Shown piece after piece: positions 1 through 64,000 of a stretch of DNA of 64,000 nucleotides. Where the stretch lies: positions 1,798,001 to 1,862,000 of the forward strand of contig JAMWBK010000005.1 of NCBI GenBank assembly GCA_029953675.1, given 5' to 3'. The stretch comes from Rhodosorus marinus CCMP1338. Its lineage: Eukaryota > Plantae > Rhodophyta. Position numbers and translations under genes: made by a program. The first letter of the stretch is position 1. The number at the start of each line of letters is the position of its first letter. The notes under the pieces are model-generated. The model was given only the letters and a program-made list of their open reading frames with translations. It did not search any database and was not told where the DNA came from.

Positions 1-511
1 TATCGGTTAATAGCATATCCCAGATTTTTTACGGGGCTCGGTTTTGCACAAGAGCACCAAAGTACGTGCTGGGGGTTGTTATATCTATGGGGTGAAAAGA
101 TTGATCTTTTCTGTGATGTCGTTCATATTTTCTCAAAATTCAAGAGTTTCTCGAGGGGCAAAAAGGAAAAGCGGGCAGAGATCCCGGCGCGATAGAATCT
201 CTCTTTCTCTAGTTTCCTTTTTTTCCTTGGGCTTGGGGGGGGGGGAGGGGCCTCTGAGTGGGCTGGTTAGTGCTGTTGAGTGCCGAATCGGTGAGCATGA
301 TGAGGTGTTGCTGATGATAAGGGCTGTAACGCTTTGGGAGAGTGTGTGAAGAGAGGAGTGGGAGAGGAAACTTTTCTGTGACTAGATATAAAGAATAGTT
401 TTGGATTTCGATCCCAGTTTTTTGCAAGTAGAGTGAGTTTCCTTTTGAGAGTTTTGCGGATTTTCTAGAGCGCGGGAGGCGGTTTCGGGGGAGGGACTCC
501 AACTTGAGAAG

Positions 512-2169
512 ATGAGAGTCCTTAATTTAGTCAAGCCCTTCATGGGCATTCTCCCGGAAATTGAGCAACCTGGGAAGACGGTTCCGTTTAAGGAGAAGGT
601 GCTTTGGACGTCGATTACGCTCTTCATCTACCTCGTTTGCTGCCAAATTCCTTTGTATGGAGTGGTTAACACGAAATCGTCGGACCCGTTCTACTTTATG
701 AGAGTGGTGCTGGCTGCGTCTAATCGAGGAACGCTGATGGAGCTTGGAATTTCTCCGATTGTTACGTCGTCGTTGATTATGCAACTTCTGGCTGGAGTGA
801 AGATCATTGAGGTCGATCAAAGCGTCCAGGAGGATCGTGTTCTCTTCTCCGGAGCGCAGAAGCTTTTCGGTTTGGTCATTTGCCTTGTTGAGGCCATTGT
901 TTATACTCTGTCGGGTATGTACGGTGAAGCGTCCGCACTAGGTGTTGGAAACATCATCCTCATCATCACCCAGCTGTTCGTAGCTGGGGTGGTGGTCCTA
1001 TTGCTTGATGAACTGCTGCAAAAGGGTTACGGAATGGGATCTGCTATCTCCCTTTTCATCGCTACAAATATTTGCGAAACCGTCATGTGGCAAGCATTGT
1101 CTCCGACAACGATTAACATTGGCCGTGGAGTTGAGTTCGAAGGAGCCTTGATCGCCATGTTTCATCTTTTGCTTACGAGGAAGGACAAGCCGCAAGCCTT
1201 GCAAAGCGCACTTTTCCGAACTGAGCTTCCGAACGTGAGCAACTTGGTGTCTACCGTGGTTGTTTTTGCAATCGTAATTTACTTCCAGGGCTTCAGAATA
1301 GACCTTCCGGTTAAGAGTCAGAACGTGCGTGGATACCAGGGATCTTATCCGATCAAACTATTCTACACCTCGAATACGCCGATCATCCTTCAGTCGGCAC
1401 TGGTGTCAAATCTGTACTTTTTGAGCCAGCTTCTGTACTCGAGATACCCGGAAAACTTCATTGTCAACCTCCTCGGTGTATGGCACACTATTAGCGAGGA
1501 GTCGACACAGATGTATCCAGTGGGAGGCCTTGCGTACTATATTTCGCGTCCAGCAACAATTCAAGGTGCCATAGCGGTGAGTTCAAACGGCAGAAACCAG
1601 CGCTACGTTATTCGATCATTTTCGTCATGGATATTGTCCAATTGATATTGTCCAACTGAAGCAATTGTTTCATCGACTCTGCCATTCGTAGGATCCAATT
1701 CGTGCGGTTTCTTATCTGGTTTTCATGCTTGGTGCTTGTGGGTTGTTCTCCAAGCTGTGGATCGAAGTGTCGGGTTCGTCCGCTAGGGATGTGGCAAGAC
1801 AGCTGAGGGATCAGAATATGACGATCAAGGGTCACAGAGAACAATCCGTTGTGAAGGAGCTGAACAGGTAAGACATATGCCAATAAGTCAGGAACGCTCG
1901 AAAATGGCGATCGCGACTGGCGGCGGGTACACTACGCATTTTTCGAAGCTGACGAGCAAACTTTTTTTTTGTTGGAATCGACCAGGTACATTCCGACTGC
2001 GGCTGCTTTCGGTGGCATATGTATTGGCATTCTGACTATTATGGCCGATACTTTGAACGCGATCGGATCCGGTACTGGTATTCTTCTTGCCGTTACAATC
2101 ATCTACGAATACTTTGAAATATTTGCAAAGGAACGTCAGAACGACCCGTCTCTGTCGTTGTTCAAGTGA
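512..2169 (+). CDS. SEC61A: Protein transport protein Sec61 subunit alpha, 3 exons: join(512..1576,1692..1867,1986..2169)
   Basis: Motifs [73 protein letters not shown]. Spliced continuation [11 protein letters not shown]...[16 protein letters not shown] and [10 protein letters not shown]...[18 protein letters not shown]. Both introns are GT-AG. Confidence 0.97.
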
Positions 2170-3831
2170 TTGGACAACCACGAGTTTTGGACATGGGCTG
2201 TGGTTGGAGATCTCAATCCGCTGTTTTAGGGAACCTCGGTCGCCAGCGTGATGCTTTTCGCGGAAAGGAGTCTGTGCCCGAGAGTACCATATTCAGGACA
2301 GCCTGTAGTTTGAACAGGCTGAACTCCGAATCCTTTTTGTTTTCGAATGCTGAAGCAATCGCTGTTGATGAGTGAAAGGGGTAGCAGCATTGCATAAAAA
2401 CTGTTCGCTGCATGCGTTGGCGTCCAGTGCGTTACCGCATTGGATTAGAAATTCTGCCGTAGTCAAAAGTGACTTTTGTTGCTCTTGAGGAATAGGAAAT
2501 GCGTGTACTCTAGCTTTTGAAGATCTTACAAACTAAAAAGCAAGATAGACATCATGAGCGCATCCCCGGCAACTTAAGATCTAGAGAAAAGCAAGATCGA
2601 CCTATATAAGGCAACCTTAGAGAGGTTGCAAGATACAGCAGGACATACCCAGGACAAAGGCGTGGAGAGCTAGTTTCGCCTCGATACTTGTGTGTGACCG
2701 TAAGGAAGCTACAGGTTGTGGCGCTAAAGAACGCTAAGACAAGAACTTGTCGTCGACTGATGGGGGGGCCAAACGTGCAATACTGCATTGTCACTTCGCA
2801 AACCCTGCATTGTCATTTCATGAAACCCTATGACCCATTGCCTACTTGCATAGGCAATAGGTCGGCGCGACAGGGCATCCGCGGTAACCTTGGTTGCAGA
2901 GAGCCAGTTTCGCGTCGGTACTTTTCATCCATTGATGTGACTAAACATCAATACCAATGCTTCTTGTGATGAATACCAAGTCTCTGCATTGTCATTGAAC
3001 AAACAACCCTACGCATGCCTGTAATAATACTTGCATAGACGATGGATCGGACCGCGACGGTTCTTCTCGTTCACACAACACTGCACTTCACCCCTCCGGA
3101 AACGTGAGAAATTGCAATGCTTGTTTCAGATAAGATCTCGGTACATCTGCCATACAAGCGGTCGTAGTCCATAAGTTAAGAATGGACAAAAAAAAATTTC
3201 CCCGGTACGATTATCTTGATCGTAACCCAGAAACGGACAATGAAAAAAGAGGTGAAAAAAAACAAAGCAAGAAAACCTCTGCAAACCATTAGTAACCAAA
3301 CCAAAACGCAGCCCGAACAAACAACCAAAACAAACTTTTTGTAGAGCATCACCCAACCCAAAAAGAGATAAAACAAACAAAAAACAATAATATTCGTTCA
3401 TGAGCCAACACAGTCCAATCATCCCCGCCCCTCCCTCCCCACCAACCCCCCCGGGAATCCCTCTCACTCATCTCGCTCACTCCCTCTGCCGGTGCTAAAA
3501 TGGGCAAAGGCACACAAGTGCGGTGGGCACCATCCAAAATAACGCTGAAAACAGCAATGCTATGCAACGTAGTTGATAGAAACCGCCGCTCAGAGAACCC
3601 ATCAAAAAACCAAAAAAACAACAACAAAATAGATGGACTCATTGATTCGATCCATATAGTCCCCCCCTCCAAAAATCGACACTCATATATCAAAAAATAA
3701 AATAAAATTCGCAGTTATTAAAAACGTCACCACACACATACACCCCCCTTACCTCCTCCATCCCACCCCGACCCACCCCAGGGGCCCAATAAACATCACA
3801 AATCACTTTTCTTTCTCTTAAAATGCTCCTA

Positions 3832-3893
3832 CTTCTTCCCCTCTGCTTCTTCTCTTCTTCCCCTCTGCTTCTTCTCTTCTTCCCCTCTTCTTC
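3832..3893. repeat. 22-bp pyrimidine tandem repeat, about 2.6 copies
   Basis: Unit cttcttcccctctgcttcttct is exact at 3832 and 3854, with a partial third copy. Confidence 0.85.
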
Positions 3894-3990
3894 ATTAACA
3901 GAAACCCTACCATCCGTTGACAAGGAGAATGTGGGGCGATAACATCCACATTGGGTAAAAATATGTTCACTCAAAAACACACTTTCTCCA

Positions 3991-4030
<40 letters not shown>

Positions 4031-4040
4031 CCTCTCTCTT
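3991..4040. repeat. (CT)n microsatellite
   Basis: Run of tctctc... visible directly, with a few interruptions. Confidence 0.9.
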
Positions 4041-4994
4041 TCACAGAATAAAACGAACAATGCACTAAACCCCCAATACATCTTTTTTTCTTCGTTAATA
4101 CATAAAATACCATTTCCCATTGCAATGCTCCTTTCCAGATTCTATCTCAACCCTTTCCCCCCTCTGCCGGCTCCAATTGATCTGTTTCACTAACCCCCTT
4201 TATCCTGCTCTTGATCCACTTCATTAGAGTTTAGTGCCTTATCCACAAAACTCGAATTGGAACGCTTACTTACATCCCCAAAAAATCCGCCGATCAACAT
4301 TAAAAACCACGATTCTTTATATCGTTTATTCTTTATATAGCTTTATACTATATACAGAATCCGGTAGATCTGTCCTTTTGTTGATGGGGTAGAAAGAGAT
4401 CGAGGATTTTGGTTTTGATAAAGAAAAACTCTTTTGTTGGGGGGGGTGTGTGGATGGGAGGGAGTTAGGTTGGAAGCGACGGGCTGAGTGGAGTAGTTTC
4501 ACTGGCAAGAAATTGAATGGATTTGGAGAGGGAGGGTTGGGGGGAGGTGGTGGGGGGGGTGTGTTTCAATCGATCGGATTTTTTTTTGTAATTTAGATAA
4601 ATTGGAGGTTAAGAATGGAGTGCAATTTGTTTATTTGGTTCCCGGAAGCAATGGCGTACGTTGCAAACCGGTGAAAAAATAAAGATCTGATGGCATATTT
4701 GGCGAGGGTGTGATCTCCATTGCGGGAAAACGCGAAAGCCCGACTTGGAAGAGTGGGGGCTTTACTTAATAGATTTAACCGGGCGACTGGTGGGAGGCAG
4801 GGGTGGGGTGGAGTAGGAGAGAGGCGGAGTGTTGTAGAACGAGTTTTGATACTGTGGTTGTGTGGATCCGTAGTCTATCAATCTGGTTCTATACTGTCGC
4901 GTGTGTGTGTGGAGCTGACTGTTCGGGCTTAAACGGTTTTATCACTACTATTGAATAGTCGGCTTTTTTAAGTGGTTGTTTATTTGGATCAAAG

Positions 4995-5884
4995 ATGTTT
5001 GGATTGTTCGGAGGAGGTAAGAAGAGCCCCACGGTCCCGGTCAGTGCCCCTATTGGGCTGGGGGCTGAGAACTGGAAGGAGCTGATGTCCGGAAACGTCG
5101 CATACGTGAACGGCAAGAAGCATGCGACCGTCAACGAGAACATGCCCCAGCACCGAAAGGCCAACTCCGAGAGCCAGCTTCCTCTCGCCGGAATAGTCGC
5201 CTGCTCAGACTCTCGTGTCGTACCGGAGCTCATATTTAATCAAGGTCTTGGAAGACTGTTCACTTGCGTAACTGCTGGCAACATTGTTGATTCGTTGGTG
5301 GTCGGAAGTCTGGAATTCGCTGTCACCGTTCTGCAGGTGAAGTTGATCGTCGTGATGGGCCATACCAGATGTGGTGCTTGCATCGCGGCCGTTGGCGCCG
5401 CCAAGGACGGTGAGTGCAGAGTTCAGTTCAAGCTTTTCTCTAATTTCGACATCATATCAGTGACTTACCGGGATCCCCTATCTTCTGAACAGGTACTGAA
5501 CCAGTAACCAGACCTGGATTGGTTAAGCTGGTGCACATGTCAGGCCAGACTACACCACCGCCACCACCACCACCAGCCGGTCACTTGGAAGGTTTGGTCG
5601 GATGCCTCGTTCCGCCAGCGCGTGCTGCGGTTGAGTCTGGTGCCTCGTCGGATAAGGTTGTTGACGAGACCTCGAGAAGGAACGCTATCTATGGAGCTGA
5701 GGCGATTATTACGATGTCTGAGAAATTGAAGGAGCGATTCGAGAAGGGCGAGTTGACCGTCATTGCAGCTCAGTATGACATCGTCACCGGAGAAGTGACA
5801 CCAATTCACACTTTCTACCCGAACAAGACCCTGACCGAGCAAGGAAACGAGGCCGCCGAGATGTACAACGTCGTTTACAACTAA
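4995..5884 (+). CDS. Beta-class carbonic anhydrase, join(4995..5409,5544..5884)
   Basis: Zinc-ligand motifs ACSDSRV and GHTRCGA, plus AGNIV...GSLEFAV and C-terminal AAQYDIVTGEV. One GT-AG intron joins the two ORFs in frame. Confidence 0.93.
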
Positions 5885-6227
5885 TACTTGCTCTAGTTCA
5901 GAAGTAGATACTTCGCTTCTTTACTTGTTGTCTTCCTTTCTAAACTGGGGAGTAATTCCCCGTAGAAATTTTTCCACCACAGCCGCAAGTGCCGCAACGC
6001 TCATGGAGTTTCTTGAGAAGTTAAGATTCACAGTCAGTCATTCGGGGGGTGCATCAAGCACGTTACTTGTCAGGACACTCACCTGAACGAAACGTCTCTC
6101 GGCATGCTTCTTCGTCTCTACAGTTTCACTCGCGAACGTAGCGCTTAGCGAGGTCCGACACCGTTTCCTGGTAGGGTGTTATTGAAACTTCCTCTGGAAA
6201 CACCTGCAAGGCATAGAGTCGACAGTT

Positions 6228-7388
6228 CTAGCGATCAGAACCAACGAAGGGGAAGGCAAGCTTGACTTTTGTACAGCGACCCACATCGTCCCCGAGGTCG
6301 AACCAAACATGCCCCAGAGCTTCCTTCGCGGATGGTCTTGCGCTCACGTTCGGCTCCAACAAGGCGGTGAGCATGTCCCGTGTTGCATCCTGGATATTGT
6401 CGGGAATAGCGATATCGCCGCTCTTCACCTTGAGCAAGGTCTGCATTAGGCTACTCTCTTGGATCGGCAACCGCCCGCAAATGCAGAAAAAGAGCGTGAC
6501 ACCGACAGCCCATACATCAGCCGCGTACAAATCCATAGTAGGCAGTTTGCTCGCGACTTCTGGAGCCTGGAACGCCAATGTCTGTGAAAGAAAGGCAACG
6601 GTACATTCAGCTTGTCAATCACAGAAGTGATTTTCCTCTAGGCGCAAAGGGCTAGTCGTTTGAGTATGGTCATTACCCCAGCCGATGATGTTCCAGTGGC
6701 TTTGTTCTCCAAGCACACTGCGTTGCCAAAGTCAACGAGCACAACTCTGTTTCCTGCTGTGATCAAGATGTTGTCCGGTGCTATGTCCCGGTGAGCGATT
6801 TTGGCATTGTGCAGTTCATCCACCGCGGCTAGGAGCTGCTTGAAGACGTTCCTCAGCCATTTGGATGCTTTCATACTCTGCAAAAAAACGTGAAGCCAGT
6901 TATTCAATTTCTTTTCCGAATTACAAATCCTGGAGATGCGAAATTGTAGGTCCCAAGGCTACCTTCTCTGGTTGATTCTCTACAACGGTCTTCAACTGGA
7001 CTCCCGCAACGAATTCCATGGCGACATATACTGAGCTGCTCTTAGGATAATCGATGGCGTCAACAAACTTTGGAAGACCAGAATGCGCTGGTAATGACTT
7101 CAACACATCTACAACACATTCACGGGCAAAAGCAGCATGTTAGGGACAAACCCAATGGACATCTGGTCCAACTCAGACTCGGCAATGACGATCCTCAATA
7201 CCGATTTCATCCTGAACTCGTTCCTTTTCGTTTCTCGGTTGGAACGGCCTGTCCCGCTCAAAGCATTTGATGGCTACGATCTCATTCGTGCTCAATATGT
7301 AGCCCTCACGAACCGGGCCGCTTGCCCCGCGCCCGATCACATGCCCCAAAACAAGATCGCCAATGCGTTCTGGCTTCTCATCCAACAT
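6228..7388 (-). CDS. Ser/Thr protein kinase, CAMK/CAMKK-like, at least 4 exons; 5-prime end uncertain (may extend toward about 7800)
   Basis: GRGASG, VAIK, alphaC DEI, YVAMEF, HRDIAPDN, DFG, spliced AG|TLAFQAPE, DVWAVGVTLF and RPSAKEALGHVW occur in order across GT-AG introns. Confidence 0.88.
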
Positions 7389-8004
7389 CTATCGAAACCC
7401 GCGTCACCTTGCGAGCCGCTCACACTTTGCTGACACTAAAGTGAACAAGCATTTTTCCCACTCTCGAGGTCAGTCCACGAGGTTCTGGCTTGAGAACCAG
7501 ATCTTAGCGTCCTCATGAAGATGAAAAAGGTTCCCCTTTGAAAACTCGCAGATTGACCGTCGATACGTGCTTGTCGCACTCAGCGGTTTCCCGTTGACAA
7601 TCTAAAGCGATGTCCCCGTTTTGGAGCTGAAGTTAACGGTATTTCTCGACATCTGAAGATGCCAAGAGTCTACAGGGACGAGTCGAATCCAGCTATCTGA
7701 ATCCGAATTTGTGAGTTTTTTCCATTTTGGCTGGGGTTGAGTAACCAGGCCGCATGAAACAGAGGCTGCGAACTGTCCAGAGACGAACACGTTAGGAACC
7801 TGGCCTGGTGGATGTGCTTTGACCAGTAGTGACTATGAAAAGAGAAACCGCAAAAGAGAATCCGCTTCTGAGCAAAGCTCTACTGGCGCGGTAGTAGGCA
7901 CGTTTGTTCTCAGCGCAGCGGTCCGGGAGAAACTCGGATGGGTGATGACAGGTATCCTTTTTAAGGTAAACAAATATTATGCACAAAAGCGCGAACAAGC
8001 CTCC

Positions 8005-9788
8005 TCACTGCTTCTTTCCGTCGTCTCCAGTAGGTGGCTGAACATCGGGTGAGGGCTCCGGCTCCTCAGCGTTGCTTCTCGCTTCATTGATTCTCCCAAT
8101 GTTGCTCCGACAATCGTTCATCTCGGACTTCAGGAACGACTGTTCGCTGCTTAAAAAGTTCACAAAATGTTTCGCGGTTCTCCCGCAGTATCCTCCTTTG
8201 GCCTTTGCAAATTGAGATGCACGGAGTTCAAGGATATCTAGAGTTACGAAAAGGCAACATCAAAGAGAAAGCCCTAGGTAAGTCTTTTTTCCACACATAT
8301 AGGGTCACCACGACCGACACTGAAACAATCGTTGGTTCATTGAGGACGCTCACCGGCTCCGATTTCTCCAATCCCTGCTCTACTGGCAAGATATTTCACA
8401 GTATCCAGGTATTTCTCTTTCGTTGCTTCTTCAAAAATCAGCATTGTGCCAAACCGGTCACTGAACCCAAACACATCCTCCTCCAAATACAGTTCTTCAC
8501 CTTCCGCGTCTCCGGCAATAATGTTCTTCTGGAGCTCCGCATAACGGCAGCTTGTTACACAGATGATAACGTTCTGGGGTATCTTGACGCAGCTCCCGTC
8601 GAGCACTTTCCTAAGGCATCTGTATTCTTCCTCGTCAACGTCATAGTTAAAATCGTCCACAAATAATACGAACTTTTGTGCTCTACCAGCAAGCTCCGCG
8701 AAAATCGAGCGAAACGTTTCCATATCAATGGCGGACTCAATCTCAACAAGTCGCAGTCCGCGGTCTGCGTAAGTATTCACGCAAGCCTTAACAAGCGAGG
8801 ACTTTCCGCTTCCCCTGGTCCCAGCTAACAGCACATGGTGTGCCGCAAGCCCTTGAAGGAGGAACTCAAAGTTTTGCCGTAAAACATTCTTCTGTCGACG
8901 GATGCCAAAAATATCATCCAGGGTCACCTCATCGGGAGTCTCAACAGGTATGAACTCAGCTTCCTGCACACCTAGCAGGAAGAACTTGTGGTCCGCGAAA
9001 AAACCAGACCCACGCTGCGTATAGTTCGAGTGCAGCTCTGGCACCAGGTCCGCCCAGGATGACAGAGTATCCTCGAACTGGAGCCGAAGAGTTCGCTGAT
9101 TGCCATCAACGGTCATCAAGAATTCGGAGCGCTCGCGGTCCTGCACGTGCCATGCGGGGACCGGAGCACCTAGATAGAACGAAACCAACTCAGCAATACG
9201 CTTCGGGTCGAAGCCAAACAGCTTCTGCAAGATGTTGAGGTCATGCATGGCGGCGGAAAGCAACGCTTCAGGCATATCCACAAGGTTCTTCTTCTGACAA
9301 GTTAATGAGAAGACATTATCCGAATAGAGAAGCAGAGACAGAAATCGGTCTGTCCAGCTCAGTCCAGGTTCGGCAAGAGAGGAGAAGTAGTCCCCGTAAG
9401 ACTCTGATACTGGACCTCGCAGGGATTCGTCCTCCTCTTTGTCAAGCTGGTAAACAGCCTCCAGCAAATTCAATAAGTTCTGGACCGCTTCATCCTCCAA
9501 AACATCATCAAAGAACATCAGCCTGGAACATTCCTCTAGGACGTCAGTGACATGGGCAGATGACAGCATGTCCCGCTCCAGCTTGTCCTCCTCCGTTTCA
9601 GCCGCGGACGCAGACTTTGACCCTCTACCAGAGGCGCTTTTTCGTGTCGACGACGACGTTCGAACCCGGGCATTTGGCTTGGAGCGTGCTGTTGAGCGAC
9701 TTCCACTCACGCTCATTGTCGTCAATGAGCACGCCCTATTTCGCTTGGGCTTCGTGAGAAGATCTACTAATCCTACAAACGCCTCCAT
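8005..9788 (-). CDS. DUF815-family AAA+ ATPase with plastid-type presequence, join(9788..8354,8237..8005)
   Basis: Walker A HVLLAGTRGSGKSSLVKA, GLRLVEI, Walker B FVLFVDD, LRKVLDGS..PQNVII, FSDRFG. A second exon read by eye (DILELRASQFAKAKGGYCGRTAKHF) matches the DUF815 C-terminus. The N-terminus MEAFVGL is Ser/Arg-rich. Confidence 0.85.
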
Positions 9789-12251
9789 GTTTCCCCTTCG
9801 CAACCAAACTACGCAAACAGAATTCTACCCGACTCCCCAGTTCGCGTCCCCACGACCGCCGTCCCTAAACTGGCCAAGCAAGCTATGTACTATACTCGCT
9901 CAATTGACATCGCTCAGAGGACAACGCAACTCCTTCAGAGGAGGGGACAAACAAAAGTCCTCCCTCTACAACGCTTTAGTCTCAGCGCGTCCCCTTCCAA
10001 ACTCTCAGAGCTTTCCGCAACTCGTATCTTATCAGACCCGAACTGATCCCAATCTCCACTACCGCCAACGCCCAAACCCGCAAACCCCGTCTCAGTTAGA
10101 CTTCTCCAAAAGCGAACGAAATTGCGGAAGCGCGAAGCGGCATCCAATGCCCCATTTCAATTCCTAACGAGAAACGAACCTCGTCTACGAACAACATGAA
10201 AAAGTGTCACACAGACACACGAACCGAACCCATATTGATTGTCCGTCTTCCAGACCAAGCTCTCAGCCCAAACAAAAACCAGGACATCTAATTCTTCTTC
10301 CTTTTTTGACGAACTAGACCCCCCCCCCCTATTTCTAAAAAGTTTTCAATAAATCACAAAAGTACACGAAAATCCGAAAACAACTAACCCTCCCCGACCC
10401 CCCCCCCCTAAGAAAAAAACACTTTTTGCAAAGCGTAGAGCGGGAGCTACAATCTTTGTCAAACGCTCTCCTCCCCCTTCTGTGTTTTTGTTTCGGTCTT
10501 GGACTATTCAAACAAAGTCTAGCGAAGGGCCGGAAATTCTGAGTTCCATGACATTCACACCAAAAAAGTTTTAGCCTTTTCCAGTAGACGGAAAATCGTG
10601 AGTATGTGCTCACCGGGTTAGAATCCAGCTGCTCGGGCAAAGCGAGAAAGGCTATTGTAAAACCGGTCCGGGAGGGGGGGTTGGGGTTGGAAAGTAGGAC
10701 TGGCCATTTAAAGTGTGACAACTGTCCTGATCTTATTCGGAATCTTGCTCCAGAGTCCTAGTGCCAGGCTGTCCATAGGTTATGACTCCTAGTATAGTAT
10801 AAGCGATGTATTGTATCGATTTTCTGATCAGCCGTCCATTTTTCTCGTCGGAGTCTAAGTTTTAGGTTTAGTTGATTTCTTGTGGAAATTCCGGCCGTGC
10901 CCGTGCCCCTCTACCAATAGCAAGAAAGGGAATAAAAAATCCCTTGTAACTCAAGCCAATAAGTTCGCGTCCTTGTACGACAACAGGACGCGGAACTATA
11001 TAATTGGATAAATTTTCACCTGACTGAATTGGAAACCACATACAATTGGACAAATATGTCCACCGCCTCTAACTGAAACAGGAGCGGCACGTTTATTTGT
11101 TTTTTTCAGGGGTGTACTTTTCCCGGAATGGCGTTGATATAGAACATAATTTATAGATTAAGAAGCTCAGCCACGTAGAACTTTCCAAAAAACAGTTCAG
11201 CTAACGGGAAAAAACGTTCTTTGAGCCGTGGGGAAATACAACAAAAGCTCTAACTCGTCCAGTCTCTTTCTCTCTGAGGCTGTGATGTGTGACTCATTCG
11301 TTTTGACGAAAACAATTGCAATACTAATGGACGCCCCGAGACGCGCTTTGAGCCGTCTCACTCCAACCCATCTGACCTCAGAGGCACCGCTATTTTTGAG
11401 GGGTTGGCTGTGCCCGCGGTTTTTTTGTTTTTTTTTCCGTGTGCATGTGTGGTGGGTGCGGGTATGGACTTTCATCTTTTTGTAGAAAAACAATCGATTA
11501 TAGCCGAAAGAGATGTAAAAAGTACGGAAATACACACCCTTTATACATAGTTTGCATCAACGAGGCCTGGAAAGTCGTCCATTGGCTAAGCACGATATCG
11601 CTGAGCAATAAGAACGAAAAAAGGGGGGACCGGAGTGGTTTCTACTATTTTAGAATAAAATTATTTTTTTTTATAGGAATGTAGGAGGCGCTAATTTGGA
11701 AAGGGGGTTTGGAGTCTTTAATTGGAAGGTAAGCGGGAAATGTCATCGGCGATCGATCCCCCTAGTTTGCAGGACCTTGACTGATCGATCGATAGTTGGG
11801 TTTTCGTTTTTTTGAAGTTGTGTTTAGGAGCATTCCAGCATTCTACACAATTAGTGGGAATTGAATTAGGGGTTCGCCGGTGAAGTGGATTGGGAATGTG
11901 TGGGTTGTGCAATCAGGCCTCTTCCTACCACACGCGAATAGCAGAGGCTGGCTGGTCATTAGCAGTTTCCTTTTTTGCCGTTGTTTTTCCTTCACGAGGC
12001 CTGATTGCGGAGTGCCCGGGGGGATGGGATTGAGTTGTTTCATTCATTTTTAAGGATTGCCCTCTACTCGGTTGCGGTTTTCTATCCATTTCCGGTGTGT
12101 TCCGTAAACGAAAAATTCGTATTGAGGAGAAGGGATTACAGGGGCAGTTTTACTTGCTGAGCGAGGGCGGACGATCCTGGGTCAAGGTGCAATTGAGCGG
12201 AGGCAGGGTGGGGCTTGGGAGTATTGCTTTTGAGAAAATTTGGAAAGCACT

Positions 12252-14067
12252 ATGACTGCGTTTGTTTCGGGATTCAGTGGAGTGCGATTGAGGCAGTCGA
12301 AAGCTGCAAACACCTGTGGACGGAAGGGTGTCATTCGCGCTGTTGCGACTCCAGTTCAGGAGGTCACCCGCGATGTCAACAGAAACCCGCTGGCTGAGCG
12401 CCCCCCCTTCAATTTGGAGGCGGTTAAGAAGGCCATTCCCGCTCACCTGTGGGAAAAGAACCTGAACAAGTCCATCTGGTATCTTGTTAAAGATGCGGTT
12501 ATTGTGTTCGGGCTTGCCGCAGCAGCGGTCGCGATCAACAACCCTCTTGCCTGGTTGTTCTACTACTTTGCCCAGGGAACCATGATGTGGGCCCTATTTG
12601 TCGTGGTAAGGCTTCCACTCCGCGGGAATGTTGTCCCAGCATAGCATACAGCCCCATGATGGCCGGTTTGAGTGAGCTTCAATTCTGATACCAATGATGA
12701 ACGTTCTGTAGGGTCATGACGCTGGACATGGGAGCTTTTCCAACAACACAAAGTTGAACAATATTTTCGGCCACATTGCGCACGGATCAATTTTGGTTCC
12801 TTTCCACGGTGAGCAGCACGGAGATTTTCTTTCTTTTCTTTCTTTTCTTTCTTTGTTGTTCCGGGCAAGCTTGGAACGACTGCAACCCAAAAACCCCATT
12901 ATCATACTCCGCAAGTACTGAAGCTGCTGTCGTTTATCGACCAACACAGGATGGAGGATCAGCCACAGGACCCACCACGGAAACCATGGCCACATTGATA
13001 ACGATGAGAGCTGGTACCCAGTTTCAGAGTCGTACTACAACGAGAGCATGGACGCTCCGAGCAAGGCCGTAAGATACGAACTCCCCTTGGTGCTCATTGC
13101 GTACCAGATCTACTTGTTCCGTCGAACCCCCGGCAAGGAAGGATCACACTTTGACCCGTCCTGCAAGCTCTTCAAGCCGAGTGAGAGGAATATGATCCTG
13201 CAGAGCACAGCATCCTGCCTGGCGATGCTTGGAGTCTTGGCTGGAGTTGGAATGAAGTTTGGCTTCATGTTTGTGTTGAACACATATTTGATTCCGCACT
13301 TGATATTCTGCGCTTGGCTCGTAACCGTAACCTATTTACATCACACTGGTAAGGCCGTCCCTCTACGCAGTCTGCACTCGAGGACATCGTTGGGAGCTTT
13401 GGTTAGAACGCCCCTTTGTCCCTCCATACTACGTGAGTCTCTGACATCGTGAGATGCACTTCAAATAACAGATGCGTCAGTGCCGTGGTTCCGCGACGGA
13501 GAGTGGACATATTTGAGGGGAGCGCTCTCCACCCTTGATAAGGACTACGGAATCTTCAACAAGATTCATCATGGTATGTATCAAGTGCGGCCTGCAGCGA
13601 GCATTGTAATTTGAAACCTTGACTAAGCCGTTCTCATCTCCTTTCCTGCAGACATCGGAACACATGTTGTCCACCATATGTTCCCTCAAATGCCGCACTA
13701 CAATATCGTAGAAGCCACAGAGTATATCAAACCCGTGCTCGGAGAATATTACCAAAAGCCGGAGAGGTCCGGATTCCTCCCCTTCCACTTGGTTCGGGAT
13801 CTAATCAAGTACGTAAATGCCATCTTTATTGCGCGTGCCAGGCTTTTGTTCGCAAAGGGGTTTGCCCAAACCTAACCCATGCAACTCGCTCGACATGGCG
13901 TTGAGCCACTGAGCCGCCGCACAGCGTGATATGTTGTTCGACGAGTCTCGCGAAATGGGAGTCTTAACTTTTGGTCTGTTTCCTTACGGCTCGTGATGAA
14001 CAGGTCGCTCAGGGAGTGTCGCTTTGTTGATGACCAGGGCACCGTTGTTTTCTACAGAAACAAGTAG
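12252..14067 (+). CDS. FAD7: Omega-3 (DesB/FAD7-type) fatty acid desaturase, plastid-targeted, about 6 exons
   Basis: [11 protein letters not shown]|[33 protein letters not shown] and IHH|[17 protein letters not shown] supply the three His boxes. The last exon [21 protein letters not shown] ends at 14067. Presequence [14 protein letters not shown]. Confidence 0.9.
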
Positions 14068-14720
14068 ATGCCTTTTAGCCATAGGGCATTGTGTAGTTTA
14101 AACTCCTTGCTGTATATCCCCTAACAAACTAGCTTTGCAGGGTCGAAGTTGTACAGTCAGGAAGATAAAATGACTAGGTTTGATATTCTTACAAAGTGAG
14201 TTGCTGTTGTTGCTTTCCGACGCCCAGCATTGCCAGACAAGGATACTCAAAAGCCTAGGCTGCGGAGTTAATAAGGCCGGCTATGGTTCGCTCCGTCACT
14301 GTGTTTTTAGCCCACGTCCTAGTAATCCTCTAGTTTGGCAATGCGCTTGATTCTGACTCTTCCGTCTGCAATTTTCCATAGCAATAACTATAAGACGACA
14401 TCAAGCTGCTAACTACAAATGGGAAACCAACGGGGTCAGAGCGCTCCTTTAAACCCAACCGCGCCCTCAGCTGTGCATTCAAATATTGGTTTCATTCTAT
14501 TTCAGTGACCGGGCCGAGAGCGTGACGCAGATCCGGTCATTGTCAACATGACGCTTCGATGCGATAAGCTGACCACCAAGGAAAGCAGTCTGAGGGGACA
14601 TTCCGCTGCGTCCTGGCATCTAAGTGCAGACGGTAGAGTTTCTCCCACACCATAGCATTTTTTTTATCTTCTCTTTCAGTGAGCCGCACATTTATCAACC
14701 TTTGCTATACGCGCTCGCCA

Positions 14721-16517
14721 TTACTTTGTGGAGGCCTTTTCTAGAGCGATTTCAAACGCCGACTTGAAGGGGTTACTCGATGTCACAGCATCGTTCGCCT
14801 CATCCAACTGTTTCCTAGAAGCCGTCACCTTCGCTTCCGCTTCACCTGGTGGCTTCCACTCGACCATGGAAAGCGAAATTCTTCTCCTGCCCTGGTCTGC
14901 GTCAGTAATTCGGACCTCAATTTCATCTCCGACGGACAGGATCTGTGGGAGGGAGGATCCCATCGGTGAGTTCGAAAAACTGATCAACAAACGCAAAAAC
15001 TCAATTTGCTTTGGCTGAGGGTGGTGGACATACCGAGTCAACAGATTCCACACGGCTCTCGGAGAGCTCTGAGATGTGGACCATTCCGTCCGTGGGTCCG
15101 TTCACGTCCACAAAAGCTCCATAGTCCGTTACTGAAACCACCTTTCCGGCAACAAAGGTCTTCGGATCAAACTTGAACGCGTTCCAAGAGATTCTGTCGT
15201 CGCTTCCAGGCTTCTGCTGTTCAAAAACATGAAAATCAGAGAGGACTGATACTGAGAAGGAGTTCTAATACTGCATTGACACGGAAGTGCCGGATATTCT
15301 TAAATGAAATCCGAACGACGAATTTAAAAAACAGGAAACACCTTACCCTGGAAGAGCCCGACTTGCCGGCTTCGTCCGCTGGTTTCATGGAAAGCGAGAA
15401 CTCGTTCTTGTCCGCGTTCACTGCTATAATGCGAACCCTAACGTTATCCCCACTCTTCACGACGTCCTCCACGTTCTCAACGTAGTCAGATGAGAGCTGC
15501 GATACATGGACCAAACCTATCCAAGGTCCCACGGACGTGATGCGTTAGCTTGGCAAAAAAAAAAAAATCAGCTGTTTTCTAATGGATCGCGGGGTCGATC
15601 GCAGGGCCATCACATATTTGGCGACGGCAACCTCACCGTCAGTCGAGCAGCCCACATCCACAAAGGCACCGTACTTGGTGGTGCTCCTAATAACGCCATC
15701 CAGCTCCATGTCTACTTGTAAGTCAGAGATCTGGTATTTCACCTCCTTCCTTGCGCGGCCGCGGCCTCTACCCCTCGCCTTCGTCGGAGAGGAATCTGAA
15801 CTCTGCTCTTCCTCAGCCGCGATCTCGTCAACCACAGTCTCTTCTACCTCAACTGCCTCAGCAACTGCTTCCGGTGCTTCTACTGCCTCAGCAACTGATT
15901 CCGGTGCTTCTACTGCCTCAGCAACTGATTCCGGTGCTTCTACTGCCTCAGCAACTGCTTCCGGTGCTTCTACTGCCTCAGCAACTGCTTCCGGTGCTTC
16001 TACTGCCTCAGCAACTGCTTCCGGTGCTTCTACTGCCTCAACAACTGCTTCCGGTGCTTCCACTGCCTCCTCAACTGCTTCTGGTTCTTCAGCTTCTGGT
16101 GCTTTCGCGGTGTCTGGGGCGTCCTGGCACATAAACAGCCGGGCGCCGTGGCGGCTGAGCTGGGCAGACTGCCACGACAAGCTAGATGGCGACTAATCCA
16201 CAAGAAACCGCATTTCGATAAGACCATTGTAATTCGAAGATTTCACAATGCAACAGACTCAACGCTTGATGTCCACTGAAGATCTCAGTTTGAGCCCCCC
16301 GCTGCGGACGATTCTGCACATCAGAAAAAGAGCCCACCTCTAATACCCAAAGAAGGCCGGCCGAACATGGCCAGCCCGAGAGAGATCGGAAGAACGCAAT
16401 CTACAAAACAAAAACACAAGAAAATGGGGGAGCGAAAGGAGATATCCGTACCTTCGCCGTAAGAGGGCCTATTCTATGCCCTGCAAGTCCCACAACAAAC
16501 CCAAGTTTGCTCTCCAT
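14721..16517 (-). CDS. Plastid-targeted tandem S1-domain RNA-binding protein, PSRP-7-like, with acidic 10-aa repeats; 5-prime splicing only partly resolved
   Basis: S1 domain 1: VIRSTTKYGAFVDVGCSTDG|LVHVSQLSSDYVENVEDVVKSGDNVRVRII. S1 domain 2: GKVVSVTDYGAFVDVNGPTDGMVHISELSES...VGDEIEVRITDADQGRRRISLSM. First exon MESKLGFVVGLAGHRIGPLTAK at 16517..16452 ends in a GT donor. Confidence 0.82.
15852..16091 (-). repeat. Coding 30-bp tandem repeat, 8 copies (EAPEAVAEAV unit)
   Basis: Unit actgcctcagcaactgcttccggtgcttct repeats every 30 nt from 15852; the last copy is degenerate. Confidence 0.95.
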
Positions 16518-17509
16518 CACGAAATAAAACCTTCCCTAAAAAAAAAAAACACCAAACCAAACTCTCTCCCAAAAACTACCAAACTCAATGAGGCGAAAAT
16601 CAAATCGACCTCTCTACGTCTCAAAAAAAAAAAATCGGTCTCTTACTGAAACACCCCACACTCACACATGCAATCCCAACACACACCCAACATACCCAAC
16701 CGCCCCATCTCCATCTCCTTTCCCCCTAACAACAAGAAAAATTTCTCCAACAAAATCACACCGCCCCCAAACCCCCCAAAAATGAAAACCCTTCAGAAGC
16801 GGACCAAAAACAAGAAAAATCGTCTTTTTCACGGCCATTTAACATCATGGGGCCGTCAATTTTCCTTTTAAAAAAACTTTTAAGCCGAATATCACGTCGA
16901 AAGCGAGCTCGCGGAATGTAAAACCATACCTGTCCCCCTCCCACCCCCCGTTCAGAAACCTCCTCTCCTCGTTAGGTCGTTTTAGATTACCCCTGATCTT
17001 GGTTTCATGCTTTCTCAAATATATGTACAAAAATATTGAAAGTATTTTGTTCTGATTTAAGAAAACAGGTTTTGAGGGGGAGTATTGGATGTTTGGGTTG
17101 ACGATTTATATGGGGGGTACATAAGATTTGACGGATTTCGCATGGGTCGTCGTTATCCGTTTTTTTTTGGTATTCGTGATATGTTTTTAACTAAGATTCA
17201 TTAAGACATCATTAGATGACTGAAAACAGTCATTTTCTTAGATTTTTTTTTTTCGGGGGGGGAGGGGGGTGTTGACGGCGGGTGTTTTCAGCATGGTTTT
17301 TGAAAGATGTTCTGTTCTTCGTTTTTGGGTTTTCAAGTGTCAGTCGGGATGAGATTGAGAGTTCATCTCAGTTTGGTGCTGTGTTGGGAGTATTTCGATT
17401 TACCACCCAGAGCGCCCGCAGGGAAGATTTAGTAACTATTACCTTTCCCGGTGCCACCCGCGCGCGTATCGGAGAAGCAACTGATGAGTCAAGTCCTCTA
17501 AAGGATTGA

Positions 17510-18222
17510 TCCTGGAGAAGTTTCAGCTCCAGGTAGAGCGTCAACGGATGTCCGAGCAGAGTTCTGTATGGATACGTGAAAGAATTTAGCTCTTGGCGCT
17601 CGTATCCAGGCGGAAGCACTTGCAGAGGACTGGCGGAGGACTCCTGCTGCGAGCTTTGACACGAAGCGCTCGCCTTACAACACGTTTGATATGGTCGATG
17701 ATTTTTTTTGTGTCATCATCGACACCATTGTTGGAAAAAAGTAAACACGTCTGTAGCTCCAATATTCAACAGAGACCGTGTCAAGGCTTGTGCGGGCTCT
17801 TGAGAAAGGATTGAATAGACAACGCAGGGACAAACACCTCTGCCAAGCCGCTTGAATGGTAGAGTTCGGGGAAAGACACGCTTATCGATCCTCAAGGTTA
17901 TTTAGATCTAGTGCTCCTCAGTGGATAGCTTACCATCTCCACACTAGTACCCTAGTACCTCTTCCCTCGCACTCTGGCGTAGCGCATAACTCCAAAGCCT
18001 TTTGTTCGTAACCCCAAAGACAGAGCGCTCTTTCTGATTGGTTCACCGTTGGGGCGAATATTTGTGTAACACGCGTCCCGCTCGTTTTTCTATTTTTTTT
18101 ATATGGCGCTTTGCAGGTCAGAGTTCACAGAATCCGACGGACGTACCTATGAACAAATCAGCGACGACCATATCATCGGGTACAACCAATGGATCAATAT
18201 GAAAACCGAATTGTTGAATTAG
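17510..18222 (+). CDS. Possible small multi-exon hypothetical gene; only the terminal exon 18117..18222 is well defined
   Basis: A polypyrimidine tract and ttgcag acceptor at 18116 precede the open frame SEFTESDGRTYEQISDDHIIGYNQWINMKTELLN*. Upstream candidate exons LILEKFQLQ|AEALAEDWRRTPAASF are bounded by GT/AG. Confidence 0.3.
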
Positions 18223-18356
18223 TACTCGACACGTGTCATTCGTATGTTTTTCTACCAGCCACAGGAATTTAGAACAGGTTCCGGTCCGTGTTCCCCAGAT
18301 CAGCGCTGACCGGTGGGCGCGTATGAAAATATTTCCATAATTCTATGGCTGAAACA

Positions 18357-18554
18357 TTACCCTTTTGAGGTGAGTCGCGGGCGGAGCATGAGCAGGGGAT
18401 TTCGAAGGGGTCTCAGAAGCTCTCGGTTGGAGTAAGAAACGTCCGTCACTCCTCTAAGCCATGTTCGGTCCCACTCCTCATTTGGAAAATTTTGTTGATC
18501 TGTTTGTCCTTCGACATGGCAGAACATGTTTGACATCGCCCGATCGTCGTCCAT
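18357..18554 (-). CDS. Possible 65-aa hypothetical protein (MDDDRAMSNMF...LTSKG)
   Basis: ATG-initiated ORF in a GC-richer island, downstream of an AT-rich block that also lies upstream of ATP sulfurylase. No recognised motif. Confidence 0.22.
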   Translation of the reverse strand: MDDDRAMSNMFCHVEGQTDQQNFPNEEWDRTWLRGVTDVSYSNRELLRPLRNPLLMLRPRLTSKG

Positions 18555-19349
18555 CTCGACCAAGACACCCCCCGCCAGCGGAAGACCCGCGTTCAGAGTG
18601 CCTCAAAAAAGTCTGCTGAATCCCATGCAAAAGAAGAAGCCCTTTTTTTCCAGGAGACCTAAACTATTTATATGTACTACTAAAACTTTTATTCATATAG
18701 CACAATAAATGTGAGCATACTCATAAATATAACCTTAACACGGATATATTATCGAAAGTTCATTGGAAGATGTGAAGATCTAAGAATTTATTCTCCAAAA
18801 CTACTGTACAAAACAAAAATATTTCAATAGTAAGTTGACAAGATCCGACCAGGATAAGAAAACTACAAAAAAACACTCAAATCCGGAGATTAATATGATT
18901 GCCTTAGTTGACCCAAAGTTTAGAAATAATCCATGATTTGAGATAGTATATAGCCCTCTAGTGTTCTTGTTTGGATTCGGATATTTTCAGGGCTTGGTAT
19001 AATATCAGGATTTTTTCGCGAAGTAGCGGTTTATGAAGAAAAAGATAGCTAAATCTGACATTAGAGAATGAATTATTACCCCCCCTCGACGCTTACGGTC
19101 TGACGTTCATTCTCAAATTATTCTCAAAGCCATTAAACCCAGTGGAAGTAGTCGCTGCTGTTTGAAGGTCTGTTTCTTGTGTTTTCTGGTAAGGCGGGTT
19201 TTTGGGCATGTATGTATATAAAATCGTATTAGAGCGTTCGAGCGGGGTGAGGAGGGCGTGGGTGAGTCTTGGTGCTGAAGGGTAAGATACATGTGTTTGC
19301 TCTGATTTTGGGGTTATTGGAGAAGCTGCTTTAAGGACATATAAACATC

Positions 19350-21377
19350 ATGGGTGTTGGATTTGTTTCCGCTGCTGCGGGATCTGCCGGTGTGAGCCTG
19401 CGGCCTTCGACCTGCGCCAAGTCGAGCCTGTTTGGCTCCAACTTGGTGCACCGACAAGGGATCCGTGCTGTAAGAAGTTCTGTCTGCATGACTGCGACTG
19501 CAGAATCCACTACCTCGGTGAGTGTATGGGTTGTGCCCGAATGCATCAGTGAAGAGAATGCCGAGTAGCCCTTGCGCTCGTTTCTCGCGCTGGACTTCCC
19601 ACTGCAGAGCACGTGGGATTGCATCGTAGTACGTTGCGTGTTCTTTGAACCTTACTGTGCGTTGTCTGTGCCGCTTGTTGTAGAAGTCGGCAGCCGTAGA
19701 GGACCTCTTTATTCCAGAGGACCAGGTCGCTTCCAGAAGAGAAGAAGCTGACTCATTGTACAAGGTGAGCTATTGAACGCACTTCAAAGCCGTGGTTTTA
19801 TGGTTTGCAGATCTTAAGGATTGTGTCTTCGTCTCTACGTCTCAATGCTGTAGATCCATATTACGGAAGTTGACCATCAATGGGTACATGTCCTTTCAGA
19901 GGGATGGGCCTCGCCGGTCAAGGGCTTCATGAGAGAAGACGAGTACGTGCAGGTGTTGCACTTCAACAGCATCAGGCAGGAAGATGGGACCGTAACGAAC
20001 ATGTCTGTGCCCATTGTTTTGGCTATCAATGATGATGACAAGGTATGATCTAGCTTTTTGTTAAGATTGCTGTTCTTTGCTTGTCCTCATGGGTTTACAT
20101 GTTGAATGTGAGGTGCCGATCGTGAAACACATCATTGCTTACTGGTTAAGTGAAGAAGTTGCTTGAACATATTGGATGCGACCATGCCAGGCGTCGCTTG
20201 CGGTAGATTAGAGCTGTGACTGACGTCCGTACTACGCTCGTCCTGAAATATCTAGGCTGAGATTGAGAAGACTGGGAAGGTTGCTCTTCGGTCTCCCAGT
20301 GGCGATGTCATCGCGATAATGCGCAACTGCGAGATTTTCTGGCACAACAAGGAGGAGCGGGCGGCGCGTTCGTTCGGCGTTACCGATGGAAGGCACCCGT
20401 ACATCGACGAGATTTACTCCGGTGGAGACTGGCTTGTTGGCGGTGACCTGGAAGTATGCCAGCGGAATCGTTCCTGAGATTGCCATACTTAGGTCTTTTT
20501 TGCAATGTGCTGAGGGTGCCATCGCATTATTCCTTGCTAGGTGTTCGACCGTATCCGCTATGAAGACGGCTTGGACGATTATCGTCTTACGCCTGCAGAA
20601 CTCAAAGCTGAGTTCGAGAAACGGGGTGCGGATACTGTATTTGTCTTCCAACTTCGCAACCCCATTCATAACGGTCACGCGCTTCTGATGACTTCCTGCC
20701 GTGAGCACCTGCTGGAGATGGGCTACAAGAACCCGATCCTTCTCGTTCATCAGATAGGTGGAAAGGTTAAGGCAGACGATATTCCGCTGAAGGAAAGAAT
20801 TATGCAGAACCAGGCTGTCTTGGAGGAGGGCGTTTTAGACCCAAAGACAACTATTGTCGGAATTTTCCCGAGCCCGATGCTGTACGGAGGACCCACGGAG
20901 GTCCAATGGCATGCCAAGGCCAGAATGAACGCCGGATGTGAGTACTACATTGTTGGTCGCGATCCGGCTGGGATGAAGCATCCCAACGGGGAGAGGGATT
21001 TGTATGATGCATGGCACGGGAAGAAGGTACGTGCATGCACTTTTGAGAGTCCAACGTGTTGGCCCGGGTTTTGCTCTGTACTACCAGTGTACGGTGATCA
21101 ACCATCTAACGACTTTGCTTCTGGTTAGGTTCTCGGCACTGCACCGGGGTTGGAGAAGTTGAATATCCTTCCATTCCGAGTTGCCGCATATGACAAGACC
21201 ATTGGGCGCATGGCCTTCTTTGATCCGTCTCGTGCGGACGATTTCATGTTTATCTCCGGAACCAAGATGCGAGGCTATGCATCGCGTGGAGAAACTCCTC
21301 CAGACGGTTTCATGGCCCCTGCAGCGTGGAAGATACTTGTGGACTACTACTCCAACGTCCGTAGCTACGACATCTAA
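19350..21377 (+). CDS. sat: ATP sulfurylase (plant/PAPSS type), plastid-targeted, multi-exon
   Basis: [82 protein letters not shown] and FISGTKMR. Presequence [12 protein letters not shown]. Confidence 0.95.
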
Positions 21378-23005
21378 CTGAAAAAGTGCCAATTCAATGA
21401 TTTAGCGTTACCGAAAGTTCAGTGAGTGTTGGGAACGTCCTGAAAGAAACGCACGCGCTTGCCGAATAAGTATTATTTCTCACCGTGCCCAGCTAGATGG
21501 GGGCCGGATTAGATGCATGACGGAAGTCGGAGGACAGGTCGATTAGATCTGGTACTTCGTTTTCGCTTAAGTATGTGTAAAAAAAGAACACAACTGGAGA
21601 ACCAATGCCTTCCATTTTCTTTGATCTGCTCGTGCGCGAGTAAAAGAGAACAGACTAAGCAACACCCCCACGGTAGCCTTTCAAGGGCACGAAACCCTTG
21701 GATAATCCTCAGCACAGGACGAGCAGCCTTGGCTGATGCTCGCTCTTCTGTATCCTAGCGAGCCCCAACCACTAGCACACTGTCAGCATGTAGTGTGGAC
21801 CGACCCCGGACGCTTTAGTTTGCGCACAAGACTTGGTAGCCGAGAACTACGAGGGAGAGGTAGGGACGATGGCACTGGACGGGACTGAGGTGAGGTTTCA
21901 GGACGCGTATACTTGAAACTGTCGGAGATGAATCTAACCTCTACGAGGAAAGGGTTCGTGTGAGAGGTTGCGAAGTTCAGTGGAGGGACGAATGCTTGGA
22001 CTTCAATATACCCTGAAGCACAAAAAACGGTGACAAATCCCTCAAATCCGCAAGCAAGGGATGGAGGGGGCAACGGGGGGTATGCAAAGTTCCGCACGAA
22101 CTTTCATCAGATCTCGATCTCACGTATTTCCTCAAAACGACGAGAAAAGAAGTACCATACATATTTCCTGACCTAAACCGAGAAGTGATTTTACCCCTGT
22201 TTCCCTCCTGAGACCCATCTAATCCATCAAAGACTCACCTCTTTCCCCCCCCCCATTGGACGTATTATGAGGACTCCCATAAAAATAAAAAATAACGGGT
22301 AAAACTACAGTACTATTTAGGTAGTAGTGAACTGTACTAACCAACTTTCCTTCAACCAGTTGTGGATTTTGCCTAATCTAAGATATCCATAATGCGAGAA
22401 GAACCAGAAGACTTTCTTATGAAAACAAAAAAGAAGAAAACTTGAGGTTGTGATCCTTTTTTTTTTGCCAGTGGATTTCGATGAGTTCCGAAAGAGATCG
22501 ACCGGTTACTATTGGTCGTGGGTTGCATTGTGTGGACCTGATTGATCTCTTCAGCTAAATATTAAAATGAGATTCCAGGGGCATATTAAATTGTATAACT
22601 CTTGTAAATTATTAATTATTAATAAATAATTAAGGGGTATTGGAGATTAACTTAGCCATGTGCTAGGTCTGAGAGGCAAAAAGGGGGGGGGGTTGGGGTT
22701 GGATTTTAGGAAATAAGAGGTAGAGGAACTTTTTGGGGGGTAAGATTTACGTTGATATTTGTTCGGGGCTTTCTTTTTTGGATCTCATTGTTTTTAGGGT
22801 GAAAATCGAGGTTTTGTGTTGGGAATGTTGGATTTTTGTTGGTTTTGCAAGGTTTTTGCGGGTTGTGGGGAGGGTGAAGGTAGACTGCATGATGTATTGT
22901 TTGGGAAGGATATAGAACGAAGGCGGTACGTGTGAGAGGGGCTTGATCGCACTTTTTTTTTTTGCTTCTGGTGTGTGTGTGTGTTTGTGGAGAAGGGAAG
23001 AAAAG

Positions 23006-24286
23006 ATGTCGGCCTTTGTTGGAGGATTGAGCGTTGTCGCCAAGCCCGCGACGAGGACGTGTGATTTCCATGGGAGCAAGCTCAGGGTAGGTACCTCCTT
23101 GGCCTCCTTCTCAACCGTTTTACCCTTTTGCCGCGGCGAAACTGCGAGCGAAGGCTTTTCGAGTTTGCTGGGCTATCGATCAAGCGTCGCGAGTATGACC
23201 TAATGACATCTCCTTCTTTGATGGGATCTTCACCCCGCATCTAACAGGTCGCTGGCACTGCATCTCGCGCATCAACCGTCATGATGGGGGCGAAGGAAGG
23301 TGTGCCTCTGAACACCTACCGTCCGCAGGCTCCGTACGAGGCGACTGTGCTCTACAACTCGAGGATTGTCGGAGACGATGCGCCTGGAGAGACCATGCAT
23401 ATGGCTTTCAACACCGACGGTAGGATTGCCTAGTACGACTGTGTCCGGGTTGTTTTGGGTTTTAGGTGACAAGCTTGGAGAGTCCGAAGGAAAGATATTG
23501 AAATCTGCTTGCGAACATCGTCCGTCCCCATGAGCAGGAAACCTCGCCTACCTTGAGGGTCAGTCTATCGGTGTTATTCCGCCTGGTATTGATAAGAGGG
23601 GCAAGCCCGAGAGGCTGAGGCTGTACTCTATCGCGTCTACTCAGCACGGTGACTTTGGCGACGACAGGACTGTGTCGTTGTGTGTGAAGAGGCTCGTATA
23701 CACCAACGAGGATGGTGAAGAAGTGAAGGGTGTTTGCTCCAACTTCCTTTGCGATCTGAAGCCCGGAGACAAGGTTAATCTCACGGGCCCTGTGGGAACT
23801 GCTATGCTGATGCCTGAAGATCCCAATGCAACGATCATCATGCTGGGTACCGGAACTGGGGTTGCTCCGTTCCGTGCTTATATTAGGCGTGCTTTCGCAG
23901 AGAAGAATCCGAACTACAAGTTCAACGGGCTCATGTGGCTCTTCCTTGGAGTGCCCACGTCCTCCACTCTCCTCTACAAATCGGAGTTTGAGCAGTTCGC
24001 CAAAGAGTTCCCCGATAACTTTCGAGTCGACTATGCCGTGTCTCGTGAGCAGACTGATGCCAAGGGACGGAAGATGTACCTGCAGTACAGAATGGCCGAC
24101 TACGCTGAGGAGCTGAAGGAGCTCTTCAAGAAGCCGAACACGTACGTCTACATGTGCGGTCTCCGCGGTATGGAACCGGGTATCGATGAGCTCATGACTG
24201 ACCTCTTTGAAAAGGACGGCATGGACTGGGTTGACTATCGTAAGCAGATGAAGAAGGATAAGCGATGGGAGGTTGAGACCTACTAG
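23006..24286 (+). CDS. petH: Ferredoxin-NADP+ reductase, plastid-targeted, 3 exons
   Basis: [65 protein letters not shown] and the terminal WEVETY. Presequence [15 protein letters not shown]. Confidence 0.97.
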
Positions 24287-24779
24287 ATCCTCTGTAGCCG
24301 GTGAGGCCTCGTTTCAGGGACGTCGACGCGCCCTTGATATCTTCTGCGCGTTTAATTCTAGGCTGATCCGAGCTGCCTCGGGCACATCTGTGCTCAGCCC
24401 AAAGGTGCAGATATCTCACCCGTCCGACTCTGTTGTTAACTCTCTTCAAATAAAATTTACAGCTGATGGACTAGAAACCATCCATCCCGTGAGTAATCTG
24501 CTCTTTGTGTATTAGCTTGGTACCACCCAGCCACTTTCGTATAATGCGACCGCCCCTCATGAGATACCCATCCTCGACCGTTCTGGATTCCAGTACCACG
24601 CCCCGTTTCCATGTGATTGTCGGGATGTCATCACTAGTAGTTTAATAAAACGTCTAACCTTCTATACAAAAATAAGTCCACGTACTTCACCAAAAAAAAT
24701 AGAATCCTGTCGTCCTGCCCGCCTTGTGAAGCTGTGTCAAAACACTCTCGCTCATGCGCTGAAGTTGATTTCACTTCCC

Positions 24780-27165
24780 TTATGGTAAATTGAGCGCTGT
24801 ATCCTTCGCATCCAAGCCATCAAACTCATCCACATGCATGTTCGGCAGCTGGGAGAAGGAAAGGCTCTCCCGCATTCCAAACTCCAGTAGCCTGTCCGTC
24901 GAAGGAACTTCTGTTAGCATCCCGGAGGAAGGCTTCGTGATTAAGTTCAATATCGACCCTGTCCGCCGGAACCCGCTCCTCCCCAGCCCTGCAGCCTCTG
25001 AAGAGTCCGGCCTGTACAGAAAAAGTTTCATTAAGAGTCAGTGATCCTCGTTCTGCAACCCACGAGCATCCATCACCAGTAGATACTTGCTGGCGGTCAG
25101 GCACTCGGACGTGCCCAAGAACTAATATCCTCCCGCTAGGCCAAACAATATTGATGCAAGTACAAATGGCGACTAATCGCTGTGTTGGTGAGCTTACCTT
25201 CCGTCTTCGCCATCTTGATACTGTCCAAAAGAAAAAGTTGGTCTGTCCCCGTCTGTTCCACCACTCAAAAGCCCCAATGTAGAGCTGCTATCAGGGCGTG
25301 GAAGGCCTGCGAAAGATGGAATATGCTCCCTCGATGCTGAATTAAGGCCGCTTTGTGGTAAAAGAGAAACTCCGTCCGGGACACTAATCAGCGATCCATA
25401 CCGAGGTCTCTTCGACGCACTTCCGATTTGCCCGTTTTCAGTTGTCTCCCGGTCCATCACCCCGGCCAGGGTCAGTGGCTGCTTTTCCAAAGCCCTAGTG
25501 GGCAGTCTACCCATTTGATCAGGCGCCCTGTCCAACAGATCTGTAACGCTGGAGGTGGACTTCGGACGGGGCAAGCTCGCAATACCAGAATACATCTGTT
25601 TCTCCTGATCATGAGCCTTAGCTTCGTGTATCGCTACTCTCTTCCCGGAGCCTTTTGACCCCATCTTCGTTTCCTCCAAGGGTGACGCACTGAGGCTAGG
25701 AAGCGGGATCCTGTCTCCATCAGCGCCGCCTTCCTCGGCCGCTGTCGCCAAGGGTGGTTTGTCACGGGACGGTTGAATCGTCGACGATAATCCAAAACCC
25801 TCCGAGTTCCTTTCAGTGGATGCTAGGCCATCCCGAGCCGAATTTTCCTTGCCCGCAATCTTTTCGTCTTTTTGCTCATCTAGGTCGGGGCTGTCTCCTC
25901 CGTCTCGGCTCGCCTTCTTATTCTTCTCTCTCGCTAATCGTAAATAGTACTTCTGAGCATGCGTTCGCACCTGCAAGGCGGAAACGTTATTCGCTGGTCA
26001 GTACCGACGATCTGATATCGACCGAAGCCGGCTCAAGTAGAACGAGCGATCCAACACAAACTGCGATACGTTCTCGAGGACTTGAGATTTCATCCATACC
26101 TGAGTTGCATTTCGAGTTCGCACATGCCGAGATATCGCTTTGATCTCCTTGTGCCCGTACAACTTCAAGCCCTCTAAAAAGCGCTCGTGCTCCTCCTGTG
26201 TCCAGTACCTACTTGAGGACTTCTTTCCGTCTTCGCCTTGGGTCTCTTTCTGGGACCTTTCCTTCTCTAGTGCCATTGCCTGGTTCTTTAATCGCTGAAT
26301 TTCAACCTAGGACAAGAGATTTCGATTTTTAGCGACATCGAACTATCAACACCGTAGCACGGGCTGGGAAGCAACCAAACCAAGGGGGGTAGAACGACAT
26401 ACCTGAGCTGCACCAAGATCTTTCTGGAGCTGCTCAATTTTGCGCTGCTGGTCTGCTACCAACGCCTGTGTGGCGATGTGATTTTCCATGAATGGGAGTG
26501 GAACCATGCCGTTCATTCCATTCATGCCGGGCATTTGTCCAACCCCATTTTGGTTGGCCATAACCAGCGGCCTCCCTTGTGCATGTGGAGCGTTGGCGTT
26601 GACTCCCACCTCCCCTATGTTCTTGCCATCGAATTCTTGGCCGCCTACAGACTTGGGGTTCCCACCTTGAATTGCTTGTGCGTACGATGCACTGGCCATC
26701 TCACCAATCGAATCTGACATTGGCCCCCCGAGCATCATTCCCCCGGCACCTGACTGGGGTAACGGCTGTATTGGGTACAGAACGCCCTGTTGCAGTTGCC
26801 CGCCAGGTTGTTGCTCTATAGCTTGTTCAGCCTTGGACCCAGGATGCTGAGTACCCTAACAAGAATTTAACATGAACGCGGTTTTCTTACGTTAGAAAAA
26901 TGTAATCCTCTCAGCTCTATTGGATCCAGAACGATAACATGCCCAACGGATCGTTGTGCCATTGTCCATATCTAGCCAACTAACACGCATGACGAAATCT
27001 ATCGATTGTATCACGCGCAGTCAGCATATCCGGCTTCGAAGAACACCCATCCTTTGCACAAACCAATCTCCAGAGCGACTCGATACTTGCAAAACTAACC
27101 TTTGTGCCCCCATTCCACAAGGGAAAGGCCTGAAAATGGTTGTTGTTGTTGTTCCCAGCTGACAT
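24780..27165 (-). CDS. MYB-related (SHAQKYF-class) transcription factor with upstream coiled coil, about 5 exons
   Basis: SRYWTQEEHERFLEGLKLYGHKEIKAISRHVRTRNATQ|VRTHAQKYY. Coiled coil QQRKIEQLQKDL. First exon MSAGNNNNNHFQAFPLWNGGTK joins in frame to GTQHPGSKAEQ. Last exon ends ...TALNLP*. Confidence 0.85.
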
Positions 27166-27353
27166 TTGAGCATTCGGATCGCACGGCAGAGGACTATAAT
27201 AATAACTTCATCGTCACTACGGGCCTAGTCCCACCAACAAATCCTGGTATCCGGTAGAGGCAGTCCGTTCTTCAAACCCACATGACCTCAAACAGATAAT
27301 AAACAACAGAAAAACCCCCGACGAGTCTCACTACTGAACCCCTCGCCCACCGT

Positions 27354-27418
27354 CACCGCTCCAGTGAAACGCCGCTACCAACCACCGCTCCAGTGAAACG
27401 CCGCTACCAACCACCGCT
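27354..27418. repeat. 29-bp perfect tandem duplication (2.2 copies) upstream of the MYB gene
   Basis: caccgctccagtgaaacgccgctaccaac occurs at 27354 and 27383. Confidence 0.92.
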
Positions 27419-29850
27419 AAAACAAGTGGGGCGGGCCCTTACAAGCTCTTCAGTCTTCCCCACTAAAAAAAGCCAACACTGCCCCTCCACCCCCATCCCA
27501 CCACCTCCCCCCCCCCTCTCTAAAATTCCCTATCCGATTCCCTCAAACGTTTTCAAATTTGGTTCCCACCCACCATCCTCCCTACCCTTATCCCCCTAAA
27601 CCGCCACCAAACGTAAATTTGTCTGTCGTACCTCCTCCTCTTACGCATTTCATCCCCTTCCTCAGACATGACCAACTATTTTTATTCAAAAAACAACATT
27701 CCCGACACCCTCCTCACCTTCCGCTTCCTAAGTAAGTAAACTCATAGTACTTGTCACAACTTACCCACCCCTACCCTCCACCTCCTCCGTTCTAAAAAAA
27801 CGCCTGTCATGGTACCAAAAAGTCCCATTTTCATTTTCAAAATTGGCCCGAACCGCCTCCTTTTAAAACGCCTTAGAAATCGGTTTCAATGACGCGTTGG
27901 TTTTTAGAAATAGCAGGAAAAGCTTCGATCTGGGATAAAGTACGAAATAAGAAAACGAGTTTTGCTACGGGTATCGACTTTTTCATCCAATTGATTTTTC
28001 TTGTTTGTTTGAGTGCCTATGGGGTTATCGAAATATACTATTTCTTGAACGATTTTACTATTTTGATTATTTAGGACTTTTTCAGTCCGATGCGTTTTTA
28101 TACCGAGGGGTTGGAAAAACTTTCGATGCGAGATGCGAGTTTTGAACGGGGTACGGGAAGCGGGGGTGTGGATTTCGCTAAGCTGTTGCTAAGCGGTATT
28201 TTTTTTGGTTCTCTCAAATTTGAAACTGGTTAGGTAGACGGGGAGAGTGCCGTTTTTGGGGAAGGCGGAGGTAGGGAGCCAGTTGCATCTCGAGTGGGGA
28301 CTGTCGTCTGCATAGCAAGAGGGTCCTGGCAAATGGTCTGTTACGATTGATCGGATAGAAGAAGCTGGATACTCACCATTGGTACACATTAATCTGCGTA
28401 ACGTGACCATTGTAGTAATGCCGCCGTGGATTCGGGGTTAATGCTCCCTCGGCTAAACTTCGCGGGGAAGCGTACCCGCTCAGCCGAGCAGTGGGTTAAA
28501 CATCAAATAACCAGTTCAGCATGGCGCGCCATCCCGGACATGGTCTTTTTTGAAGTGAAATGAAAAGTCTGCCTTCCATACTCGACAGTTGGGGCCTAGT
28601 GATTCATCTGATTTTGTAGGTACTCGAACTTGGCGTCTCACAATCCTCGATGTCGAGCAGCAAGGCTCCCGCTCACAAAACCGCGTCGGGTCGCGTCCTC
28701 CTCAAAAGCCCAGCGTGCGCTATGCCTTTCCTCGATGCAGTTTCCCCGATGCACTCCGCCGGAATTCTGGGAATTTTAGATCTTTCCATGTCCCAGAAAA
28801 AGCGAAATAGGCTTTTGCTTGTGCTTCCACGCCAGTCTTCTCATACACACACACTTTAACCAATGATAAGCACTCCGAGATGTTTTATCCAATATATTTC
28901 TGCCAAAAATTTGGAACGTACCAATGGGTGAGTCAGATCAATAATATTTTGAAAATATATATGAGTCTCGAAATCCGTTCATCGGCCATTTTGATTCCGC
29001 GAGATCGGCAGTGCAGGATTTAACCCACCCTGAAGGAACGTCGTTAAGGACGAAAGCTTTGTCTCCTTGCGGGAGCAGTCTCGGGAGGTTAGAGGTTCAA
29101 CAAGAAGCTGTTGATCACCTAACTTGGGTGCTCAGTAACTCTGATAACATGTTTAGGCGTTCTATCGTGATAAAACGGCCGCCTTTGTTCCTCCCAGACC
29201 TGGTTATGTATTTTTCGTTGGGTGCAGCGGGTCCCCTTGGCTATTGACCAAGGCATGAGCGGGCGTGTGAATTTGCTCGCATCCCGACGGGGGCGAAGTA
29301 GTCTCCGCTTTGAATCTAACTGTTCATCTTAGAGAAAGCTAAACGATCTTATCCTTTTTAGCGTCGAGAGGCATACCTGTGAGTCGATGCAAGTGATCGT
29401 CACCGAGGTCCCCGACGCTTGCTTGGGTCTCGTCTGATCTTGGATGAGCCCGTTTAAGCCAAAGGTAGTTGGACTCTCCTTCAAGCTAGAAACACTCCCG
29501 GAATCTACTTCCGATCTAGGAAAACCCAGCTTGAATGCCCCAGCTTGCCATGTAATCTGATTTTGCGCACGGCCTGCTTTTCAACATTGCAGAGCTACTC
29601 ATTGGTTGCGCAGATCCATTTGTTGCAGTTTGCATTCCGCTCAACAGCCGATGGAATAATGTGAACAAGGCGGCCCTCCATAGTGCTCGGTGACTGCGGG
29701 ATATTTCTCGCCCTCAGACTCATAGGGAAGGAATTGACCATTCATCTTGTTCAGGCGGGATACATTGGTGGTAGACGCTAAGAACGGATGCGTTGCTCAC
29801 CTAGTTGCTGAAGTTTCCCGGCGGGGGAGGCTGTGCTATCTAAAACGGTT

Positions 29851-31202
29851 ATGTACACTGAGGTTCAGCAGCGCGTGCCAGGTGAACCGGTTATGAGCGC
29901 CAAGCTCTATGCACTGAGATACTATACCTGCTTCCTTGGACCCATAGCGTTGATTATCGGATGGGAGCTTGGTGGTCTTCCGGGACGCGCTGCTACTCTT
30001 GTACTCTATGAGCTCGTGGCTCCGTTGGCAGATATTCTGCTTGGATCGGGCATTGTCGGGGATAAATTGGCTGGGAACCGAGTGAATCGCGTGAGCACTG
30101 ATGTGAATTGGTTTCGGATTCCCCTGTACCTGTGGGTTGTGGCCCATGGGACCATGCTGATGTGGATGATCTCGAAAGCTCTCAGCTTGGGATGGTTTGA
30201 AATTTGCTGCCTTTCATGGGCCAGCGGATTGGTTACCTCTGTTAGCATCGCTGTAGCCCATGAGCTTCTGCATAGGCGTAGTAAGTTCGATCGTTCGTTG
30301 GCTTCCTTTCTGCTCAGTACCGTATTGTTCGGGCACTATCGGATTGCACACAATGAGCACCACCGTCGGGTCGCCACGACTGAGGACTTTGTACGCGCTT
30401 GTAAACATCTTGGCAAGTCCTTGCAAAATACGTCGCTTACCTTCTCGTTCTCGCTTGCAGGGGACGGCGAGGTTCAATGAGACTCCCTACGAGTTTGTAC
30501 CCAGATCCGTTTTCGGTGGATTGATATTCTCGTTTCTGAGCGAGCGCAGTAGATTGTCAGCGAAGGGTGGTGCCTGGTGTACACACCAGAACGAGTTCGT
30601 GCTCAATTGGGGGATGTCGATAGCTTTCATCGGGCTCATTTGGCTAGCTTGTGGGATGAAGGGAGTTGTCACCTTCATCTGCCAGGTGGGATCCTGCTGA
30701 AGACCTGAGCATGTGCTTGAACATAGTTTGCTCGTTCGACTGTAGCTCAATTAGTGTATTTCATCATTTCATTGCTAATGCTTAGGCGCTCGTTGCAATA
30801 TCTGTCCACGAGATGACCACGTATATCGAACACTACGGATTGCTGCGAAAGAGAAGGGAAGATGGCAAATACGAGAAAGTGAGCTACGACCACAGTTGGC
30901 TAGCCCCCCAAAGGCTCACCAACTATCTCACATTCAATGTTCAAGTCCACCCAGATCACCACATGCGTAAGAATCACCCGACGATGCACTCTATGACTTT
31001 CACTACGACTGGCTTTATGAATGAGCTATTGACATCATCCTTGCTTTTGCTAATCACAGATGCGCTTAAACCTTATGAGGATCTCGAGATGACAAAGAGC
31101 CCAATTCTACCTGCGGGGTATCCGCCCATGATGCTCCTGGCCTTTATCACCCCGCTGTGGAAACGTGTTATACACCCCCGACTGCCGGCAAACGCCAACT
31201 GA
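29851..31202 (+). CDS. alkB: AlkB-type membrane non-heme di-iron monooxygenase (alkane 1-monooxygenase-like), join(29851..30390,30461..30685,30786..30966,31060..31202), about 362 aa
   Basis: AVAHELLHRRS, HYRIAHNEHHRRVATTED, GTARFNETPYEFVPRSVFG, TYIEHYGL, SWLAPQRLTNYLTFNVQVHPDHH and PILPAGYPPMMLLAFITPLWKRV appear in the same order as the AlkB motifs. Three GT-AG introns. Confidence 0.85.
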
Positions 31203-31371
31203 AGGGTTTGACTGTCAGTGAGGCTCCAGATTCCCACGGCCTGTTTACATAACCTGGATCCTATGTACTAAATATTCTGGCTTGTACAGATACCGCAAGC
31301 GGTTATAGCCCTGATAGCTGTGTCCAATAAAGAACTCTAGAACTAGTCTCGCGGTAAGACTTCACGTTCGA

Positions 31372-34300
31372 CTAGGCACCTAGAATGGATAAATTTTCGG
31401 TTTTGTGTATGAGAGCGCTGACGCCATCAGACCCATCCTTTGAAACCTCGTTTTCCTTGTTGTCGTCGTGCACCTTCAGGAACAGCAATCTGCCGTAGAA
31501 CTTGCTGAGCGCATTTGCCACATGCTTCCTCTTCGGCTTCGATTCAGCAAGTCTGAGCAATGATCGAATGAGATTTTTTTGCGTTAGCTGTCTGGCTCAT
31601 CCACGACGGTCTCAGTCTTTTGCGTGAGTTGTGTTTGAGTCATACTCCTTAGCTTTCCGTGTTATGTTCAATAGGTCCTGACCAACCTGTGCAGCATCCC
31701 CTTCTGCCTGCTCCTTGGACGGCAAAACTACTCCGTTCAGGATCCTCAAGACTGATGGACGGAGGAATTCACTAGTGTCCCCTTCCAGGTCGTCGATTGC
31801 GCCGTTGATAAGTTTCAGAGCAATCCTGGTCGACGAAGACAGAGAAAGACCCGATAGAAATAAGATGAAGAGCTATGTTGGGAGAACAATATGCTCTTGC
31901 CTTGTCGTGAAGAGACAGCTTACCTAGAATGTATCATTGAGTCTGCGTCTGCAAGGCTTGCATGGTTTCCGCTTGCTCTGGTTCTCTTCGTACAGTATGC
32001 ATTCTGATAGTCATGTCCACCGAGTCAGACAATGGGCCAGATCAGTACTCGCTGTATTGGTATGCTTACCGGATTCGTTAGCTCAAGAAGGAAGTGGCCC
32101 ACTTGGGAAATATCTAGCTGCCTTAAGGGGCTGGTTTCTGGAGCCTTCATCAATACCTGTATCGTTGGCATGAAACACTCCTCGACACAAAGCCGATGGC
32201 TCGAACGGGACGCTGCGAACGCCGGGAAGAACACCGACAGAGATTGGCGAAGTCGAACGTCATCTGCGCTTATCGGGTTGCAAAACAGTAGTATGAGGCG
32301 TACAAGTATCCCGGGCTCACTAGGTATCCGCCTAGAAAATACGAGTTTAGCAATCCCTTCAGCCGCTGTTGTTCGAAGTTCAGCCTCCGTGGATCCCGCG
32401 CAGTTCGTCAGTGACTGTTGATTATCGAAGCGAATAAAGAGCGAAGGAAAAAAATGAGTCCTATTGAGCACAACCACATACTACATCTAAATCGCAGTTT
32501 CTTGGTGAAATAGGTCTAGGACGCTGAAGACTACGTTGGCCTCGAGAGCCATCTAGGAACTACGCGGGCGAAGCTACAAAGCCCCATCCCATATTGACGC
32601 TGGATTCTGTTATTTCCTGCAGGTTTTCGCTTACGACGATTAGCATCTGACGTTGAGATTGTCCGTCAACATCGTCGCGCATCTCATGAACCATGAGAAT
32701 GTCCACAATCGCCTCCAACGCAATCAGCTGCAACTGCAAGACGTCGTTGTCAAGAACTTGCAAGAATAGCGGCGCGTTTCTTGAGGCCGTCTTTTCCGTC
32801 TTGTCCAGTAAGCAATACATGGACAAGCAACGGATTGCGACACTCCGAAGATCCACGGAGGGATTGACCAGTCCTGTGAGTTCAAGGACAGGAAAGTCCA
32901 CACTTTAGCAAGACGCACAGCGTACGAGGGCGGACAACAAAGCAGATCGACCACAACCGCGTCCGATAGAAAGATTAAGCTGGTGACTGCAAATTCTACC
33001 TTTAAGAACCACATTGTCAATCAGCGATGAAAAAAATACTTCCGGGTCATTTTGTGGCCTTGACGCCAATAGCAGCCCTTCAACAATTTTCAAGGCCCGA
33101 AATGTAGCCTGTTCAGAGCTGCCGTCGCTGCCATCTGCTATCAGAAGCTCTGCAACCAATCCAGCGACACTAGACTGTGAGCCCATTGACGAAACCAGCG
33201 CTCGGACCAGTCCCGGGTAGTGCCTGTCAGGAATCTGGGAATCCTCCAAGAAGTCTTTTTGTAGAGTCGAAATCAGATCTCGTCTACCAGCCTCGTCACT
33301 TAGGTCCAACTTATCGAACACTTGGATCAAGCACGATAAAATAAAATCATCATGCTTGTAATACTTCAAGCATTCAGCATAGGACTTCAAACTGGGGAAC
33401 ACTTGCGAGAGGCGTTCGCTTTCCTCACATTGTTTCGCAAAAGCTGACAGAAGGACTGCCCCTTCCCTCGTCAGGTGGTTCACGTCGAGTGCGACGATGG
33501 GCTTTGCGCATCTTTCTTCGACCTCACACAGAATTGGTACGATATCCTCAGAGTAGGTCTCTGGATCTAGTAACTCACAAAGCCTGTAAAAATCTCCATC
33601 ACAGGATCCTTCTAGCCATCCTCGATATACCAGGTTTTGGAGGAATTCTTTCCGAACATGACTTGATCGGTCCAAACGACCACGGCGAAGTAAGGTAACC
33701 CGCTGAGATATTGTAAGACTTTGTAGGTCAATTTTCTCGGCTAAAACCTTATAACATGCTCGCCGAACGTCTTCGCTCGTGTCACTGGTCCTGTTTAGAA
33801 TTAGTTCGATGTTCCACTGTTCCGGGCTTAGGTTGTCGAGAACTGTCTTCCGGACCAGAGGAGATGAGTCTGATTCAAGAAGGGTTGTAACAGTGCCTCG
33901 AATTTCATCACTTTCTATACAGGACTGCAATCTACAGAGACCAGGGACCGCGGCCGACCGAACACGTGGAAGCCGATCTCTTGATCGGCTAGTCATTTTT
34001 TCCAGCAGCTGTTCCTGCAGAAGTATTTCGAGTTGGGTATAGAAGAGCGGAGATGCGGATTGGAGAGCGAATTAGAAGCCAGACACGGAGTATTTTCGAA
34101 GAATTTCGCGATTGTATTGAGTATAGGACGCACCCAGACAGTCTCTGAGATTTCTGCTTGTTCTGGAAGATTGACCAGAATTCTTGAGAGAATTTGAGTC
34201 GTTCTGAAGCGCACTGCTTTGCTTGATGCGCTGGTATGGTGTATGAGATATCTCATGAACGTCGTGCATGCATCCCTCTGTTCGTTCCCCATTTTGTCCT

Positions 34301-34550
34301 CTGGGTTTGATTCTTTGGATGAAAGATACACAGCGAACTTTGAAAAGAACTCAACAAGGCGCTCCACTGGTGGATCTCTCGAGTATATAACCAGTACTCT
34401 ATTCAGGGCTTGAATTGTGTATTTCCAAAATACAACCGCGTCTGTGATACACGCTTTCGCCAGTGTGGAGCAGGCGTCGTGATGTGATGCGAAAGACCTC
34501 TGTGCGTCGTTCAACGCAGAGAAAACCGCACCTCTGATCTGAGCCTCCAT
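31372..34550 (-). CDS. NCAPG: Condensin complex subunit 3 (CAP-G/Ycg1), multi-exon
   Basis: N-terminal LNDAQRSFASHH, LNRVLVIYSRDPPVERLVEFF, KAVRFRTTQI, RDRLPRVRSAAV..L, DSSPLVRK, RTSDTSEDVRR and AAEGIAKL...RLRQSLSVFFPAF. HEAT-like composition. Confidence 0.88.
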
Positions 34551-34987
34551 CTTAACCCAATACCTTCAGTTCCCAAGCTCACAAATTCTAACCGCTGTGT
34601 AGCCCCGCCGCAAGTGCCCAGAGAAAAAATATATAGATTTAACGTTGTCAGTCACTCCCAGGTGACAATCCAGGCCAATGAAGTCCACTCCAACTCCCTC
34701 TCATTCAGTCGGTTACTTAGTGGGTCGCAAGTCACCATCGTTTCGAGCCTGCAAATCCTTCAACAGGTGGTTTCTCTCAAGGAGAGCTCTAAGGGCCTAC
34801 TTACCAGTAAGCAAACATACCTGCTCAACCCCTCTCCCCAACGTGAACACTATGCCGTTACACAAGGATCCCAATTTCAAATTTTTTGAAGCCTATATTG
34901 ACTGAATAGGGTTTAATTCTTCTCAAATGTATCATTTCGATGCATATAATGACTAGGTTACCGAGCGTATCGAAAAAGTTTCAAATT

Positions 34988-36340
34988 TCATATTTTGCCC
35001 GGACTGGACGAGCACGGATGATCTCTCTCGTATTGGAGTTTGGTCAAATAGAGTTGGGTACCAAGCTCACTTTGCTTCAAGCCTGGAGAGGGTGAAGCGC
35101 CGCAGAGTACACTTGTAGGGCCCTGGAAAGATTGTTTCTTCTTCAGGAAACGTTCTTGAAGCCTCACCAGCAGCAATATACGGCTGGACGAGAAATATGT
35201 ACAGTGAGATTGGAGTGGGTGCAGGACGCTTATTACCTTCTCCGTATCCCGGCCACCAGACGACAATGATGTTGGCAGGGAAAGGCTTTGCTTCGACTAT
35301 GTGCATCTTCGCCGTATCCGAGGCCACCAGACAACTCGGTGTTTGCATGGAAAGGGCTTACTTTGACTATATTGCATCCAACTCTGTATTTGTCCGAAAG
35401 ATCTGATAGACTCTTCAGCTATGTTTTCTCGCGAATAGCGTGGTATTTTTGTATTCTGATGAACACAGGAGTACGTAGCTAATGTGTTTGCTCATGGGTC
35501 AGCTCGCTTCTATTGTGGAGATACACGGTTTACAATATGATAAGAAACTGTAATACGCGGATCTCCGTCAACAATGGTGCTCAATTTGCTCACCACCTCG
35601 CATACTAGAAATCGTGCTCGCCCTTTCCGTACGGTGGGCGCCAAGAGTCCAGCTAGAAACCTAACTTCGCCAGTGTTCTGTCCCTGAATTCGTGCGGGCC
35701 GAGCTTTTCAGAGCCTACTAAAGAGCTAAGCTAAACTAGCATTTGCTAAGGTTGCCTGAAAAGCGACCAACACCCAACCTCGACGAACTGCTTGAACGCT
35801 CTTTTCATGAGAGAGCTCACATGTGCAGAAATGACATCGCCGTAATAGTTGCTAAAGTCAGACCGCTACTAGGTCTTGTATTCGGTCAGCCTCGTTCAGA
35901 CAAAGTTGGGATCAAGGCCAGAGCTCGTCCATAAGCAGTCATCCCAGACTTGAGATAGGACTTGTATACCTGCTTTAATCGCAGCCGTGCGGTTTGCAAT
36001 GGTTGGGTTTAGGAAAGCTATTGTGAGGAAGGAACTGAGAAGCACTTGAGAGGTCGTGTTGCTGAGAAGATAAAGAGCTAACCTGTACCGGATTGGAGAC
36101 ACAGGGTTTTGCAAACGAGTTTATTTGCACTCGCTCGTCTTTTGGGTTCGAGCTGGCGTGAACATGTAGGGTTGGGAGACAGGCTGGGGGTGAGGTGGGC
36201 GGGCAGGGTACGCTTTTACCGGGCTTCTTTTGTCCCGCTAGTGAATCAAGGCGGGAAATTCTCTTTTGAGGGAGGTAATACCCAGTTTGTGTTGTGAATT
36301 GACCGACTTGAAGTGAAGCAGGGCAGATAAGCGGCATAGG
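34988..36340 (-). CDS. Possible hypothetical multi-exon gene divergent from the WDR44-like gene; structure unresolved
   Basis: Several short open segments with good splice signals on the minus strand (for example a gtaagc donor near 35360 and a tccag acceptor near 35185). No recognised motif. Confidence 0.25.
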
Positions 36341-36389
36341 AAATAAAAGAGGTGGCGGCGGAGGGGGAGGATCTCCACGCAAGGACAGG

Positions 36390-38751
36390 ATGCTGGCACC
36401 CAACGAAGAACAACCGGAAGTTTCCGAACCTACAACGTATTCGTTGGATAATCTCGACGTTGGTTCTGAAGAGTACTACTCTGCCAACTCTGACTTTGGA
36501 ATACCTCCACCTACTCCTCCCAAACTATTCGACCAAGACGGGTCGGAACGCCTTCTTGTGCTAGCGCTTGAGCAACAGGGCAAGTTGGATGATGCCCAAC
36601 AGCCACCTGAGGATAGTGTGCAACAAGATCAAAAAGTTGCTCAGGAAGAACCAGCTGCTCGTGAAGAATGGACCCCCCCGCAGCTTCGATTCGATGACGT
36701 TTATGTCAAGGTTTGTTGCACTGACAAGTCGACAAACCATGCACTAGAAAAAGTCTTCGAAAGCAGGACAACTTAGATTTGCTCCGCTCTAATTCCCTCT
36801 CTCTTCCACGCTTTGCCCGCTGTTGCAGGTTGCCACACAGAACAAGAAGACGCGCAACCTGTCCTTTGTCGTTAAGTCTCAGGAATTCCCAGCTCATGAA
36901 GGCACTGTCAGTGTACTTAGGTTTAACATGGATGGCAGCCGTTTAGCCACCGCTGGCAGCCACCTTTGTATCAACGTTTGGGACGTGACTGCTCCTCAAG
37001 GTTTGATAACCGTTTCAAAGTTCTCCAATAGTACCGGACCGGTCTGGTGCTAATCTTTCAGCTCACAAGTATAAAGTACTTCGGTGTTTCCAGAACTTGA
37101 GCAGCAGGTCGCCCGGATTGCCGCTACCTTGAGGAGACGAGGTCAAACCGATGGAGAACCACGACTAGAATATGGCGAGCTCTACCTCATAAACCAGAAT
37201 CCACTGCGCAAATTGATGGGTCATTCTGCCGACATAAAGGACCTTTCATGGTCACCCGTAAGCGCCCTACGGGATCGAACGAACCCCATCGGCTGATACT
37301 TCAACGAAATGCGCTGAAACCGGTGGCTCCCCTCTCTCTGACATTTTCAGAACAACTTCATTCTGTCGTCGTCAAACGACTGTACCGTCAGGCTCTGGCA
37401 TCCTGACCTGAACCCCCCATGCTTGAGGGTCGTTTCCCATCCCCATTTTGTTAACTGTGTTGCCTTCAATCCACATGACGAGGCGGTGTTCCTGAGTGGC
37501 TGCGCGGACCAAGTACTGCGAATTTTCAGCATCCAGCCTACGACGACTTTAGAACAGGAGATGGCCTGTCGTGGAATACCTACGTCTATCACGTTCGACC
37601 AAGACGGTAAATCGGCAATCATTGGAACTGTGTCGGGACTCATAAAGTTCTTCAATGTGGAACGTCTGGTACGTGTTCGAACTCTCTACAGCCTCGAATC
37701 TCATCTTCTGCCTAGCTCTGTCTGCTCCTGTGGTGGATTTTGACTTGGTAACAGTGTTGAATTGTTGCTGTCTGCCTTCTCATCGCTTGGACGATTTACT
37801 TCTTGAACGATTCTCCTCACAGAACGGCAAATGGAGATTGAAGTTGAGAACGGAGCAGGAAATTAGAGAACGGCGGACCAAGGGCCGCGGTGGAGTGAAG
37901 ATCAACAACATTGAAGTAATTTCCACGTCGGTGAGCAAAAAGAATCAGATTAGGTAGGAATTTCTATGTGGACAAAGGCTCGCCGCTGACCTGAACCTCT
38001 TGGTGTTTTGTGTGGGTCTTGCTAAATGCAGTACATTGCGTCATGCAACGATTCAGTGGTACGATTGTATAGCATGTACGACAACACACTCCGCGGGGTG
38101 TACAAAGGACACAAGAACCTAGTCAATTTGGGAGCGTCTCTGTCAGCGGATGGAAAGTTTCTCTTGGTAGGGTCGGAACCGAGTAGCGTTTTCCTATATG
38201 AGGTTGTTGACGAATCTAGGAGAAAACGGGGTGGGTTCTCGGTAAGCTGCATTGGCGATCTCAGTCTATCTTTTGCCGGAGTGCCGGAGTGCTGAAGTTG
38301 CCATTTCTGCTACTAGGAAAAGCGGCGTGTTCTTACTCATCGAGCTGAATTTTTCAAAGCCACCGAAAGCCGGCTCAGCTGTGCCACTTTCTACCCTGTC
38401 CGAGTCAAACCATGGACAAAGTCGCCAGCCGGAGGCGCTTCAAACCCAGCGTGGAGGGACACTGCGCCAGTGAGTTCACCAAAATTGCCCGAGTTCTCGG
38501 TTGCGAGAAGCAGAGTGATGCCCGCCGGCGTGGACAACTCGAACTTGGCGGATCTCCCAAGCCCCTCACCCCTTCCATCCCCGTCTCAGTTTGGGGCCCA
38601 GGGGAAGTCCCCGCAAGCGGGTACAAAGGACAGCTCGCAAACTCTTTACCCAGCGGCGGGACTTTTCATGGTGGTTGGCGCTTGGGACGGGACTCTATCT
38701 GTTTTCTACAACGTAGGAATTGACATGGCTTCCCTGGACTTTCTGTCGTAG
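36390..38751 (+). CDS. WDR44: WDR44-like WD40-repeat protein, multi-exon
   Basis: QEFPAHEGTVSVLRFNMDGSRLATAG, GHSADIKDLSWS, FILSSSNDCTVRLWH, HPHFVNCVAFNPHDEAVFLSGCAD, ASCNDSVVRLY, YKGHKN...ASLSADGKFLLVGSE and VGAWDGTLSVFYN. Confidence 0.78.
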
Positions 38752-39243
38752 TAGATACTTAGGGCTCATGTTGGCCCCTCCGAACCGCAGAAAAACCCTA
38801 GACTTTTTAATCCCTCAGCACCACGCTGTTATGCGTTCCCAGTTGCTTTCGATGCTCGTCCAACTTGAATTGGGCTGCACCTCTCGAGGCCGACGTCGGC
38901 GGGAGGGAATGAATTTTCCTGAGAAACCACGAAGAACTAAGATTGGACCCCTACCTGAGAAGTTTTGAAGCTCTTTAGTTAGCAACAGCAAATTTTATTG
39001 TAGTAGTCGTATTCGTTCTCCTATTGAAGGATCTAGAGCACTAGTCATGAGACACAGTCTCTCAAAGAACAACTAATCACATGTTCGGTTGTCAAATATG
39101 GACGGCAAAGCATTAATCGTGGGAAAGCAACAAATGCACCTCCACGGAGTCCAGCATTCATCACGCAGTCGTCCCACATCCAGCAACGTCTCAAAGCTCG
39201 AAGTGTTTATGTACACGGTAACGTCGCAGAGCTAGAATTCTCC

Positions 39244-41226
39244 CTATTCGCTCTTTCGTTTCTTCTCCTTCCTCTCCTTCTTGTCCTTCTTCTCCTTTTT
39301 CTCCTTCTTGTCCTTCTTCACCTTCTTCTCGCTTTCAGGAGCAGATTCGCTCTTCCCCTTTGACTTTTTGGGGCTTGATTCAGGTGTTTTCAGGGAAGCG
39401 TCCGAGTCCTTGCGTCCTTGTGATTTCTCCGGTGTACTGACCTCCATCGCGTCCGCAGGTACCTCCGAAGGCTTCGCACCTTGCAGGTCCGGATGCTCCT
39501 GCTTCCAACCCTGCAATTTTTTGTTCAACAACAGGGTGAAAACGGAAGTCAGAACTTTTCCTTTTTTTCGGCGCTCTCAAAACTAAGATTCTGTTCAGCA
39601 ACTTACGTCCGGCGTACTAGCGTTCGTTCTGCCATACTTGTCCAGCTTTCCTTCTTTGACCATCTGCTTCTTCTTCGAAGCCATTGGACCTAGGCCCCAT
39701 CGTCTAGGATATGTGTCGCGTTCCATGATCACCCTCTTGATCCTCGCAACAACGCCATGGTCAACGGTGGCGATTACAGCAGTTGTCATTTCCGCAATGC
39801 CCAGCGCGACGGCTTCTCCCTTTGTGGAGATGATCACCACCTCCTCACCATTTTCAATACCATCCTCGAACCTAGACAGAGCAGTAGAACGAAATGAGCA
39901 ACTTTTTCCCGGTCGAGATCCTCAAGTTTGCAAACGGGTTCGCAAACTTCAGGCAGGGATTCGTGGCCGCCAGAAGGAGCTCTCATTTTCGTAGTCTTAC
40001 ATACCTCAGCAGACCAGGAATCATCAGTTTCGCGCCATAACATACCGCGTTCACCGCAGAGTCCTTCACGACCAGACGCTTGTGTTTGACGAGCAAAACT
40101 TCCAACGGCTGAATTACATGTCTTAGATAGCTTTCGTCCTTGGTGTTGTCGTACATCCACTTCGCATCAAGAACATCGTGCATTGTACACAAATTATCTT
40201 CTTCTCCCATACAACCCGATCGCACTCGGCGAAGCTCCTGCATGTGTGCGCCAACACCAAGTAACAGGCCCAGATGTACGCACAGAGTCCTAATATATGT
40301 CCCTGCCTCGCATCTGAAAGACAAGAAGATAAGAAGACAAGCATCAAGTTAGACGACCAGAGGATTCGCTGCAGTCATGTCCTTTTGGCTTTCTCACTTG
40401 ACCCAGAACACTCCCAGTCTCCTATTATCGTCGTACTCAAGAAGCTTGCTTTCGTAGATGGTTCGAATACGAAGCTGCCTTTTTACTGCAGAGATAAGCG
40501 GCGGTCTCTGAAACAGAGCTCCAGTGAGCTGCTCAACTGCCCTTCGCATCTTGGCCATGTGATCCTAGTTTAAAAGGAACAGTTGAAGTCAGGAAGCAGG
40601 CACGCAATTCTGAGCGTGCACATGATGCCCGGAATCAACGCAGATGTGTACTCACCTCTCCTAAGGAGCTGTGGAGTCTTATAACTCCCACGTATTCCTT
40701 TCCAGCGCTCTGTTGTGATTTCACCAGCCTTGTCGAACGATCAATGCAAACCAGAAGACATCCAGTAACCTGGGGAAATGCACAGGGAGAATTTGAGGAA
40801 GAGCCGTCGCGGAAGCTCCACTCTTGAAATGGATCGTACCTTCGGATCGAGAGTTCCCGAGTGGCCGGTCTTTTCAACTCGCAATATCCTCTTGATCCAA
40901 GCGACGACTTCGTGGCTGGAAGGATTCGACGGTTTGTCAAGGTTAATAATACCGTATCTGATGTACTCATCAATTGGACGCTTCAATGGGGAGTGACCGT
41001 TTGGCAGTGGCGTGTAATGCGCAGATCTAACATTCAGCTTATCATAATTCTTGAGAAGCAGAGGCCAGTTTGAAGTATCCAACGCTGGAGTCTATAGCAT
41101 ACGCATGATGAACACTTTTCAAGTTAAGCGGGACTTTCACGCTTACAGGCAAACCGAATTCAGCAGAGTTAAAAAACCTATTCTCACCTTGCTCTCCGCC
41201 TTAATAACATGCTCTTGATCCGCCAT
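39244..41226 (-). CDS. CBF5: H/ACA RNP pseudouridine synthase dyskerin/Cbf5, multi-exon
   Basis: [90 protein letters not shown] and a KKE/D-rich tail. First exon [13 protein letters not shown]. Confidence 0.97.
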
Positions 41227-41779
41227 TCTACAACGCTCCACCCAGTCCCACCCAGACTCCCTACACCGACTTTCGGGGGGAAAAGCTAAGCAGGGATTTC
41301 CCAAGCTTAGTCTACGGGAACAAAGAACAAAACTGTAAAAAATATATATACACCTCTAAGCCAAATCTTCTCAGAACTGAACCCGAACGCACACACCCGG
41401 TTCCTTTTCCTCGACCTACCCCCCAAAATAAAAATCAAACCAAAACCTCACCCCCACACCCGTCAAAAACTATTGTCCCGATTTCAATAAAACCCGTCGG
41501 CTCTTGTCCTCAGGTTCTCTAAGTAGACATAATGCTTTCCAAACCTCAGAATTCGTTTTCAAGTAGCACTAACCCCTTCTTCATCCTCTATTCTACCCGC
41601 TCACTTACTGCTCACCACCAGTGATCCAAACAACCGCCGTTGATTCCTCCGACCGCGACCATCGTTTTTCGAGTGGAATTGAAGGGTTTGAGAAAGTTTT
41701 TGGTGGGGAGGCTCGGTCACATTTCATCGAGTTGGTACGAAGAGGGCATGAAGTAAGCTTTTTGTTTACCAACCAGAGA

Positions 41780-43300
41780 GGTTGTAGCTTATGTATTATC
41801 TACTATCAATGATCTGTTTAGATACATTTAGATACAGAATTCAAGTGGTTTCCGTTACCACAGCCATCGTTGTTTGTTTTCGGAATCCAAGTTGGACAGA
41901 GTCTGTGTGTTTGCTTCTGTTTAAATGCAAGCGGACCGAGTGCTTTCTCAATGTGAGTGGACCCTGTCTACCGAGGATAGAGGTTGTTAGCTTGTGTATT
42001 ATCTACTAGCATTGATCTGTTTAGTTCCTGTGGTTTCCGTTACCACAGCCATCGTTGTTTCTTTTCGCGATCGAAGTTGGACAGAGTGAGCGCGTTTGCT
42101 TCTGTGGAAACCAAAGCGGATCCAAAGGGACAGAGTGGTTTCTCAATGTGAATGCTTTCTCCTAGTGGACTTTCCCTGTTTACCAAGGATAGAGGTTGTA
42201 GCGTGTGTATTATCTACCTGCCTTGATCTGTTTAGATACAAAGTTCCGGAGGTTTCCACTACCAGAACCATCGTTTTGTTTTCGTAATCCAAGTGGACAG
42301 AATATGTGCGTCGGAATCGAAAGGGACAGAGGAGGGCTTTCTCATGTTAGCGCCTTCAGCAAGTGCGCTTTTTCTGTTTACGAAGGATAGAGGTTGTAGC
42401 GTGCGTGTTATCTATTAGCCTGGATCTGTTTAGTCACAAAGTTCCAGTGGTTCCAATGCCAGAGTCATCATTGTTTGTTTTCGTAATCCAAGTAGGCGGA
42501 GTGCTTTCTCAATCTGAAGGCTTTCACCAAGTGGGCTGTTTCTTGTTTGCTGCTGATGGAAGTGCTAGCTTACGGGCTATCTCTTAGCCTTGATCTGTTC
42601 ATACATAAAATTCAAGTGGCTTCCATAACCAGAGCCATCGTTTTCGGAATCCATGTAGGACAGATTGGGTGCTCCTGCGAAGTTCCGGTAGTAGTTTACA
42701 TCAGTTTCCGGCGCTAGAGACACATTTCTCGCAGAATCCATGTGGGACAGAGTGCTTTCTATAGTGAATGATTTCACAAAGTGGGCTTTCTTGTTTGATC
42801 AGGATAGAGCTTCTAGCTCATGTAATGTCTGAAATGGACAGCTGCTCGTGTGTATGCATGCCAGCTCTTCGTTCTCTCTTCTCACTGTGGTTAGGCTCTG
42901 AATACATGATGATGATGAAGTTCCAGGGGTTTCCTCAACCGGAGTCAGCCATCGTTTTCTGGATCGACGTGGACAGGCTGCTGTCAGCTCTGAGTGCTTT
43001 TACTAAGCGAGGTTTTTCCCTATCCGAACCAGAACTTCGAGCTTATGGATTGTCCTAGTGGTCTTGATCTGTTCACGTACAAGTTCTGGTCTAAATATCC
43101 ATCTGGCTGGGCGTGATACCTACCAGCCATCGTTTTCGAGATCGATTTGGACAGCGTGCGGTCTGTTCTGAATACCTTCATCAAGTGGAATTTTTCTTCA
43201 TCAATGATCGACTTTCTAGCTTCGCAGTCCCTGCTAGCCTTGAGCTGTTTAGAAACGAAATTCCAGAGATTCCAGCGACCACGGCCACCACAGCCTTTGG
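41780..43300. repeat. Degenerate tandem array, unit about 170-210 bp, about 8 copies
   Basis: The anchor gatctgtt recurs at 41811, 42014, 42225, 42423, 42592, 43066 and 43242 (gagctgtt). Recurring blocks include atagaggttgtagc, cagccatcgtt, gaatccaag and ggacaga. Confidence 0.88.
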
Positions 43301-43692
43301 GAGGCAAATGTGTTCCAGAAGTAATGCTTACGATGCGTGAATTTACACTTCTTAGCAACTTTGCGATTGTCAACAAGCCTGCATCTTCTGACAACGAAAA
43401 AAGTGGAGACAACGATTCCCTTACCATCCCGAAGGAGCTCAAGGGGAGGGATGCGCGGGTGAGGGCTTCTTGTGCTTTTGCTCTCTCTCCGAGACAGAGT
43501 TTCCAGATTACGTGATGCCTTGATGGAAAACCTGTTGTTCTTCGCGAGCCTGCATCAGGTAGAATACGACATCCCGGGACGAGTACGATGACTTCCCTTT
43601 CCAAGGCATTGCCAGCCGAGGGCCAGTAGGTTAGTTGAGGATTAGGTAGTACTTTCCCGTCATTAAGTGCGTAAAAAATTTGTGTGCCCTCC

Positions 43693-44961
43693 TCATGTAA
43701 CCACTGCGTTGACGGATGTGCCCGTTGCGAAAGCGATCCAAGCTGGCATTACCTCGCTCCATTGCACATTGTCGATCGCACTATGCGCGTCATAACTCAG
43801 CAAGGGCTGGAGCACAGGTTCCTGCGTTCTTTCAGGGGCTCCGGCTATGTCCCAAATGATAGCCCTACCCGACTCGCCTGCTGTGCATATATGATGCTCC
43901 GATCGCGGAGCCCAGGCGATTGAGTTAACAAAATTACCACCTTCCGCATCGCCCTCTTCAAATACACAGACAGGGCGATCCGGCACGCGAATGTCAAGGA
44001 CGACGCATTTCGGGGATTCCATCATGACTGTGGCCAAGTAGAAAGCGTTGTTCTTGTTCCAACAGACTCTCATCATGGCTCCCTGGTCCTCTGACTCGTA
44101 TATAATCGTGGAGTAGTCGAGACTTCGCAAGTCGAACAAGCGGACCGACCCGTCCGCGCCGGCCGAAGCGAAAAGATCAGGGCCTTTTGCAAACGCAAAG
44201 TCGTAGACTTCACGGTCATGGGCAATTAGTTGGTTTTTCACCTGCTGAGTCTCAACATTCCACACAGTGCAGGTTGTGTCAATCGACGACACACCCAATA
44301 ACGAACGGTCCACGGTATTCCAGTCAAAGGAAGTTAGAGGTGCGCAAAACTCGCTGCTTTGATTCTATAGCACGAGTTCGTAATGCATAGAACGGTTAGC
44401 TAGAGCACCGATAAGGACTAAAAGCGAACGGTGAGCGCCCGTTCAAAAGCAGTCATTCACAATCCGATGTGAAATAGGGGTAGATGGAGGAGTAGGGGGC
44501 TACTCACAGTCTTCAGTGTGTGCGGTGGTCCAATAGAGCCCTCTTTGACTTCCCATATTCTAAGACAATCGCCGGTTGATGCTAGAAAATCTCTGGTCTC
44601 TGACCTTGAGTCAGGGATGAACCCAAGCTTGGTCGCTGGATACGAGTGCGGAATATCACATACTTCCTTAAATTGCCTGGTCTGTTCATCGAACGAGACA
44701 ACTCGAACAAAGTTCCGAGACTCGTTCACGAAGCTTCCCATCGCCAGACGAAACGGTTTGTCCTAAGAAGACAAAGACACGATCCCACCATGAAGATCAG
44801 CCAACTACCCACAACCAGTGACCGACGCACGAGCGCCGGCCCAAAACAAAAACACGATTCTCTCGTTTCGTACGAACCTCCTTGTGGCTCCATGCCAAAC
44901 TGTACACCGGCCATGGTGCAGAGTACTCCAGAATCTCAGGAGCATCGGTTTGTGGGGCCAT
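43693..44961 (-). CDS. DCAF7: DCAF7/AN11/LWD1-like WD40 protein, 3 exons
   Basis: YSAPWPVYSLAWS, FRLAMGSF, HSYPATKLGFIP, LASTGDCLRIW, SEFCAPLTSFDWN, SSIDTTCTVW, QLIAHDREVYD and FASAGADGSVRLFDLRSLDYSTIIYE. Confidence 0.93.
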
Positions 44962-45214
44962 CCAGTCACATCCAAAAACACGACTTCCCAATCAACAACC
45001 AACCCCCTCCCTCGCGCCCAACCCCCCACCACCAACCTGATGAGTCCAGACTATCCAGGTACGCTAGCCATTCCATAAACCTCTACCGAATCTTGAGAAA
45101 TACTCTAAACAGACACCCTTCCCACCCCAAACAAAGAATTAATCGTTAAGTTCTTGTTAAGCTGCTCACCAGATCGATCGCTAGGCCTTCACCAGACGAT
45201 TTTCCAGTTGTGCT

Positions 45215-45500
45215 TGACAAGAAGCCAAGACTGGTCACTGTTGTCGTGAAACGGGATGGATCAATGAAACCTGTACACGGCAACGTTCTAGTCTTGAGAC
45301 AAGTTGCACTTGAACAAGAAGCATGACCGGTCAATATCTTTGGTGGAAGGAGGATGGATCGATAAACCTGTACTAGGCGATGTTCTAGGACTGGTCACCA
45401 CCTCCGAGGAACGGGATAGATCGATGAAACCTGTATCAAGGGATGTTCCGGATTGATGGAATTGTTCGCTCCGGCTGCGGCTTGAACAAGAATCAAGACA
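45215..45500. repeat. Short degenerate repeat cluster
   Basis: gat(g)gatc.at(g)aaacctgta occurs at about 45255, 45355 and 45415; cttga(a)caagaa occurs three times. Confidence 0.6.
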
Positions 45501-45736
45501 ATGGGCAGGTTTATCAATCCATACCTCTTCCCGGCGCGAACGTATCCTCTACTCGGCAGCTGCCTACTGCAAGCGCAACACTGGTTCTATTACAATCTAG
45601 GGGGAAAAGGTCAGGTTAACCCCGCTACCGGGGTCTCATGCTATGTTCAAAAGAAGAAACAGGGACCAGCGGATCGTCCCAACTTGTCCACGCGCAAAGT
45701 TGCGCAAGCTCCTCGAGCAAGCTCGGTGTTTCCTTG

Positions 45737-46033
45737 TCAAAGTGTCATGTTCAATACAGCTCGCACGTCGCTCGGCTCGTTCGTCCTGTTTGGTAAATGA
45801 TGCAGCCGTCTCGCAAGATCGAGGACTAGTCCCCGTTTGAACTTTGAGGAAGATTTGTCATGATGCCCGGGAAGCTCGCAATCTTGGACTACGGGGTGCT
45901 GCGTACTGAGGGGTATAGGATGAGCGCCTGACCAGAACAGACTCCCTGGCATTGCTGGAGTCCGAGGTTTCTCGGGCTCATTGAAATGCCGATCTCTCCG
46001 TTGTCTCTTTTTCGGTCGAACTTCGGAGGCCAT
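45737..46033 (-). CDS. Possible hypothetical protein with a basic NLS-like stretch
   Basis: ATG-initiated ORF MASEVRPKKRQRRDRHF in a GC-richer segment. No other support. Confidence 0.2.
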   Translation of the reverse strand: MASEVRPKKRQRRDRHFNEPEKPRTPAMPGSLFWSGAHPIPLSTQHPVVQDCELPGHHDKSSSKFKRGLVLDLARRLHHLPNRTNEPSDVRAVLNMTL

Positions 46034-46694
46034 CCAAGTTCGCGTTCGACAAGCCGTGTAGATCCAAGTTCACGGAAATGCAGGAATCGCTTCTCCTTAT
46101 TGCGATAGAATGAAAGGGCAGGATCCGATGACAACGAATCAAACTGTTAAGACCTACTTCTCTCGGGGCATGTACTAACGCATAATTCACCGAATAACGC
46201 AAAGTTGCGAAGCCTTTTCACATATTTGTTTGTACACTCATCGTACGAGGGTGCAGATAGAGATGACTTTGAGGGATCACCGTCCATGGCCAGATTGATG
46301 GCCACATGCTAACAGTTAACCCCAAAAATTTAACAATGCTAGGCTGCAATGTCTTTGTGCACAGCAAAAATGAGTTCAACAGTGTGCATTGTCTGCACAT
46401 CTTGAATCGCAGAATGATTAGCGCAACTGAAGCGGTTTCATCCGAACTGTCGGACTTCCCCCGAAAGGGATTTGCTTTCAGACTAACGTGTTCTCAGTGG
46501 AAGAAATGACGTGGCGCATTCGGATTGAAAGAGTCATCCAGTCCGTCCAAAGAGCAGTTTGGTCTCGATTTTTAACATTCTCCTTTAAGTTAGTTTATAT
46601 TTCATTAGTTAGAGCGAAAGAATTAGTAAATGTTTTCTAGATTTGCTGTGCAACTATGGTAAAAAGATATGCTAATACGGCTGGTCTTCTGGGG

Positions 46695-48665
46695 TTATGC
46701 GATAACGCCATTGATCACATCCGTACCCGGCCCACCTTCGACGTCATCTACGCCGACACCAGTGTAAATAACATCAGCTCCCTCGCCACCGCGAATGAAG
46801 TCATCTCCAGGTCCAAGATAAAACTTGTCATCCCCAGGACCTCCGTAAGCAAAATTGTCGCCAATAAGATCCACAATGTCATCATCCCCCCCCTGGCCCC
46901 TCAAGACGTCGTTGCCTTCCCCTCCGTTAAGTTTGTCATTACCATATCCTCCATCAATCAAGTCGTCTCCACTATTACCAACCAAGTCATCATTGCCGGG
47001 TCCGCCTTTGACCGTATCATTACCCTCTCCACCAGATACCTTGTCATTCCCAGCCCCACCAGAAAGTCGATCATCCCCGAGCATTCCGCTTATTTCGTCA
47101 TCACCATCTCCCCCGGATATCACATCTGCATCATTACCACCAACCAGTACATCGTGTCCGTCTTGTCCATACACCTTGTTTTCGCCGTCCCCAGCGTCTA
47201 TGTTATCATCGCCAACTCCGCCGTAAGCGTGATCGGATCCGGCACCTCCTCTAATAAAGTCATTTCCACTGCCCCCATATAAAACGTTTGCAGCACCGCC
47301 GTCCTCGCTCTGCAAGTCGTAGATCCGATCATCATCGGGGCCGCCATTGCTATAGTCGTAATCATAACCACCGAAAATCACATCAAGGCCATCTCCTCCA
47401 TAGTGCCTGTTCGAACCCGAAACATCACCGATGAAATCGTCTCCTGGTCCACCGTACGTACGGTCATGCCCACCGCCGCCGATTATAGTATCATCACCAT
47501 CACGACCGAAGAGGACGTCGTTTCCTTCTTCTCCCGCGAGCAGATCGTATCCAAAACCACCATTCAGGTAATCGTTGCCAGCCCCACCGTACAGCTTGTC
47601 CTTCGCCCCAAATCCATAGAGCATGTCGTCACCTGCTCCGCCCCTGATGAAGTCCTTCCCACTTCCTCCCATGATCAGGTCGTCCCCATCGCCGCCATTA
47701 TGCTCGGTCCTACCTCCAATCGCGTATATTCTGTCATTACCATCCCCGCCAAAGGCTGAACTAAAATTCCCACCGACTTTGAGGACGTCGTCACCCTCTC
47801 CACCATCCAGTCTGTTCCTTCCATACATATCGCGGATGATATCACTATGGCCTTCACCATAGAGGTAGTCTCGGGAATTTCCTCCGTCAATGATGTCTCT
47901 ACCATCCCCGCCGCGAATTGTGTCGATGCCACGCGCTCCCAAAAGGGTGTCATCACCATCCTCCCCGTAGATGAGGTCATCCCCTTCGTCTCCGATAATA
48001 AGGTCGTTGTCTCCTCGTCCATAGATCTTGTCGTCGCCAAGAAGTCCGTAGATGACATCCACCTCTTCTGTGCCGATAAGAACGTCATCTTCGTCTGTCC
48101 CAACAATCTTATTTACACAGGTTATAGGCAGTGGGCAACGAATCTCTCCATCGCCGGTTAAACAGTCTTTGTTCGCTGGCTTCACCTCAACAGTCCTGAT
48201 CTGAGTTCTAATCGCTGCACTGATACTCAAGCACAGATTCGCATTGCAACAGTTATCCGCAGCTGTAATCTCGTCATTGCACACAACCACACCAAGCTTT
48301 TTGAGATTTGACGTTGCCACCACCTCGGTACCAGTGAACCTTTCTCTGTTTCGCGAGTCTCCTTCGCACTCTACAATCCCATAGTCGAGCTTCACAATGG
48401 CATTTCCTCGCGGAGCTTTGAGTTTCACATCCAAGCACGTGCCCCGACTGGACACCAGAGTGGTCTTGATGCAAACCGTTGCCTGGGAGTCGCCATCCTT
48501 ATCCTTCAATTTCAAACAATACCTTGGAAAAATTCCGGCTTTATCGCCAGGAAAGAAATCCTTACACGTACGTGTGGGTACCCCCAAAGCCGGTACTAGC
48601 CTCAAAACGCATAGAAAAATTACCAGCGCTCCGACCAGCGGACCGGTTCGACGCTCACCCCCCAT
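46695..48665 (-). CDS. Secreted RTX/hemolysin-type calcium-binding repeat protein, 656 aa, intronless
   Basis: Hydrophobic N-terminus LVGALVIFLCVLRLVPALG, a 12-Cys domain of about 155 aa, then about 470 aa of GGxGxDxLx nonapeptides (for example GGAGNDYLN, GGEGNDVLR, GGPGNDDLV) running to the stop codon. Confidence 0.92.
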   Translation of the reverse strand: MGGERRTGPLVGALVIFLCVLRLVPALGVPTRTCKDFFPGDKAGIFPRYCLKLKDKDGDSQATVCIKTTLVSSRGTCLDVKLKAPRGNAIVKLDYGIVECEGDSRNRERFTGTEVVATSNLKKLGVVVCNDEITAADNCCNANLCLSISAAIRTQIRTVEVKPANKDCLTGDGEIRCPLPITCVNKIVGTDEDDVLIGTEEVDVIYGLLGDDKIYGRGDNDLIIGDEGDDLIYGEDGDDTLLGARGIDTIRGGDGRDIIDGGNSRDYLYGEGHSDIIRDMYGRNRLDGGEGDDVLKVGGNFSSAFGGDGNDRIYAIGGRTEHNGGDGDDLIMGGSGKDFIRGGAGDDMLYGFGAKDKLYGGAGNDYLNGGFGYDLLAGEEGNDVLFGRDGDDTIIGGGGHDRTYGGPGDDFIGDVSGSNRHYGGDGLDVIFGGYDYDYSNGGPDDDRIYDLQSEDGGAANVLYGGSGNDFIRGGAGSDHAYGGVGDDNIDAGDGENKVYGQDGHDVLVGGNDADVISGGDGDDEISGMLGDDRLSGGAGNDKVSGGEGNDTVKGGPGNDDLVGNSGDDLIDGGYGNDKLNGGEGNDVLRGQGGDDDIVDLIGDNFAYGGPGDDKFYLGPGDDFIRGGEGADVIYTGVGVDDVEGGPGTDVINGVIA

Positions 48666-64000: not shown

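What the first reader, a model, noticed from the sequence alone, without database searches (positions are those of the whole stretch)
46695..48665. Eukaryotic secreted RTX beta-roll protein rerouted to the Sec pathway
Seen: signal-peptide-like N-terminus (probable cleavage ALG|VP), a Cys-rich domain, then roughly 50 nearly uninterrupted Gly/Asp nonapeptides ending at the stop codon. It has no C-terminal tail, no toxin or enzyme domain and no introns, although almost all neighbouring genes are spliced. Established: RTX repeats are Ca2+-folding beta-rolls of Gram-negative type I secretion substrates, which lack N-terminal signals and carry C-terminal ones. Inference: a horizontally acquired module turned into a long Ca2+-switched extracellular rod for adhesion, matrix cross-linking, Ca sequestration or interaction with bacteria. 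This is the best candidate for an undescribed system in this window.
Basis: partly seen in the sequence, partly recalled or inferred. Interest (0 to 1): 0.75.

Follow-up and report, generated by a model that had tools for sequence, protein, structure and literature searches.

The report
Red-algal secreted RTX calcium-repeat protein
A nuclear gene of the red alga Rhodosorus marinus encodes a probably secreted protein that joins a cysteine-rich domain known only from this genus to 51 bacterial-type calcium-binding RTX repeats, without the C-terminal tail that bacteria need to export and fold such repeats.

Summary
Window 46695-48665 (-) is an intact, intronless 656-aa ORF. It is annotated on a 3.19-Mb nuclear contig of Rhodosorus marinus CCMP1338, among spliced eukaryotic housekeeping genes, and its codon usage matches the host, so contamination is excluded.

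The protein has four parts:
- a signal-peptide-like N-terminus (residues 1-28);
- a 12-cysteine, all-beta domain (29-188) with no Pfam family, found only in Rhodosorus among 1.84 billion representative proteins;
- 51 RTX nonapeptides (PF00353, 256.7 bits) in two phase-perfect runs of 29 and 22 units, modelled as one long beta-roll (pLDDT 93-98);
- 4 residues, then the stop.

The 120 best bacterial relatives have a median of 56 residues after the last repeat, no cysteines and no signal peptide. A paralogue on another chromosome carries the Cys-domain-plus-RTX module twice, with a conserved junction.

Best reading: a chimeric extracellular protein imported through Sec61, in which the disulfide-bonded N-domain replaces the bacterial C-terminal cap and the Ca2+-loaded acidic rod serves in the cell coat or mucilage. 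Secretion, expression, horizontal origin and function are all inferred, not shown. It is a new variant of a known kind, and I found no description of it in the literature.

The parts
46695..48665 (-). Complete intronless CDS of 656 aa plus TAA stop. It is a called single-exon gene on R. marinus contig JAMWBK010000005.1.
48582..48665 (-). Residues 1-28: signal-peptide-like N-terminus. n-region MGGERRTGP, h-region LVGALVIFLCVL, c-region RLVPALG, with probable cleavage at ALG|VP.
   Evidence: The same n-h-c layout occurs, without sequence conservation, in all four other family members. No SignalP was run.
48102..48581 (-). Residues 29-188: 12-Cys, all-beta domain of a Rhodosorus-only family. It ends in the conserved junction C[VI]N.I.GT that leads into repeat 1.
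   Evidence: No Pfam hit. Only 3 real relatives among 1.84 billion representatives, all from R. marinus. Invariant columns include 10 Cys positions. AF2 predicts all-beta with block pLDDT about 51-86 beyond the N-terminal tail. Foldseek gives only weak generic beta-sandwich matches.
47319..48101 (-). Residues 189-449: RTX block A, 29 nonapeptide units in unbroken 9-residue phase.
47304..47318 (-). Residues 450-454: 5-residue register slip, the only phase break in the array and a possible hinge.
   Evidence: The pLDDT dips to 71 at residues 451-460 in the full-length model.
46710..47303 (-). Residues 455-652: RTX block B, 22 nonapeptide units in unbroken phase.
46695..46709 (-). Residues 653-656 (GVIA) plus the TAA stop. 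There is no C-terminal cap and no T1SS signal.
   Evidence: The bacterial consensus tail visible in alignment A3 is absent here.
48669..48671 (-). In-frame TAG two codons upstream of the ATG. It fixes the start unless there is an unseen 5' intron.

Best explanation
This is a genuine nuclear gene of Rhodosorus marinus for a chimeric secretory-pathway protein. From N to C it has a cleavable signal peptide, a Rhodosorus-specific beta-sandwich domain probably held by six disulfides, and a 51-unit RTX array that ends at the stop codon.

Proposed mechanism (inferred, not shown):
1. The chain enters the ER co-translationally through Sec61, N-terminus first.
2. The Cys domain folds and oxidises first. 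It then acts as the cap or nucleus that bacterial beta-rolls get from their C-terminal flank.
3. The repeats bind Ca2+ and fold N-to-C as they emerge. This is the reverse of the C-to-N polarity of type I secretion substrates.
4. Outside the cell, in seawater with about 10 mM Ca2+, the product is a rigid, Ca2+-loaded rod. I estimate about 12 nm (51 units = about 25 turns at about 4.8 A each), with one possible hinge at residues 450-454 and a net charge of -77 before Ca2+ binding.
5. The rod is attached to a beta-sandwich head that binds a component of the cell coat or mucilage. The function would be structural or adhesive, analogous to bacterial RTX S-layer and adhesin proteins.

Origin: the repeat module most likely came from a bacterial RTX gene by an old horizontal transfer. 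It lost its secretion tail, fused to a host secretory domain, and the fused module then duplicated.
For: Shown:
- Nuclear and eukaryotic context: a 3.19-Mb contig with ThrRS, WD40, dyskerin and CAF1B/HIR1-like neighbours; Sec61alpha and other eukaryotic exons in the window; a degraded copia-like element upstream.
- Host-like composition: GC3 0.488 against 0.456-0.678 for neighbours. Gly codons GGT/GGC/GGA/GGG are .28/.23/.31/.18 against .28/.20/.35/.17. The RSCU correlation is 0.47, against a leave-one-out range of 0.16-0.58 among the neighbours.
- Age of the array: no DNA-level tandem repetition, so it is old and not an assembly artefact.
- RTX identity: PF00353 at 256.7 bits; matches to solved RTX beta-rolls by sequence and by fold.
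- Structure: in the full-length AF2 model, residues ~181-652 form one regular beta-roll at pLDDT 93-98.
- Difference from bacterial relatives: tails of 4 and 12 residues against a median of 56; 13 and 26 Cys against a median of 0; a hydrophobic N-terminus against 3 of 120. The bacterial consensus carries a GGAGxDxFVF...DxIxDF...IDL tail that is absent here.
- Selection on the architecture: paralogue KAJ8903302.1 on contig JAMWBK010000007.1 carries the Cys-domain-plus-RTX module twice. At only 26% identity the cysteine framework and the junction C[VI]N.I.GT..DD.[LI].GT are kept.
- The Cys domain is transcribed in Rhodosorus: MMETSP transcripts P0123, P0124 and P0125, each with its own signal peptide.

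Established knowledge:
- Bacterial beta-rolls fold C-to-N and need a C-terminal capping group, which any bulky C-terminal mass can supply (PMC5618222).
- RTX low-affinity Ca2+ sites have Kd of about 0.5-0.8 mM, and T1SS substrates carry an uncleaved C-terminal signal of about 60 residues (PMC3034196).
Against: - No transcript or peptide evidence exists for this gene or for any RTX-bearing family member. Neither the exhaustive protein search nor two JGI scans found an orthologue in the R. marinus MMETSP data.
- The signal peptide was judged by rules only.
- The N-domain model rests on 4 sequences (pLDDT about 51-86), and its fold matches are generic.
- I could not inspect the coordinates, so packing of the N-domain onto the first beta-roll turn is untested.
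- Horizontal origin is not demonstrated. The array is no closer to its own paralogue (39.6% over 212 aa) than to bacterial arrays (42-43% over 444-498 aa), so repeat similarity carries little phylogenetic signal.
- There is no retention signal, but an intracellular secretory compartment is not excluded.
Confidence: 0.55

Rival explanations
1. Bacterial contamination or a misassembled bacterial segment in the algal assembly.
For: RTX repeats are overwhelmingly bacterial. The best full-length hits are Paracoccus and other Rhodobacterales proteins, which are typical algal associates. The gene is intronless.
Against: The gene lies inside a 3.19-Mb long-read contig between spliced eukaryotic genes and a copia-like retroelement. 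Its GC3 and codon usage are indistinguishable from the neighbours. Its N-terminal half has relatives only in R. marinus, including MMETSP transcripts. A paralogue sits on another 2.2-Mb contig.
Confidence: 0.02
2. A decaying or silent relic: a once-transferred or once-useful gene that is no longer expressed and has no present function.
For: No orthologous transcript was found in MMETSP or JGI data for this gene or its RTX-bearing paralogue. It sits beside 9 kb of gene-free, retroelement-bearing DNA.
Against: The ORF is an intact 1971 nt. The 9-residue phase is kept perfectly through 29 and 22 units even where the motifs are degenerate. All 12 Cys and the junction motif are conserved with a paralogue at 26% identity. 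The start context and upstream stop are clean. Repeat-rich transcripts also assemble poorly from short reads, so their absence from MMETSP is weak evidence.
Confidence: 0.1
3. The repeats are not horizontally acquired. They arose or expanded within the Rhodosorus lineage from a short Gly/Asp seed and converged on the RTX consensus, or they descend from an older eukaryotic stock of such repeats.
For: Composition is fully host-like. No bacterial flanking domain or tail remnant survives. The partner domain is endemic. The array is no closer to its paralogue than to bacterial arrays, as expected if similarity is driven by the motif alone.
Against: PF00353 scores 256.7 bits, and gapped alignments to Rhodobacterales arrays reach 42-43% identity over 444-498 columns. 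There is no DNA-level repeat signature of a recent internal expansion. All of the listed top 120 hits that carry a source name are bacterial; many carry no name.
Confidence: 0.15
4. Same protein, different role: a high-capacity, low-affinity Ca2+ buffer or store inside the secretory system or vacuole, functionally like calsequestrin, or a secreted decoy or antagonist aimed at associated bacteria, rather than a structural coat element.
For: About 51 potential Ca2+-binding turns and a net charge of -77 in the array. The Kd of RTX low-affinity sites is in the range of luminal Ca2+ (PMC3034196). No enzymatic domain or anchor domain is present.
Against: The C-terminus is GVIA, with no HDEL/KDEL-type retention signal. 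A conserved disulfide-rich beta-sandwich head suggests ligand binding outside the cell. A rigid, phase-perfect rod is more than a buffer needs.
Confidence: 0.15

Closest known systems
Bacterial 'calcium-binding protein' / 'M10 family metallopeptidase C-terminal domain-containing protein' of Paracoccus and other Rhodobacterales (e.g. P0001, P0005, P0007)
   Same: Long arrays of 50-60 canonical GGxGxDxUx nonapeptides. They are 42-43% identical to the algal array over 444-498 aligned columns.
   Different: They have no signal peptide and a median of 0 Cys. A tail of about 56-60 residues follows the last repeat, with the FVF...DxIxDF...IDL consensus. They are about 1,000-1,100 aa long and have other N-terminal regions. 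The algal protein has a signal peptide, a 12-Cys domain and a 4-residue tail.
RTX domain of Bordetella adenylate cyclase toxin (blocks IV-V; PDB 5cvw, 6sus, 7usl, 9p0c): a structural and folding reference only
   Same: It is the best solved-structure match by sequence (7usl_C, E 3.2e-35) and by fold. It is a Ca2+-dependent parallel beta-roll.
   Different: Its five blocks are separated by linkers. Folding is C-to-N and needs a C-terminal cap (PMC5618222). It is part of an acylated pore-forming toxin. The algal protein has two phase-continuous blocks, no C-cap, and no hydrophobic, acylation or enzymatic segment.
Non-toxic structural RTX proteins of bacteria: S-layer proteins (Caulobacter RsaA, discussed in PMC3034196; Synechocystis Sll1951 appears in that review's reference list) and RTX adhesins
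   Same: These are RTX proteins without catalytic domains that build or anchor cell-surface layers in a Ca2+-dependent way. They are the closest functional analogy (PMC3034196; partly from my own knowledge).
   Different: They are exported by T1SS with C-terminal signals. No homology was shown beyond the repeats, and lattice formation by the algal protein is untested.
R-modules of Azotobacter AlgE mannuronan C5-epimerases (PDB 2ml1, 2ml3, 2agm)
   Same: These RTX modules are attached to a carbohydrate-acting partner outside the cell. They were matched by sequence (E 1.7e-08 to 1.9e-05) and by fold.
   Different: They have an epimerase A-module and T1SS export. The algal partner domain has no detectable enzyme fold.
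Paralogue KAJ8903302.1 (NDN08_004411; P0121) of R. marinus
   Same: Signal peptide, the same Cys domain, the same junction motif, RTX repeats to within 12 residues of the stop, and no introns.
   Different: The module is present twice in tandem with shorter arrays. It is only 26% identical in the Cys domain, and it lies on a different chromosome-scale contig.

Membership tests
Pfam PF00353 HemolysinCabind (RTX nonapeptide repeat) | Score above the curated gathering threshold | tested here: met
   256.7 bits against a cut-off of 23, in 13 stretches
Pfam PF00353 HemolysinCabind (RTX nonapeptide repeat) | Tandem GGxGxDxUx units that can form a parallel beta-roll | tested here: met
   51 in-phase units with consensus G42 G32 x G40 x D44 x [IL]39 x. 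AF2 gives a beta-roll at pLDDT 93-98. Foldseek matches solved RTX rolls.
RTX exoproteins sensu Linhartova et al. 2010 (T1SS substrates) | Uncleaved C-terminal secretion signal of about 60 residues after the repeats | tested here: not met
   Only 4 residues follow the last unit, against a median of 56 in 120 bacterial relatives. The consensus tail is absent, and nothing tail-like follows the stop in any frame.
RTX exoproteins sensu Linhartova et al. 2010 (T1SS substrates) | No N-terminal signal peptide; Sec-independent export | tested here: not met
   An n-h-c signal-peptide layout is present and is shared by all family members. This is a rule-based call, not SignalP.
RTX exoproteins sensu Linhartova et al. 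2010 (T1SS substrates) | Linkage to ABC transporter / MFP secretion genes | tested here: not met
   The neighbours are eukaryotic ThrRS, WD40, dyskerin and CAF1B/HIR1-like genes plus a retroelement.
RTX exoproteins sensu Linhartova et al. 2010 (T1SS substrates) | Ca2+-dependent folding of the repeats | not testable with these tools
   Needs CD or fluorescence titration of recombinant protein.
Pore-forming RTX toxins (NCBIfam NF033943 RTX_toxin) | Full-length match including the hydrophobic pore-forming and acylated segments | tested here: not met
   217 bits against a cut-off of 1000. The best stretch aligns only to the repeat part of the profile (positions 688-798 of 930). No hydrophobic segment exists beyond the signal peptide.
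Serralysin / M10 metalloproteases with an RTX C-terminal domain | Zn-protease catalytic domain upstream of the repeats | tested here: not met
   NF035945 scores 91.7 against a cut-off of 500 through the repeats only. No Peptidase_M10 hit appears in Pfam.
Rhodosorus Cys-rich secreted domain family (unnamed; defined here) | Domain of about 160 residues with a conserved cysteine framework (C6 C22 C37 C49 C72 C101 C111 C112 C117 C149 C155 in domain numbering) behind a signal peptide | tested here: met
   phmmer E 4.5e-18 to P0121, 3.4e-06 to P0123 and 3.3e-05 to P0124. Invariant columns are listed in alignments A1 and A2.

The most novel reading that the evidence does not exclude
A polarity-inverted beta-roll. 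In this eukaryotic lineage the RTX array is capped at its N-terminus by a disulfide-locked domain and folds N-to-C as it emerges from Sec61. This is the mirror image of the C-capped, C-to-N folding ratchet of bacterial type I secretion. The Ca2+-loaded rods then assemble into an S-layer-like or cross-linking coat on a red alga that, to my knowledge, has a mucilage coat rather than a rigid wall.
Probability: 0.2. Interest if true: 0.75.

Novelty: new variant of a known kind. Interest (0 to 1): 0.55.

Why it matters
RTX beta-rolls are the textbook case of a fold tied to one export route. They stay unfolded in the low-Ca2+ bacterial cytosol, are threaded C-terminus first through a type I duct, and fold from a C-terminal cap.

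This gene shows the same repeat array working, or at least being maintained by selection, in a eukaryote. Here it has the opposite topology: a signal peptide and a cap-like domain at the N-terminus and nothing at the C-terminus.

If it is confirmed, three things follow:
- It offers a natural test of whether beta-roll folding polarity is set by which end is capped.
- It is a clean example of a bacterial repeat module fused to a lineage-specific secretory domain.
- It gives an entry point to the almost unknown protein component of the cell coat of unicellular red algae. Ca2+-switchable beta-rolls are also used as protein-engineering scaffolds (PMC5618222), and an N-capped version would widen that toolbox.

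Tried and rejected
1. The full-length homology search was swamped by bacterial RTX arrays and says nothing about orthology.
2. The word-indexed search with residues 1-195 and the profile of five Cys domains both found nothing. Only the exhaustive HMMER search found the family.
3. P0122, the 746-aa hit, is a low-complexity repeat protein matched in 8 short stretches. I rejected it as spurious.
The window's N-terminal part gave no JGI relative. The paralogue's N-part gave only an RTX-only metagenome contig, L004. These routes therefore gave no expression evidence.
5. The exact protein is not in the 15-billion-protein cluster table, although its gene is on record.
6. Foldseek of the N-domain model against PDB and BFVD gave only generic beta-sandwich matches (GH2 accessory domain, KirBac, PDE-delta; CBM56 5t7a at E 0.047, prob 0.96). 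I do not regard the carbohydrate-binding hint as established.
7. Model coordinates are not exposed, so the N-domain/beta-roll interface and the disulfide pairing could not be checked.
8. Six literature searches (in part) found no paper on a eukaryotic or algal RTX protein. The genome paper (PMC10250338) does not discuss it in the passages I searched. This is absence of evidence within an open-access library only.
9. The antisense ORFs across the gene (46656-47282 +, 46855-47226 +, 47403-47759 + and 47847-48161 +; 47675-48106 is an out-of-frame ORF on the same strand) are by-products of the repeat composition, not genes.
10. A TATATA at 48691-48696 lies only 26-31 nt upstream of the ATG. That is too close to interpret as a promoter element, so I set it aside.
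Full report
WHAT IS THERE. Window 46695-48665 on the minus strand is an uninterrupted ORF of 656 codons, starting at ATG and ending at TAA. An in-frame TAG lies two codons upstream of the ATG. Downstream of the stop, all three frames are stop-rich and contain nothing repeat-like. The identical protein is a called single-exon gene on NCBI record GCA_029953675.1, contig JAMWBK010000005.1 (3,187,197 bp). That assembly is the long-read, pseudo-chromosomal nuclear genome of the unicellular marine red alga Rhodosorus marinus CCMP1338. It totals 31.2 Mb, with 13 contigs above 1 Mb, 8,392 genes and 24,821 introns (PMC10250338).

CONTEXT AND THE CONTAMINATION QUESTION. The called neighbours are a threonyl-tRNA synthetase, a WD40 protein, dyskerin/Cbf5 and a CAF1B/HIR1-like WD40 protein. 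Elsewhere the window carries exons of Sec61alpha, a DUF815 ATPase, an NAD-binding oxidoreductase, a HEAT-repeat protein and a desaturase.

The WD40 gene spans 1269 nt for 336 aa and the dyskerin gene spans 1983 nt for 470 aa, so both are spliced, while the RTX gene is not.

The 9 kb between the RTX gene and ThrRS has no called gene. It holds a degraded copia-like retroelement: an rve fragment at 55140-55658 (-) and an RVT_2 fragment at 54415-54828 (-), flanked by direct repeats of about 195 nt at 52966-53160 and 55891-56086 that are 79-83% identical.

The gene's composition matches the host:
- GC is 0.516 and GC3 is 0.488, against 0.456-0.678 for seven confirmed neighbouring exons.
- Gly codon fractions are nearly identical to the pooled neighbours.
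- The RSCU correlation with the pool is 0.47, within the neighbours' own leave-one-out range of 0.16-0.58.

A paralogue lies on a different 2.2-Mb contig. Contamination or a chimeric assembly is therefore not a tenable explanation.

ANATOMY OF THE PROTEIN.
(i) Residues 1-28, MGGERRTGPLVGALVIFLCVLRLVPALG, have the n-h-c layout of a eukaryotic signal peptide with A and G at -3 and -1. This is the only hydrophobic segment. The maximum 19-residue hydropathy is 2.45 there and 0.88 in the rest of the protein, so there is no membrane anchor and no GPI-type tail.

(ii) Residues 29-188 contain 12 cysteines and match no Pfam family.

(iii) Residues 189-652 are RTX repeats: PF00353 at 256.7 bits, E 5.6e-78. 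Placed in register, they form 29 units in unbroken 9-residue phase (189-449), a 5-residue slip (450-454), and 22 more units (455-652). The consensus is G42 G32 x G40 x D44/N5 x [I23 L16] Y16 over 51 units. The degenerate units keep their length exactly.

(iv) Four residues (GVIA) follow, then the stop.

The array has a net charge of -77 (106 Asp+Glu, 29 Lys+Arg), and the whole protein has two N-x-S/T sequons. Tandem Repeats Finder sees no DNA-level array, only a single 27-bp match of 1.9 copies. The repeats are therefore old and diverged at the nucleotide level, not a recent expansion or an assembly artefact.

STRUCTURE. An AF2 model of the full protein used 25 aligned sequences (mean pLDDT 78.2, pTM 0.70). 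It predicts residues ~181-652 as one regular beta-roll with a short strand every nine residues and pLDDT 93-98. The only dip, to 71, falls at 451-460, exactly at the register slip.

The N-domain is poorly modelled there because the alignment lacks its relatives. A second model covered residues 29-300 with the four family sequences (mean pLDDT 76.8, pTM 0.63). It gives an all-beta domain with block pLDDT of about 51-86, followed by the roll at 82-92.

Foldseek matches the roll to solved RTX structures: adenylate cyclase toxin blocks IV-V, a Pseudomonas lipase and AlgE R-modules. For the N-domain it gives only weak, generic beta-sandwich similarities, of which CBM56 (5t7a, E 0.047) is the most suggestive. 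The sequence search of the PDB agrees. By standard beta-roll geometry (two nonapeptides per turn, about 4.8 A rise; my own knowledge), 51 units correspond to a rod of about 12 nm.

RELATIVES. The full-length search returns thousands of bacterial RTX proteins, led by Paracoccus and other Rhodobacterales 'calcium-binding' or 'M10 C-terminal domain' proteins. These match only through the repeats: 42-43% identity over 444-498 columns for the array. They differ from the algal protein in the features that define T1SS substrates:

| Feature | 120 best bacterial hits | Window protein | Paralogue |
|---|---|---|---|
| Residues after the last unit | median 56 | 4 | 12 |
| Cysteines | median 0 | 13 | 26 |
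| Hydrophobic N-terminus | 3 of 120 | yes | yes |

The bacterial consensus also shows the classical post-repeat tail (GGAGxDxFVF...DxIxDFxxGxDxIDL...), which has no counterpart here.

The N-domain (residues 29-186) was searched exhaustively with HMMER against 1.84 billion representative proteins and gave four hits, one of them spurious. The three real ones are all from Rhodosorus marinus:
- P0121 = KAJ8903302.1, 692 aa, intronless, on contig JAMWBK010000007.1. Its architecture is signal peptide, Cys domain, RTX, Cys domain, RTX.
- P0123 (195 aa) and P0124/P0125 (246 aa). These are MMETSP transcripts consisting of a signal peptide and the Cys domain without repeats.

At 22-36% pairwise identity, the cysteine framework is invariant. 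In the three repeat-linked copies, the junction C[VI]N.I.GT..DD.[LI].GT is also conserved. So the Cys-domain-plus-RTX fusion is a single module that predates its duplication and has been kept by selection.

The domain family is known only from this genus. It is transcribed, and it exists both with and without the repeat array.

HOW IT MOST LIKELY WORKS. Shown: the architecture, the nuclear location, the host-like composition, the loss of the bacterial tail, and conservation of the module. Inferred: everything about targeting, folding and function.

The most economical reading is that the protein enters the ER through Sec61 N-terminus first and is secreted.

[quoted passage not shown] The low-affinity Ca2+ sites have Kd of about 0.5-0.8 mM (PMC3034196). 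Here the C-terminus is bare, and a disulfide-rich domain abuts repeat 1 through a conserved junction. I therefore propose that the N-domain is the cap or nucleus and that the array folds N-to-C as it emerges into a Ca2+-containing lumen. It would be fully loaded in seawater (about 10 mM Ca2+; my own knowledge).

The product would be an acidic, Ca2+-stiffened rod with a beta-sandwich head. With no enzyme, anchor or toxin segment, a structural or adhesive role in the cell coat or mucilage is the most likely function, analogous to bacterial RTX S-layer and adhesin proteins.

My confidence is about 0.75 for 'secretory-pathway beta-roll protein of the alga', about 0.35 for the N-cap mechanism as stated, and about 0.35 for a structural or adhesive role. 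I give 0.55 for the composite.

ORIGIN. Transfer of a bacterial RTX module followed by fusion to a host secretory domain is the most parsimonious account, because RTX arrays of this quality are otherwise bacterial. It is not demonstrated, for four reasons:
- The gene is fully ameliorated.
- No bacterial flank survives.
- The array is no closer to its own paralogue (39.6% over 212 aa) than to bacterial arrays.
- Repeat similarity cannot name a donor.

An endogenous or convergent origin keeps a probability of about 0.15. In the paralogue's locus, an intronless 1095-aa gene with a bacterial-type domain set (GSDH, bMG1, NPCBM, two Big_5) lies 2.8 kb away, and an RVT_1 fragment lies upstream. This may point to a transfer-prone neighbourhood, but I did not follow it up.

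COMPARISON WITH THE KNOWN. The protein is a member of Pfam PF00353 by score and by predicted fold. It is not an RTX exoprotein in the sense of Linhartova et al. (PMC3034196). The C-terminal signal, the absence of an N-terminal signal and the linkage to secretion genes were each tested and not met. It is not an RTX toxin or a serralysin, since those NCBIfam models match only through the repeats and fall far below their cut-offs.

It probably works like a bacterial beta-roll in Ca2+ binding, but with inverted topology and a different export route.

I found no paper describing an algal or other eukaryotic RTX protein in the searchable open-access library. From memory, domain databases do list scattered eukaryotic PF00353 hits. 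I could not run a taxon-filtered census, so uniqueness among eukaryotes is unproven.

VERDICT. The feature is real, is not contamination, and is a new variant of a known kind: a chimeric, signal-peptide-led, N-capped RTX array in a red alga, with one paralogue and a genus-restricted partner domain.

Interest is 0.55. This is a single structural gene, not a system, and expression and function are untested. It does, however, make the polarity dependence of beta-roll folding directly testable, and it documents an unusual domain fusion.

Noticed in passing
window 52966-56086 (fragments at 54415-54828 - and 55140-55658 -): A degraded copia-like LTR retroelement sits upstream of the gene. It has RVT_2 (E 0.0011, below the Pfam cut-off) and rve (E 4.8e-08) fragments in broken frames. 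Flanking direct repeats of about 195 nt are only 79-83% identical. This explains most of the 9-kb stretch without called genes between the RTX gene and ThrRS.
   Followed up: partly
window 51162-51469: Two overlapping families of direct repeats (75-79 nt, 92-95% identical, spacing 146-160 nt) indicate a local tandem duplication of about 150 nt in the gene-free upstream region. It overlaps an unannotated 167-aa ORF (51204-51707 -) that has no Pfam hit.
   Followed up: no
window 512-1645 (+): A long exon encodes Sec61alpha (SecY, E 9.4e-47, plus the Plug_translocon domain). This is the translocon subunit the RTX protein would use. It is a coincidence of location, not evidence of linkage.
   Followed up: no
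L002 12885-16172 (-), contig JAMWBK010000007.1: An intronless 1095-aa gene lies 2.8 kb from the RTX paralogue. Its domain set is of bacterial type: GSDH, bMG1, NPCBM and two Big_5 domains. It may be a second horizontally acquired secreted protein in the same neighbourhood. An RVT_1 reverse-transcriptase fragment lies upstream at L002 1027-2028 (-).
   Followed up: partly
L003 (JGI 3300017118, Ga0186320_109010; MMETSP R. marinus transcript) 107-694 and 1011-1274: The RTX-less Cys-domain protein P0123 is encoded on a 1275-nt transcript contig that also carries a convergent partial C2-domain ORF. This points to closely spaced convergent genes. Its exact sequence is not on record in the CCMP1338 annotation, so the MMETSP strains may differ substantially from CCMP1338.
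   Followed up: partly
window 8337-9803 (-): An unusually long uninterrupted ORF of 488 aa with a DUF815/AAA ATPase domain (E 1.7e-51) stands out in an otherwise intron-rich window. I did not examine it further.
   Followed up: no
window 46656-48161 (+ strand) and 47675-48106 (-): Several ORFs of 104-208 aa lie antisense to or out of frame with the RTX gene. They are Ser/Pro/Ile-rich and are by-products of the Gly/Asp codon periodicity. The GC skew of -0.24 over 46-48 kb has the same cause.
   Followed up: yes
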